64,000 nt of DNA from Histomonas meleagridis 2922-C6/04-290x (GCA_020184695.1 JAANOX010000059.1:75803-139802); one strand, 5' to 3'; positions 1 through 64,000 are shown, counted from the stretch's first letter. Numbers and translations are program-made. Notes: generated by a model from the letters alone, not told the origin.

Positions 1-1187
1 ATGATACCGGCAACTTTAGTAAAGAGAAATGATGCTGATATTCTTCTGTAATGATATTCGATTCATTCGCTTTTATCATAATAAAACTTGATTCTTTAAT
101 GGATACACTCTCATTGTTATAGGTTGAGAATGGTAAATATGTATACCCTTTGGATTCCAAAGTAAGGTAAGGAGTGTGTTTGAGAGTTTGAGAAATAGAT
201 AATTGATCACTAAAAATCTTTCTACCTGAATTTGGAAAGATTTGTAATAAGCAAAAGATGTGCATGGATAAAACAATAGAACACATTTGCGAGAAAACTT
301 GAGGAACTTGCTAATAAATCAGTCAAGAACGATACAGAAATCTTCAACCGCGCCGCCTTTTTGCCAGTTCATTTGTATGACTTTCGTTTAGAAATGTTTT
401 GTTGATTTAGCAATCGGAATATTTTCACAAAGCTGAAACATAATGTTCAAATTAAAAAGTGACGTCATATTATTTCATTTCAATTACCGGAAAGCCTAAA
501 AAATGAGAGAAAATGATATTTATTGGCATATCGAACGGACTTTTGAAGGAATAACGCTCAAAAAGTTTCATTCAATGCAATTAACAATAGGTTTTCATTG
601 AATTTTGAATGCGCTTTCATTGAAAACAATCGACTTTATAGTTTCAACTGCTCTTGAACATGTATATTTTTTTTAAAATATAGTATATTTTGAATTTTTG
701 AGAATAATAATATAATATCAACGTAAAAATTGTATTGACAAAAAAGAATCAAAAAAGAATGTAATAAAATTAATTTTTCGAAAAGAAAAGAAAATATCAA
801 AAATATTCTATTTTTTATTCATCAAAAGGAATCTATTTAATAAATACTTAATCGAAAAAAAAAAAAGAATATAAGTGTACAAAGATAACTTTAAAAACAT
901 CGCAAAAATAATAAATATCAACATGAAAATATCCAAATTAAATAAATACTTAAACGAATACATTTGACAATCTTAGGTTTTAAAATTTGATTTTTGTAAA
1001 TTTTAATATTTTTTGAGATAAGATATTAATAAAAATTAAATTTTCAAGATATCATTTCAATATTATATGGTTTAATTTTTTTATTTTTGATAAAGGAGAA
1101 AATTTTCATTAATTTTTGAGAAAATTATGTTTTAAGCAAAATTGTCAAACCAAAAAATTGAAAGCTTTTTGAATATCACAGAAAAAA

Positions 1188-1790
1188 ATGATTCAAGATG
1201 ATGAAGTTGAAGCACCCGAATTTCGAGCTAGGATTGTCTTCATTGGTGATTCTTACGTAGGTAAGACATCCCTAATCAACAGTTTTGTGTATTCAAAATT
1301 TAATGACAAATATGAAACAAGTATTGGGGTAAAAACTGTTTCTTGCAAATATGATTATAATAACACTAAAGTTAGCATTAGCATATTCGATACAGCAGGG
1401 GATGAAAAGTATAGATCTCTCATACCACTTTACTATAAAGGCGTTCAAGCTTTTATTTGTGTTTATGATGTTACAAATAAAAATTCATTTAATAACATAG
1501 GAGAGTGGCTTAAAGAAGTTGATGAGCGTGCAGATGAGAAAGACCCAATTAAATTCATTGTAGGTAACAAAATTGATTTATATAAAAATGATGGTTCTTG
1601 CGTATCGACAGGTGATGCATTAGATTATACAGATCCTATGGATTTGAAAACATATTTTACTTCTGCGCGTACAGGCGAAAATGTTGAATTGTTATTCGAA
1701 AATGTTTTTCAACTTATTTGTGAGAAAAAAATTTTTTCAACTGAAAGAAAACTTCCAGAAAAAGAAACAAAAGAAGATGCGTGCTGCTGA
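1188..1790 (+). CDS. Rab-family small GTPase
   Basis: G1 GDSYVGKT, G3 DTAGDE, G4 NKID, G5 SAR; C-terminal CC prenylation motif. Confidence 0.92.
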   Translation: MIQDDEVEAPEFRARIVFIGDSYVGKTSLINSFVYSKFNDKYETSIGVKTVSCKYDYNNTKVSISIFDTAGDEKYRSLIPLYYKGVQAFICVYDVTNKNSFNNIGEWLKEVDERADEKDPIKFIVGNKIDLYKNDGSCVSTGDALDYTDPMDLKTYFTSARTGENVELLFENVFQLICEKKIFSTERKLPEKETKEDACC

Positions 1791-2018
1791 ATGTCAATGC
1801 CAAATGTTTTTATTTATTTCGTTTTTCAATATGTGTTGAACATTTGAACAATTGGTCATTAGTTTCAATAAAAATATATAAAAATTTATTTCATTTGCAT
1901 TGCTATTGTCATTAATGTCTTTAAATGATTAAAATATTAAAAAATACTTTTTCATTTTGACTTAACTTCAAGTTCATGAATGAAAATTATTTAAATTAAT
2001 GACTTAGATTTATGATAT

Positions 2019-2630
2019 TTAGTTTATTACACATTTTCGTTCACTTTCATCATTATATGAAGGAGGTACATAATCCTTAGATGCAATGATTCGAAGTACG
2101 GCTGGTAATACTTTTGAAATGTTTTTACCAGTCAAAGAAGAACATTCAATATATTCATATGCACCAATAATATTTTTAAGTTCTTCTCCACGTGAAGTTG
2201 GAACTATGTTATGATCTTCTTGATTATTTTCATCGCGAAGATCACTTTTTAACCCAATCAAAATACAAGGTCTTCTCTTCATTTTTGGGTTATCTTTAAG
2301 ATATACGTCGCGAATATTTTGAAAAGAGTTTAGAGAAACAAGTGAAAAACAAAATATTATAACATCTATTTGGTAAATTGTGAATGGATCAAATTGTCCA
2401 TAACCTGGTATTATGGCAAATTCATATCCACGAATAGCATATGGAATATTTTCGTACATAATGTTGAATTCATAACAATCAGGAGTCACTGCTTCGTTAA
2501 TAATCATGAATTTGCCTTCAGTCAGCCGAAGCAAAAAACATGTTTTGCCAATGGCCATATCTCCAACAAAAAGAATTTGTGGTCTTCGGAGCTCAATTTC
2601 TTTACTGGCCGGAAACTTTCTTTCTTGCAT
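2019..2630 (-). CDS. Divergent Rho/Rac-family GTPase (start may be 2732)
   Basis: GDMAIGKT P-loop, Rho-type FSLVSLNSFQN, LKSDLR (G4), YIECSS (G5), CaaX CVIN; G3 DxxGQ replaced by AIIPGYGQ. Confidence 0.8.
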   Translation of the reverse strand: MQERKFPASKEIELRRPQILFVGDMAIGKTCFLLRLTEGKFMIINEAVTPDCYEFNIMYENIPYAIRGYEFAIIPGYGQFDPFTIYQIDVIIFCFSLVSLNSFQNIRDVYLKDNPKMKRRPCILIGLKSDLRDENNQEDHNIVPTSRGEELKNIIGAYEYIECSSLTGKNISKVLPAVLRIIASKDYVPPSYNDESERKCVIN

Positions 2631-2822
2631 AAAAAACCACAACTTTAAACGTCTTTTTATTTCATTGGATTTGTTTTCTCTTCCTACGTAAATTATATTG
2701 TTAACAACTGACGTTTTAATCAAGAATTTCATTCACAACAACTCTGAGCAAAATAATTTTTATTTATTGATTTCTCATTATTCATTTCGTTAACATATTA
2801 TAAAATTACGAATCGAAAGAAT

Positions 2823-4442
2823 TCATTCTTCATCTTCTTCTTCCTCGTCGTCATCTTGTGGGTCGATTTGTTCCAACATTTCGTTTGTTTGTGCCTGCAA
2901 CGCGTTTCGTATCGCCTTCATCACAGTCAATCCGTCGTATTCCGTTTCCTCGTCGAAGTTATCCCTTATCATTTGGTACACGCCGGACACCATTTGCTTT
3001 ATAGTTCTCTGCATCAGCACAGGCATTGCCTTCTTCATCTTCTCGAGTTCTTTCGACATATCCTTCGACGCCTTTTGCTTCAGCATTTTGTTCTCGTCAA
3101 GCGCTCGTTGATATTCGGCTTTGATTTTGTTTACTTCTTCTTCGGCATTCTTCGCGTTCCATTCAAGTTGCTTACGTTGTTGCTCCAACTCTTGGAATTG
3201 CTTTTGTTTCTCCTCTTCGAGTTGAAGATTTAGTTCGCTAAGTCGTTTCTCGGAATCGATTTTCGCCTTTTCGATTTGCTCGCGAAGTTCTTCGATTTGT
3301 TTGTTCAGTTTCTCCTTTTGGTCGCGCTTTTGTTGTGTCAACTGACGCTGCGCAGAAAGCTTTGAACTAAGTTCCGCTAATTGGATACGAAGCGCATCGC
3401 GTTCGCGTGTGTCCGAATGTCGTTCGCGTAATAAGTTAATGAGCTCTTGTTTCTCGGAAATGAGAACATCCTTGACTTGGTTCTCGTGAAGAAGGCGCTG
3501 AACAGAACTGACCAATATATCCGAGGAAAGAGGTATGTTGGAGTAGCCGACTTGCGTGCGGCGGAGTGAAGCGATCATTTGCGAGAGTTCGGTGAACTTG
3601 GCTTGCATCTCGTTACGGATGGATTCGAGCTGGGAATCGTACATTGGCTGTTGCTGTGGTGGCTCAGTTGGCTGAATGGATGTTTGTTGTGGTGGAATTT
3701 GTGGTGATGATTGCGAAGGTTGTGGTGTTGGAGGCTGGGATTGGGGTTGTGGAGCTGGGGGTTCGGGATTTGGTGTCTTTGGCTTCTTTGGTTTGGGTTT
3801 GGGAGAGTCGGATTTGGGTGATTCAGATTGTGGTGTCGAAGATGTAATGGATGGGAGCTCTTTCTTCTCATAAATGGACTCAACTATGGCTATGACGTTG
3901 TTTGGATATTGTACTATAAACTTAGATCCAAAATGTCCACTTTTGATGATGGTGGTAAGTGGGGTGGAATCAGTAGATGAGATCTCAAAATTGTCTTCTT
4001 GCATAATAGGAGCTTCAATCTTTGGTTGGGTAAAGTCATAACAGCGATATTTAACATTTAATCGATCTGATCCATTCATTAAGGGACCATCAGATTGAAC
4101 TATACAAATAGGTTCTGGTGATTGTGCAAGCTTGGCAGAAAGTGCAATTGCAGTAAAAAGTTGACATTCTTGTGCATTGTCAAATAAAAGAAGAAAACGT
4201 GCATTACGGGAATCAACATAAGAACAATATACATCATTTTGAATGACCCAGTTTATTTGTGGTGTAGCTGGACACATTGATATGGCTTGACGATTAGGAC
4301 CCATAACTAATATTATAATATTTCCGCTTTTACGAATAGCAGCAACAATGGTTTTACCAATTTGTTGATATTGATTTGTTTGTGGATTAAATGCAGAAAC
4401 TAAAACTGGTGAATTACGGAGATTTCCATCTGGAAGCGACGA
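2823..4442 (-). CDS. FKBP15/WAFL-like protein (WH1-like N-terminus, Pro/Gln-rich linker, coiled coil, acidic tail)
   Basis: Long ORF with coding-like codon use; start moved to MSSLPDG. N-terminus (AFNPQTNQYQQIGK ... YCSYVDSRNARFLLLFDNAQECQLFTAIALSAK) and SVQRLLHEN resemble FKBP15 by eye. Confidence 0.6.
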   Translation of the reverse strand, partial: SSLPDGNLRNSPVLVSAFNPQTNQYQQIGKTIVAAIRKSGNIIILVMGPNRQAISMCPATPQINWVIQNDVYCSYVDSRNARFLLLFDNAQECQLFTAIALSAKLAQSPEPICIVQSDGPLMNGSDRLNVKYRCYDFTQPKIEAPIMQEDNFEISSTDSTPLTTIIKSGHFGSKFIVQYPNNVIAIVESIYEKKELPSITSSTPQSESPKSDSPKPKPKKPKTPNPEPPAPQPQSQPPTPQPSQSSPQIPPQQTSIQPTEPPQQQPMYDSQLESIRNEMQAKFTELSQMIASLRRTQVGYSNIPLSSDILVSSVQRLLHENQVKDVLISEKQELINLLRERHSDTRERDALRIQLAELSSKLSAQRQLTQQKRDQKEKLNKQIEELREQIEKAKIDSEKRLSELNLQLEEEKQKQFQELEQQRKQLEWNAKNAEEEVNKIKAEYQRALDENKMLKQKASKDMSKELEKMKKAMPVLMQRTIKQMVSGVYQMIRDNFDEETEYDGLTVMKAIRNALQAQTNEMLEQIDPQDDDEEEEDEE

Positions 4443-4627
4443 CATTTTGGTACCAAAAAAGTGACAAAATATTTTGTTGTAATAAATTTCTTCATTAGAA
4501 CAAAAAATATTAAAAATGCAGATCAACAATAAGAAAAATTTTACGTAAGTAATGGAAAAAAACAATTTGTTTAATTTGTGAATTTATTAAGAATTAATTT
4601 TTATTTTTGTGTAAAAAACAAGGTACT

Positions 4628-5170
4628 CTAATTGTTTGTTGTAGGGAATTTGATGAGAGCTAGTTGATTTTCATAAGTTTCTACTATATTATCTGGATTA
4701 TCGAATGCTACCATCAAAGCAAATACAAGCCTTTCTGATATTTCTGCAGTACTAGCATCAATAAAGATTCTACCATTCATACCAAAAACAACACGAATTG
4801 GTACTTGAGTAATTTTTTCAAGTAATTTTAATTCTGTGATCATTTGTATTGCCTTGGGATTACACCTTAGAAGAGAGCCACCAACAAGTGCACCAAGTCT
4901 TTCTGCATTCGTTCTTGGTATACAATTTAATAATATTTCGCCCGATTCTGGAACTTCTTCAACATAAGCAGCAACCATTTCTCCTGGATTGAATTTTGGA
5001 CATGTTTTTTTGGTAGCACCATCAAAAGCAAGTTGAGGTAATAATGCATTGTGTGAATATCCAATATTTACAAGCCAATCTTCATTTTGCCTTCTATCAA
5101 TTATTCCAACTACAATGTCTTCTTTTTTAGGATGGTAAAAATAATTTGATTGAATGTAATTCACATTCAT
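4628..5170 (-). CDS. RRP40: Exosome cap subunit RRP40 (S1 + KH)
   Basis: DIVVGII..WLVNIG..ALLPQLAFDGATKKTCPKFNPGEMVAA and VVFGMNGRIFI are RRP40 signatures. Confidence 0.82.
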   Translation of the reverse strand: MNVNYIQSNYFYHPKKEDIVVGIIDRRQNEDWLVNIGYSHNALLPQLAFDGATKKTCPKFNPGEMVAAYVEEVPESGEILLNCIPRTNAERLGALVGGSLLRCNPKAIQMITELKLLEKITQVPIRVVFGMNGRIFIDASTAEISERLVFALMVAFDNPDNIVETYENQLALIKFPTTNN

Positions 5171-5298
5171 TAAATTTTTGGTCACAAGTTAGAACAAAAG
5201 TGCTAAACTTTAAGTGCCTTTTTGATACCTTAAAAATTAAATGAAGAAAAATATGTAATAATTTGTTAACAAACAAAAAAAAAAAAAAGGCAAAATAA

Positions 5299-7593
5299 TT
5301 ATTTAAATACATTATTTTGATCTGAAATGAATTGATGCCTCGAAATACAGAAGTCAATCATTGCTTTCCAATCATCAACTTTCTGTAGAGCATCAAACAC
5401 TTCATCAGATGTTACAATGCTCCGCAAACGTGGAATTATAAAAGATTTTCGGATAAAGGTTAAAGAAAAAATAGTTTTGGTTTGTTGTAATAATTCATCA
5501 GTTTCAAGTGATTCGATGCAAAACTGTAACACTCGTTTATACACTTCTTCCCAAGGTCCATCGAATGTTAGTATTAGAATTAAGCACAAACCAGCAATTC
5601 CAACTCCACTAATTAAAGTCACAATGTTATTACGTGCAGTATCTAGAATCATATCAATTGCAACGTTGATCAAATCCTTTTCTTCGTTTATCATTATTGA
5701 TAAAATATAAGCAACAGATTGAAAAAGATTATTTTCTTCTCTAGGAACTAATCTATGAACTGTTTTCCAAACGAGCTGACTTAATATAACTTTCAAAAGT
5801 TCATTAAATGAGAAAATTGTTGCCCACGCACGCCATGTTGTTAAAATTTTCGCAAGTTGACCTGCATCAATTGGGGAGGGCCGTGAGAGAACGTTAAACT
5901 GTTCAAAAATTGTTTGCTTTATAGCGGAAACGTTTTCAGGTCTAAAAAGTGTTATTATTTGATAATCAGTTTCACCCATAGCATATCTCCAACCTCTTAC
6001 AGGGTTTGTCGATTTTAACATTACGCTATGGAACAAGAAGTTAATCAAAGGTGAATTTGGATGTTTTACACTATTTACTTTTTTAGATTCTTCTGATTTA
6101 AAAGCCCAAATTAAAATAGGAACCCAAAGATAAATTCTTTCATTAATATTTTGAAGTATATCGTCGACATTAATTTCATTTCTTAATAATTGATAAAGAG
6201 TCATAGCAGGTTCCATTGCAAGAGTTCCATCAGTATAATCTGTTTGAGGTATTTCTTCATCATCACAATCTATTTGTAATAAACTCTTTAAAAAATAAAT
6301 ATATTCCATTTTATAATTTTCGATATATGAAATAATTTGATCTCGAATTGTTTGTGATGAATTACCATATGCATATCGTAATAATGTTAATGGTAATATC
6401 CAAACAGAATAAAAACAATCTGCATCCCTTATTCCCATTGAGATTTCAAGCGTATGAGTAATAAATGTGAAAAATGTTCCTTGTTCAATTAGAAACCATG
6501 TTAAATCAATATAGACAGATAACATTTGTTTTGCATAATGTTCAGATTGTAATTCATTATCTGGATTCATTCGTTCTTTTATTAATCGTATAAATGATGA
6601 TGATAATGCTGGATGTGCATATATGGATTGAATTATATTCGTTTGATCAATACCAGTATATGGAATCTCAATTAAAAGTTGTTCAACTTCATTTAAATCT
6701 TCTGGAGTACCTATAAATGAATATGGTTCATCAGTAATACAATCATTTTCTTTGATTTTTTGGAATAAATTTCTGACATCTTCCGATGAAAATAAAACCG
6801 CTGTTGTATCGTTCAGAAAGTTCCTATCGTTGCAACGTATTATTTGAACAAATGAATTTGTAATGACAAAAGCTCTTTGAAGTGATTGACTTGAGATAAA
6901 ATCTGAAACTAAGCATAAGTAAAGCTTATAAAATACTTTTTGTGAAATAAATCCATGTAATGATATATTTGTATTTGTAACAAAAAATGAGATTATTTCA
7001 TGGCGTGGAAAAAGATCAGGATCACCAAAATCATCCAACATAATGGCATCATCTATAAGTTCGATAGGAAATGTAAGTGAGGCTTCAAAATCAAATTGAA
7101 CAGGAACAATTTTCCTAAAATATGGACGAAGTTCAACAATTTCATTATAAAAATACATTCGAGCTGATGCAATAAGAACAGCAAAGTAAGGGAAAAGAGA
7201 TAAATTTGAAAGAGCTCTTTTTGCTAAATCTTCATCTTCAACATTTGTAACACAAATTCTAATAATATTAACTACGATTCTAGCAGAAACATCGGAGTTG
7301 ATTTCTAGACTACTGAAAAAATTTTCTTCAACTTCACATAAAAGTCTTAAAATTCCTTTTTGATTTAAATCATCTATTTCACTGAAAGCTTCCATAAATA
7401 TTTTCGGCTTTGATTCGCATATTTTCAGTAGGTATTGGATGAACAAATAATTTGGTAAGTTTTTTTCTCCACATAATGATAAGAGATTTTTAAAAACATT
7501 TTTTTGAAAGTTTTTTTCTCTCCTTCTGTTTATTTCATCGAGAAAGATTTCTGGTTCCAATTGTTCATTCCAACATTTTTTCAAGAAATCCAT
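5299..7593 (-). CDS. Large alpha-helical protein; weak N-terminal resemblance to Mediator Med5/Med24
   Basis: ~764 aa ORF from MDFLKKCWNEQL; the longer TTG-started ORF overlaps the RPL37A promoter. Family call is tentative. Confidence 0.7.
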   Translation of the reverse strand: MDFLKKCWNEQLEPEIFLDEINRRREKNFQKNVFKNLLSLCGEKNLPNYLFIQYLLKICESKPKIFMEAFSEIDDLNQKGILRLLCEVEENFFSSLEINSDVSARIVVNIIRICVTNVEDEDLAKRALSNLSLFPYFAVLIASARMYFYNEIVELRPYFRKIVPVQFDFEASLTFPIELIDDAIMLDDFGDPDLFPRHEIISFFVTNTNISLHGFISQKVFYKLYLCLVSDFISSQSLQRAFVITNSFVQIIRCNDRNFLNDTTAVLFSSEDVRNLFQKIKENDCITDEPYSFIGTPEDLNEVEQLLIEIPYTGIDQTNIIQSIYAHPALSSSFIRLIKERMNPDNELQSEHYAKQMLSVYIDLTWFLIEQGTFFTFITHTLEISMGIRDADCFYSVWILPLTLLRYAYGNSSQTIRDQIISYIENYKMEYIYFLKSLLQIDCDDEEIPQTDYTDGTLAMEPAMTLYQLLRNEINVDDILQNINERIYLWVPILIWAFKSEESKKVNSVKHPNSPLINFLFHSVMLKSTNPVRGWRYAMGETDYQIITLFRPENVSAIKQTIFEQFNVLSRPSPIDAGQLAKILTTWRAWATIFSFNELLKVILSQLVWKTVHRLVPREENNLFQSVAYILSIMINEEKDLINVAIDMILDTARNNIVTLISGVGIAGLCLILILTFDGPWEEVYKRVLQFCIESLETDELLQQTKTIFSLTFIRKSFIIPRLRSIVTSDEVFDALQKVDDWKAMIDFCISRHQFISDQNNVFK

Positions 7594-7691
7594 TCTGCAA
7601 CAAAAGTTTTTTAGATTTAAATACTTTACATTTATGGCGGGGTAACCTTGGGTAACAACGATAGAATATTTCAATTGCAAAAACGGCTTGG

Positions 7692-7701
7692 CCATCCTTT
7701 T
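7692..7701 (+). promoter_or_regulatory. M5-like (CCTTT) core promoter element of RPL37A
   Basis: CCATCCTTTT 8 nt before the ATG; the same 10-mer precedes RPL18A. Confidence 0.65.
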
Positions 7702-7708
7702 CTTTAAA

Positions 7709-7987
7709 ATGGCTCGCAGAACAAAGAAAGTAGGAATTGTTGGTAAATATGGCGTTCGCTATGGTGCTTCCCTTCGTAAGACAATCAAGAAGATAGAAAT
7801 TTCACAACGTAAGAAGTACCCATGTCCATTTTGTGGAAAAACATCCGTCAGAAGAACAGTTGTAGGAATTTGGAAATGCCAGAAATGTGGTAAGGCTACA
7901 ACAGGTGGCGCTTATATTCCATCAACACCAGCTGCTCTCACTGCTCGTGCAGCAATCAAACGTCTCCGTGAAGCTCAAGCAAAGTAA
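7709..7987 (+). CDS. RPL37A: 60S ribosomal protein L37a (eL43)
   Basis: [24 protein letters not shown], zinc finger CPFC...WKCQKC. Confidence 0.97.
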
Positions 7988-8337
7988 ATTAAACTGATTA
8001 TAATAACCATCAATTTTTATCCATTAAATTACATTTTTTAACATGAATTAATTCAATTAGTGGATATGAATTTTTTCAAAAAATATTTTTCTGTATGCAT
8101 TTTTCTCATGTTTAAAAGGAATGCCTTGGAAATGACCTTGGTTTTCCAAATAGTTTATTTTTGTATATCCACGATATACAGTGGTTATTTTTTCATGGAT
8201 TAAAAACAGTTTTGTAAACAAAAAATATTTTTAAATGAAGTAACGCATTGAAATGTGGCCAGCTAGTTTTCATTGTCATAACCACCAATTTTGTGTGGCA
8301 TTTGGCGGTTTTACACTTTGACAAGCTATTCTTTGAA

Positions 8338-8844
8338 ATGATGGAAGAAGAAGAAGAAATGGGAGAAGTTGTTCCTTCTCTTTTTGGCGATTTCCCTGAT
8401 ATTAACGAAAACAGCTTGTCTTGCCTCACACCACTACCAGTTTGTGATGAGTCAACAACATATCTTTTCAAGGACTTGTTCGATAAGCCATCTAATGATC
8501 CACTTGTTCCATCTCTTTTATCTCAAGATCCATTCTTGAAGAATGTTGCACAAGTACGTTCTATTATTGCACAAATTGGACTTCTTCAATTTGGTGGAGG
8601 GTTTAACATTGAGTCCTATTCCAAAACACTTGTGAAGTGTATTGACAAATTTTTTGATTGCTACCCATCCTTCTGTGCTGTTATGATTCAAAGATTTTGG
8701 CGTGCCAAAAAGTATGGAAAGAAATCCGACAAAATCAAATTTGGAATGGCTATGATCGTTCGCCCATCAAATGGTCGAAATGAAGCAGACAGACAAATAA
8801 GGAAACAATTGATCAATGACATTCTTTCAATTCAATTTGAATAA
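8338..8844 (+). CDS. Hypothetical protein with IQ-like motif
   Basis: Start at MMEEEE after GGCGGTT and an Inr-like TACACT; IQRFWR motif. Confidence 0.6.
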   Translation: MMEEEEEMGEVVPSLFGDFPDINENSLSCLTPLPVCDESTTYLFKDLFDKPSNDPLVPSLLSQDPFLKNVAQVRSIIAQIGLLQFGGGFNIESYSKTLVKCIDKFFDCYPSFCAVMIQRFWRAKKYGKKSDKIKFGMAMIVRPSNGRNEADRQIRKQLINDILSIQFE

Positions 8845-8966
8845 ATATGTTTCTCAACATAATGCCAATTTTTAGCCTAAAATTGTTCGCGTATAGTTTT
8901 AACAAAATTTTCTTCGAAAAGGCAAAAATTAAAAATCTAAGACATGTCATGTGAAATCTTCAAAAA

Positions 8967-10307
8967 ATGCAAAACTTAAGTTTAGATGCTGTAATTCTAC
9001 TTGATGAAAATTCAAAACTTAGTGTGAAACTACGGCTGCTAAAAGAAAATGATGCTATTATATTAAGATGCAATGATGATGAATCTGTTCTTTGTACTGA
9101 TATTCTAACTTCAAACAGCACATTTCAGTTATTTAAAGATAACCCAACAAAAATTGCTTTTCATGTCTCTGGTCAAGATAGGTTTTTTCTTTTGAAAAAC
9201 AACAAGGATATTGATCTAATTATTCAATTTTTAAATAAGCATTTTAACCTCGAACCAATCGACGATGGGAGAACATTTTGGCTAAAGGATATACCCAAAA
9301 ATAATTCAAATAATATTTCAAAGTTTTTAGATTTGTTTAAACATACCAAATATCAACCTTCAATAAATGTCCACCAAAGACCCGTTGATGCGTTTATGTT
9401 ATGGACAATAGATGCTAATATTCCAAATTGTTCAATGAAAACATTAACAAAAGAAGATATTGAAACCATGAATTTATCAACAATCAAACTCTCTACAACT
9501 GAAATTCCAAAAGTTTTGTATCCATTGTTATTACAAAAAATCATTAATCCAGATCCAAATTTTGATTCAGATTATGCACAACTTAAAAAGCAATGGGAGT
9601 CTACCACAGAAGGGCAATGGAGACATCACTTTAAGCTAAGAGAATTTGTTGCATGTATTGAGAAATGGATTCAAAAACCTCATCTCAAAACAGAGTATCA
9701 TAAGAAATTGTTTTTCAACCTTTCTATGACAATGTTCACACATTACTTTGGGGAATTTCCACCAACATCCCAATTCATATCAATGGTTAAAACAATTTTT
9801 CAAGCATTCCTAACCGACGACGCCGATGAAAATGGATTCAAATTCGTCGACGGTTCAAAATTAACGTTCGACCAAACTGAAGTTTTCCTCTTTAAATATG
9901 TTCGTGATGCATGGACTATTATCTCTAAGGACAAATACGATCCTAAAAAAGACTTTATGTGCGTACGTGCAACACTTTTAAATCTTTCACCTTCAACATT
10001 TGAGGTAATAAATGATCATGGAGTTGATTCATTTGACTTCTTCAAAGCTGATTGCGATTCCTTTTATGCCAAATGCAGAACACAAGAAGATCGTCTTCTT
10101 ATGTTTGTTGCAATGTTACTCAGTGGAAATCTAACTCAATTTAAACAAACAATCATTGCAATTGCTTCTGTTCTGGGCCACGAGCAACTACATCTTATTC
10201 CTGTGAATGATACTCAGTGTTTTTGTCAAATGTTTTGCAATATTTTTCGGCATATTGACACTAGACTTCTTCTCCATAATTATGAGAAGATACAGATGTC
10301 TCTGTAA
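8967..10307 (+). CDS. Divergent TBC (Rab-GAP)-like protein
   Basis: 446 aa ORF; YAQLKKQWESTTEGQW resembles the TBC1D15-type N-terminal TBC segment; catalytic motifs not evident. Confidence 0.6.
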   Translation: MQNLSLDAVILLDENSKLSVKLRLLKENDAIILRCNDDESVLCTDILTSNSTFQLFKDNPTKIAFHVSGQDRFFLLKNNKDIDLIIQFLNKHFNLEPIDDGRTFWLKDIPKNNSNNISKFLDLFKHTKYQPSINVHQRPVDAFMLWTIDANIPNCSMKTLTKEDIETMNLSTIKLSTTEIPKVLYPLLLQKIINPDPNFDSDYAQLKKQWESTTEGQWRHHFKLREFVACIEKWIQKPHLKTEYHKKLFFNLSMTMFTHYFGEFPPTSQFISMVKTIFQAFLTDDADENGFKFVDGSKLTFDQTEVFLFKYVRDAWTIISKDKYDPKKDFMCVRATLLNLSPSTFEVINDHGVDSFDFFKADCDSFYAKCRTQEDRLLMFVAMLLSGNLTQFKQTIIAIASVLGHEQLHLIPVNDTQCFCQMFCNIFRHIDTRLLLHNYEKIQMSL

Positions 10308-10645
10308 AACCATTAAAATATGTTAAAATAACATGTAAATTTTGATCAAATGTAATTAATAAAATTTTAATTTTTTTTTTTAAATGACTCTTATTTAGAA
10401 AATAAAAACAACGTTGCGCATTTTATTGCAAAGAAAGTAAAATAATTTTTGTTTTTAGTATACGACAAAAAGTGAATTTATATCTGGTTGGCTACCCCAT
10501 TTTTAACGGTTATTTGAACAAAGACGTTAAACCGTATCACTTGGACAAGATACAACGAACATGTCAATAATGGCAGAAATTTCCAAAAAATGCCAAAATG
10601 TTGGTATGCGACCGTTAAAATTAACGTTCTTTTTGGGCTGGAATT

Positions 10646-11185
10646 TCAGGATTTAAGGTTGAAAATTTCCTTCACTGAATTCTGGATGATTGAGCTAAAG
10701 CTATGCTCATCATAGATTTCATATATTTGATTTGCTTCTTGGAGAGATGAGTCACTAATAGCTTTTGTAAGTTTTGAGTAATGAACACATTTCTTTGACT
10801 TCGCCTCAAGTTTTATAAGATTTTGAAGTGCATCATGACACATTTCTGAAAGGTTTTTGAGGTTGTTATCCAAATTACTTGAGATTGAATCTAAATCAAA
10901 TAAACTTGTATTGATATACTCGTTAGGAAGTTCAAGTTTTGGAATGGAATATGGAATTTGAGGTAGCTCAGGAAGGTTTATTTGTTCTTTTTTTCCTTTT
11001 TGTTTTCGATTTTTTGAGCTATTATTTGATGGCTGGAATAATTTGAACGTACTTGTGTTTTCTTCGAGTTCGTTTTGTGCATCTACAAGCGGAGATTTAG
11101 GGATATTCAAAGAAGTTTGGTCTTTTTCGGAAAAGGAATTGTTGTACTCCATTACAGTTTTTGAAGCAATTTTGATCGTTTCCAA
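10646..11185 (-). CDS. Hypothetical protein (C-terminal coiled coil)
   Basis: 179 aa ATG-started ORF, no recognisable domain. Confidence 0.55.
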   Translation of the reverse strand: METIKIASKTVMEYNNSFSEKDQTSLNIPKSPLVDAQNELEENTSTFKLFQPSNNSSKNRKQKGKKEQINLPELPQIPYSIPKLELPNEYINTSLFDLDSISSNLDNNLKNLSEMCHDALQNLIKLEAKSKKCVHYSKLTKAISDSSLQEANQIYEIYDEHSFSSIIQNSVKEIFNLKS

Positions 11186-11403
11186 AGATGAAAAGCGCTT
11201 CTCATTTGAAGATCAAAACCATTTCTAGCAGATACTTATGATAATTTATTTATCACGACAAATCGAAAAAAGAATTAAATGGTAATTACAAAATTGATGT
11301 TGAAATTTTTAAATCATCAAAATTTTTAAATCAAAAAAAAAAAAAAATAATTATTGAAGCAATATTTGTTCATATTAAAAACATTTATTATTGGATAGTA
11401 TAA

Positions 11404-12036
11404 TTAGTGATAGTGAAACCATAATGGATCTTGGTCAACAAAAAATTGATCTGATATGTATGGAACTTCAACAGGTGAAAGTGTAGCTGTATCATCCGGG
11501 TATGCGTTTTCAACATTAAGGTTGAAAGGATTAAAATCGAATATATCAAGTTTTTCAGTAATTGGAGCTTGCTTAACTTTAACAGGAACTTCTTCTTGTG
11601 TACGAAGCTTGCGTACTGTCCATTGCCTCATTTCAGAAAAGTTATTCTTTAAGAAAGGAAAGATTTTGCCAAGCTCAATTGCAATTTCTGCTGTTGTAGG
11701 AACTAAAACGTATCCTATAGCTTGGATTCCGTTGTTGATAGATGACTTACACTTACCAATGATATATTGAAGCTGTCTTGTGTTGATAACAATATAATCA
11801 TTCATCCAAAAAATGCCACAAACAAGTGATTTTATATTTTGTGTTTCTGGTTCTTTTTGTACAAATCCTTTGATCAAATCAAAAACATTTTGAAAGTTAT
11901 CGCAAATTTTTGGATTTTTGGATATAAGAAAAGATCTCATGATGCTTTTTTGAAGATTAACGTAATCAATTTGATCTGCTTGACAGAGTTGCTCGAAGAA
12001 CTTTGGATATGACTTGATTTGTGTTCTCTTCAACAT
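11404..12036 (-). CDS. Initiator-binding-domain (IBD/IBP39-family) transcription factor
   Basis: LVCGIFW...INTRQLQYIIGKCKSSINNGIQAIGY is the IBD signature; Inr TCATTTT just upstream of ATG 12036. Confidence 0.82.
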   Translation of the reverse strand: MLKRTQIKSYPKFFEQLCQADQIDYVNLQKSIMRSFLISKNPKICDNFQNVFDLIKGFVQKEPETQNIKSLVCGIFWMNDYIVINTRQLQYIIGKCKSSINNGIQAIGYVLVPTTAEIAIELGKIFPFLKNNFSEMRQWTVRKLRTQEEVPVKVKQAPITEKLDIFDFNPFNLNVENAYPDDTATLSPVEVPYISDQFFVDQDPLWFHYH

Positions 12037-13587
12037 TTGGGAAAATGAATAGATAATCAAAAAACAGCAAAACCATACAAAAAGTTCATTGAAAGATTTT
12101 GAACGGCAAATAGTGACTTGCTCCATTCAATTTCCGGTTGGTGAAAAATTTGGTGACATGTTAAGGGTATTTTATTCTTATGAAATAAGACGCTCAAAAA
12201 GTGAATTTGAATGGTTTATATTTAACCACTATCAAATTAGTGATTTGTTGGTTGCCACTAAATCAAAAAGCCGCAGTTGGAATTACGCCAAATAAAATAA
12301 AATCAATTAAGTTTTCTGGTTTTTGTTGATAACAAAATTTTCGGCAAAAATTTTTTTATGTTCTGATTTTTTTATCATTAAGTCACTAAGGGTTTGCTTT
12401 TGATTTTAATATTATTTTAAACAGAATTAATATCTCAACTTTTGCATGAGATTATATATATGAATATAAAATAATTTTTTTCTAACATTGTACAAGCACT
12501 TTAAGAGATAAAAAAATCACCAAAGCAAATGTAAAGCAGATGAAAATTAAAAAATGTAATTTAGTTTTATTTGATTTCAATTTCAATTTCAAGTATCTAT
12601 CTTTGTTTTCTCTTTATGTAAGGACTTGTAAATAAATATATCTTTTATGCAGGTTTTACTTTCTAATAATTTACAAATGATATTTTGAAAGTTTCATATT
12701 ATTTGTTCACTTATGAATGAGAATTATAGCTTTTATGTAACTAAGTAGTGCGTCTAATTATTCCTAAATCATTTACCAATTTTTCATAAAAAAAAAATTC
12801 ATGATAAAATTCAATATATCTAAAAGTCTATAAATGAGTATGTATCTTAAGTGCGTTTTTGTCTCAAAAATTATTAGTTTTAAAATTTTGTTCTGATAAA
12901 AAAGATTTTTCTTTTAATTATTTACTTTTTCGATTTCAGTTTAATGTTTTCGAAAAACGCATCGCTTACCAAATGATTTAATCTAGGTATAATGTTAAGT
13001 TTAGCTTTAAAAATAATTATTTTCTCATGGTCACAAAAAAGTATTATTTATTTAAATTTTTGCTATTTCTCCATTCCCAACAACCAACATACTTCCGTCC
13101 AATGCGACATCTAAATGAAATTTGAAAATAAAAAAAAAAAATTATAATAAAATGCACTCATTCTAAAAAGCAGACATCATAAAAAAGTATTCACTAAGCA
13201 GAACTGCATTAGTATTCGTTTTTCATTATCATTGCTGAATACTTAAAAAAAATGAAAATTAATATTAAAAAAACCACTTAATTTATTCATTTAAAGAAGT
13301 CTTTTCACCAAAATGGAAATATTCAAATCATAAAAGGAACTCAAAAAGATCTTTAACATGGCATTTAAGTCATTTTTCCCAAAATTATCTCAATATTTTT
13401 GACTGTAAGTAGGGTATCTTTCACTTTGCAAAAGGTGGTCGTTTCACAATTGCTTTTTCAGTTAAAAGTTTACAATCAGCTTTTTCAATTAATTCACTTT
13501 TGAAACTGCGATAATGAGGTTGGCCTTATTCAATTCCATTATTCCAATCAAATTTGTGAGAAATGACAGCGTCACATCACTTAACGA

Positions 13588-15495
13588 ATGTGTGCTGTTC
13601 GTCTCCATGTAAAGGTTGTTGAAGGTAAAGACCTTCTCCAAATGGACCTTGGAAAGTCTGATCCATATGTTGTTCTCCGTCTCAAGAGCCAAAAATCATC
13701 TGTCAAGACCAAGGTCATGAAGAATACATTGAACCCAGTCTGGAATGAAGAATTCGACTTAGTCACTGAAAAGCCTGATGATGTTCTCCTTGTTAACATG
13801 TTCGACGAAGATGTTGCTAAGGACGATAAGATGATTGATGAACTTCAATTCAAGGTTTCCGACTTCAAGGTTGGTGCTGATGTTGCTAAGATCACCAAGG
13901 ACTTAACATTGACCAAGAAGAAGGGTAAGGGAAAGAAGGCTGGTAAGCTCACCCTCGAAATCCAAGCTTTCGGTGATGCTCAAAAGCCAAAGAAGGAACA
14001 CAAGAAGGATGACAAGAAGAAAGATGACAAGAAGGATGATAAGAAGAGAGAAAGAAGAGGTTCAAGAAGCAGCAAGAAGGGTGCCCCAACAGGAAACATG
14101 AAGATCTCTGTTGTTTGCCACAGCGCTAGAGGTCTCATTGCTGCTGACCGTAATGGTACATCAGATCCATATCTTGTTTTCAACATCAAAGGCAGTTCCG
14201 AACGTGTTCATACCAAATTCATCGAAAACTCACTTGAACCAGTCTGGAATGAAACAGTTGAAATCAACGGAGTTGACCAAACTAAGGATGCCATCGAAAT
14301 TGTTGTCTTCGACAAGGATAAGAAAGTTGATCTCAAGAAGAACGATCAAATCGGTTATGCAATCATCAAAGTTGCCGAAATCAAGTTCGGTGAACAAGTA
14401 GAAATCCCACTTGTCAAGATGTCAAAGAAGAAGCCAGCTAAGGATTCCAAACCAGGAGATGCAGGTTTTGTTAAGCTTACATTCACAACCGAAAGCGAAG
14501 TCAAGCCACAACTTGCCCTCCACGTCCGTGTTGTTTCTGCTAAAGATCTTAAGGCAGCTGATGCTAATGGCAAATCCGATCCATATGTCATAGTCAAGCT
14601 TGGTAATGAACAAAGAAAGACCAAGCCCATCCAAAACACACTCAGCCCAGTTTGGAACGAAGAAATGCACTTTGTCCCAGTTACACCAGATCAAGAAATC
14701 TCATTCCAAGTTATGGATGAAGATATCTTAAAGGATGACAAACTTGGTAGAGTCGTTGTTAAACTTTCCGATCTTAAGGTTGGTCAAATCCTTGAAAAGG
14801 ATTACAAGCTTGAAGATGTTAAGACAGGTATGATGACAATTGTTCTCCACTTAGCCGATGCTAAGGATACACCATTCGGTGCACACGTTTCTAAGCCAAA
14901 GGAAAAGAAGAAGCACTCCAAGTCACACTGCTCAAACTTCACACTCGGAAGCTACTCATCAAGTTACTCAACAAGCTTCTCTGGCTACACCAACTGCTCA
15001 ACAACACTTTCAGCACTTTCATCAAGTGAAGAAGTTTATCACATCCACAAAGTTTACGAAAAGAAGGAATACAAGATCAAGCCAAAGAACGAATCACTTA
15101 AGGGTGTCATTGTTGGCTGCAACAACCTTATCAAGTCTGATAGCGACGGAAGTGATACCTATGTTACACTTAGACTTCTCGGTAAGGAACACGCTAAGGG
15201 TGAAATGGTTAAGACACAAACTATCCATGACACACAAGACCCAGTCTACAACAAGGAATTCGAATTCAAGAAGGTGAAGAAGGGTGAACAACTCGAAATC
15301 ATTGTCTACCAAGACCACAAGATATTAAAGGACGTACCAATCGGTATCGCTAAGATCGACGTTCGTGATCTCGATGATGGAGAAGCTGAAAAGGTTATCC
15401 AACTTCATAGACCACCTAAATTACCAAAGCTTTTGGAGAAGTTCACTGACTTCGGTGTTCTCAAGATCAGATTAGACCACCATAAGGAATTCTAA
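13588..15495 (+). CDS. Four-C2-domain protein
   Basis: Repeated C2 motifs (SDPYV...KTK...LNPVWNEEF) x4, Lys/Asp-rich and Ser-rich linkers; strong C-ending/AAG codon bias. Confidence 0.93.
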   Translation: MCAVRLHVKVVEGKDLLQMDLGKSDPYVVLRLKSQKSSVKTKVMKNTLNPVWNEEFDLVTEKPDDVLLVNMFDEDVAKDDKMIDELQFKVSDFKVGADVAKITKDLTLTKKKGKGKKAGKLTLEIQAFGDAQKPKKEHKKDDKKKDDKKDDKKRERRGSRSSKKGAPTGNMKISVVCHSARGLIAADRNGTSDPYLVFNIKGSSERVHTKFIENSLEPVWNETVEINGVDQTKDAIEIVVFDKDKKVDLKKNDQIGYAIIKVAEIKFGEQVEIPLVKMSKKKPAKDSKPGDAGFVKLTFTTESEVKPQLALHVRVVSAKDLKAADANGKSDPYVIVKLGNEQRKTKPIQNTLSPVWNEEMHFVPVTPDQEISFQVMDEDILKDDKLGRVVVKLSDLKVGQILEKDYKLEDVKTGMMTIVLHLADAKDTPFGAHVSKPKEKKKHSKSHCSNFTLGSYSSSYSTSFSGYTNCSTTLSALSSSEEVYHIHKVYEKKEYKIKPKNESLKGVIVGCNNLIKSDSDGSDTYVTLRLLGKEHAKGEMVKTQTIHDTQDPVYNKEFEFKKVKKGEQLEIIVYQDHKILKDVPIGIAKIDVRDLDDGEAEKVIQLHRPPKLPKLLEKFTDFGVLKIRLDHHKEF

Positions 15496-15890
15496 ATCGA
15501 AGGAGTAAACACCGCACAACATTAAATTTGATTTTTTTAATGAGTGAATGCAATCGATTTTTATATTGTGTTTACACTAAACGAAGCAGTTTCATTTGGA
15601 TAAAATTTGGCGCTTTTCAAATAATTTCATCTGTTTCAAATGAACATTCATTTGATGCAAATTCACCAACAACAAAATTATATTCACTTTCACCAGAATT
15701 TGTATCTGCAATTTCTATCTCAAATCTTGGAGGATAACCTCTTGGAATTGGTTTTATCTTAAATCTGAAAATACTTTTCATGTTTTTGCTCTTTGATACT
15801 TTTGCGTAAAGTACTTGATTTGAAAAAGGAAATTCAATAGAAAGTGATCCGTTTATTATGAAAAACTTTCATCGTCACATTGAACACATT

Positions 15891-17351
15891 TTATTTCTCT
15901 GTTATTATTGCGAAAAACTCTGCAATTCTTATTCTTACTTCTCTGTAATATGATTGGGATAAAGAACTCAACCTGTGCATCATTCCATGGTCGAGATTAA
16001 ACCTAAGCCTTAGCCAAAACTGAATCGCACATCCAATCACATAACATTGGAATTTTACACTCGTCATTCCAATGTTGCTTGGAATAACGATTAGAAAGTC
16101 CTTAGGGTTGTTCGAGTATTCTAAAATCAGCTTCGATATAACATAACAAAAATCATTTTCTTCAACAGATATCATTTTTTCACTTATTTTTTGTGTGAAT
16201 TCTTTCTTTTCATTTGGTTCTTTAAGAGATTTTAATATGTTACACGCCGCTTTAATTGAGGAAAATGTTTTACAATTGTAAATATCAAAAATCAAATTGT
16301 AAAATGAATTATCATGTGGCATACAATGTATCATTGCCTTCTCAATAGTTGAGAAATCATTTGTTTTTGTAATTGTTGGTAATGATCTTTTAATTATTGA
16401 TTTGAAATTAATGATATTTGCATTGTTATTATAAAGAAGTAGCCCTACTTGTAATGACTTATCATTGTAAGATGATAATTTTTGAATAGTATCATCTTTT
16501 AATTTGGTATTAGGTTCGATTTCTAATATGGAATTTATAGAAATTTTATCGTTTTCTGAACCGTCGAATTGAATGAAACTTTCAAAGCATTCAATTAACT
16601 TTTTCTTTAGAAAGTGACAGTTTTCGGATTTTTGGACAAGTGGAATAAATGAAACACAATGTTTAAGATTTGAAAAATATTTGTCTGCTTGTGAAGCTAA
16701 AATGTATGCTGAATCTTTAGAACTGTTCTTTGATATTAATAGAATGATCTTTGAAAAAAGATAATAATTACTTGTTGGTAATATTGAAATTAAGAGGTCT
16801 GATGTTTCATCATCAATTTCGTGATCTATTTCGAGAAGGATGGATATTCCAGAAAGTCTTAAATTTTGATCATAAATTGCAAGATGACATTGTTTTAAAA
16901 GAATATCAAGAAAAGAATGATCTTTAAGATAGCAAATATAAAGCAAATGAAGAATTAACTTGTGAGTATAAGAATCTGAATATTTCGAAATATGTTGAAG
17001 TTCACTTAAGATTCCCTTTGTTAATGATGGGCTTTCTAACTTGATTAAAAGCTTGATAATTTTTGTTGTAATCTCAGGTCTTTTTAATAAGATTTTGAAA
17101 ATTGATACTGAGTTATCATATTCATAAAAAGGGCTTTGTAGAGAACAAAGGCAAAAATTAATAGCTTCCATTTGAATGGCTGAATTAGAAGAGCAAAGAA
17201 ATTTCAGCATAATTGGAGCAAAATAAAAAGTTTGTGGTTGCAAATCATATTGAAATTTCTTAAGTTTTTCGAATGCAGAGAGGATTTCGTTTGGGTCACT
17301 TGAGTTAAATTCTTGTGTAATAGAAGTTAATTCTGTTTGAAACTTGTTCAT
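15891..17351 (-). CDS. HEAT/ARM-repeat protein, possibly an adaptin large-subunit-like N-terminal region
   Basis: 486 aa helical-repeat-like ORF; family call tentative. Confidence 0.65.
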   Translation of the reverse strand: MNKFQTELTSITQEFNSSDPNEILSAFEKLKKFQYDLQPQTFYFAPIMLKFLCSSNSAIQMEAINFCLCSLQSPFYEYDNSVSIFKILLKRPEITTKIIKLLIKLESPSLTKGILSELQHISKYSDSYTHKLILHLLYICYLKDHSFLDILLKQCHLAIYDQNLRLSGISILLEIDHEIDDETSDLLISILPTSNYYLFSKIILLISKNSSKDSAYILASQADKYFSNLKHCVSFIPLVQKSENCHFLKKKLIECFESFIQFDGSENDKISINSILEIEPNTKLKDDTIQKLSSYNDKSLQVGLLLYNNNANIINFKSIIKRSLPTITKTNDFSTIEKAMIHCMPHDNSFYNLIFDIYNCKTFSSIKAACNILKSLKEPNEKKEFTQKISEKMISVEENDFCYVISKLILEYSNNPKDFLIVIPSNIGMTSVKFQCYVIGCAIQFWLRLRFNLDHGMMHRLSSLSQSYYREVRIRIAEFFAIITEK

Positions 17352-17422
17352 TAACTTCTATTGAGAATAAACAATAGGATTAGATTTTAAACGGTTTTAA
17401 TGACACTTTTTATAATATTGTT

Positions 17423-18658
17423 ATGGAATATGCAGACGGAGGTGATTTATCTCAAAAAATTCGATGTTTTAAAAACAATAGAAAAGAATTCTCAGAAGAT
17501 GAAATTCTTCATAACTTCATCCAACTTGCATTTGCTATTAAGTACATACATGACCGGAAAATCCTTCACCGTGACCTTAAACCACAAAACGTATTTCTTA
17601 TGAAGGATGGAACAATTAAGTTAGGAGACTTTGGGATTGCTCGACCACTTGAAAATACTTATGAATTATGTGCAACAAAATGTGGAACTCCTGGATATTC
17701 ATCACCAGAAGTATTCTCAGGTGAGCCATATGGTTCTAAAGCCGACATATGGTCATTGGGATGTATTCTTTATGAACTTTGTTGTCTCAAGCCTCCATTT
17801 TCTGGTAAAACTTTCGAAGCAATCAATGCGTCAGTGTCGAAAGGCGATTTTGAACCGATTCCATCCATATATAGTCAAGACATACAAAATCTTGTGAAGT
17901 CAATGTTATCTATTAATCCATCAAATCGCCCAAATATCAATGACATCCTTAATTATCCAATCGTTAAGTCAAATCTTGAATTATATGTTGATAAAAGATA
18001 TCTTAATTTCGAAATGAACCATACTGTTATACATGGAAGGAATCCATATGACGCGCCAACAGTTATTCCCAAAGAGATCGATGTTAAAATCACTCTTGTT
18101 GGTGATTTTGCAGTTGGGAAAACTGAAATCATAAGACGTTTTTTTGAAAAGCCGCCAAATAATGGATACCCAATTAATTTTGATAAATATGAAAAATCAG
18201 TTGAAATCAATGGCTTTACAATAAATATTGAGATTTATGACATAAGTGGTTCGAGAGCATTTAAACCTATTGTCCAAGGATCCTGTGAATGTGCGAATAT
18301 AGTAATTATTGTTTTTTCTCTTGGGAATTGGAATGAATATAATGAAAATTCATTTGAAAATGTAAATGAGTTTTATCGAATGACTCTAAGAAATAGAAAA
18401 GGCGCAGTTGTTTGTTTGTGTGGGAATATGAGCGATATTCCTGACGAGCAAAGAAGAATTTCTTTTGAAGAAGGAAGATTAAAAGCGATGGAACTATCAA
18501 ATGAAGTCGAATACTTCGAAACAAGCGCTGTAACTGGAGATGGAATAAATGTAATGTTCGAAGAAATGATAAAAAAGTATTTGGTAAAATTATCAGAAAG
18601 AAAAATGCCAAATAATGATAACGAAAAGCAAAAGGATTCAAAATGTATAATAAGCTGA
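17423..18658 (+). CDS. NEK-like kinase C-lobe fused to a Rab-like GTPase with CaaX
   Basis: MEYADGGDL, HRDLKPQN, DFG, GTPGYSSPE, DIWSLG; then GDFAVGKT, DISG, NMSD, ETSA and C-terminal CIIS. Confidence 0.87.
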   Translation: MEYADGGDLSQKIRCFKNNRKEFSEDEILHNFIQLAFAIKYIHDRKILHRDLKPQNVFLMKDGTIKLGDFGIARPLENTYELCATKCGTPGYSSPEVFSGEPYGSKADIWSLGCILYELCCLKPPFSGKTFEAINASVSKGDFEPIPSIYSQDIQNLVKSMLSINPSNRPNINDILNYPIVKSNLELYVDKRYLNFEMNHTVIHGRNPYDAPTVIPKEIDVKITLVGDFAVGKTEIIRRFFEKPPNNGYPINFDKYEKSVEINGFTINIEIYDISGSRAFKPIVQGSCECANIVIIVFSLGNWNEYNENSFENVNEFYRMTLRNRKGAVVCLCGNMSDIPDEQRRISFEEGRLKAMELSNEVEYFETSAVTGDGINVMFEEMIKKYLVKLSERKMPNNDNEKQKDSKCIIS

Positions 18659-18989
18659 ATTAATAAAAACATTTAAACGATTCTTCTGTTTAAGCAAAAA
18701 TTTGTTACAAAATCACATTCAATTCCAAATTATGTTTTTGTAAAATAAGAAAATAAAAATGTAATAGAGCTGATAATGTTCTTGATGCTTTTATGTATTA
18801 ATTTTATACTAAAAAATACAAGTATTTATTACAAGTAATAAATCAAAAAATCTGGAAATTGAGATTAAAACCCAGCATTTGTTTAATGATAAGGTTTTAA
18901 GATTAAATTATAAATAATAAAGTTTCCGTTTTATAAAATTAAAAAAAAATCTTAATCTTTTTACTTTAGATTGATAGATAAATATATGT

Positions 18990-19660
18990 GTAATTGGGAC
19001 ATTTATTTTGAAGGTTAAAATAATAAAAATAAATATCAGACAAAACAAATAAATATCTCTAGTATCAATATCAATTCCTTTTTGTTCAAGAAGTAATTTA
19101 ACAATTTCTGTATGACCATTTTCAGATGCATAAATAAGTGCTGTGCTTAAATAATTTAAATAATTTTCAAATATTATTTTAAAATCCAAAATTATTAAAT
19201 TAAATTTTAAATAAAACAACTAAATATTTTTAGGATTAACATCAATATCTTTGTAAGTAAAAATAAAAATATTTCATAATTATGATATAAAATACAAAAC
19301 GTTCCTAATTCTTATAAATTAATTTCTTAAAAGTTATTATCATAAAGATATTTAAAGATATCATTTTGATGGAATTCAATTGCTGCTTCATATGCATCTT
19401 TAAATGATGAATGATTTTGTTCACACAAATGAATGATTTCTTCATTTCCGCCTGCAATTGCATATTTACCTGTATCTTCAACGTTTGCTCCATTCATAAG
19501 TAAATATTTGAACAATTAATAGAACCAAAAAATGCTGCATAATCAATTAATGAAATATTATCTTGATTAACAAATGAACATCTTTCATAAAGTGATGGTT
19601 CAATAAATTGATTAAAATCAAAATCATTTTGTGATGATATTTCTTGAATTTACATTTTTA
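18990..19660 (-). pseudogene. DUF3447/ankyrin-repeat gene relic
   Basis: SLIDYAAFFGSINC / KYLLMNGA / KYAIAGGNEEIIHLCEQ then TALIYASENGHTEIVKLLLEQKGIDI; two frameshifts, in-frame TAA codons, AT-rich spacers. Confidence 0.78.
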
Positions 19661-19775
19661 AAAAGATTTTATATATTTTTGATTTGGAAATTAAAAACTC
19701 AGAGAAATTTGATTAAATCATGTATAAAGATATAACGAATCTGAGAGTTTTAACAACTTTTACTTATTATTCATA

Positions 19776-20300
19776 CTACGAAACAGATGTAGTCGAATTT
19801 TGTCGAAGGAAAATTTTTGTTTGCCTTGGCTTTGGCACCATTCCAAGAGAAATATTGGACTTCTTTGTTAAATCAGGCTTTGCATCTATAAGTTTCATCA
19901 GCTTTTGATGGGTTTTCCGAACTTTGCATGTCCAAACTTCGAGTTCTGTTCTTGGAATATTTTCACATAATTTTCGAAAAGCATCATTTAACTCCTTTGC
20001 AATAACGTAAATACATGTTTGTTCGGAATGATATGTCGTTGCATTTTTCCAAATCAAGTTGACATCTTTTTTCCAATCTTCGACTGAAGGGTAATAATTT
20101 TCTTCGAGGCGTGTCATTACTTTTCCAAGGTCCATTGGTTTTTTTATTTTATCAAGATAATCAGGTACATTATCTTTTATTGGATCTACGGGAGCCAAAA
20201 AAAAAACAGAAATTGGAAAATCCATTATTTTGCGAGTGATGTTGATACATGTTCTCTTCTGGACTTTTGTCATCGTTGAAGATGAAGAAGTTCTGTTCAT
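19776..20300 (-). CDS. Single-bromodomain protein
   Basis: FLAPVDP...PDYLDKIKKPMDL...DVNLIWKNATTYH. Confidence 0.92.
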   Translation of the reverse strand: MNRTSSSSTMTKVQKRTCINITRKIMDFPISVFFLAPVDPIKDNVPDYLDKIKKPMDLGKVMTRLEENYYPSVEDWKKDVNLIWKNATTYHSEQTCIYVIAKELNDAFRKLCENIPRTELEVWTCKVRKTHQKLMKLIDAKPDLTKKSNISLGMVPKPRQTKIFLRQNSTTSVS

Positions 20301-20396
20301 TTGGTACCTCTGATTTGGGGCGCCCTTGGTAGCACGAAATTATTGTGCTTTTCTAAGTTGATCAATTAAATGATAATGTGACCAATAATAAACAAA

Positions 20397-20497
20397 AATT
20401 TTTTGGCTCAATGGTAGTTGTTAACCATAAAATGATAGGTATGTGTTCGAGGCTCAAAGGCAGAGGTTCGATTCACTGCATAAAATAAAATTTTTTC
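20397..20497 (+). ncRNA. tRNA-like / Pol III type-2 promoter element
   Basis: Box A TGGCTCAATGGTAG (20404), box B GGTTCGATTC (20465), second B-like GTTCGAG (20445), T6 run downstream; D and anticodon stems do not pair. Confidence 0.3.
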
Positions 20498-20717
20498 ATT
20501 TTTTGGGAGAAAAAAATTTAAAATGTTAAAAATAATCATAATAAAATTTGTTTATGAGAAGAAACGTTATGCTAAATTCATTCCCTTTTATCCCACTAAG
20601 TAAGACTTTGAGAATGTGATAAGAATGAATTGGCAGTGCTTATCACTGTGAAAGACAAAGAAAGAATTAATGTTAGAGATTGAAAATAAATAGCAAAAGA
20701 AGAGCGTGAAACATTTA

Positions 20718-20957
20718 TTATATTTGATTTCTAAATGTATTTGATTTTGTGAATGAATTTGATTTTGTAAATGTGTATGGTTGAGAAAATGCATGAGATA
20801 ATATTGATTGGCAACCATTAATTGTAGATCCCTTAGAAGCACTTAAACTATCAAAGAATGAACCTTGAAATGAATCTGATGCCATAGCAATAGCTGTGGA
20901 TATATTCCGAAAAGCTTCACTATAAATTGTTTTATTCATAGAATGAATAAACAACAT
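20718..20957 (-). pseudogene. Relic of a surface-protein Ser/Thr-rich stalk
   Basis: FTKSNSFTKSNTF repeats of the same type as TNTFTQSNTF in the BspA relic at 39.9 kb. Confidence 0.3.
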
Positions 20958-21159
20958 TCTTTTTATTTACTTTAATATTTTGAAGATTTTTACACGCAAA
21001 AAATACAGCATTCCCAATGTCACTGATTCAGGAATGGTAAAATTTATTAATGAATAACAAGCAAAAAATGCAAAATTTCCAAATGTTATAACTGAATTAG
21101 AAAATACCCACTGTAAAATTTATGAAAGTTAAAACGGATAAATTTATTAATGATATATT

Positions 21160-21855
21160 TCATGATAATACACATTTAACGTCACCGTCTTTAGTGAGGT
21201 CAATTCTTTTAAGTGTTTTCAAGAAACGAAGTGCGACATGAAGAACTCTAACTTTTATTCCGGCGTTAATGATTTCTTGTTTTGTAATAATTTTGTTTGG
21301 TTCGTTTTCTTGTGAATAATTCCATAAAAATTGATGAAGATCTTTTAGCTCATTCAGTCCAACATGACCCATCGTTCGCGTGTCAAGTGTGGAATATTCT
21401 TTATCAGTAATTTCAACGAACTTAGCAACCGGAGCGTTTCGAGAAGAAGACTTTTGTTGATTTGACTTTTTGGGTGTCTGTTTAATTGGTTGTTTGACAG
21501 GAGCTGCCTTAACAGGCGTTAACTGTGGCTCATTGGCATATGTGTGATCATCTTTTGGTGAAAATATAACATTTGGTTTTGGCAAATTTCTTGAATAACA
21601 TGCTTTTTCAATTATTGCAGAAGCAGGGAATAAATTTTCTGTTAAAACCTGGTTTAGCATTTCTTGTGCAAGTGTTAACTTTGTTACATTAGTCTTTAAA
21701 GTTAATAATCTGAATTTTGCATTTCTTAATCTTTGGCATAGCTCAAGAATTTCACGTGATTCTGGCATATTTTCAATTATTTTTTGTTCTATTTTATCAA
21801 TTGAATATTTAGTATCATCGCACGTAACTTTGAGCCTTTCAACTGCAGCTTCCAT
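21160..21855 (-). CDS. SKA2-like kinetochore protein
   Basis: N-terminus MEAAVERLKVTCDDTKYSIDKIEQKI parallels human SKA2 [26 protein letters not shown]; C-terminal EITDKEY...LRFLKTLKRI resembles the Ska winged-helix domain. Confidence 0.6.
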   Translation of the reverse strand: MEAAVERLKVTCDDTKYSIDKIEQKIIENMPESREILELCQRLRNAKFRLLTLKTNVTKLTLAQEMLNQVLTENLFPASAIIEKACYSRNLPKPNVIFSPKDDHTYANEPQLTPVKAAPVKQPIKQTPKKSNQQKSSSRNAPVAKFVEITDKEYSTLDTRTMGHVGLNELKDLHQFLWNYSQENEPNKIITKQEIINAGIKVRVLHVALRFLKTLKRIDLTKDGDVKCVLS

Positions 21856-21922
21856 TTGGAATTTTAAACGCACATTAATAAGAAAACGTTTTAAAACATA
21901 AAAATTTACAGAAAAAACACAT

Positions 21923-24900
21923 TTAATCAATATTAGCAGGGACAAATACTAATGAAACATCATCAGTTGAAACAACGAAACGACAAAATTCATTTTCGAA
22001 CTTAATTGATGTAATTTTCGATTCACATTTCCACAAAATCTTTTTCTTCTTCAATGTTACAGCGTTATAAATTACAATTCTATTTTCTTGGTCGACTATT
22101 CCTATATAATCGAATTGTTTATCATTCCAAGCGTTTGCAGCTCCGATGATTTTGATGTCCAATTCAATTTCTCCTATCGGGCGACCGTTAACCGTATAAT
22201 TTTTTATATAAAATTTATCGTTACCTTCAGCAATAACAACAATAGTACCCATTGAATGACAAATTATAATATCAGTTACATGTATATTTTGCTTAAATCC
22301 AAGGTCAATAACTCTTAACAAAGATAATTGTGGTAAGGTACTAATCACTAATGAATTATCTTTTGAACATGTAACAACAATTCCATATTCGACACTTGCT
22401 ACGCAATATATAACAGCGTCATGATGAACCATTAATGTATTAATTAAATTAATTCGTAAGTCTTTTTCTTTATATTTCCATAAGCCAATACAAGAATCTT
22501 CTCCACCACTAATGATATAATTCTCAAATGAACAAATGCATAAAATCGTTGATAAGTGTGGTGTGTTATTACTAACTATAATTGATCGAGTATTCGCATC
22601 GAACACACGTAAAAACAATGAGTTCTCAGCCGCATAAGCAAATGAAGTATCAGATAAATATGATATTAACTTTGGCGTCTTTGGAAACACTACAAGTTTC
22701 TTTGACTTAAAATTAACTTCGAAATATGACGAAGCAGATCGAATGCAAAACAATTTGTTGTTTTGTAGAACAGTATAAACCTTTAAATCATCAAATGAAT
22801 TATTAAGTGTCTTAAATTGAACAACAGGTGCAACAATATTTTGCAAGAAAAAAATTCGCTGTTCTTCAGATTCTTTAATTTTTTGTGATGTCGGATGTGG
22901 AGAAGTAAATAATTGTTGTGGAATTTCTCCAACGGAATTTAAGAATTCGACAACTAAACTTTCTTCAGTATGACTTTTGATTTTGCTCCAAACATTAGGG
23001 AAAACTTGTGGTGGAAATGTATTCATATCTTCTGCTGATGATTGTTTAACGCCCCATATTAAATCAATCCATAGATTTAAGTTATTACGTACGTAATTAC
23101 TTTCTAATGCACAAATATGATTATATATTTGTTCAACTGGTGTTTCCCATTCATTAGAAAGATTGACATTTGAAATAGATACATCTTTATCATCTCTACC
23201 TAAATCAAAATTATTTGAATTCTCTAAAAATTCGCAATCAAAATAAAATTCTGGAATATATTCTTTGATCGATTTACAAATTCGAATTGTCGATTCAACA
23301 TTACCTCTAATAGAAAAGAATAATCTTGATGGGACATCAAATCGACCATCTTGAAGTTTAATATGTAATGAAGTAAAAGGCTCTAAACGTATTAAATATA
23401 ATGCAACCAAAAAAGTGCTGATGTAAAGTGCTGAAAACAGATAATTTCTGCCAGAGCATTTAATTGTTTCATTAAGCGTGCGTAAACCAGTCAAATTTTG
23501 ATACAAAATATTTTTTGATAAATCTCTATAAATTTTCGGATCTTCAAAATCCAAATTTTTAGTATCAAAATCAACTAATAAAATAGGGAAAACAGGATAA
23601 ATTCTTGTATCTAAAAATGATCTTCCTGATAATAAATTTAACCATATTAAATAATCGAAATTACTTAATTGATGATTTCTCCAACGTTGAGTTAATTTAA
23701 GGTTTTCTATTTCAATATTTGGAGGATTTTCTTGGAAAAATATTTTATTAGGTAAAGAAATCTTCTTTAGATTTGATACGAATTTATGTGATTTTTGTTT
23801 CGGAAAAACAAATAAATAACATTTATGATTTGTAGTAAATATTTGTATTGATTGAGGAATTTGATCATTCCAACACCAAAACAAATATTGAACTTTAGTG
23901 TTCTTAATGAAAACACTTTTATTCTCTGCAGAATAATAATAACCTTTTGCGGTGACATAAAACATTCCAATATCATTTTCATTTTGAATTATTAATTGTC
24001 GATGACAATCATCACTCCAAATGATTTGTTGGTTCATTATAGTTAATAATAGTTTATGATCTTTCTCACAATCTTTAAAATATGTTACTGTTGATAATGG
24101 TTCATTAGATTGGATATCTTTAGCTCGTTGCCATCTTAACATTGATTCTTTAGAATGATTATCAAAATGATTATTTTGTGTTTCTATTATTGGCCTAAAA
24201 CGAAAATCAAATTGATTTCCTCGTTTAAAATATTGATGTTTCTTATGTTGATAAAATGGTGAACGATTATATGATAATGATGAATATAAACGTTGCCATT
24301 GTTTACGAAAATCATTTATTTGTGATTTATATTTTAATTTCTTTAATATTTCTGTTATTAATGGTTTAATTACAGGAATTTCGATTTTATATATTTTTAA
24401 TGTTTTATAAAATTCATCATATAATTGATAAGAAATTTCTACATTTTCAGTAACTGTATAAGAATTTATATTTTGTTCTGGTGTTTTATAAGCTATTAAT
24501 GAAAAATATTTTTCATTTTCTTTGTTTTGAGTTAAACCTTCAAAGATTTCTTGAATTATATTAATTATTTCTTGTGAATTAGTTTTATATAAAAATGAAC
24601 AAAGTATAAAAAATGGTAAAATATTTAAATCTTTTTCTTGTATTAAAGTTTTATATAAATTTATTAAATGAAATATTGATTTTGAATCTTGCCATTCATT
24701 ATTATATATATGTGCACCATAAATTGGTTCAAAATTTAATTGTATAAAATAATTAAATTGAAATATATCGAATTCAATTGTAGGAATCATATTTTTTGTA
24801 GGTTCAATAATTGATGAATGATAATTATAAAAATAATATGAACAAATTAATGAAGTAAAATTATTTAAAAGATTAACATCGTTATTAATTTTGTTTATAA

Positions 24901-27900
24901 TATTAATAATTAAATTATTAATTATTGTTCGATCATTACTTTTCTTTAACATTAAAATAATATCAAAACATGATAACATACAATTTAAGAAATTAAAATC
25001 TTCAATTAATATTTCATCAATATAATTAATTAATTTATTCCATTTAAATAAAATTGCAAAACTTAAGAAATATGTAAAAAATGTAGTTTTTGGATATTGT
25101 TTAAATTTTTTAGTCTTAAATGATTTCTTAATATATTTATAAACAAATTTTGAATCTTTTTCATCTAATTTATATGATAATACTATTATTATTGGAATAT
25201 ATTGAATGTTTTTTGTTTGACATAAATATTTTGTTAATTCATGTAATACATCAATTGATAATTGATCAATTTGTTGAACAAAAAATAACAAAAATTGTTC
25301 ATAAAAATCTTCATTTGTTGAAACAAAATTATTAATTAAAATTGATAAATTTTTTGCATTTGAACAATATATAATTTTCGTCTTTAAAATAAATTTTGTT
25401 ATTTCTTCTTTCATATCATGATTATTTACTAAAATTTGTAATATTGAACATATTATTTCATCATTAATATTTTTAGTTTCTATTAATCTAATCAAGAAAA
25501 CAATATTTTTATAAGAATTAATACATTGAAATAATTTAATTAATATAGTTTCAAATGATTCTAATATTTTTTTATTAATTTTTTGTGATAAAATACATTT
25601 ATGAAAGAAATATAATACTTTATCAAAAATGTTTTGTAATTCATCTTTATCAGTAATTTTTATTATAATTTTATGCCAATCATTTAAAATAATTTGAATT
25701 GTTGAAATTTTCGAATTTTTCCATAATTCGGAATGAAATAAAAGACAATAATTATAATCATTTGAAGAATGAAATGTTTCTTTATATTTATATATCATTT
25801 TCCATATTTCACATGTAATTAACTTTTCTTTTTCTATTAAAAAATAACTTATGATTGAAAATCCACCAAATGAATTCATTTGTTCTAAAAAAGTCGTATT
25901 ATTTGATAATACTTTAAATAAAAAATTGATTAAAATTTTAAGATATTTATATTTATCTTCAGTAATAAATTGTATCAATGTTACTATATAAGGAATACCT
26001 TTAGATGCTTCAAAAACTCTTCCAAATTTATTAACAAACTTAAACATTATTCCATGATATTGACTTGATTGATTTTTTACATAATAAAATGTATTATTTT
26101 TTTCTAATTTTGTTGTATATAAGAAAATTAATTTAGGTTCACCTAATAAAAGTGGAAATTTCTTTATTGGAGTTTTATATATTTGTTTTATTAATGTTTT
26201 CGGTACAGGTAATGAATAAAAACTAATTTGTGTAAATAACATATCAGCCATTTTATTATTATCAAAATTATTTTTATATATATAAATATGATCAAATCCT
26301 TCAAACAAAACGTTTGTCTTTAATTTTACTTTAATTTCAAATTTATTATTTAATAATATTCTAATATAATTTGATGAATTATATTCGAAATATAAATTAT
26401 TCCATTGATTAATTTTTATAATAAAATTATGTGTAATTGGATCAAATAAATCATTTGATGATTTAATTTCGATTTTCTCATTATATAAATTTATTAAAAT
26501 ATTTGTTTTATTATTCTCGAAATTTAATAACGTTATAAAATCATCAAAAAAATCAGAAATTAAAAACCATAAAGATAATGCAAAACCATTTGAATAATCT
26601 TTAAATGAAATTCCTGGAAATGTAATATAATCTAAACTTGAAGATAATAATAAAAAAGTATCAACATTATCTTCTTTATAAGATATAATCTTTTCCATAT
26701 ATTTTAACATTTCTGGATAAAATACTTCAATTTGTTGATAATTTTGAGGATTTAAATAACGTAAATATGTAAATAATGTTTGTCGATCACAAATTACCAT
26801 TGATATTCTTGTAAAGATGTTTAATAATAATCTGAAAATCGTTTCATTAGTTGTTGATTCCATTTCTTGAAGTATTAATGAATGGAAATTATAATGATAA
26901 CATTTATAACATTGAATTCTTGATTTTGATGTAATTTCTTTAAGTAATTGTAAGAAATCATTTTTATATTGAGTACTTAAAATAATTTTTGCTATTTCAT
27001 ATGAATATTTAGATTTAATTTGGATGTTATTAGATTGATTATTATTTATTAATTTTAATAAATATTTATATATTGTTTCATTAAATTCAATCGATAAAAT
27101 TCCTTTATTAATATTATCCCATTCGATTTTAATGTTTTCTACTACATTTGGTTCCATAAAATTTTTTAGAAATTTAAGAAATTTTATAGGTTCTAATGTA
27201 TTAGTTTCAAATTTTGTTGTCATTATTAATAAATAATTATGAGCAAAATCAATTTTGAATTCATATGATAAATCTTTTAAGAAATTAGTAAATATTTCGA
27301 TCCAATAATAATATAAATCATTTTGTTCATTCATAGTTTGTAAAAAACTTTTTATTATTAAACTATTAGAAAACAAATCAAAATCATTTTTATAATTTAC
27401 TAATAAAATCGAAAAAATATTTAAAACATTTGAAGAACATTCATTATTTTTTAGACAAGAAATTAATTTCTCAATGAAAAACTCACTTTCGGAAATTTTT
27501 TTTGATAATTCAACTTGATTTTTTAACAAAGTATAAAGAATTTGTAAGAACATATCGAAATTATCTGGAAAAATTCTTAATTTTTCTTCAATACAAAATT
27601 TGAATGAATCAATAAATTGTGAATTATATGTTAAAGAAGATTGATTCATATTAAGAATCATTTCAATTACTAATGATATATTTGTATTAATAAAAAATGA
27701 TATAAATATTTGTTGGATTTGAAATAAAGTTGAATAACTAATAATGATTTTAAATTCTAAAAATCGAATTGGTATTAAAATCGATAACTTTTTGTTGTTT
27801 ATTGATTCAAATATATTTATATTTGGATCAAATATTTCTTTATTAAGAAATAAATCAGGAAGTGTAATTTTTGTATCTTTAAATAGTTTTATAAATTTAT

Positions 27901-28960
27901 TATTTTCAAGTCTTAAAAAATATAAAAAAAGAAATGTAAAAGTTGTTAAGTTAACACTGTATAATTCATCATCATTAGATTTAAATAATGTTTTTAAAAA
28001 AATAAAAATTGAGTTTTTTGATAATAATTGTGTAAGTTCTATAAATTTACCTATGATATGATTAGATTGATTTAAATAAAAACTAATTGATTTAATCTCA
28101 TGAAATAAATCATTTGGATTTGTAGAAACAATTGGAAACTCAATGTTTTGGAGTGGATTTCGTTCAATTATTTCATATATTAATTGTGGAAAATTAGGAA
28201 ATTCACATTTAGTAAGGCGAATAAATTCAACACAAAGTCCAAGTGTTGGAATAATTAAAGAATCATTAATATTATTTGTAATCATTTCTTTAACACAATT
28301 ATAAATCGCTAATAATGAATCATTTACAGAAACTTCTAATTTCTGTAATGTTGTTGCAATGTTTAAAATATATAATATATGAATATTAGCATTGATTTGA
28401 TGTTCAGTATTTGTTTTAGCTTTATGAAAATGAAGTAATATATTGCAAATAGTTAAATGCTCACGAAAAAAATAATCTGGTAAATTCCCAAATGTCAATA
28501 ATAAAGAATGTAACTCTGTAAAAATGGAAGATAAACCTGGATAGCCCGCAGAAATTTTATAAACATTATGAAATAATTTAATTATTATTTCTTGATAATT
28601 AGAATTTAATAGTTTATACGACAAATTTAAGGCTTTTAAAAAAATAATCCAGGTGTCAATGGATGCTTCTAATATGTTTGCATAAACGAATGGAATAAAA
28701 TTTTGAAGTAAAAATATTCCAATTTGTTTTGTATCTTGGGCTCTATCTTCCATTGAGCTAAATTCCCTTTCAATATAGCTAAGAGTAGAAGAATATTTCC
28801 TTAAATCTTCTAATTCGATACCATAACCATTACTTAAAATACTTGTCTCTGGTGAGAATGTTCTATTTGTTACTACGTCCTTTGGAAATGGAAGTTTTGA
28901 AACTTTCTTTTTAAGTATTTTTCTAATTTCTTTATCAAATTCATCGCAATTTCCTTCCAT
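21923..28960 (-). CDS. BEACH-domain protein (ConA-like, PH, BEACH, WD40)
   Basis: 2345 aa; LSNFDYLIWLNLLSGRSF, YPVFP, YLIRLEPFT, FDVPSRLF, IPEFY, WIDLIWG, PQQLF..PHP; C-terminal WD40. Confidence 0.93.
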   Translation of the reverse strand: MEGNCDEFDKEIRKILKKKVSKLPFPKDVVTNRTFSPETSILSNGYGIELEDLRKYSSTLSYIEREFSSMEDRAQDTKQIGIFLLQNFIPFVYANILEASIDTWIIFLKALNLSYKLLNSNYQEIIIKLFHNVYKISAGYPGLSSIFTELHSLLLTFGNLPDYFFREHLTICNILLHFHKAKTNTEHQINANIHILYILNIATTLQKLEVSVNDSLLAIYNCVKEMITNNINDSLIIPTLGLCVEFIRLTKCEFPNFPQLIYEIIERNPLQNIEFPIVSTNPNDLFHEIKSISFYLNQSNHIIGKFIELTQLLSKNSIFIFLKTLFKSNDDELYSVNLTTFTFLFLYFLRLENNKFIKLFKDTKITLPDLFLNKEIFDPNINIFESINNKKLSILIPIRFLEFKIIISYSTLFQIQQIFISFFINTNISLVIEMILNMNQSSLTYNSQFIDSFKFCIEEKLRIFPDNFDMFLQILYTLLKNQVELSKKISESEFFIEKLISCLKNNECSSNVLNIFSILLVNYKNDFDLFSNSLIIKSFLQTMNEQNDLYYYWIEIFTNFLKDLSYEFKIDFAHNYLLIMTTKFETNTLEPIKFLKFLKNFMEPNVVENIKIEWDNINKGILSIEFNETIYKYLLKLINNNQSNNIQIKSKYSYEIAKIILSTQYKNDFLQLLKEITSKSRIQCYKCYHYNFHSLILQEMESTTNETIFRLLLNIFTRISMVICDRQTLFTYLRYLNPQNYQQIEVFYPEMLKYMEKIISYKEDNVDTFLLLSSSLDYITFPGISFKDYSNGFALSLWFLISDFFDDFITLLNFENNKTNILINLYNEKIEIKSSNDLFDPITHNFIIKINQWNNLYFEYNSSNYIRILLNNKFEIKVKLKTNVLFEGFDHIYIYKNNFDNNKMADMLFTQISFYSLPVPKTLIKQIYKTPIKKFPLLLGEPKLIFLYTTKLEKNNTFYYVKNQSSQYHGIMFKFVNKFGRVFEASKGIPYIVTLIQFITEDKYKYLKILINFLFKVLSNNTTFLEQMNSFGGFSIISYFLIEKEKLITCEIWKMIYKYKETFHSSNDYNYCLLFHSELWKNSKISTIQIILNDWHKIIIKITDKDELQNIFDKVLYFFHKCILSQKINKKILESFETILIKLFQCINSYKNIVFLIRLIETKNINDEIICSILQILVNNHDMKEEITKFILKTKIIYCSNAKNLSILINNFVSTNEDFYEQFLLFFVQQIDQLSIDVLHELTKYLCQTKNIQYIPIIIVLSYKLDEKDSKFVYKYIKKSFKTKKFKQYPKTTFFTYFLSFAILFKWNKLINYIDEILIEDFNFLNCMLSCFDIILMLKKSNDRTIINNLIINIINKINNDVNLLNNFTSLICSYYFYNYHSSIIEPTKNMIPTIEFDIFQFNYFIQLNFEPIYGAHIYNNEWQDSKSIFHLINLYKTLIQEKDLNILPFFILCSFLYKTNSQEIINIIQEIFEGLTQNKENEKYFSLIAYKTPEQNINSYTVTENVEISYQLYDEFYKTLKIYKIEIPVIKPLITEILKKLKYKSQINDFRKQWQRLYSSLSYNRSPFYQHKKHQYFKRGNQFDFRFRPIIETQNNHFDNHSKESMLRWQRAKDIQSNEPLSTVTYFKDCEKDHKLLLTIMNQQIIWSDDCHRQLIIQNENDIGMFYVTAKGYYYSAENKSVFIKNTKVQYLFWCWNDQIPQSIQIFTTNHKCYLFVFPKQKSHKFVSNLKKISLPNKIFFQENPPNIEIENLKLTQRWRNHQLSNFDYLIWLNLLSGRSFLDTRIYPVFPILLVDFDTKNLDFEDPKIYRDLSKNILYQNLTGLRTLNETIKCSGRNYLFSALYISTFLVALYLIRLEPFTSLHIKLQDGRFDVPSRLFFSIRGNVESTIRICKSIKEYIPEFYFDCEFLENSNNFDLGRDDKDVSISNVNLSNEWETPVEQIYNHICALESNYVRNNLNLWIDLIWGVKQSSAEDMNTFPPQVFPNVWSKIKSHTEESLVVEFLNSVGEIPQQLFTSPHPTSQKIKESEEQRIFFLQNIVAPVVQFKTLNNSFDDLKVYTVLQNNKLFCIRSASSYFEVNFKSKKLVVFPKTPKLISYLSDTSFAYAAENSLFLRVFDANTRSIIVSNNTPHLSTILCICSFENYIISGGEDSCIGLWKYKEKDLRINLINTLMVHHDAVIYCVASVEYGIVVTCSKDNSLVISTLPQLSLLRVIDLGFKQNIHVTDIIICHSMGTIVVIAEGNDKFYIKNYTVNGRPIGEIELDIKIIGAANAWNDKQFDYIGIVDQENRIVIYNAVTLKKKKILWKCESKITSIKFENEFCRFVVSTDDVSLVFVPANID

Positions 28961-29750
28961 TTTTCCCTGAGAATTGAATAGTTTACATGTCGTTTAACCA
29001 AAAATGCAAAACGCAAAAAAAATTTTAATAGTTTACAAACAGTGTAAAGAATTTAATTTCAATGAATTAAACGCATTTACCTAGCTGAACCAGCCAAATT
29101 AACGGTTCCCACAATGGATATTCATTATATTTAGTGAAAAATTCTGTAGGTTAATGACATTAATCAAAAATAGAACACAATGACCTATTTTTTATATTTT
29201 AAAGATCAATTCCAAATTTTTTGGCTGGTAGAAAATTACATCATTTCGTACAAACAATGATTTTTAAGGACATTTTTCGTACATACAAATGCTAAAGATT
29301 TTCGTAGAAAGGTGCATGCTATGTTTTGATTTTTATTTTATAATTTTGTTGCAAATTTCGATTTCATTATATGAGCAAAAAACTGTCTTAATATAATTGA
29401 TAAATTTTTTTATTGTTATATTTCTTTTTTCTAGGGGGAAAAAAAGGAAGCTATGTACAAAAAAATAAAAACAAATTTTAGTGTTAATTTTGCTGTTTAA
29501 ACCTTCATCTCCAAGAAATCCAGACGTATTTGAATTGGTGTTCAAATTTGATGGATTATGTTATTATCACGCAACATTTCAAACGGAATTTTCTTTTTAT
29601 TATTTTTATATCCATGGATATCCATGTATAAAAAATAATTCAATCTTAAAATGAATATTGTAGTGATTTTTTCTAATTCATTGTCTGTAATTTTAACAAT
29701 GTATAATCAATGTAATTTTTTTGCATAAAAAGATAGTGTTAGTTGGTAAA

Positions 29751-29870
29751 AGTTATTGTTTAGCAACAAGCTGTTGGGCGCTGGTGGTAAGAATCTCCTT
29801 TTGAGAAGGGGACTTGACGTCATTGTCCTGGAACATGAGAAGGTTGTGAACAACATTTGAAATGTTTGTA
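29751..29870 (-). pseudogene. Diverged fragment of an RPL18A C-terminus
   Basis: VVHNLLMFQDNDVK-SPSQKEILTTSAQQ aligns to RPL18A VVHHNLRMFLNPGVK...PSQKKIFSSKRPT; DNA cacaaccttc(t/g)catgttcc is shared. Confidence 0.6.
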
Positions 29871-29989
29871 GATGATAATTTTTTGTTATCTATTTTTTTC
29901 CGTTAATTTTTCATCTCAAAACTCATCATATGATATATATATAAATGAAATAACAAAAAACTAGCAATATATATAGTTAACGTGATATT

Positions 29990-30517
29990 TTAGAAACCGC
30001 AAACTGTGGGGCGTTTGCTAGAGAAAATCTTCTTTTGTGATGGATGTGTTGGACGTATTGATTTCTTAAGGATTGGGAACTTGACGCCAGGGTTAAGGAA
30101 CATGCGAAGGTTGTGATGAACTACATCTTCATCTTTGATTTCGCTAACACGAATGATGGAAATATTCTTGGCTTGAACATTATGAGTACCAGCCATTTCT
30201 TGATAAAGACGTAAAACAGCACCCTCTGTTGTTGTGTCACGGAATTCCTTGTAAATGTTGTTAATTGAATTTGTAGCACGATAAGTTAACCAAATTCCAT
30301 AGTTTTTAACGCGCTCTGGTTCAGGTTCAATAACATGCTTAACTGCAAGGATTTCACCATGTGATTTCTTAAGACGAGCAATGCGACGAGCAACACCCCA
30401 GAATTTTGATTTTGCAATAACTTCATCAGGAGCAAAAACTTGAACGCGAATAGCAGCTGGGTTTGGAACTGCTTCAGTTGGAAGAGGACGTGCAATGACC
30501 TCGTAGTTCTTGAGCAT
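29990..30517 (-). CDS. RPL18A: 60S ribosomal protein L18a (eL20)
   Basis: AKSKFW, VKNYGIWL, YKEFRD..GAV..LYQEMAGTH; high-expression codon bias. Confidence 0.95.
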   Translation of the reverse strand: MLKNYEVIARPLPTEAVPNPAAIRVQVFAPDEVIAKSKFWGVARRIARLKKSHGEILAVKHVIEPEPERVKNYGIWLTYRATNSINNIYKEFRDTTTEGAVLRLYQEMAGTHNVQAKNISIIRVSEIKDEDVVHHNLRMFLNPGVKFPILKKSIRPTHPSQKKIFSSKRPTVCGF

Positions 30518-30522
30518 CTGTA

Positions 30523-30532
30523 AAAAGGATGG
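30523..30532 (-). promoter_or_regulatory. M5-like (CCTTT) core promoter element of RPL18A
   Basis: CCATCCTTTT on the minus strand 6 nt before the ATG. Confidence 0.65.
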
Positions 30533-30602
30533 ACCAAACCGACATGTTATTTGAAATCAAGACAAAACACGTTTATTTATTTAAAAAAATTAAACGGTCA
30601 TT

Positions 30603-31385
30603 TTAAACTGGTTTATTAATCTCATAATGAGCTATATAATTATTAAAGTATCGGAAGAGTTGAGCCCACCATTTCATTTCATCTGAAACACTCCAGTACT
30701 CAATGAACTTAATACCAGGACACATTGCTTCAATTTCTTTTGGATCATATGTTCCCCATTCAAAATGTGCTGATGTTTGTGATACTGTATCATGCATATC
30801 ACTGTGTGAAGCAATAAATGGAGTCATTAGTTCGACAACAAATGAAGCTCCGGGAAAATTAGTTTTAAGATATGTTAACATCTCAATATTTTGTTCACGA
30901 GTAAAATACATTGATGTTCCTTCACATAAAATAATTACCTTCCTTCCATTTACCTTAACGTCATTAGACCATGATTCATCAAATATACTTTTGGGTATAG
31001 CATGATGTCTTTCTGTATCTTCAATAAAGTTTCTTCTGAATTCTATAACTTCGGGTAAATCAAGGTCATACCAATCAAGTTGCCCATTATCTAATCGAAA
31101 GAATCTGGTGTCAAGTCCACAACCAAGATTGACAAAGACACAATTAGGATTTTCGTTAATAAGATTCCCCAAGCATCGATCAATTAGAATTGTCCTAGAT
31201 TGGCAACCAGTCATTGATAAATTCTTGTCGAATTTAGTAAAATCATAATCAATTTGATTCTTGATCTCAAGTGCTTTTGGATCAGAAAATCGAATTTCGT
31301 TTTGTGGTTTTTCTTGTTCAAGTGCCCTCGCAAGAAGAGGTATTAAAAGTGTTTCTGGTACACCAGTTAACTCACACTTTGACAT
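30603..31385 (-). CDS. SAM-dependent methyltransferase, TcmP/LCM family (bacterial type)
   Basis: GVPETLLIPLLARA, VNLGCGLDTRFFRL, WYDLDLPEVI, ILCEGTSMY. Confidence 0.9.
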   Translation of the reverse strand: MSKCELTGVPETLLIPLLARALEQEKPQNEIRFSDPKALEIKNQIDYDFTKFDKNLSMTGCQSRTILIDRCLGNLINENPNCVFVNLGCGLDTRFFRLDNGQLDWYDLDLPEVIEFRRNFIEDTERHHAIPKSIFDESWSNDVKVNGRKVIILCEGTSMYFTREQNIEMLTYLKTNFPGASFVVELMTPFIASHSDMHDTVSQTSAHFEWGTYDPKEIEAMCPGIKFIEYWSVSDEMKWWAQLFRYFNNYIAHYEINKPV

Positions 31386-31666
31386 CAGCGAAAAATGAAG
31401 TAAAAATTTTTAAAATAGACTATTTTAAAAGGCCTCTGAATATTGTGTAGTTTACTTATTTCACTTTCGATCGCTCCAAACGAAGCTGAAGTTGCAACCA
31501 AATTACAGTTACGGTTTCCAATCTTTTTATTTTTACCAATTGTATATATTTCTTACCTGTTTCTTATAAAATAAACATATTCGTCAATATATGAAGAAAA
31601 GCTGAAGGTACCACCTTTTAAAAAAGCACATATTGAGAAAATCTTAAATGAACATATATCTTTTCT

Positions 31667-32083
31667 TTAGTTACGCTCACCACGGATTCTTTGGGCAAGT
31701 TGAACATCACGTTCCATGATTGTAACACGATTTGCATGAATAGCGCAAAGGTTTGTATCTTCAAAGAGACCAACAAGATAAGCTTCTGAAGCTTCTTGAA
31801 GAGCTGCAATAGCTGATGATTGGAAACGAAGATCGCCACGGAATCCAGAAGCGATTTCACGAACAAGACGTTGGAATGGAAGCTTACGGATTAAAAGATC
31901 TGTACTCTTTTGATATTTACGAATTTCTCGAAGAGCAACTGTACCTGGTCTGAAACGATGTTGCTTCTTAGCACCTTGTGAATCAACAACTGGTGTTGAC
32001 TTACGAGCTGCCTTAGCACCAAGTGATTTACGTGGAGTCTTACCACCAGTAGATTTACGAGCTGTTTGTTTTGTACGAGCCAT
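31667..32083 (-). CDS. H3: Histone H3 (parabasalid-type N-tail)
   Basis: [29 protein letters not shown]...[19 protein letters not shown] histone fold. Confidence 0.99.
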
Positions 32084-32085
32084 TA

Positions 32086-32146
32086 AAAAAAATGAGCTGC
32101 TTTTTTTAGGGCGCCAAATTTGTTCAAAAAGCGCGGCTTTTATTGG
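32086..32146 (-). promoter_or_regulatory. H3 proximal promoter: CCAAT, TTTGGCGCC and Inr
   Basis: Minus strand has CCAAT (32146-32142), TTTGGCGCC (32118-32110) and TCATTTTTT (from 32095) before the ATG. Confidence 0.5.
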
Positions 32147-32653
32147 ATTTAAATGTCGTTTTAATCCACATAAAATTCAATACATTCTTAAAAATCTAAA
32201 CGTATAGACAATCAACTTAAGTTTTCATTCCTTATCGTATCTGATTAAAAATATATTCATTTTGATTTTGCAGATAAATTAGTGTAACATGAATAAATAT
32301 TTTGGCCGGACGGGAAGCTTGTTTCATTTTATTTGAATATAGCTTTGCTGGTACCAGAAAAAGGAATTGAATTAAAAGTGACATTTGGTACTTAAGTACA
32401 ATTTGATTTAAAGCTATGGTTTTGCCAAAGCACATGCCTAATGATGACACTACCAATAAAAGTTACATGTATAAACAAATGACTTTTTTGACTTTGACTT
32501 GTTTGGAAGCGCATAAAATAGATATACTGTGTATCTTTATCTAAAACTTCCAGTAATTTCATTAAGAACTCGTTATAATTTAACTGCATTTTATTATTAG
32601 TAATATAATGTATTAAAATCCAAATCCTTAACAATAAAAAATGTTTAATATTA

Positions 32654-33814
32654 TTATGGGTTTGTAAAATGATACATCTCGTAAAGGTCACTTCTCGCAT
32701 GGCAAAATGCTAGTGCTGTATCCACAGATATTTTGAATATTGGTGCAGGTTCATGAAACCTCGATCCCATTACACTTACGAGTGCTCTCTGTGCTGGTGA
32801 GTACACAGCAGATGTTGAGTGTTCTCTTGGTAACATGAAAAGGCCCGAATTATTAACAATTCCGTCACTTATTGATAAAGTATTATTATCAGGACGCACA
32901 TGAAATGCAAACCACCACTGACGTTTAACATCAAGTGCAAATATGTGCATAAATCTTTGGCTCGATTCACCTCCAACGAGGAAAATATACTCATCGCCAG
33001 CAATTAGTGTGGCATGTGGTAAGTTTGCAGAAGGCTCTGTACCAGTACAAGGGAAAGGCTCGAAATGACATGTAGAGGGATCAAATGTACTCATTGGTGT
33101 TCCTGATGATCCAAATATGAAATACTTCCCCTGGAAAAAACAAAAAGCAGGGGCTGCTATCCCGGTCTGTGAGGTTGATGCTTTCTGCCAAACACCTTCT
33201 GTGATGTCAATTCGATATAAGCCATTATGAATTCGGCCATCATAACCAGCCCAAAGAAAGAGATATTTGTCAGAGGTAAATAGAGCTGGATTGATACGAG
33301 CTGGTGGAAGTGTTCCTGTGACTGGAATATCATGAACAGACCCATCATCTAAATTGATACAATGAAGATCAGAAAAGAATTGTCCATTTGCAGCACCGCC
33401 AAAAATAACCATGTTGCGTCCCATTAAACAAGCAGAACAATATTGCCGAGGCTCATGAAGTTGTCTATTAATAAGGCGCCATTTCATGGTTCCCAAATTC
33501 AAAGCCCAACAATCATTAAGACAAACACTATTTGGATCCGAACCATATGCAATAACTATAGAATCTGTAACTGGATCGTAAACATGACATTGACCTATTC
33601 GTGGTATTGGAGAAATTCCACTTGATAAATGCATTGACCACTTTCCATAATAAGCAGTGTTCATTAATTGTGTTGGTCTTTCTTTAATTAAATCAGGTTT
33701 AAAACTTGATGTGTAATTTGCTTCGGTACGTTGCGAAGTTACTGGTGTATACTGAAATGAGTCATACGTTTTAGCATATGTCTGTTTGTCTGCTTGACTG
33801 GTTTCGTTTCCCAT
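32654..33814 (-). CDS. Kelch-repeat protein with a likely N-myristoylation site
   Basis: MGNETS start; IFGG, LWAGY, IFGS, LVGG kelch motifs. Confidence 0.88.
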   Translation of the reverse strand: MGNETSQADKQTYAKTYDSFQYTPVTSQRTEANYTSSFKPDLIKERPTQLMNTAYYGKWSMHLSSGISPIPRIGQCHVYDPVTDSIVIAYGSDPNSVCLNDCWALNLGTMKWRLINRQLHEPRQYCSACLMGRNMVIFGGAANGQFFSDLHCINLDDGSVHDIPVTGTLPPARINPALFTSDKYLFLWAGYDGRIHNGLYRIDITEGVWQKASTSQTGIAAPAFCFFQGKYFIFGSSGTPMSTFDPSTCHFEPFPCTGTEPSANLPHATLIAGDEYIFLVGGESSQRFMHIFALDVKRQWWFAFHVRPDNNTLSISDGIVNNSGLFMLPREHSTSAVYSPAQRALVSVMGSRFHEPAPIFKISVDTALAFCHARSDLYEMYHFTNP

Positions 33815-34016
33815 TTTTATTTATAAATTTTGAATGAACGGCTGACATGTTACATGAAATAGTTAAACAAAAAGTCGATTTCAGATGCAAATGACCTGAT
33901 TGAATTTAAATTTGATAACAACTATAGACCATAAATAGAGAAAATTCCATTTTGATTATTTTGCAAGCTCTATGATTTCCTTAATATATATTTATGAAGA
34001 GGATCATTTAAACAAT

Positions 34017-35147
34017 TTAAGATACTTTATTAACAACAACAAAATCTTCAACTTTAAAATCATTAACAGGTTCAACATACTGAATAAGACTTAACATGAA
34101 TTTCTCTGCAAAATGTCTCATCTCTTCAACACTCTTCTTGAAGTCATGTAATAAAAAAATACTCCAAAAATGTGGAGATCGACTGAAGAAGTCATTCTTC
34201 ACAAGAACTTGTGGCATGAAGAAAAACATATGATCTTCCAAACGTACTGATATGTCGCAAATACGATTTGTTTTGTCTTGGATATCATATGCCTTACAAA
34301 TCATTGTAATAAACTTTTTCTCATGTTTTTCAGGAACATCACCAAAAAATCGATGTGTGGCTAAATCAAGAACAATCCATCCGACAATACCATTTTGCTT
34401 ATTCACAACAGGTGGAACTTTCTCAATTTGTTCAAGTGAAGAAATGTGTTGACGAAGGGATTGTGGGATGGACGATGAAATTTCATTCAAAAGATTAAAC
34501 GTACTCCCGCAGACGATAGCTAATTTCATTGTTTTAAAGAGAAGAACAACAACAACTCGTTCAATGGTACCAGATTCTCTAATAAAGATCTGGTCAGTGA
34601 ACGGTGCTTCACTGTTTCGTGTTAAGAGATCAACTGCATGTAATTCTTGTTTCGTCATCTTCCAAAACCAACTACTGGCAGCAACAATCATGTTCTGAGA
34701 ATACAGAGCATAAACTTTCGTGGATTTGAGAAAGCTAAGATCTTGAATAATTGGTTCAGCTGCAAGTGCTGATTTTGGTGCATGTGGATAATAACGTGGG
34801 GCTCCAAATAAATTATGAAGGTGGATTCCACTCATATGAATAGGACGAAGAAAATTATTTTCGAAAGAGTCAACCATTACACATTGTGATCTTTGCATAC
34901 AATAAATTGCATATGCTGGATATGAGTTACGCCCTATATAAATCATAATTTCATCTGATTTTAGCATTGGAAATATTGAAATTGTTTTGCCAGAAGGGGA
35001 AGTAATTGTGTGTTTTGAATGACAAACATCTAAAAATTTTTGTACAGCTGCCCATAATTGAGCAGCAGATTTATCTAGAGCTTTCCCGTCACTGGAATAT
35101 GCGGCTTTGCAATTTCCACTGTCTTCAAAATAATAAATTTCATCCAT
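34017..35147 (-). CDS. Hypothetical protein (possibly longin-domain, CCZ1/HPS4-like)
   Basis: ~376 aa ORF from MDEIYYFED; family call is weak. Confidence 0.6.
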   Translation of the reverse strand: MDEIYYFEDSGNCKAAYSSDGKALDKSAAQLWAAVQKFLDVCHSKHTITSPSGKTISIFPMLKSDEIMIYIGRNSYPAYAIYCMQRSQCVMVDSFENNFLRPIHMSGIHLHNLFGAPRYYPHAPKSALAAEPIIQDLSFLKSTKVYALYSQNMIVAASSWFWKMTKQELHAVDLLTRNSEAPFTDQIFIRESGTIERVVVVLLFKTMKLAIVCGSTFNLLNEISSSIPQSLRQHISSLEQIEKVPPVVNKQNGIVGWIVLDLATHRFFGDVPEKHEKKFITMICKAYDIQDKTNRICDISVRLEDHMFFFMPQVLVKNDFFSRSPHFWSIFLLHDFKKSVEEMRHFAEKFMLSLIQYVEPVNDFKVEDFVVVNKVS

Positions 35148-35405
35148 TAATTGGATTACGTTTAATATTTTGGTCACTTTTCCTTTAGTATTGCGGTTAT
35201 CGGTTGAAAAACCAGTTTTTTATTTGAAAATAAACGTCCTCAACTTTTTAAAAAGTTTATGCGTTCGACTTTTTATACCATTAATGGAAAAGTGAATTCA
35301 AATGATAATACCAAAGGCAATCATAAAAAAGGTTTAACAAATTGCATAATGTTTTAATTTCTGTCAGAAAGAAATAAAATTGAAGTGTTCTAATGAAAAC
35401 TGTTT

Positions 35406-36161
35406 TTATTCCTGAATAAGTGGTGGTGGAAGTCTTTCCACAATTTCTTGTCTCTGTTCAGCAGTATAAATTTCGAACATTCCCGTTGAGGCTCTGGCGC
35501 ATGCGACTTCAATATTATTTTCGCTTAATTTTTCCTGAATAACTTGTCTAAGAGTTGACAATGCAAGGTCTTCTGCCTCTTTGAGCGTAAGACCGTCATG
35601 GTAAGATTCACGGAGAATAGCTTCTGCACCTTCGCTACCTCCGCCAATTGCTCGAGCGCGACATTTAGTATATGTTCCGCTTGGATCAGTATGATAAAGA
35701 TATGGTTTTCCATCTTCTACTCCGGAAACAAGAAGAGCTGTTCCAAATGGACGTGACATTTGCCCCTCGCGTTTCTTTTTCCTTCCTTCTCCGAATGAAA
35801 GTGCTAAATCACAAACAGATTCGGTAACTGCATGAATACCAATTGGTTCACCAAATGAAAATCGATGATTTTGAGCTGCCACACGCATGTGATCAACCAT
35901 TGTTCTACCGTCTGCTGTGAGTCCTGCCATTACAACACCAATATGATCATCAATGGCATAAACTTTTTCTACTGATGATGGGATTAAAAGTGGTGACGAA
36001 AGTCTTTTTTCGACAGCAAATACAACACCTTCTGGGCAGAGAATTGCGATTGCTGATGAACCAAGTTTTACAGCTTCATTTGCATACTCGACTTGAAGAA
36101 GACGACCATCAGGACTGAATGTGTTAACATTACGATCATACTCAGAAGAACTTTGGAACAT
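35406..36161 (-). CDS. PSMA5: 20S proteasome subunit alpha-5
   Basis: EYDRNVNTFSPDGRLLQVEYA, GQMSRPFG, RAIGGGSEGA. Confidence 0.95.
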   Translation of the reverse strand: MFQSSSEYDRNVNTFSPDGRLLQVEYANEAVKLGSSAIAILCPEGVVFAVEKRLSSPLLIPSSVEKVYAIDDHIGVVMAGLTADGRTMVDHMRVAAQNHRFSFGEPIGIHAVTESVCDLALSFGEGRKKKREGQMSRPFGTALLVSGVEDGKPYLYHTDPSGTYTKCRARAIGGGSEGAEAILRESYHDGLTLKEAEDLALSTLRQVIQEKLSENNIEVACARASTGMFEIYTAEQRQEIVERLPPPLIQE

Positions 36162-36247
36162 TTTTTCAAGAATAAAAAGCAGACAATTTTTCAAGTAAGT
36201 CTGTTTGAACAACCAAATTAAAACGACCGTTTATTTGCAAATTTTTT

Positions 36248-39046
36248 TTAAATAAACATAGGATCAACAATATTAATGTTAACATGAGGCACGCGTGCAA
36301 TTTCCCTATTCTTTCTGCACAACAATATACCAACTACTACTAAAATTACTATAACCAAAACGCATGGCAATACAACACATAGGATTATTTTCGTGATATC
36401 TGATGAATCATATGATATGTAATTTCTGCATTTATTTTTCACTGTCTTAAAATTGATGGATACGCCCTTCCATAAATCATCTTCACAACTCGTTCCATTG
36501 CAATCATTTTTATAATTCTCATAAGAATCTTCAGTTGGAAGACAAATACTTAAAACAGTCGTATCATCAAATATGTTTTCACTAAAGTTTTGTGGAGGGT
36601 TAGAAGGAAATAAAATAACACTTAAGTTTGTACATCCGCTAAAAATATGTGAAGAAGAAACTGGAACAGTGGATAAACTTGTCATATTTAAGAGCCGCAA
36701 GTTAACACACCCTGCGAATTGATAATCACCAGTAATAGTGATAACAGTAGAGAGTGATATATTTACCAGCGATGTACAATCTTTAAAACAATATGCTGGG
36801 AGTTGTGCAAGAGAATTTAACGTGACATTAACAAGTTTGGTACACCCCAAAAATGCATATTCAGTAATTTTTGAACAGTCTAAATCAACTGTGGTAAGAG
36901 AAGTACAATATTCAAATGTATTTGATCCGATGATATACGTTGATTTAGAAAACGAAATACTAGTAAGAGATGAACAATGAGAAAATTCATAGCCGGATGA
37001 AGATTGACTCATTTCTCCAAAATTTGGAGCATATATTTTTTTCAGAGAAGTACAATTATAAAACATATAACCATTTGAAGTTGTAAGACGACGAAGAGAT
37101 ACATATTGAATACTCGTCATGTTACTGAAAAGATTTGTTGGTACTGTTTCAATGAAATCCATATAAATCTGTTTTAATGAACTACAATTTATAGCAATTG
37201 GACCTCTATCAATCATTGATACGCGACTTAAATTTAATATTTCAAGCGAAATACAATTAACAAATGCAGTGTCTCCTATGTAACTTGCATTTGGCAATGT
37301 AATATTTTTAACTTGATTACATTCAAAGATAAGATTATTACCGATTAATTCAAGTGCTGGTAAATAAATTGTTTGAATTTTATTACATTTATAAAATAAA
37401 TTTGATTCAAAACATTCAAGTTTTGGTAATGAAACATTAATTAAATTATCACAATGCATAAATGCATAAAAACCAATTCTGCTAAGTTTTGGTAATTCTA
37501 TTTCTGTTATTTTATTACAATTAATTAAAAAATAATTTTTAATAATTGTAACATTTGGTAAACTAATGCTTTCAACAATTTCATTAGCAAGCGTAAACGC
37601 ATTTGAACCAATATTAAGTAAAGAAGGAAATTCAAAGTGAGTAATATTAAGTGGTGTCATAAAGTCATCTTGAGCGTATTTTAGGTTTGGTAAGTTGAGA
37701 TATGATATTTTTTCTGAATGTAAAAATGGATAAATTCCAACTGACTCAAGCATAGGTAAAGTAATATTAATTAGATTTGTAATATTTGCAAATGCATAAT
37801 TAGAACAATTTTCAAGTTGAGGAAAATATATTTCTTTAAGATTTTTGCATTCACAAAATGCTCTTTCCCCACAATATTTAAGATTTGGTAATGATATAAT
37901 TTCAACTTCTGTTTCTGAAAATGCGTAATTCCCAATATATTCACATTCTGGAAATGATAATTTATTGTTAATATTGGTATTATAAATTTTAATTTTTGAA
38001 AAAGCGTAATCATCAATATATTTAATATTAAGTTCAGAGAAATCTTCACTTGGAATTATACATTGCTCAAACGCATGTTTTCCAATTGTCCTAACATTCT
38101 TTACTCCAATTGAAAATGATTGGGTAAAGCCTGTAAATAAATAATCAGGAATATGAACTAATTTAGATATGATAATCACCTCCAAAGAAATACAGTTTTG
38201 AAGAAAAGGACCACCAGCATATGTGAGTGTTTCTAAATGAAACTCTACTAAATTGATGTTGGTTGAAAATGCTCCTTCTGAAATATTCCTAACTTTTGGG
38301 ACTTTTACATCGGATAATGAAAAACAGTATTCAAATGCATATTTTCCAATTGTGATTACATTTGGTAAATTAATACTTTCAATAGAGCCGCAATGAGAAA
38401 ACATATAATTTGAAATATGTTCAATTTCTTCAAAATTTATTGAAGGAATACAACTACAATGCATAAACGCCATTTCACCACTGTTTTTTAACTTCGGAAG
38501 AAAAACGTTTTTAAGAGATAAACATCCATAGAATGCATTTGGTGGAATTTCTGTGACATTTGGAAGTATTAAGGTTTCGAGATTTTGGCAAAATTGAAAA
38601 GCGTAATTGCCAATATACGCGATAGTAGGCGAATCAAATGTAATCAAAACATTATTCCCCTTAAATGCATTATCAGAAATATTTAATGTGTTACCAAAAT
38701 AAATATGTTCGAAAAATCGAAATACTGAATCAACCATATCAACATGTGCATCAACATTAAGAGTTTTAATATTAATAAAATCTATTAAATCATAAAATTC
38801 ATAAATATCAACAATTTCAACATTACTTGAAATTGAAATATTTATAACAGTGTCAACGAAGGTAAAATTATTGATTTCTCCAATTATAAGTTTCCCACTA
38901 AGAACATCCACTTCTGTAAAATTTGATACATTTGATAACGTTTGATTTATAAGCGCTTCATATAGGGTTTCTCCAGTTGCATGGATGTTTTTATTAACAA
39001 GGATTTCAAGAATCGATACACTAAAAAAAGGAAAAAGCAGAAACAT
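36248..39046 (-). CDS. BspA-like TpLRR surface protein
   Basis: Signal-like N-terminus, many LP..V..IG.YAF..C..L repeats, C-terminal TM IILCVVLPCVLVIVILVVVGILLC, short cytosolic tail. Confidence 0.93.
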   Translation of the reverse strand: MFLLFPFFSVSILEILVNKNIHATGETLYEALINQTLSNVSNFTEVDVLSGKLIIGEINNFTFVDTVINISISSNVEIVDIYEFYDLIDFINIKTLNVDAHVDMVDSVFRFFEHIYFGNTLNISDNAFKGNNVLITFDSPTIAYIGNYAFQFCQNLETLILPNVTEIPPNAFYGCLSLKNVFLPKLKNSGEMAFMHCSCIPSINFEEIEHISNYMFSHCGSIESINLPNVITIGKYAFEYCFSLSDVKVPKVRNISEGAFSTNINLVEFHLETLTYAGGPFLQNCISLEVIIISKLVHIPDYLFTGFTQSFSIGVKNVRTIGKHAFEQCIIPSEDFSELNIKYIDDYAFSKIKIYNTNINNKLSFPECEYIGNYAFSETEVEIISLPNLKYCGERAFCECKNLKEIYFPQLENCSNYAFANITNLINITLPMLESVGIYPFLHSEKISYLNLPNLKYAQDDFMTPLNITHFEFPSLLNIGSNAFTLANEIVESISLPNVTIIKNYFLINCNKITEIELPKLSRIGFYAFMHCDNLINVSLPKLECFESNLFYKCNKIQTIYLPALELIGNNLIFECNQVKNITLPNASYIGDTAFVNCISLEILNLSRVSMIDRGPIAINCSSLKQIYMDFIETVPTNLFSNMTSIQYVSLRRLTTSNGYMFYNCTSLKKIYAPNFGEMSQSSSGYEFSHCSSLTSISFSKSTYIIGSNTFEYCTSLTTVDLDCSKITEYAFLGCTKLVNVTLNSLAQLPAYCFKDCTSLVNISLSTVITITGDYQFAGCVNLRLLNMTSLSTVPVSSSHIFSGCTNLSVILFPSNPPQNFSENIFDDTTVLSICLPTEDSYENYKNDCNGTSCEDDLWKGVSINFKTVKNKCRNYISYDSSDITKIILCVVLPCVLVIVILVVVGILLCRKNREIARVPHVNINIVDPMFI

Positions 39047-39510
39047 TCTTGGAAAATTGACGGTTTTTTATGTATAAAATATTGAATATCCAGGGTTTAC
39101 AACCAACTTTCATCATCGGAATTTAGCGCTACCATTGTTTGTGTAATGTCAGAAAAGTGACAAAATTTGATGTTTTCCCTAAAAATTCAAAGTTTTTTTT
39201 TTAATTAGAACTACACTTATCCATCTTTATATATCTTATTTTTAACTTTTAACAAGAAACTTAATTGTGATTAATATTTCCCAATATACATTGTAAAATT
39301 AGCAAGAAAAGTGGCAATAGTACCAAACAAAGAATTATTGAATTATGAAAAATAAAGTTAATTATTAAATTAAGTGCTTGATAAGATTTATGATGAAATT
39401 CATAATGAAAAACTAAACAATTTTGTTGTTTTATTCAAAAATTAAGTTATATGTGAAAAGCAAAATTATTTTATTTTTGATGTTTTTCTAATTTTTATTC
39501 TTATTATTCA

Positions 39511-40800
39511 TTAAATATCCATTTGGCTATTTATTTCAACTGCTTTGGATGTTCTTCACTTTTTCGATATTTGTGTTCGAATACAAATTAATGACATAGT
39601 GATTAATAAAACAACAGTAACTACACCTGTAGAAACTCCAACGCCAATATAAACAGTTGTATAAACTGTTTTATTGCTATTTTTGCATTATCATTTCCAG
39701 GTATATAAAAATCAGTATAAGATGTGAAATAATTAGAATAAATTGTAGCCGTATAATAATAAGATATAATTAATGTTGTGACATATGTAAATGTTTAATT
39801 AATTTCTGTAAAAATAAATGAATTTGTATATGAAGTGTAATTACTTAATGATTGTGTAAATGATAAAACACATGAAGTAACAAATGAATGTGATAAAGAT
39901 ATGTCAGATGAAATTGTATTAGTATTATACGAAGAAAATGTATTTGATTGTGTAAATGTATTTGTTTCAGTTAACAAATTAATTGGGGTTTTTCTTGGAA
40001 ACTTTAATAAATTATAGGTTTTCACAACAAAGAAATGGATTTTTTGATATTGAAGAAACTGTACTTGAAATTGTAATAGCTTTAAGTTTCTCGCATTTGT
40101 AAAACATTAAAGATCCAATTGTTTGAACACCTTCATTGAAACAGACAATTTCAAGGCAAGTACAACCAGAAAACACATATGATCCAATTTTTGTAAGAGC
40201 AATATTAAATGTTAGATTTTTTAATGACGAACAATCTCTAAAAGCATCTGATTCAATGCTTGTTATGTTTTTTCCAAATGAAATATTTTCCATGAAATAA
40301 CAATAAGCAAATGCACTTTCTCCAATTGAAATGACTGTTTCTGGTATTTTAAATATTGTAGATAACTGTCCATATGGATAAAATATGAGTTTCATTCATG
40401 TTAACATTTTTATCATATAAAATTCCATCATCATCATAATAATTGGGATGATCCTTGGAAACATTTATAGATATCAGTTCATAACATCTAATAAAAGGAT
40501 TTTTTAATAATGTTGAAACTGTACTAGTACAGTAAAATCATAATTCCCAATTTCTTTTATCCCTTCCCCAAATGAAACATTTTTCGGTAAAATACATGAA
40601 TCAAATGCATTTCCTCCAATAGAAGCTACTGAATTATTAATTACAACAGTAAGTAATGATATCCAATCTCTAAAAGCTTGACTTGGAATTGTAGTTATTC
40701 CATTTGAAATGACAATATTGTCATGCTTTGCATAGCTTTTGTATCGTTGTGTAAATTCACTTGCAATCGTAATTAATGTTGACGTTTCCCAATCGAATTT
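39511..40800 (-). pseudogene. Fragmented BspA-like gene
   Basis: TpLRRs (ISIGESAFAYC, TSIESDAFRDCSSLKN), DGILYDK/LIFYP motif, T.S..F stalk, TM YIGVGVSTGVVTVVLLITMSLICI; multiple stops and frameshifts. Confidence 0.78.
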
Positions 40801-41223
40801 TTGCAGCGAATGAGAAAAAAAGAAAATAAATAAAAAGAAAATATATTTAATATTTATTTTTCCTTTGATTTGATGAGAATGTAATATTATAATTATTTGA
40901 AAAGAATCAAAAAGAACAAAAAAATACGAAAAGAAATAAGAATTTTTTTTTCTCATTGATTTTATGAAATTATTCTGAATTACATTATGTATATGTATAA
41001 ATATCATATCGCCAATATTGCATTAAAAATAAATTTAGAGTATTGCTTTTCCTTAAGCCCAAAGTGTCAGATTTGATACAAATTTCATAAGTTAACGGGC
41101 GCGCGTGTTGAGCTCAACTAAAAGCTTTTATGCGACATGTGACATGAATACAGCAAAAATGATGTTTTATTTACAAAAATATTAACATGCTAAGTTTTAT
41201 CTCAACTGACTTTGCTAATATTG

Positions 41224-41670
41224 CTAATTTGAATCTATTTGGAAAAATCCGTTTTCATTAAAGCTGATTCCATTTTTTTCATTTGGAGACGACATAGTTT
41301 TAACTGATTTGTATTTCCGAACAAGCAAATTAAGTAAGGGTTGGTCATTTAATGGAACAATTTCAAGATTGTGAGCAAGAAATTCTCTGTTCATTTGATC
41401 TTTTGGCTGACCTGTCTCATTTAAAAAAACAGATTCGGAGTGAACCATTCCGTTTGCATGAAAGTATTCACGTATTAATTCGTTAATAATTAGATTTTCT
41501 TGACAAAGTGGGATATTTCGTTGATCCACATTTTCTTTAATAAGTAAATTATAAATTTCTGTTCTAATTTCAGCTGCAATTTTTCCTAAATCTCCATTCT
41601 TTTTTAGTGCTGATATTAATGTTTTCTTGAGATTGCATTCATTCATTAAATGTACGTTTATTAAAGACAT
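41224..41670 (-). CDS. FOR20/FOPNL-like LisH basal-body protein
   Basis: LKKTLISALKKNGDLGKIAAEIRTEIYNLL and LIINELIREYF...HSESVFLNETGQP. Confidence 0.72.
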   Translation of the reverse strand: MSLINVHLMNECNLKKTLISALKKNGDLGKIAAEIRTEIYNLLIKENVDQRNIPLCQENLIINELIREYFHANGMVHSESVFLNETGQPKDQMNREFLAHNLEIVPLNDQPLLNLLVRKYKSVKTMSSPNEKNGISFNENGFFQIDSN

Positions 41671-42166
41671 TTGACCTGAAATAAAAAAAATTGTACATGT
41701 TTTTTGAATGAAGATAAACTACTGTAAACAAGGATCTAAAAAGAATTGATTTTAATGATAAAATAATGTTTTTTTCAAAATAATTTAAAATAATTGTAAG
41801 TAGCATGTGTTTATATTTTCAATTGAAATAGTCAAAACTTTCTTGTTTATCAAATTAAATGTATACAACATGGTTTTACATATTATGTTGTCCAATAAAA
41901 GCTATTTTAAAGTAAAATTAACAGATATGAAGATAAAAATTGACTTATTCACTACGTTGATATTTTTCTGCCATGATTAAAAATATAAAATGTTGAACCA
42001 AGTATAGGATGAAACTTTAAATACAATGAATTTAAGATGGTGGATTACAAAAGTTGTATAAAAAGTTTTTTCCAGAAAGATTTTTGATAAGAAAATTGAT
42101 ATATTTATATTTCATCGTCCAAAAAAAATTTCTTTCAAATTTGTGGCGGGAGAAAAAAGAATCAAA

Positions 42167-44866
42167 ATGCAGAAAGAATCAAACAGTGGTTTGTCAAGGG
42201 TAGAAAAAGATCAGGTGTTGAAGTTAGCACCAAGGTATCAAAGGAAAATTCATATGTCATTTCATGGATCTATTCAAAACGATAAACTTAAAGATGATAA
42301 CGCAATTATCCTTCTTACAGAACATTTTGTTGTAATTATTATACAAAACCAAAAGGATAGGGTGCTAGAAGTTCTATATTCTATTCATTTCTTTTCAATA
42401 TCTTTTGTTGAAATCATTGATTCGGAAACAATAATGATTGAATCACAATCCTGCGGGAAATTGCATATAAAATCAAAAGATTGTGTTATGTTTGCACGGA
42501 ATCTTTCAAAAAATTATGCAGTTGCTTCGTCATTACTTCCTGATCGTCATCGGTGGAAAGTTGTTACTCGTAAAAAAGGCAAAATAGGACGCCTTGAACC
42601 ATTAATGTCATTTTCTCAACGTTTTCAATTTACTTATAATGCATATTGTTCATTTTATAAAGTCAGATATAATCATCCAATTGTGAAATACATCCATAAT
42701 TTACTTCAAGCCCATAATCCTTTTTTCGATTCCAAACAACTTCCGACACATATTGTTGATTCAAATCTTGGTAGTGCAGCTGATTTTCAACCAGTTGCAT
42801 CATCTCTAAAATATTTTCCATATATTCAATCATTTTCATTGAACCATATTTCCAGTAAAAACATTATCTCTGCTATTTCGTCATTAGTTATCTCAAATGA
42901 AAACATTAAAATCATAAGTCTTGTTGATGTTGGCGCAACAAATGGGTGTAACAAATTATCAAATGCAATTAAACATTCGAAGAAAAACTCAATTTTGTTT
43001 TGGGATCTTAGTGACAATGTAATTGAAGATATTAATGATTTTACTACTTCATTAATTAAATATAAATCAACTTTATATGGATTAAGATTAAACAATGTAC
43101 AAATGAATGAGTTAGCAATAACAAATCTTTTCCAAAGTTTAACAAATAATAAAAATCTTCATGAAATTAAAGAATTAAGTTTAGTTGGTAATAAAATATC
43201 AAAAAATAATTGTCAAAATATAAGGAAATGGATTAAAACATTAAAAAGTAATAAGAAATTCTATTTGCAACATTTATCACTTGGACCTTTATCTAAGCCG
43301 CCACTTATTACTGATTTAATTGATGGATGTAATCAACCATTAACTGTTGTACGTATTGTAGACAGTAAGTTAACAGATGATTCATTATATGATATTTCAA
43401 GATTTCTTTTAAGAACTTCAACATTAAAAGAATTTGATATTTCTGGTTGTTCAATATCAAATAAAGCTTTTAGAAGTGTATTAAAAGCATTACAAGAAAA
43501 TACAAAAATTCAACAACTTTCATTAGGTTTAAATCGATTAAAACTTCATGGAAGTAAAATTAAAACATTAACTGAATTCTTATCTAAAGGACTTTCGAAT
43601 AAAATAGTCGAAATTCATATTGATAATAATGGAATTACTGATAAAGAATTAAATGAATTTATTGTAAATGTTCATGTTATGCATCAATTAAAGAAATTAT
43701 CAATTTCAGGAACTTTTGGTCATAAGAATCCAAATATTATTGAGACAATTCTTGCTTTATTAACATCTAAAACACTTGAAGTATTAACAATTAAAGGTAA
43801 TAGTAAAACATATTTAATGAATCAAGCAATACCAATATTATGTGGTTTGTTTGATAATAAAATAATAAAAAATATTAATTTTAGTCATAACAAAATTGGT
43901 GAAATTGGAGTAAAAACTGCTTCAAATTTAATAAGAGCAAATAATAATATTCAATCATTAGAAATCGATGGAAGTGGTGTAACAAATATCGAAACAATTT
44001 ATGATTATCTAGAAGCTTGTGCTCAAAGTAAATCATTATTAGAAGCTAAAGTTCCTAAAATTGATTTAGAAAATATCGTTTTAAATAAGACATTAAATGA
44101 AAAAAGTGATATATTAAATAAAATTGCTCAATTACAAGATAAAGTTAATCAAAACTTATTTAGAAATAGAAATAAATTTGGTATTCAATCAAGTTTATCA
44201 TTACAACAGAATCCAATAATTGATGAAATCATTGAATTGGCTGTCGAACAAAACAAGAAATTAATGGGAAATATGAACGTAAATGATTTAAATGATTTAT
44301 CAAAGTTATACGGTATTCCTCTTCCAACACAAACATTTTCAGATATTACCAATAGAGGAAGTGATTTTAATAAAGTAACAATGAATTCATTAAATAGCAT
44401 AGAATCAAATCGATTTAATTTCCAATCTGTTGATAATATTAAAAGTAAAAATAGAACAAAGAAAAATGATAAAAAATTGGAAGAAAATTATGACCCAGAA
44501 TTAAAACATACAAAGTTATCGGATGATGACAATAAGAAAAATAAAAATGTTAAAAAGAATAAAGAAAAGGAATCAGAAACAAGTGATGAAGAAACAGAAA
44601 CAGAAACAGAATTAGATGAAGAAAATACAGAAGAAAATGAAACTGATTCAGGTGAAGCAGAATCAAATGACCAAAACGAAACTGAGTCCAACAATGAGGA
44701 TACTGATGAAAGCACTGAAAATGATAGTGAAAGTGATACTGAAGTAAGTGATAAAGAGTCAAGTGAACATGAACAATATTCAGAAGATAGCGAAGCAGAC
44801 ACAAGCGATCAGGAAACAGAGCAAAGTTCGGATGAAACAGAGTCTGAGACAAGTGAATCTGAATAG
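42167..44866 (+). CDS. CARMIL/LRRC16-like LRR protein with acidic C-terminal tail
   Basis: PH-like N-terminus, FSQRFQFTYNAYCSFY linker, RI-type LRRs, E/S/D/T-rich tail; start moved to ATG 42167. Confidence 0.8.
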   Translation: MQKESNSGLSRVEKDQVLKLAPRYQRKIHMSFHGSIQNDKLKDDNAIILLTEHFVVIIIQNQKDRVLEVLYSIHFFSISFVEIIDSETIMIESQSCGKLHIKSKDCVMFARNLSKNYAVASSLLPDRHRWKVVTRKKGKIGRLEPLMSFSQRFQFTYNAYCSFYKVRYNHPIVKYIHNLLQAHNPFFDSKQLPTHIVDSNLGSAADFQPVASSLKYFPYIQSFSLNHISSKNIISAISSLVISNENIKIISLVDVGATNGCNKLSNAIKHSKKNSILFWDLSDNVIEDINDFTTSLIKYKSTLYGLRLNNVQMNELAITNLFQSLTNNKNLHEIKELSLVGNKISKNNCQNIRKWIKTLKSNKKFYLQHLSLGPLSKPPLITDLIDGCNQPLTVVRIVDSKLTDDSLYDISRFLLRTSTLKEFDISGCSISNKAFRSVLKALQENTKIQQLSLGLNRLKLHGSKIKTLTEFLSKGLSNKIVEIHIDNNGITDKELNEFIVNVHVMHQLKKLSISGTFGHKNPNIIETILALLTSKTLEVLTIKGNSKTYLMNQAIPILCGLFDNKIIKNINFSHNKIGEIGVKTASNLIRANNNIQSLEIDGSGVTNIETIYDYLEACAQSKSLLEAKVPKIDLENIVLNKTLNEKSDILNKIAQLQDKVNQNLFRNRNKFGIQSSLSLQQNPIIDEIIELAVEQNKKLMGNMNVNDLNDLSKLYGIPLPTQTFSDITNRGSDFNKVTMNSLNSIESNRFNFQSVDNIKSKNRTKKNDKKLEENYDPELKHTKLSDDDNKKNKNVKKNKEKESETSDEETETETELDEENTEENETDSGEAESNDQNETESNNEDTDESTENDSESDTEVSDKESSEHEQYSEDSEADTSDQETEQSSDETESETSESE

Positions 44867-45236
44867 AGTTAAAGCCCTTAAACAGATTGTAAAACAAAAC
44901 TTTAATTACTTTATTAATTCAAAAAAATTAAAGAAAGGGTTAATTCAGATGTCCCCAGGGAACAGTCACCGGGGACATGTCCCCGGGTGTTCAATTTTTT
45001 AACAGTCATTGTGAAAATTTATGGATTTCAGCAGTGGATTTTTTTTTGATGTTGGAGAAAACCGAATAAATTGAGTTTATCGGTAATACAAAAAAAGTTA
45101 AAAAGACGATTAAATTGCTTTTTTAAAAACACACTGATACCCTACCCATGAGGTTGAACAAAAGATACTTCCAATGTTTTATTTATTAAAAAATCGTCTA
45201 AAAATGTTTATTAGCACCACCCAATGGTCACTGCCT

Positions 45237-45419
45237 CTAATTGTGAATGTGTTTGATTCTGTGAATGTGAGCGTTGGAACATAAAAATCTTAATCTGTTT
45301 GAATTTTTCGAATCTTTTAAATAAATACTATATCCATTTCTGGTTGCTAACTCTTTGAGGTAATTGCAAAGCTCCGATCCACATGTAAATGAAAAAGGAG
45401 AAAGGTTTTCGAAGTCCAT
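45237..45419 (-). pseudogene. Possible Mutator transposase N-terminal (FAR1/WRKY-GCM1-like) remnant running into the left TIR
   Basis: FSFTCGSELCNYLKELATRNGYSIYLK...RLRFLCS pattern; frame continues into the TIR. Confidence 0.4.
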
Positions 45420-45643
45420 TAAAAATTGAAAAAGCCAGCGGTGAAGACGATTAAACTCATGCCATGAATGTATATTGTGTGTTTCAATTCTATGTCGTCG
45501 TTTTTGAATTCAATGTTATTACATTCATATGTGATTTGGATATATAGAAATTTTCATTGTATCAACAGTTATTGATCGTATAATAATTTTGCATCAAATT
45601 TTTTCCCAAAACATTTGTCAAAAAATGACTTTTTCGTTTCAGA

Positions 45644-45944
45644 ATGAATCACGTTGAAGAAAGCGTTGAAGCAATTGGGGAACACGTATATGCTTCACGT
45701 ACTTCGTTGAAAAATATCACAATTTCGAGTGCGGTCACATCGATTGGGAATTATGCATTTGAATCATGTTGGCATTGGAGACATTTTCTTTTGGAGAAAA
45801 AGTGAAAATATATGAGGATTGTGCATTTTATTCATGTTCATCATTGAAAAACATCACAATTCCAAGTAATGCATTATTTTTGGGACGAAACATCGCCAAC
45901 AGTGCCTTTTCTAAAGTACCAACATCATCTATTAGACGTTGGTA
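45644..45944 (+). pseudogene. Captured BspA/TpLRR fragment inside the MULE
   Basis: VEAIGEHVYASRTSLKNITISSAVTSIGNYAFESC, then after a frameshift LETFSFGEKVKIYEDCAFYSCSSLKNITIPSN. Confidence 0.85.
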
Positions 45945-46680
45945 ACATATCAAAGCGAGACATTTGGAGATTTGTAAACATCCAAAGGAACGACAATTGA
46001 AGGATGACTCCTGATGCCAACGCTCACATTCACAGAATCAAACACATTCACAATTAGAGGCAGTGACCATTGGGTGGTGCTAATAAACATTTTTAGACGA
46101 TTTTTTAATAAATAAAACATTGGAAGTATCTTTTGTTCAACCTCATGGGTAGGGTATCAGTGTGTTTTTTTTAAAAGCAATTTAATCGTCTTTTTAACTT
46201 TTTGTATTACCGATAAACTCAATTTATTCGGTTTTCTCCAACATCAAAAAAAAATCCACTGCTGAAATCCATAAATTTTCACAATGACTGTTAAAAAATT
46301 GAACACCCGGGGACATGTCCCCGGTGACTGTTCCCTGGGGACATCTGAATTAACCCTTAAAGAAATATGTAATGTGTTGACTTGTTTATGTGTTTTGTTG
46401 GTGATTTTTGTTGATCAGATGGAAGGGATTCGATTAAGAATTAAGTGAATTAAAAGTAACGTCAGAAAATAACTTTGTTATAATGGTAACTAGCAATCAA
46501 AATGACAGAAACTAATGGATCATTTAAATTTATTTTTTCGTTTTTCTTTGATGAATCTAGAGTGGCAGCAATAAGGGGGTTGACTCGGTAGAAACCCCGT
46601 TGACCCATGTTATCTTTTGAATATCGAAAAATTTTAAACAATTTTTTGTCGAGATTTTATAAAAAAAAATAATATTTTAT

Positions 46681-48063
46681 TCATAACTTTGTTCTCTTTC
46701 TATTTTTTGAATAGACTAAAAAATTCGGTGAATTTCTGAAGTGCCGTACTCGATCAGCATACCTCTCATCAACCTTGATGTAGAGGATATTGTCATTTCG
46801 AGAATATTCTGTTAGAAGTCCTCCTCTCCAAAAGGCATTGACAACGCATCTTGTAACAGTAGACATTATATATGAATCATGAATCCTTATAACTTTTTTT
46901 GTTTGATAAGAAAGTGTTGAATCAAGATATATGTTGGCCATTTTTCCTTTTTGATTCGCAAAAACACAGATGTCAAGAAATTGCAATTGAGTGCTCGAAT
47001 GCGAAAGAATATATCTAAGATATACATTGTTCTCGGATAAATAGTCATCAATACCATCGGCTCCATGGCACGAACACCCATCAAGGATTAGAATTGCTGG
47101 ACCATCATATCCAGTTATTTGTCGTCTTATTTGCAAATCTGTCAAGTAACAATCATCCGACCATTCCTTAAATATCCTTGCATTGATATACCCAGTATCG
47201 CTTTTGGGATATGTTATTTTATCTGTTGTGTATCCCAGCTGATATAATTCATAATCAACTGTTTCTCTTCGAATAACAATTAGTGGTTTGATAACTGAAC
47301 TATCTGCAACTATTGCAGCAATCATTGTGTGGTGATCCACATTAACATCTTGCCCAATTGGAATTTCATTTCCAACATATTCCATCGGTACAACACAAGA
47401 AACAGCGCGATCAAGTTCGCGTCCACCAAATCCTACTTCATCAACATTTGCAACAAATGATGCTGGTATTGGAAATTCAAATGTTTCATGAAATTGCTTG
47501 AACCATTCATCTATTTGGCCTTCATCGCAGTGGACACGATCTGCTTCCATTCTTGTCCCCTTGACTAACCTGAATAACTGCGAGTTAGATATCATATGCC
47601 TTACAGATTCTGGAGTTAGAATCATTTCGAAAGCATTAAAAACGAAATTAACTATTCTTTGTATTGTGCATGGGGTCTTCTGGTTATATTGTGAAGAAAT
47701 GTAACTACTTAATCTTCCCATTTGTTGATCATTAAGTGAAGATGGACGCCCAATAATTCCAGGTTCTCCATTCCACTTGCAATAAGAACTTATTACATTG
47801 GAAATCCTTTGTTTAGATACACCAAAAATCTTCCCAATGTCTGACATCGAAAGTTTGAGTTCTCTTTTATTTCCATAATAATAGAGGTTATATATTTGCT
47901 CACGCTTTGAGGATGCATTAGAGTTCCATTGTAATATTTCATATGCAATCTTTGCTTTGTCCGGACCCACTGCCCCAAGGTCTAATTGATCAAGAGTACA
48001 CGGCTTCTCATAAATGCCTCTGCTGTGTGGAACCTGAAAGTATTCTTCGGGTTTCTCCAGCAT
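46681..48063 (-). mobile_element. pogo/Fot1-like DDE_1 transposase ORF (DD35D), uninterrupted
   Basis: HTH-like N-terminus, NVDEVG, LILDGCSCH, QFLD with 35 residues between D2 and D3; 13-bp inverted repeat AAACCCCGTTGAC at 46592-46604 and 48180-48192. Confidence 0.9.
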
Positions 48064-48508
48064 CCGAACATTTAATGAAGTGAAAAAACGTCAGAAGATT
48101 TTGATCGTATCACAAATTTTGAATGCATCAATATCAATTTTTAACTTTTTCAAAACTTTGTCAATGGTAATGTGTCACAGTCAACGGGGTTTTTGCTGTG
48201 ACTCTAAATTCTTTCCTGAAATTTTAAAAAATGGCAACACATTTTTTAAAAAAGTTTTATAACATGTTTCGTTTGATTTTTGTAAGCCCTTTTTATACCA
48301 CCTCATGGGTAGAAATATTATTTCTTTAGAATTTGTAATAAAATAAGGTTTTCCATTTGTCAGATATTTGACTAAGTTTGTTGCCATATTTGAATAGATA
48401 TTGAAATATATTTCACTAAGTCTGTTGCCATATTTGAATGTCTCGCAGTTTGAATGTTCGCACGAACAGACTACTCTCAATTCTGAGGACGTTTATTATA
48501 ACAATAAA

Positions 48509-49478
48509 ATGAAACAAAAAGAGTTAAGCAAAGAAGAATAAATAAATATAATATCAATGAGAAACCAAAATTTATTATTTGGAGTAATATCTTCTTCGGT
48601 AGGTCGACCGAATTCTACTATATTTAGTTTTTACAAAAATTGTGAAAATACTCATGAATTGTTTTGCCAAAAGGGGACCAAAGATTAAACAAACTGAAGA
48701 ACTACAAAATAGGGTGATTTGAGAAGTACAGAACTCACCATTTTTAATTCTAAGAGATCAAGCAGAGAATTATCATTCTAGTCATGAAACAATTCATACA
48801 ATTGCAACGAACAGTGGACAAAATCATAAAGTAAAAGATATGCTACCATTGGATGAAAAACACAAAGCAACTAGATTATAGTAATTATATATTATCTTAT
48901 CCTTCAATGCCATCTCTTATTTCTACTGATGAAAGTATGGTTCCACAAAACATGAAAAAGAGAGGAATTTGGAGAAAAAGATATTGTTATCCAGAAGGTT
49001 CGTTCGCTTTCAATGAACAGCATCCAATTTCTCCGATGGTTTGGGGAGGAATTGGGCCAAATGGGTTTAAAACTCTTGACCTTAAGTGTTCACCACGAAT
49101 GATCGCTTTGACAGATGCCTCAATGCTCGCAGAAAATATTATTTTATATTTGATTGGACAAAGTATTCCCAATTTTATTTGGCGATAGGATGGAGCAGGT
49201 CCTCATCAGCCATGTCATGAAATTATTGAACAAATTTTGAATGGAAGAAGGAAGTTAAGTGTTTTTCGCCAGATTTATCACCCATAGAGCAATTATGGGT
49301 AATAATCAAAGAAAAATATCGAGGTAGAATTTTCCGAAACAAAGATGAATTATACTTAGCAATGAAAGGAGAATGGAACCGAATTCCACAAGAAACTATC
49401 ATTAATTTGTATGATTCAGATTATTACATATGTATTGTATGCATACAACATAATGGTGAATGCCTAAATCAATACTGA
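48509..49478 (+). pseudogene. Tc1-family transposase relic
   Basis: HTH VGRPNSTIFSF, STDES, WGGIGPNG, WR*DGAGPH, SPDLSPIEQLW; several stops and frameshifts. Confidence 0.87.
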
Positions 49479-51715
49479 AATGAAATAAAAGTCATTTCAT
49501 AAATTGCATTACATAATAAGTAAACAATTCGAAAAAATTCTGGACCTTGCTTTAGTAATTGAATAAGGACAAATGGTATACAATTTAATTGACTAAGTTT
49601 GTTGGCATGGAAATGATCGGCGCCATTCATATATGATCAAAATTGGAGAAAAATAAAAAGATGATATGATACGTTGCATTCTTTAGTTCAATCATCTACA
49701 AATGTTTTTGATAAACGTCCAAAAATTTATATTGAAGCTTTTCGACATATGTCCACATTTTTGAGCTATGATGAATATGTCAAAAGAATTGGAAACACCA
49801 TTGCAGTATGGCTTTTTGTACACGATTAAAATTAGAGATTAGGTTTTTATAAAAGAAATTATTATCTGATTTTATTGATTTAAAGTTATTATTAAGAAAG
49901 AACTTATGATTCAAAAATATGATAAATATTCAACATTAAATATAGAACAAGATAATTTCCTTGTCTAAAACTCTATCATTAAACCCTTCACGTTTCTCAT
50001 GAGTGTGATTATACCAACAATTACGGATTATGAAAGGTTCTGAACATTTATAATATCAATATACTCCACATGTCACGAAATATGATTACAGATAGTAATT
50101 ATCTTAGTTAGATATCTCCATTGAGAACATCTTTTTCCTTTGGAATTTTTTATATTTTTCATATGAATTGCATATATGCAATTTTTATGATCATGACAAA
50201 ATGCTTCAATAAAGCTACTTTCAAGAATATTGAATTTGAATAATTTCTTCCTAAAATGTTAATGTGATTTCTTTGTTCTAACTTTTTTCGTATCATTCAT
50301 TTTCTAAACATAACTTTCCTTTATTACATCACTTTTTACAAGAATGACACTGTCATCTAACTATTTCTCTTATAGATTTTTTTTTTATTCTGAAATTATT
50401 TGTAATGTATTTAATACATATCAGATTTTAACATATAAGAACAGTGGACGAATTTTTATGAAGATATAATTATTATTTTGATATTTCCTTTGAATCTAGT
50501 CACTTTCCTTTATATTCGTGTACGATACAATACACAAACAGTCATCTAAGCAAAGACTGGATGTGATTCCTTGTTGTGAGTATCGTTCACTCGTGCAGGA
50601 ACGAACCCTGATGGATTTGCTTTCAAATTTTTTTTGTAAAGTATTAAAATTTGACTGCCCACATTTAAATTCTGATGGATTTGTAACCGCAAAATTAATT
50701 CAAAAAGTCATTTTTTCTTCTTTGTCCAGAGCCTCCAATAATGAATAAATTGCTTCAAGAATTATCCTATTTATAGAACATATAAATTATAAAAAATTGC
50801 AAAGACAGATTTTTGAATTTTTGCTCTGGTCTATAGATATTGAAAATCTTGTATAACTTAAAAACATAATCAAAACTATATAAAATTATATAAATTAATA
50901 TTGACTTTTGTTAGTTCTATATATTTATTGAATTCGAACTTCTGTATTTAATCCTATGGCCCAAAAAAGCATTTTGAAATTTTTAAGATTGCTCATAAAT
51001 ATATAAGATAACAGAATTTAGTTAGATAATTTCATTGAATACAATGTGCATACTTATTTATTTATATTTTTTCAAATATAGTTCTTTGGAAAATGAAAAA
51101 AATTGATTTCCTGATTTGAAACGACCTTTTATTTGGTTGTAAGCGTCTTTTTTTTACATAAAAACTTTAATAATGTACATAATAAATTCCATTTCATTAT
51201 ATGAATATTATTTCAGAAAATACAAATGAAATTAACAAAATATTATAAATATTTTATATTTTTAAATATTACGAACGAATGTTCCCTGATTCTTGGTCAA
51301 ATCAATTCATTGATGAATGCAGCTCTATATCTATTTCTTAAACTATGCGGAAGCAAATATGTTTTAAAACTAATACTTAAAATTTATTTAAATTATTATA
51401 AATGATATATCCTCTTAAATTGATTAACTTTTTTATTTCATCACTATTATTTTACAAATTTTGATGAATACATTTTATCCCATAAATTGATACATTATCA
51501 ATTATTATTGAAATAAAGATATTACTCTTTCTTTTATATTCTACAATTATAAATTGATTTTACCACCAAATGATTTTAGATATTAAAACTAACAAGAAAA
51601 GTGACAATAGAACAGAAAGAAAACTATGTTAAAGCGTTTAGTTGTTTTAAATATCAACAAACTCGTATATAACTCACACATATCAAAATTAAAAAAAAAA
51701 TTTGTTTATGGTCTT

Positions 51716-53276
51716 TTATTCAAACTCATTTTCGGCCTGTTCATTTTGTTTTGTTTGAATATGAGACTTTATATGAAATGTAGGTCCATCATCTGGCCAT
51801 TTATCAAAACCAAATAGCATTACATTATTTGAATACTTCACATTAGATAAAGCTACATTAAGTGATCCATGGGCGAAAGCCTTTTCACCGATATCAATTT
51901 CACATTTTTCTAGTGTTTGACCTTGGCTTTTATGTGCAGTAACTGCCCATTATAACTTTACAGGGAATTGATACATAAAAATAATTTTTCCATTATTAAT
52001 TTGATACTTAGTTGATTTTGTTCTTGTTACCATTACTGGATTTTCACTGCTATCCTGAGTATCAAATCGAATAAATTGAACATCAAGTTGTTCATCATAT
52101 CTATTTACATAACCTCTCGAACCATTTATTAAATGACGTTCAACATTAAGATTTTGAAGTAGCATGACTCTTGCACCATTAGAAATTATTAATTTAAATG
52201 GAATGATCGAATTATATTTTTTTTTTTTCAAAGCTCCACACAAAATTCCAATTTCAGATTTAGTAGCAGCACGTATATCTGAAATTGATAATTGTCTTCT
52301 TATAGCATCTTCTATTCCATCATTTATATTACCAACATAAGAGTTTTGTTGACGAACGAAAAATTGTGCATCAATCTTAATTTTTCTGCAATTAAAGATT
52401 TCGTTCCTCTTTTCTAATTTTAACATGTTATACATTTGTGCATGTTGATTTGATAATGTAATAACCATACCATTAGGATTATCACCACCAACAAAAAAAT
52501 TTATTGCTTCGAGTAAATCATCGACTTTTCCAGGACAAAATCTCTTTTTAAGTAGTTTTTCTACTTCAGGATCTAGAGTTTCACCTTTTTTATGCTGCCG
52601 GATATTTTCCGAAAAGTTTTATAAATATTATCTCATCTTCTGATTGCCGCATTAGTGTTTTCAATTCCCATCGTGCTACATTTCATGAAATTGCTGAAGT
52701 GACTCTAAAAAATCGTCAGGTGCTCTTGTTACTGCAGGTACTTGTGCTAAATCTCCAAATAATAGAATACTTTTGCCGCCAAAAGGAGAAATTCCAAATG
52801 GACTTTTTACCTGTGCCATAATTTTTCTCAGACCATTTTCAAGCGCAGAAAGAACTTTAGCAGACATCATTGTTGCTTCGTCAATTATAATCACTTTAGC
52901 ATAAGTCATAGCTAGTCCATTTGGCTTTGAAACATCCAATGAACAGATAATTTCTTCAATATCATTTTTTTTATAGTAAATAATCCAAATGTTGAATGAA
53001 CTGTTTTACCATCTATTAAACTTGCTGCAACACCTGCAGAAGCACATACAACATATGGAATTTTATTGACTTTCAACAAATTTATTATGGAATTGATGAG
53101 AAAACTATTTCCTGTCCCTGATTTTCCTTTTATAAATGCAGTTAATTGTTGTCCGGCTAATAATCTATTCTTAACTTGATTGAATATATAACGCTGTCCA
53201 TTGTTAAATTTTCTCTCGAAATTTGCTAAATTAATGTTTGATTTATTGATTTCTTGATTATTGAATGAATGACATA
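51716..53276 (-). pseudogene. PIF1-family helicase domain (3' part of interrupted gene)
   Basis: GKSGTGNS (Walker A, K>N), SAGVAA..IDGKTVHS, IIIDEATM, FGGKSILLFGDLAQVPAV, MRQSED, AVTAHKSQGQTL, HGSLNVALS; frameshifts and stops. Confidence 0.9.
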
Positions 53277-55935
53277 CAGTAAGCGGAATTAACCGGTAGT
53301 CATTGAATTGGCCGTATAGTGGATTTAACTACATCACGGTTTTTTTGAATTACTATTTGGTCATATGAAGTCATATAAACTATTCAAATTTATTATCACT
53401 TCACCTTTATCGATGTAAACCATAGAAAAAATGCTATTCAAAATTGAATAGAAAAAATAAAAACAAAAATATCACGTCAAATATTCAGATTTCAGCGACT
53501 AAAATATCAAAGATATTGAACACCATAAGAGTAAATTTTAAGAATAAATAATAAACATATTTTGATCAATTTTACTTCCTAAACACAAAATGAGATTATT
53601 AGCTTATATTTTATCATTTCTTAAACCAACAAAATTGTCTAACTGAACTAAATAGATTCAACAGACTCAACATTGTTTATGTAAAATGTTTCATTCATTT
53701 TTGACATATATAACAATAGAATATCCTAGGCTAATTGTTTATTTAGCGATATTTTTCGTTTAAGTGGATTCTTTTGATTCCATTGGTATTTTCTATGATC
53801 AGATCTGGAACAGGTGTCAAAATTCCCCCCATTTTTTCTATATATGCATAGAAAAATTTGATATCACACTTCATTTTTTCTAGAGAATAAACTGGTTCAA
53901 TGGTCGTCAAATTCCTATTATTATCTACTTCATAAACAAATTTCAAGTTTTCCAGGCTTCCATTCAAATGGTGATTATTTACCAAATTTCCATTTTGAAT
54001 TTTGTCATATAATTCATAAAAAATTGGTTCTTAGAGAAGTGTCCATTGCATATTGACTAGATAAAGGCATTTTTGGATTTAATGGATATAATCCTGAGGC
54101 TCTAAACCCGCTTTGAATATCATCGATTGAAGCAGCTTCTGATAATGCAGATACCAGACATTTTATCATCATAATTCTTATAGCTTTGAGATTCCTTTGA
54201 GTTCTATCAGTATTACCAAATAAATATAGCTCATATTGCAATAACTTTTTCTTATATATTGTCTTCAATGGTGAAGCTATAGCAACATCAAAAGGCCTTA
54301 ATAAATGAGAAGTATGCCCAGGAAATACTAATATATCAATCCCAAACATCTCAAAAAATCTTGCAACATTATAATTGGCCCTACTTTTATGTCCATCAAC
54401 CAGCAATAGAATCCTCTGTTTTCTCAGTTCTGGTTTAAGCTGAAGTCTATTAATTTGAATTTCAGCTAAGAATGTATATGCCCAGTAAGTAAATAGTTTT
54501 TTGTTGGTCCAACCTGTTGGTGATGTTGCAAAATGCTCAAGTTCTTTGACTTCTTTAAGCCCACTTAATATTTTTTTATCCTTTAGGTAAAACAATGGTT
54601 TCATAACATATCCACTTGCAGATACCGTTATACAAGCAGTGATGTGTGGAAATACTGGAGATGATTCTGTAAATGGCATTTTGCCTTGAGTTACCAATAC
54701 CTTATATTTCTGTTTTGATGAAACTATAGTTTCATCCATGTTAAAAATTAATGCAGGATCCCTCTTAAGTAGGTGAGAATGCTTGGAAAAAAAGGCTTCT
54801 ATTGCAACTTTATCACAAGCAATTCTTCTTAATGTTTCAAATTCAGCAGCAGGAACCACACTTAGATTATTTGCTTTAGCCATTTTTTGCTACTAAGTTA
54901 CATCAGGATGTATTTCTCTCACTCTCGTTAATATTTTTTTGCAGTTGCATATTTCCAATAGTTTTCTGGTCTTTTCAGCTCTCTCTTTTTATGAGAGTTG
55001 TTGCTATTTTTATTGCCTCACATGTTGACAAACAATGTATATCATTTTCTCTTTCATGAACTATATCTATAAACTTCTTCATATCCAAATCAGGAAAGAT
55101 TGTCTCCCCACCTCCCTTTAGATTTTTGTCCCAATATTCCCCACAAGCTGTTCTCAATAATATTCGTCCAACAACTTTATCACCACATAATTTATGCTTC
55201 TCTCTTATTTGTGCGAAGGTCTTTCCAGTAAGTTTTTCCATGTAAATCATTACCTGTTTCGTAGAAAGGATGGATTCGTTAGTCGATGCCTTTATCAACT
55301 CCTGTATTAAATCGGTTGCACACTGAGGATTATTTATTATAAAGCTATTTTGCAGGGCAAACATTTTCGTTCTCTTCTCTTGCCTTTTTTCTGTCTCCTT
55401 ATTGTAAGAAACATTTTTGGGAACAGGATTTGGATTCACAAATTGGGCAAGATTTGGATGTTGAGAAAGGATGCATTCATTAATATCTGGAATAAAACTT
55501 GTGTTATTATTATGTGTGCTAAGAGGAGCTTGTACTGTGATATTTTGAGGTTGCGAACTTGAAAAATAATTTTAATCATTTCCAGATCTTTTCCCAAGAT
55601 CTGGAATAAAACATGTATTATTATTACTTGTACTTGGAGGAGCTTGCAGAGCAAAATTTTTTGCCCTGACATTGTGAGAAAGATGGCATTTCATTCTTAT
55701 AAATAATTCTATTTAACTGTTATCGATTCTATCAAAAAATCGTATGTAAAGTATACAAAACATAACGTTTTGACTCAATTGGCCGTATAGTCAGATTGAA
55801 TGTATCAATTCACATTTTCCTCTTGATTATTGTATCGTCTCTATCGGAAACCCACTTTTTCTACATAACTGTTCACATGATGATATGAATTTAATGTGCT
55901 ATCACAAATCCACTATACGGCCATTCCGCTCTCTG
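53277..55935. mobile_element. pogo-like DNA transposon nested in the PIF1 gene
   Basis: Left end TA|CAGTAAGCGGAA, right end TTCCGCTCTCTG (10/12 inverted match); subterminal 18-bp inverted repeat TGGCCGTATAGTGGATTT at 53309-53326 and 55906-55923. Confidence 0.8.
53743..55694 (-). pseudogene. DDE_1 (DD35D) transposase, fragmented
   Basis: IFNMDET, LLVDGHKS, PGHTSHLLRPFD (35-residue spacing); split across ORFs 54975-55439, 54014-54883 and 53743-53985. Confidence 0.88.
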
Positions 55936-55936
55936 A

Positions 55937-56405
55937 TATATTTATTTATCTGAAAATCTGAGGGACGATTAAATATATCAGTTATTACATCTGTATTTAC
56001 ATATAATTTGAAGATTTCAAGAATATTATCATACATTTCTTCCATCTTACGATTGAATATTTCAATATTATGCATAATATGTATATAACTATTCCACATA
56101 AAATAATTTTTATAATCTAATTCATAATTTTTGTCAACATCCAATATTGGTGGTGAAGAATAACTTGAATATTTTCTTAGTAAATTTAAAAAGTCGAAAT
56201 GATAAGGTTTTAACGGTTTAAAGTGTTCAATGTAAAGAGTATTCAAACGTTTATCATTTTCAATACAATCTTTTAGTAAAAGGTAAATTTGAGGGGGGTC
56301 TGAATTAACGGTGGCAGATTTTGCTAATGAAATAAGTCTATTCAATCTTGTTGGATAATTAAACTTTAAAAGTTGTGTACGGAATGAAGAAACAGAATAA
56401 CACAA
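55937..56405 (-). pseudogene. 5' part of the interrupted PIF1/Helitron-like gene
   Basis: ORF 55902-56405 reads into the transposon end; removing the element restores K-Y-I-C-H-S-F in frame with the helicase. Confidence 0.6.
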
Positions 56406-56951
56406 ACAAGAAGAAAGAGAAGAAAGAGTAGGCTTTATTGCTTTGTGATTAAATGATCGAAAATGAATCTGTTTATGGCGAAGAATTCATTGTAGAATTC
56501 CATCTAAAGAAGTGAAGTGATTATGGAGTTTTTCTGTGAGCATAGAATTTTTAACTCAAATATGATTATCCTACCATTGAGATGTCAAAGTTAAATTTAA
56601 AAAAAATTGATAATAAAAATTATGGGGTAAAAAAACATGATAAAAATTGTAAATAATAAAACATAAATATAAAACATGAGGTGAGCTGGTTGTTAGAAAT
56701 ATCTAAAAAATAACTTAGTTCAATATCCTATAAGCAAGAAAAAAAGGCTCGAATTTATAAATAATCGATTTTGCTAATTTTATTCTCTCTAAATTCTGAA
56801 TATAATATTACAATATATAATTGAATAGTCATTTTTATAATAAATGTATTTATAAATTTAAAAAAATATTGATAATTAAAGAAGATATTTTTGCTTTATT
56901 TTGAGGTTCGATCACTTTTTAACGGTTCAACCCATTTTATAATAAACACCA

Positions 56952-57041
56952 TATCGTAATCTTAATATCAATTCCTTAATGTTCAAGAAGTAATTTAACT
57001 ATTTCTAGATCACCATTATTAGATGCTTTCGTAAGTTCTGT
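56952..57041 (-). pseudogene. Solo ankyrin-repeat module
   Basis: TELTKASNNGDLEIVKLLLEH*GIDI; shares GTTAAATTACTTCTTGAACA exactly with the module at 19.1 kb. Confidence 0.75.
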
Positions 57042-57898
57042 GTTAAATGTTTCGAATAATTTCCAAATCTTAATATGAAACATAAAATTAATCACCCACT
57101 TTCGATCGTGATCTGTATTTTTAATAAGTCTAGTTTTTGTGAGAGATAATATAAATAATGTAAGAAGGAATGTTAATCCATATATAGAGGTTAAAATCAA
57201 AGTTTAATACAATTATTTTGTTCTTAGATCAAAAAAATTATGCATCAATCAACGGGAAAATCATTGTACATTCAAATAATTGATATATCAATCTATTGAT
57301 ATATATAATAGGCGAGAAATTATTAAACTATTATTATTAGAATAACCATTATTATTTATATTATTATAAAAAAATTGATTTTTAGGGAAATTATATAATA
57401 TTCATAGAATCCAAATTTAACAAAGAAAAAAAAATCTTATTTAGAGGTACACATAATTGAAATTTATAAACGGTCTCCCCGATAATTTATTTTTTCTCAA
57501 GAAATCTCGTGATGGAAGAATGTAATAATTACGATTAAAAATAATCAATATTTCTATCTAATGATGCATTATTTTTTCATTGAAAAATTAAGATTTTTGA
57601 TAAAATATGACAGATAATTAAATCTTATATTAAAATAAAATGAAAAATTCGTTCTATTACATATTTATGAATTTTTCTCATATGGTCCTGAAAAGGAAGG
57701 AAATTGAAGAAAAATAAGGAAAAAAGGAAGAAAATTAAGAAAAATAAGGAACAAATCATCATAAAAGCAAAATTCAATTCTGAAATTAAATATGCGAAAT
57801 TCCATTTAATAATGTAATAATATTTTTCGAAATAAATTTAGAATTCAAAAAAATGAGAGAGAAAAAACAAAAAAACGAAAAATGCATTAAAAAACACA

Positions 57899-59359
57899 TC
57901 AAAAAAATTGAGTTGTAGAAGGATCAAAGCCTTCTTTTTCCATACAACTAAAATCACATGAAACATAATCATCCCCATCGTCTATAGATGGAACCCATGA
58001 AGGATAGTCTATTTTTTCTTCTGAATTTATGTTCGAAATTATGTTATTATAAAGTGTTCTATTTGATCCTAAAATTAATGACTGATAATCTAATAATACA
58101 TTATTTTGAAAAGGGGGTAAGCAAACATCATCATGAATAGCACGTCGATATATTACTCCGTGATGATCAATAATACTTTTACCTTCATTTTGAGTCGAAG
58201 TTTTCCAACTAATCATTAATCTTCCATTTGGTGAAATTTGTCTTGGAGTGGAATATTCTGTACAACCTCTTGTTGTATGGACATCATAATCTTTTCCTGA
58301 CTTTTCAGTATTCCTCCAATTCAATAGAAACAGCTTCCCTTGATGGCCAGTGATATGAAAACTCGATGGATTCAAAATATATTTTTTAAATGTATCAACC
58401 AGAAGTCCAGCTTGCTTCTTAGCTGCTGATACTGCAAAAGTTTTTTGTTTAACACTAATTGAATATGTAATTAAATCCAAAATACCTGAAAGAACAAAGC
58501 CAAGGCCATCAAGTAAATTACACACCTCTTGTGGGAGCGCAAGTGAACAAAATTTGAATGCTTCTTTGACAAAAACAGTTATATAACCTATTGAGCAAGT
58601 GATTACATTTCTGCATATTGCCTCATGTATTGCAGCAATTGTAAACCTTGGTATTGGGTCATTTCCATGAATAAACCCATAAATACCTTCCGTTAAGTAT
58701 TCTTCCGATGTATCTAATATCATTGATGGAGGTGGCGCATAAGCAAAACAATACATTGGTTTGTTTTGAACGTTTTTCTTTGCAAGTATAAACAGAAGTT
58801 CTGCGAGTGCACCTCCTCGTGAATGCCCTGTGATAATGATTGGCTTATCTGAATTCTCGATATATGTTTTAATGTTTTTCCATACTTTTAATGCAGTAGT
58901 TCTAAAATCTTTATGGAACCAACCTTTTATACCCATTCCAAGTTGATCCCCTGTCATTTCAGTACACTCAAAATTTCCAATCCATTCCTCTTCAGAATGT
59001 GTTCCTCGAAGGGCCACAATCCTCGTAGCTGGTATTCCAAGATTTGCATCACCATCCCAATCCCATATCAATAACTTTGGAAGATGATCAACTATTCTTG
59101 CACTAAATGTTATAACTGTTTTACCTGCTGAATACCTTGGGTTGGTTGTAAATTTAAAATAATTATTACCACAACTAGCCATATCATATGTATTACAATA
59201 CATGTCTTCTTCAAAGTCAGATGTAAGTTGAAGTACTCTCTTGAATATATTTTGATTATCCATGTCAATTGAGGGTATTTCAAGTTTTATTAAGTGAAGG
59301 CGAGAAGCTAACATTCTCCATTGGGAACTGAGCAAAACGAAGAGACTCGCAAGACCCAT
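57899..59359 (-). CDS. Class-3 lipase, probably secreted
   Basis: Hydrophobic N-terminus, VALRGT, G.HKDF, ITGHSRGGA nucleophile elbow, HGNDPIPR. Confidence 0.85.
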   Translation of the reverse strand: MGLASLFVLLSSQWRMLASRLHLIKLEIPSIDMDNQNIFKRVLQLTSDFEEDMYCNTYDMASCGNNYFKFTTNPRYSAGKTVITFSARIVDHLPKLLIWDWDGDANLGIPATRIVALRGTHSEEEWIGNFECTEMTGDQLGMGIKGWFHKDFRTTALKVWKNIKTYIENSDKPIIITGHSRGGALAELLFILAKKNVQNKPMYCFAYAPPPSMILDTSEEYLTEGIYGFIHGNDPIPRFTIAAIHEAICRNVITCSIGYITVFVKEAFKFCSLALPQEVCNLLDGLGFVLSGILDLITYSISVKQKTFAVSAAKKQAGLLVDTFKKYILNPSSFHITGHQGKLFLLNWRNTEKSGKDYDVHTTRGCTEYSTPRQISPNGRLMISWKTSTQNEGKSIIDHHGVIYRRAIHDDVCLPPFQNNVLLDYQSLILGSNRTLYNNIISNINSEEKIDYPSWVPSIDDGDDYVSCDFSCMEKEGFDPSTTQFF

Positions 59360-61514
59360 TTGATTTGTGATGTGCCAAATATTTTTGCCAGATAAGTTTT
59401 TTTAACCTTTCATGGCATTTTTTTGCATTAAAAAGCGGTTTGGAAATTTTTCTGTGTAATAATTCAAATTTTTGTATTCAAGCTGACTAACTCTGATCAA
59501 ATTTTACTGAAAATTAATAGAAACCGTTTTTATAGGTTTGTGTTTTGTTCGGTTTTTTACGGTTGGGTACTTGTTTGTTTACAACATGTACATGACTTCA
59601 CTTTCTCCACTTTTTGAGAGAATTTCTAAAATTATTTGTATGAGATTCAAAAAGCTGATAATCATACTGAATTTTATATCTCCACTTTTTGAATACAGTC
59701 GGTAAGGCACCCCAAATGTTGTAGCGGGAAAAACTACCTTTAAATCGAACTATATTTAGCATCAAGACTGGCAAGCAGAAATCCTTTCTAGCTTATTTGT
59801 ATAATTTCCATTTTAATCAAAGCTTTTTAAATGTATATAATACAAGCATCCCCGATAGACAATGGTACTTGAATTAGTTTTTAAATATTTCTAAATGATG
59901 CAAAATAATAATAAGATAATAAATAATTTTCATATGAAATTTTATATAAAAGTCATTCATAAAAAATTTAGTATAATAATGATATTATAATTTTATAATA
60001 GTTTACACAAATTATTTTATATTTCTTCGATTTTAAATCTGTGAATTAAATGATATGTTATCTAGAATAATGAGAATATACAAAATTTAACAAAATTCAA
60101 AATATGATAAGAAAGAATTTAAAAATTAATTAAGATATAAACACAAAACTAATAATTTATGAGAGTATCGACTTATTTTTTGCCGAAGACATAAAATAAA
60201 ACCTATATGAGAAATATAATGATATCATTTCATATGTTCAAGCGGTTACGAGTCAAATTTGAATCAGCGGACGAATAAAAATTACTCAATCAGCTTGTAT
60301 CGTTATAAAAAACAATTTTCAGAATAAAGCTTGTTCAAGAAACGGTGGTATTGACTCATATTCGGATTGGACATATTGCTAAAATACAAAAATTTAAAAA
60401 AAAAACATCTAATAAATTTAATAATTATCGAGGATCGTTTTTATCAGAAAAAAATGTATCGTTTGTCAAGAGACTTCAAGAAAAATATGTACTTACACAG
60501 AAACCATATTATCGATAATAAATTTTTTATCCAGGTTAAATTAGTATTTTATTAAGGTATTACGAAAATTATTATATCATTCCTTTTTCCATCGAATTCA
60601 ATGAAATCAAGATTTCATATAATTATTCGGAATAAATAACAAATCACGATTCTATGATTAAATATCAAAATTTTCGTTCATTAACAACCCAAAAATCATT
60701 TGATTTGTCTGTTTACAAATTACAATGATAGAAAGTAAAAAAAAAACGTATTTTTTTGAAAAAAATGGAAATTTTGATAATATTTACCATCATTCAAATT
60801 GAATTCTGTAGTCACTCATCGTTGCTCCTATCGTTCGACATAAACTATGCAAAAGTCGATTTTTGTCACTTTTTTTAATGATGAAAGAATAAATTTATCT
60901 TGTGCTAATCATGATATAATACTTAGTTTTTTATTAATCATATGTGCGACTATGTATATATATTATATATCCATAATATCAAGATCGTAGTATGATCGCT
61001 ATATACGATGGGTGGAAATCGCAAGTCGAATTTAATATATGACATCAAAAGATATGGAGTTGTCACTTTTGTATTGGAATGAATGTTTCTTAAAATTTTT
61101 TTCGAAGTTGCTTCATACCTACCAGATATACCAGCACTCCAAGTCATTTGTTATTTTTTGATATACAAAATTTGTTCATTTGTTAATTTTGAGATTTTTA
61201 TCTTCACTCAGTTTGTTTAAACGTCACTTTTCTGTAAAGTAATTAATGTAAACCAACATATATCTCGATACAAACACGATAGAGGACGTTTAAAATATTT
61301 CGAAGTACCCAACTTTTTGAATTAATGGAGTTTTGAAAACCGATAACCGTTGATTTCAGCAACATTCATACTTACAACGGCATAAATAATCATACAAATT
61401 ATATCAAAAAGTGAATAAGGTGGAGTCAGGCGTTTTACTTTTTGCAACAGTGGGTTATTTGGCATTTTTTTAGAAAAATTTGAAATAAATTCACCAAACA
61501 ACCAAATTGTGAAA

Positions 61515-62132
61515 ATGTCTACTGATACAAAAGACCAAAATAAAAACACGCAACATTCAACTATAGAAGTAAAAAATCGCGAGAATAATGAGTTACCCAA
61601 TAATGAAGTCGAACGTATCAACCAATATTTCAAACTTGTTACGACAATTATATTATTTATAGAATTTGCATTAGCGATTGGCTCTCTTATAACGGTAGAT
61701 TCATTTAACAAATGTAATTTATTTTTTGATATTGTAGGAGGCACATACTTTTTATTTTGCTCAATTCTTGATCATGTTTATATTTCGGAGGCAGTATTGT
61801 TCTTTTTAAATGTCCTACTTTATGTTCCTTCGATTTCATTTATCATCAGCTCGATAATTTTGTTTATTTCCGTTATTGTACCAATTGGAACGATAACTGA
61901 AATATTTGTAGTTACCCAATACTGCGTAGTACCAGAGTTAATTTTTAGATTCTTTATGAATCTTCCAAATGATACTTCATTTGCAGTGAAACACCTAATA
62001 TTTCTGGCTGCACATTATATTCTTCAAGAGAGAAGAATCTGGCAAAAATATCACCAACAAATCAAAAAATACAAAGATAATCTAAGCAAAATATTGAAAA
62101 TAATTACTCCTCTAAAGCAAACCAAAAAATAA
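61515..62132 (+). CDS. Multi-pass membrane protein of unknown function
   Basis: 3-4 hydrophobic segments after a hydrophilic N-terminus. Confidence 0.6.
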   Translation: MSTDTKDQNKNTQHSTIEVKNRENNELPNNEVERINQYFKLVTTIILFIEFALAIGSLITVDSFNKCNLFFDIVGGTYFLFCSILDHVYISEAVLFFLNVLLYVPSISFIISSIILFISVIVPIGTITEIFVVTQYCVVPELIFRFFMNLPNDTSFAVKHLIFLAAHYILQERRIWQKYHQQIKKYKDNLSKILKIITPLKQTKK

Positions 62133-62311
62133 ACAAGTTCATCATTGATTTTTATATAATTAAAATACTTTTTTTTGATTTAATCCAAAATGAGATTTCG
62201 TTGATCCAAGTATAATTCAATTAATAAATATATGTGTATATATAACATACTGGTTCCAATTTATTGTGATCTGATATACTCACCCCTCCCCCCATACCAC
62301 ACCACAGTATC

Positions 62312-64000
62312 CACAAGTAACACCCACATACACAGGTAACACCTACACACACAAGTAACACCTACACACACAAGTAACACCTACACACACAAGTAACACC
62401 TACACACACAAGTAACACCTACACACACAAGTAACACCTACACACACAAGTAACACCTACACACACAAGTAACACCTACACACACAAGTAACACCTACAC
62501 ACACAAGTAACACCTACACACACAAGTACCACCTACACACACAAGTAACACCTACACACACAAGTAACACCTACACACACAAGTAACACCTACACACACA
62601 CGTACCACCTACACACACAAGTAACACCTACACACACAAGTACCACCTACACACACAAGTAACACCTACACACACAAGTAACACCTACACACACAAGTAC
62701 CACCTACACACACAAGTAACACCTACACACACAAGTAACACCTACACACACAAGTACCACCTACACACACAAGTAACACCTACACACACAAGTACCACCT
62801 ACACACACAAGTAACACCTACACACACAAGTAACACCTACACACACAAGTACCACCTACACACACAAGTAACACCTACACACACAAGTACCACCTACACA
62901 CACAAGTAACACCTACACACACAAGTAACACCTACACACACAAGTACCACCTACACACACAAGTAACACCTACACACACAAGTACCACCTACACACACAA
63001 GTAACACCTACACACACAAGTAACACCTACACACACAAGTAACACCTACACACACAAGTAACACCTACACACACAAGTACCACCTACACACACAAGTACC
63101 ACACACACACAAGTACCACACACACAAGCACCACACACACAAGCACCACACACACACAAGTACCACCTACACACACAAGTAACACCTACACACACAAGTA
63201 CCACACACACAAGTACCACACACACAAGTAACACCTACACACACAAGTAACACCTACACACACAAGTACCACCTACACACACAAGTAACACCTACACACA
63301 CAAGTACCACCTACACACACAAGTACCACCTACACACACAAGTAACACCTACACACACAAGTACCACCTACACACACAAGTACCACCTACACACACAAGT
63401 ACCACACACACACAAGTACCACACACACAAGTACCACCACACACACACAGTACCACCTACACACACAAGTAACACCTACACACACAAGTACCACCTACAC
63501 ACACAAGTACCACCTACACACACAAGTACCACCTACACACACAAGTACCACACACACACACAAGTACCACCTACACACACAAGTACCACCTACACACACA
63601 AGTACCACCTACACACACAAGTACCACCTACACACACAAGTACCACCTACACACACAAGTACCACCTACACACACAAGTACCACCTACACACACAAGTAC
63701 CACCTACACACACAAGTACCACCTACACACACAAGTACCACCTACACACACAAGTACCACCTACACACACAAGTACCACCTACACACACAAGTACCACCT
63801 ACACACACAAGTACCACCTACACACACAAGTACCACCTACACACACAAGTACCACCTACACACACAAGTACCACACACACAAGTACCACACACACAAGTA
63901 CCACCTACACACACAAGTACCACCTACACACACAAGTACCACCTACACACACAAGTACCACCTACACACACAAGTACCACCTACACACACAAGTACCACC
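62312..64000. repeat. 19-bp CA-rich minisatellite AAGTA(A/C)CACCTACACACAC, roughly 90 units, truncated by the window end
   Basis: Direct reading; two main variants plus shorter 15-17 bp units. Confidence 0.98.

Follow-up and report, generated by a model that had tools for sequence, protein, structure and literature searches.

In plants, the shuffling of genes by Mutator-like elements (MULEs) that capture host gene fragments is textbook material, and to our knowledge such capture is barely documented outside them. A 1420-bp stretch in the genome of the parabasalid poultry parasite Histomonas meleagridis (GCA_020184695.1, contig JAANOX010000059.1), which is enclosed by long inverted repeats and contains sequence resembling BspA surface-protein genes, raises the question of whether a transposon of this kind has taken up a piece of a host gene and, if so, from what type of ancestor and by which steps the present structure arose. 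An original prediction, made from the sequence alone, had placed a Pack-MULE-like element with a BspA fragment here. In this study, the window, i.e. the whole stretch of 64,000 nucleotides of the contig that was analysed and from whose first letter all positions are counted, was compared with related loci, proteins and read-derived contigs.

The element occupies window positions 44937-46356. Its first bases are GGGTTAATTCAG and its other end is the reverse complement of GGGTTAATTCAG; the left tip reads GGGTT, and the terminal inverted repeat (TIR) holds repeated GGGGAC/GTCCCC palindromic motifs. The arms, 44937-45277 (341 nt) and 46017-46356 (340 nt), are inverted repeats with 98.5% identity over 342 columns, including perfect blocks of 160 and 153 nt, and the differences between them are limited to an A7/A5 run and a T6A5/T4A8 run, which could be homopolymer errors since the assembly is Nanopore-based (PMC8529796). 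The position, the 1.42-kb size and the 341/340-bp arms differing only in homopolymers were thereby found as predicted. In the 64-kb window there are exactly two copies of the 51-nt terminus, and no occurrence was expected from shuffles. [quoted passage not shown]

The features of the element are given below in window coordinates. L007, the autonomous relative used as a reference, is a 2583-nt contig of the ENA metagenome assembly ERZ28614869 that encodes the transposase P0034 and does not include the 3' end; P0033 and P0005 are further transposases, and L008-L011 are loci with BspA-type sequence. Transposase orientation refers to the reverse complement of 44937-46356 (elT), in which the window position equals 46357 - elT.

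44928..44936, no strand: left copy of the TSD, TTAAAGAAA, identical to 46357-46365, read directly
44937..45155, minus strand: family-conserved TIR of ~218 nt, 3' end in transposase orientation, with 78.6% identity to the inverted 5' end of L007
45156..45277, minus strand: inner part of the left arm, an inverted duplicate of the cargo at 46017-46138; member of the 98.5% inverted repeat, with no counterpart in the 5' end of L007
45237..45419, minus strand: 60-aa ORF with a MULE transposase N-terminus, from protein similarity to P0034, P0033 and P0005
45420..45612, minus strand: 5' untranslated/promoter region of the transposase gene, collinear with L007 276-490, which lies directly upstream of the P0034 start codon
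45613..46138, plus strand: cargo of 526 nt, inserted relative to the autonomous relative L007, with GTT at both junctions
45653..46052, plus strand: BspA-type gene fragment, from Pfam LRR_5, tblastn against L010 and nucleotide collinearity with L008-L011
46053..46138, no strand: remainder of the cargo, about 88 nt, bordered by the BspA stalk piece and the family TIR, with no match to L002-L011
46139..46356, minus strand: family-conserved TIR of 218 nt, 5' end in transposase orientation, with 80% identity to L007 55-278 over 227 columns (E 4e-52) and by terminus alignment
46357..46365, no strand: right copy of the TSD, TTAAAGAAA, read directly

The interior had been described as lacking an intact transposase. 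This holds in so far as only ~48 codons are left, but the interior is not transposase-free, as a 60-aa ORF running on the minus strand from 45419 to 45237 had been missed. Codons 1 to ~48 of this ORF correspond to the N-terminus of a MULE transposase and cover the FAR1/WRKY-GCM1-like DNA-binding region, while codons 49-60 and the stop are duplicated BspA stalk sequence in another reading frame. Pfam analysis of the 60-aa ORF gave no FAR1 or MULE match; its Atlas features, which are leads only, were FAR1, AFT, ZSWIM3_N and DBD_Tnp_Mut (MuDR DNA-binding). When 1.8 billion representative proteins were searched exhaustively with phmmer, ORF residues 1-54 were aligned to residues 1-54 of P0005 (631 aa) with an E-value of 1.1e-8, and several short N-terminal fragments were also matched. 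P0005 has a Pfam MULE domain above the cut-off, this MULE-type DDE transposase domain being PF10551. The identity of the ORF to the N-termini was 74% for P0034 (53 aa), 59% for P0033 and 52% for P0005. P0034 (622 aa) scored 28.9 bits for MULE (cut-off 27.6) and 22 bits for SWIM (cut-off 19.6), MULE and SWIM domains were likewise found in P0033 (640 aa), and P0035 showed a weak FAR1 match at its N-terminus. The search for this transposase family yielded only metagenome and Logan proteins and none from the NCBI Histomonas annotation. No transposase similarity beyond the ~48 codons was found in any frame of the element, and the transposase body past codon ~48 is deleted.

Comparison with L007 locates the remaining parts. 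The terminal segment elT 1-218 matches L007 55-278 (80% identity, E 4e-52), and elT 745-1096, spanning the 5' UTR and the first codons, matches L007 276-649 (70% identity, E 1e-54). On L007, positions 278 and 277 abut (...CATGAGGTT|TGGGG...), whereas elT 218 and 745 are separated by 526 nt, and 45613-46138 is therefore an insertion relative to the autonomous type; GTT is present at both of its junctions. Besides the 80% identity of the terminal 218 nt, the collinear 5' UTR and the 74% identity of the first 53 residues, the likeness to L007 includes the MULE plus SWIM architecture, and L007 differs in having a full 622-aa transposase and no BspA cargo and in coming from another organism. The nucleotide identity of the element to this reference is 70-80%, and the Histomonas ancestor could have differed from it. 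The outer 218 nt of the arms are conserved with five related MULE loci, and the terminal 60 nt with the GGGGAC/GTCCCC palindromes are kept at the 5' ends of L004, L005 and L007 and at the 3' end of L003. A 24-nt TIR motif had no matches in JGI metagenome contigs.

As to the nature of the insertion, two plus-strand ORF pieces, 45644-45805 and 45766-45945, scored 35.8 and 30.1 bits on the Pfam family LRR_5, 'BspA type leucine rich repeat' (cut-off 27.7). For the 59-aa BspA piece, no homologue was found among candidate proteins of 0.55-1.75 times its length. L010 has an open BspA-type stretch of 241 aa; in tblastn, its residues 27-159 matched the window in three collinear segments with a combined E-value of 6e-17, namely 45653-45769 in frame 1, 45775-45942 in frame 3 and 45936-46052 in frame 2, the last with 71% identity and two in-frame stops. 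The fragment 45653-46052 spans ~3.5 TpLRR units and continues past the end of the LRR domain into the first part of a Thr/Ser-rich stalk; its frame changes once near 45762-45775 and again near 45930-45940, and its last piece contains two in-frame stops. The BspA content proposed for 45644-45944 is thus supported, but the stretch is longer than had been thought (45653-46052), reaches 36 nt into the right arm and contains two frame changes and two stops instead of a single frameshift.

The metagenomic contigs L008-L011 were found via three short metagenomic proteins that matched an ORF across the boundary between arm and interior. They are collinear with elT 305-703 across this boundary, with 67-81% identity, and nothing in them resembles the TIR, the 5' UTR or the transposase. 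Their translations are of the BspA type, running from TpLRR units through the end of the LRR domain to a Thr/Ser-rich stalk, which in L011 is followed by a hydrophobic (transmembrane-like) segment and then a basic tail. The continuous ORF with TpLRR, stalk, transmembrane segment and tail that marks an intact BspA gene is absent from the cargo, where the BspA homology amounts to ~133 codons' worth in three frames, with two stops and truncation at both ends. No BspA gene was found in the 64-kb window, and 46053-46138 (about 88 nt) had no match among L002-L011. The cargo is therefore a decayed piece of a BspA-type surface-protein gene of ~400 nt together with about 88 nt more.

The arms themselves are composite. 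The BspA homology enters the right arm by 36 nt and is contiguous there with the remaining cargo, so that positions 46017-46138, the 122 nt on the inner side of this arm, are cargo. The corresponding part of the left arm, 45156-45277, consists of ~36 nt of BspA stalk-coding sequence and about 88 nt with no known match, and is an inverted duplicate of 46017-46138 fused to transposase codon ~48. The arms appear 340 nt long because these 122 nt of cargo beside the 5' terminus recur in inverted form beside the 3' terminus, and the TIR proper of the family measures ~218 nt. Residues 48-54 of the 60-aa ORF (SNAHIHR, against SNHQIHK in the transposase) had at first been taken as transposase running into the arm, with the inner part of the arm copied from the 3' to the 5' side. 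This reading was rejected because the bases concerned match the BspA stalk of L008/L009 with 97% identity over 32 nt and are contiguous with the cargo on the right side; the resemblance may reflect a short junction homology of at most a few bases, or chance.

On this evidence the element is very probably Pack-MULE-like and non-autonomous, having been derived from a Mutator-like transposon with long TIRs in Histomonas meleagridis. TIRs, a TSD of ~9 bp (8-11) and a link to a PF10551-type transposase, as expected of the MULE superfamily, are all present, and the combination of no functional transposase gene with internal host-gene sequence that is not of transposon origin is that of a Pack-MULE. 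The proposal of a Pack-MULE-like element with a BspA fragment is supported, and the support for it is strong and now goes well beyond long TIRs and a 9-bp TSD, because a transposase remnant, collinearity with L007 without the 526-nt cargo, and BspA-type homologues of the cargo outside any MULE context have been added.

Maize Mu deletion derivatives are explained by interrupted gap repair in which the template is switched at short homologies, and template-switch repair is the standard model both for them and for Pack-MULEs. In the Histomonas element, synthesis during repair or replication would have jumped from one template to another where very few bases matched, GTT at two junctions and ~CAA at the third. 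One such switch would have led into a BspA gene; another, from TIR to TIR, would have placed a copy of 122 nt of the cargo at the opposite end and left out the body of the transposase. We infer this mechanism from the junction anatomy only. The product would be unable to move by itself and would have moved in trans: a transposase supplied by an autonomous family member would bind the motifs conserved at the termini, and a cut with a 9-bp stagger would give the duplication of TTAAAGAAA. Mu killer is reportedly a rearranged MuDR copy with an inverted duplication that includes the TIR and the start of the transposase gene. The Histomonas duplication differs in covering the TIR and cargo and not the transposase start.

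The JAANOX contigs belong to one of two Histomonas meleagridis assemblies (WSYJ and JAANOX), made with Nanopore and Illumina reads from a virulent/attenuated strain pair (Palmieri et al. 2021, PMC8529796). Logan contigs from two DNA samples, from an RNA library and from a chicken gut metagenome were compared with 44100-47200. In both DNA samples, contigs covering 44100-44964 and 46329-46606 crossed the flank/arm junctions with 0 differences and at single-copy depth (~620 and ~520), stopping 28 nt inside the arms because of the repeat in the k-mer graph, and an interior contig, 45362-45584, was an exact match at single-copy depth. The possibility of an assembly artefact, raised along with the original prediction, was not borne out, since contigs built from the two DNA samples, which belong to one project, span each of the junctions without differences, and the structure is real.

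Other contigs point to related copies. Two variant contigs at single-copy depth, 45588-45754 with 11 differences and 45362-45629 with 18, cross the junction 45612/45613 and do not contain the flanks or the TSD. A contig of the RNA library covers 45449-46198 with 29 differences and runs on, by way of the 160-nt segment that is identical in both arms, into the left flank, which it matches exactly; this link of a variant interior to the TIR may be a graph chimera through the repeat. An 'opposite strands' joint in an RNA-library contig would imply that the interior flips between the arms, and was treated as a probable assembly-graph path through the same 160-nt segment. In the chicken gut metagenome, a TIR-like sequence (46009-46336, 10 differences) and interior-like sequence were found, a different flank lies beside the TIR-like pieces, and the left flank was not covered. 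No empty site was found in the contigs compared, among which those of the metagenome lack the left flank. The summed k-mer depth of TIR and arms was 7-18 times that of the flank, a summed depth that is not a copy number. From the summed depths and short contigs, the cargo junctions would be shared by at least one further copy, which is 4-7% diverged; a few more TIR-bearing elements are probably present, and the family perhaps numbers 2-5 elements. With its cargo junctions shared in this way, the element would have been copied after the capture.

These copies also bear on age. A recent insertion had been deduced from the identity of the TIRs, and this deduction is not upheld: the inner 122 nt of the arms are an internal duplication of the cargo, the probable second copy is 4-7% diverged, and arm identity can equally be kept by gene conversion between the arms. 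Recency is further weakened by the occurrence of the insertion in both DNA samples of the strain pair and by the RNA-library contig that crosses the left junction.

Whether the cargo has any function is a separate matter. The element might be active, with its 340-bp perfect hairpin or the BspA piece transcribed by read-through or from within and feeding small-RNA silencing of MULE or BspA genes, or the piece serving as a recombination donor that diversifies BspA genes. An RNA-library contig does run exactly from the upstream gene across the left junction and 158 nt into the left arm, the variant of the interior occurs in RNA-library contigs, and the RNA runs hold 10-21% of the exact words of the interior; however, presence in an RNA library does not show or prove transcription, the fragment is truncated and has two frame changes and stops, and the family is small, so that we consider such activity quite unlikely. 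Most likely the BspA piece is inert cargo. The suggestion that MULEs act here as an engine of surface-antigen expansion or shuffling finds no support either, as the cargo is truncated, twice frame-shifted and stop-containing and the family is small (perhaps 2-5). A broader version, in which the long-TIR MULE family of Histomonas and its relatives repeatedly captures and copies pieces of host genes and its cargo-bearing hairpin elements matter because they donate sequence to BspA genes by recombination or give rise to hairpin RNA directed at the transposon or at the genes from which the cargo came, is regarded as unlikely.

With the BspA piece read as captured, inert cargo, its relation to the transposon family has also to be considered. 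It is very unlikely that the BspA-like segment is an original part of the MULE family, as a second gene or an ancient fusion, and not a captured host-gene piece. At least one other copy appears to carry the same segment, as such an origin would have it, but L007 lacks it at the homologous point, the sequences on either side lying end to end there. From terminus to start codon, L004, L005, L006 and L007 measure 253-436 nt and the element 937 nt, and in L004, L005 and L006 this much shorter stretch could not accommodate the segment. In addition, the BspA-type LRR, stalk and transmembrane-like tail occur in L008-L011 without MULE sequence.

That no transposon was inserted at all, the structure being a local inverted duplication around a BspA pseudogene or a long-read inverted-duplication artefact, is extremely unlikely and already largely refuted. 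The arms are near-identical, with differences only in homopolymer runs as seen with Nanopore errors, and no single short-read contig among those compared spans the whole element; against this stand the perfect 9-bp TSD, termini homologous to five independent MULE loci, the transposase remnant and 5' UTR inside the element, junctions and interior at single-copy depth in two DNA samples, and TIR-like pieces beside a different flank in the chicken gut metagenome. Although hAT, Merlin, P and Mutator elements are not separable by TSD length alone, another cut-and-paste superfamily with 8-9-bp duplications (hAT, Merlin or P) has next to no likelihood, as the ORF remnant and the collinear relative encode a transposase with Pfam MULE domain and SWIM.

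Considered as a captured-gene MULE, the element can be compared with known systems. Pack-MULEs are known in plants (Jiang et al. 2004, cited in PMC6446971), and the Histomonas element resembles them in being non-autonomous, with long TIRs, a 9-bp TSD, no working transposase, a host-gene fragment and probable copying after capture; the cargos of plant Pack-MULEs are mostly pseudogene-like, as is the BspA cargo. It differs in its parabasalid host, in the inverted duplication of cargo that lengthens the arms from ~218 to 340 nt, in a family that is very small where plants have thousands, and in keeping the transposase 5' UTR and ~48 codons, owing to which descent from an autonomous element is directly visible. 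Other parabasalid MULEs are TvMULE1-4 and the Repbase MULE-Tv elements of Trichomonas vaginalis, which have a single transposase ORF of ~460-630 aa and a TSD of 9-11 bp or longer, with FAR1-type motifs in the TvMULE group (PMC2725143; PMC6446971). TIRs are 20-38 bp in TvMULE1-4 and 100 bp and 31 bp in MULE-Tv, and the authors stressed that long TIRs were lacking (PMC2725143; PMC6446971). As described, TvMULEs are set apart by short TIRs and the lack of any reported cargo-bearing derivatives, and the present element defines a long-TIR MULE family unlike them.

Outside plants, Pack-MULE-like elements have been proposed from a TIR scan and BLASTX in the myxozoan Sphaerospora molnari (bioRxiv 10.64898/2026.02.11.705288), and similar claims exist in the literature for fungi. 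The myxozoan case is alike in that fragments of expanded parasite gene families are claimed to be carried by MULEs; it concerns an animal lineage, whereas the Histomonas case has junction-level evidence from comparison with an autonomous relative. No Pack-MULE report in parabasalids was found in the literature searched, the coverage of which is incomplete, and the earlier statement that no such report was known stands within this limit. The element is a real example of a process known from plants and apparently unreported for parabasalids, resolved at the junction level with the autonomous-type backbone, the cargo, the type of donor gene and the short homologies at the junctions all visible. 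If several different cargos are confirmed genome-wide, this would provide a concrete test of whether the expanded families of trichomonad surface proteins are reshaped with the help of transposons.

As far as can be seen at present, the BspA piece is dead cargo, and it is mainly for the annotation of repeats that the finding is of practical use. Repeats of the Histomonas assemblies were annotated using RepeatMasker and a Trichomonas library only, and Mutator elements were unmentioned (PMC8529796); because of this restriction to Trichomonas repeats, the published annotation probably missed the long-TIR family. The site of the element is intergenic, 70 nt downstream of the stop codon of a 907-aa ORF. 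For a neighbouring protein of 899 aa, no identical entry was found. A 460-aa ORF that neighbours the element is on record on JAANOX010000059.1.

The Pack-MULE-like element lies between two open reading frames (ORFs), and these are listed here together with a third, longer ORF located further to the left in the window:
21923-28960, minus strand, ORF of 2345 aa
42143-44866, plus strand, ORF of 907 aa with weak LRR matches and a long acidic tail rich in Ser, Glu and Asp
46681-48063, minus strand, intact ORF of 460 aa encoding a DDE_1 transposase domain (Pfam; pogo/Tc5-like)

The element begins 70 nt beyond the end of the 907-aa ORF, of which only the last 200 residues are covered by the public gene call (L001 9198-9800). 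In the public-run data, an RNA-library contig extends from the gene of this ORF for 158 nt into the left arm of the element. Window positions 44100-45094 are joined to 45449-46198 on an RNA-library contig, the joint being 45094/46198, and a variant interior is thereby linked to the left flank through the identical arm segment, in the orientation opposite to that of the window. Two readings of this joint were considered: the assembly graph was traversed via the repeat, or the interior is able to flip between the arms.

A family of MULEs was found on L002-L007, ENA and Logan contigs that derive from a number of metagenome assemblies of the ONAT22-1 and BRZ sample series, and the organism carrying them is probably a parabasalid. 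Their transposases are 622-648 aa in length and comprise a FAR1-like N-terminus, MULE and SWIM; L003 and L004 are decayed deletion derivatives, and TIRs of 57 nt and 30 nt were present in L006 and L002, respectively.

The 460-aa DDE_1 ORF is located 325 bp rightward of the element and looks like a member of another DNA transposon family, possibly an active one. A second variant of this ORF was detected at approximately single-copy depth in DNA-run contigs, and a version that is ~91% identical was recovered from the chicken gut metagenome.

Two composition anomalies were observed elsewhere in the window. Within the 2345-aa ORF, 4 kb (24001-28000) has a GC content of only 17.7% and is an extremely AT-rich coding region, probably of low complexity. 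At the end of the window (62001-64000), composition shifts suddenly (GC 0.43, GC skew -0.72, AT skew +0.54), which points to a simple or C-rich repeat with strand bias.
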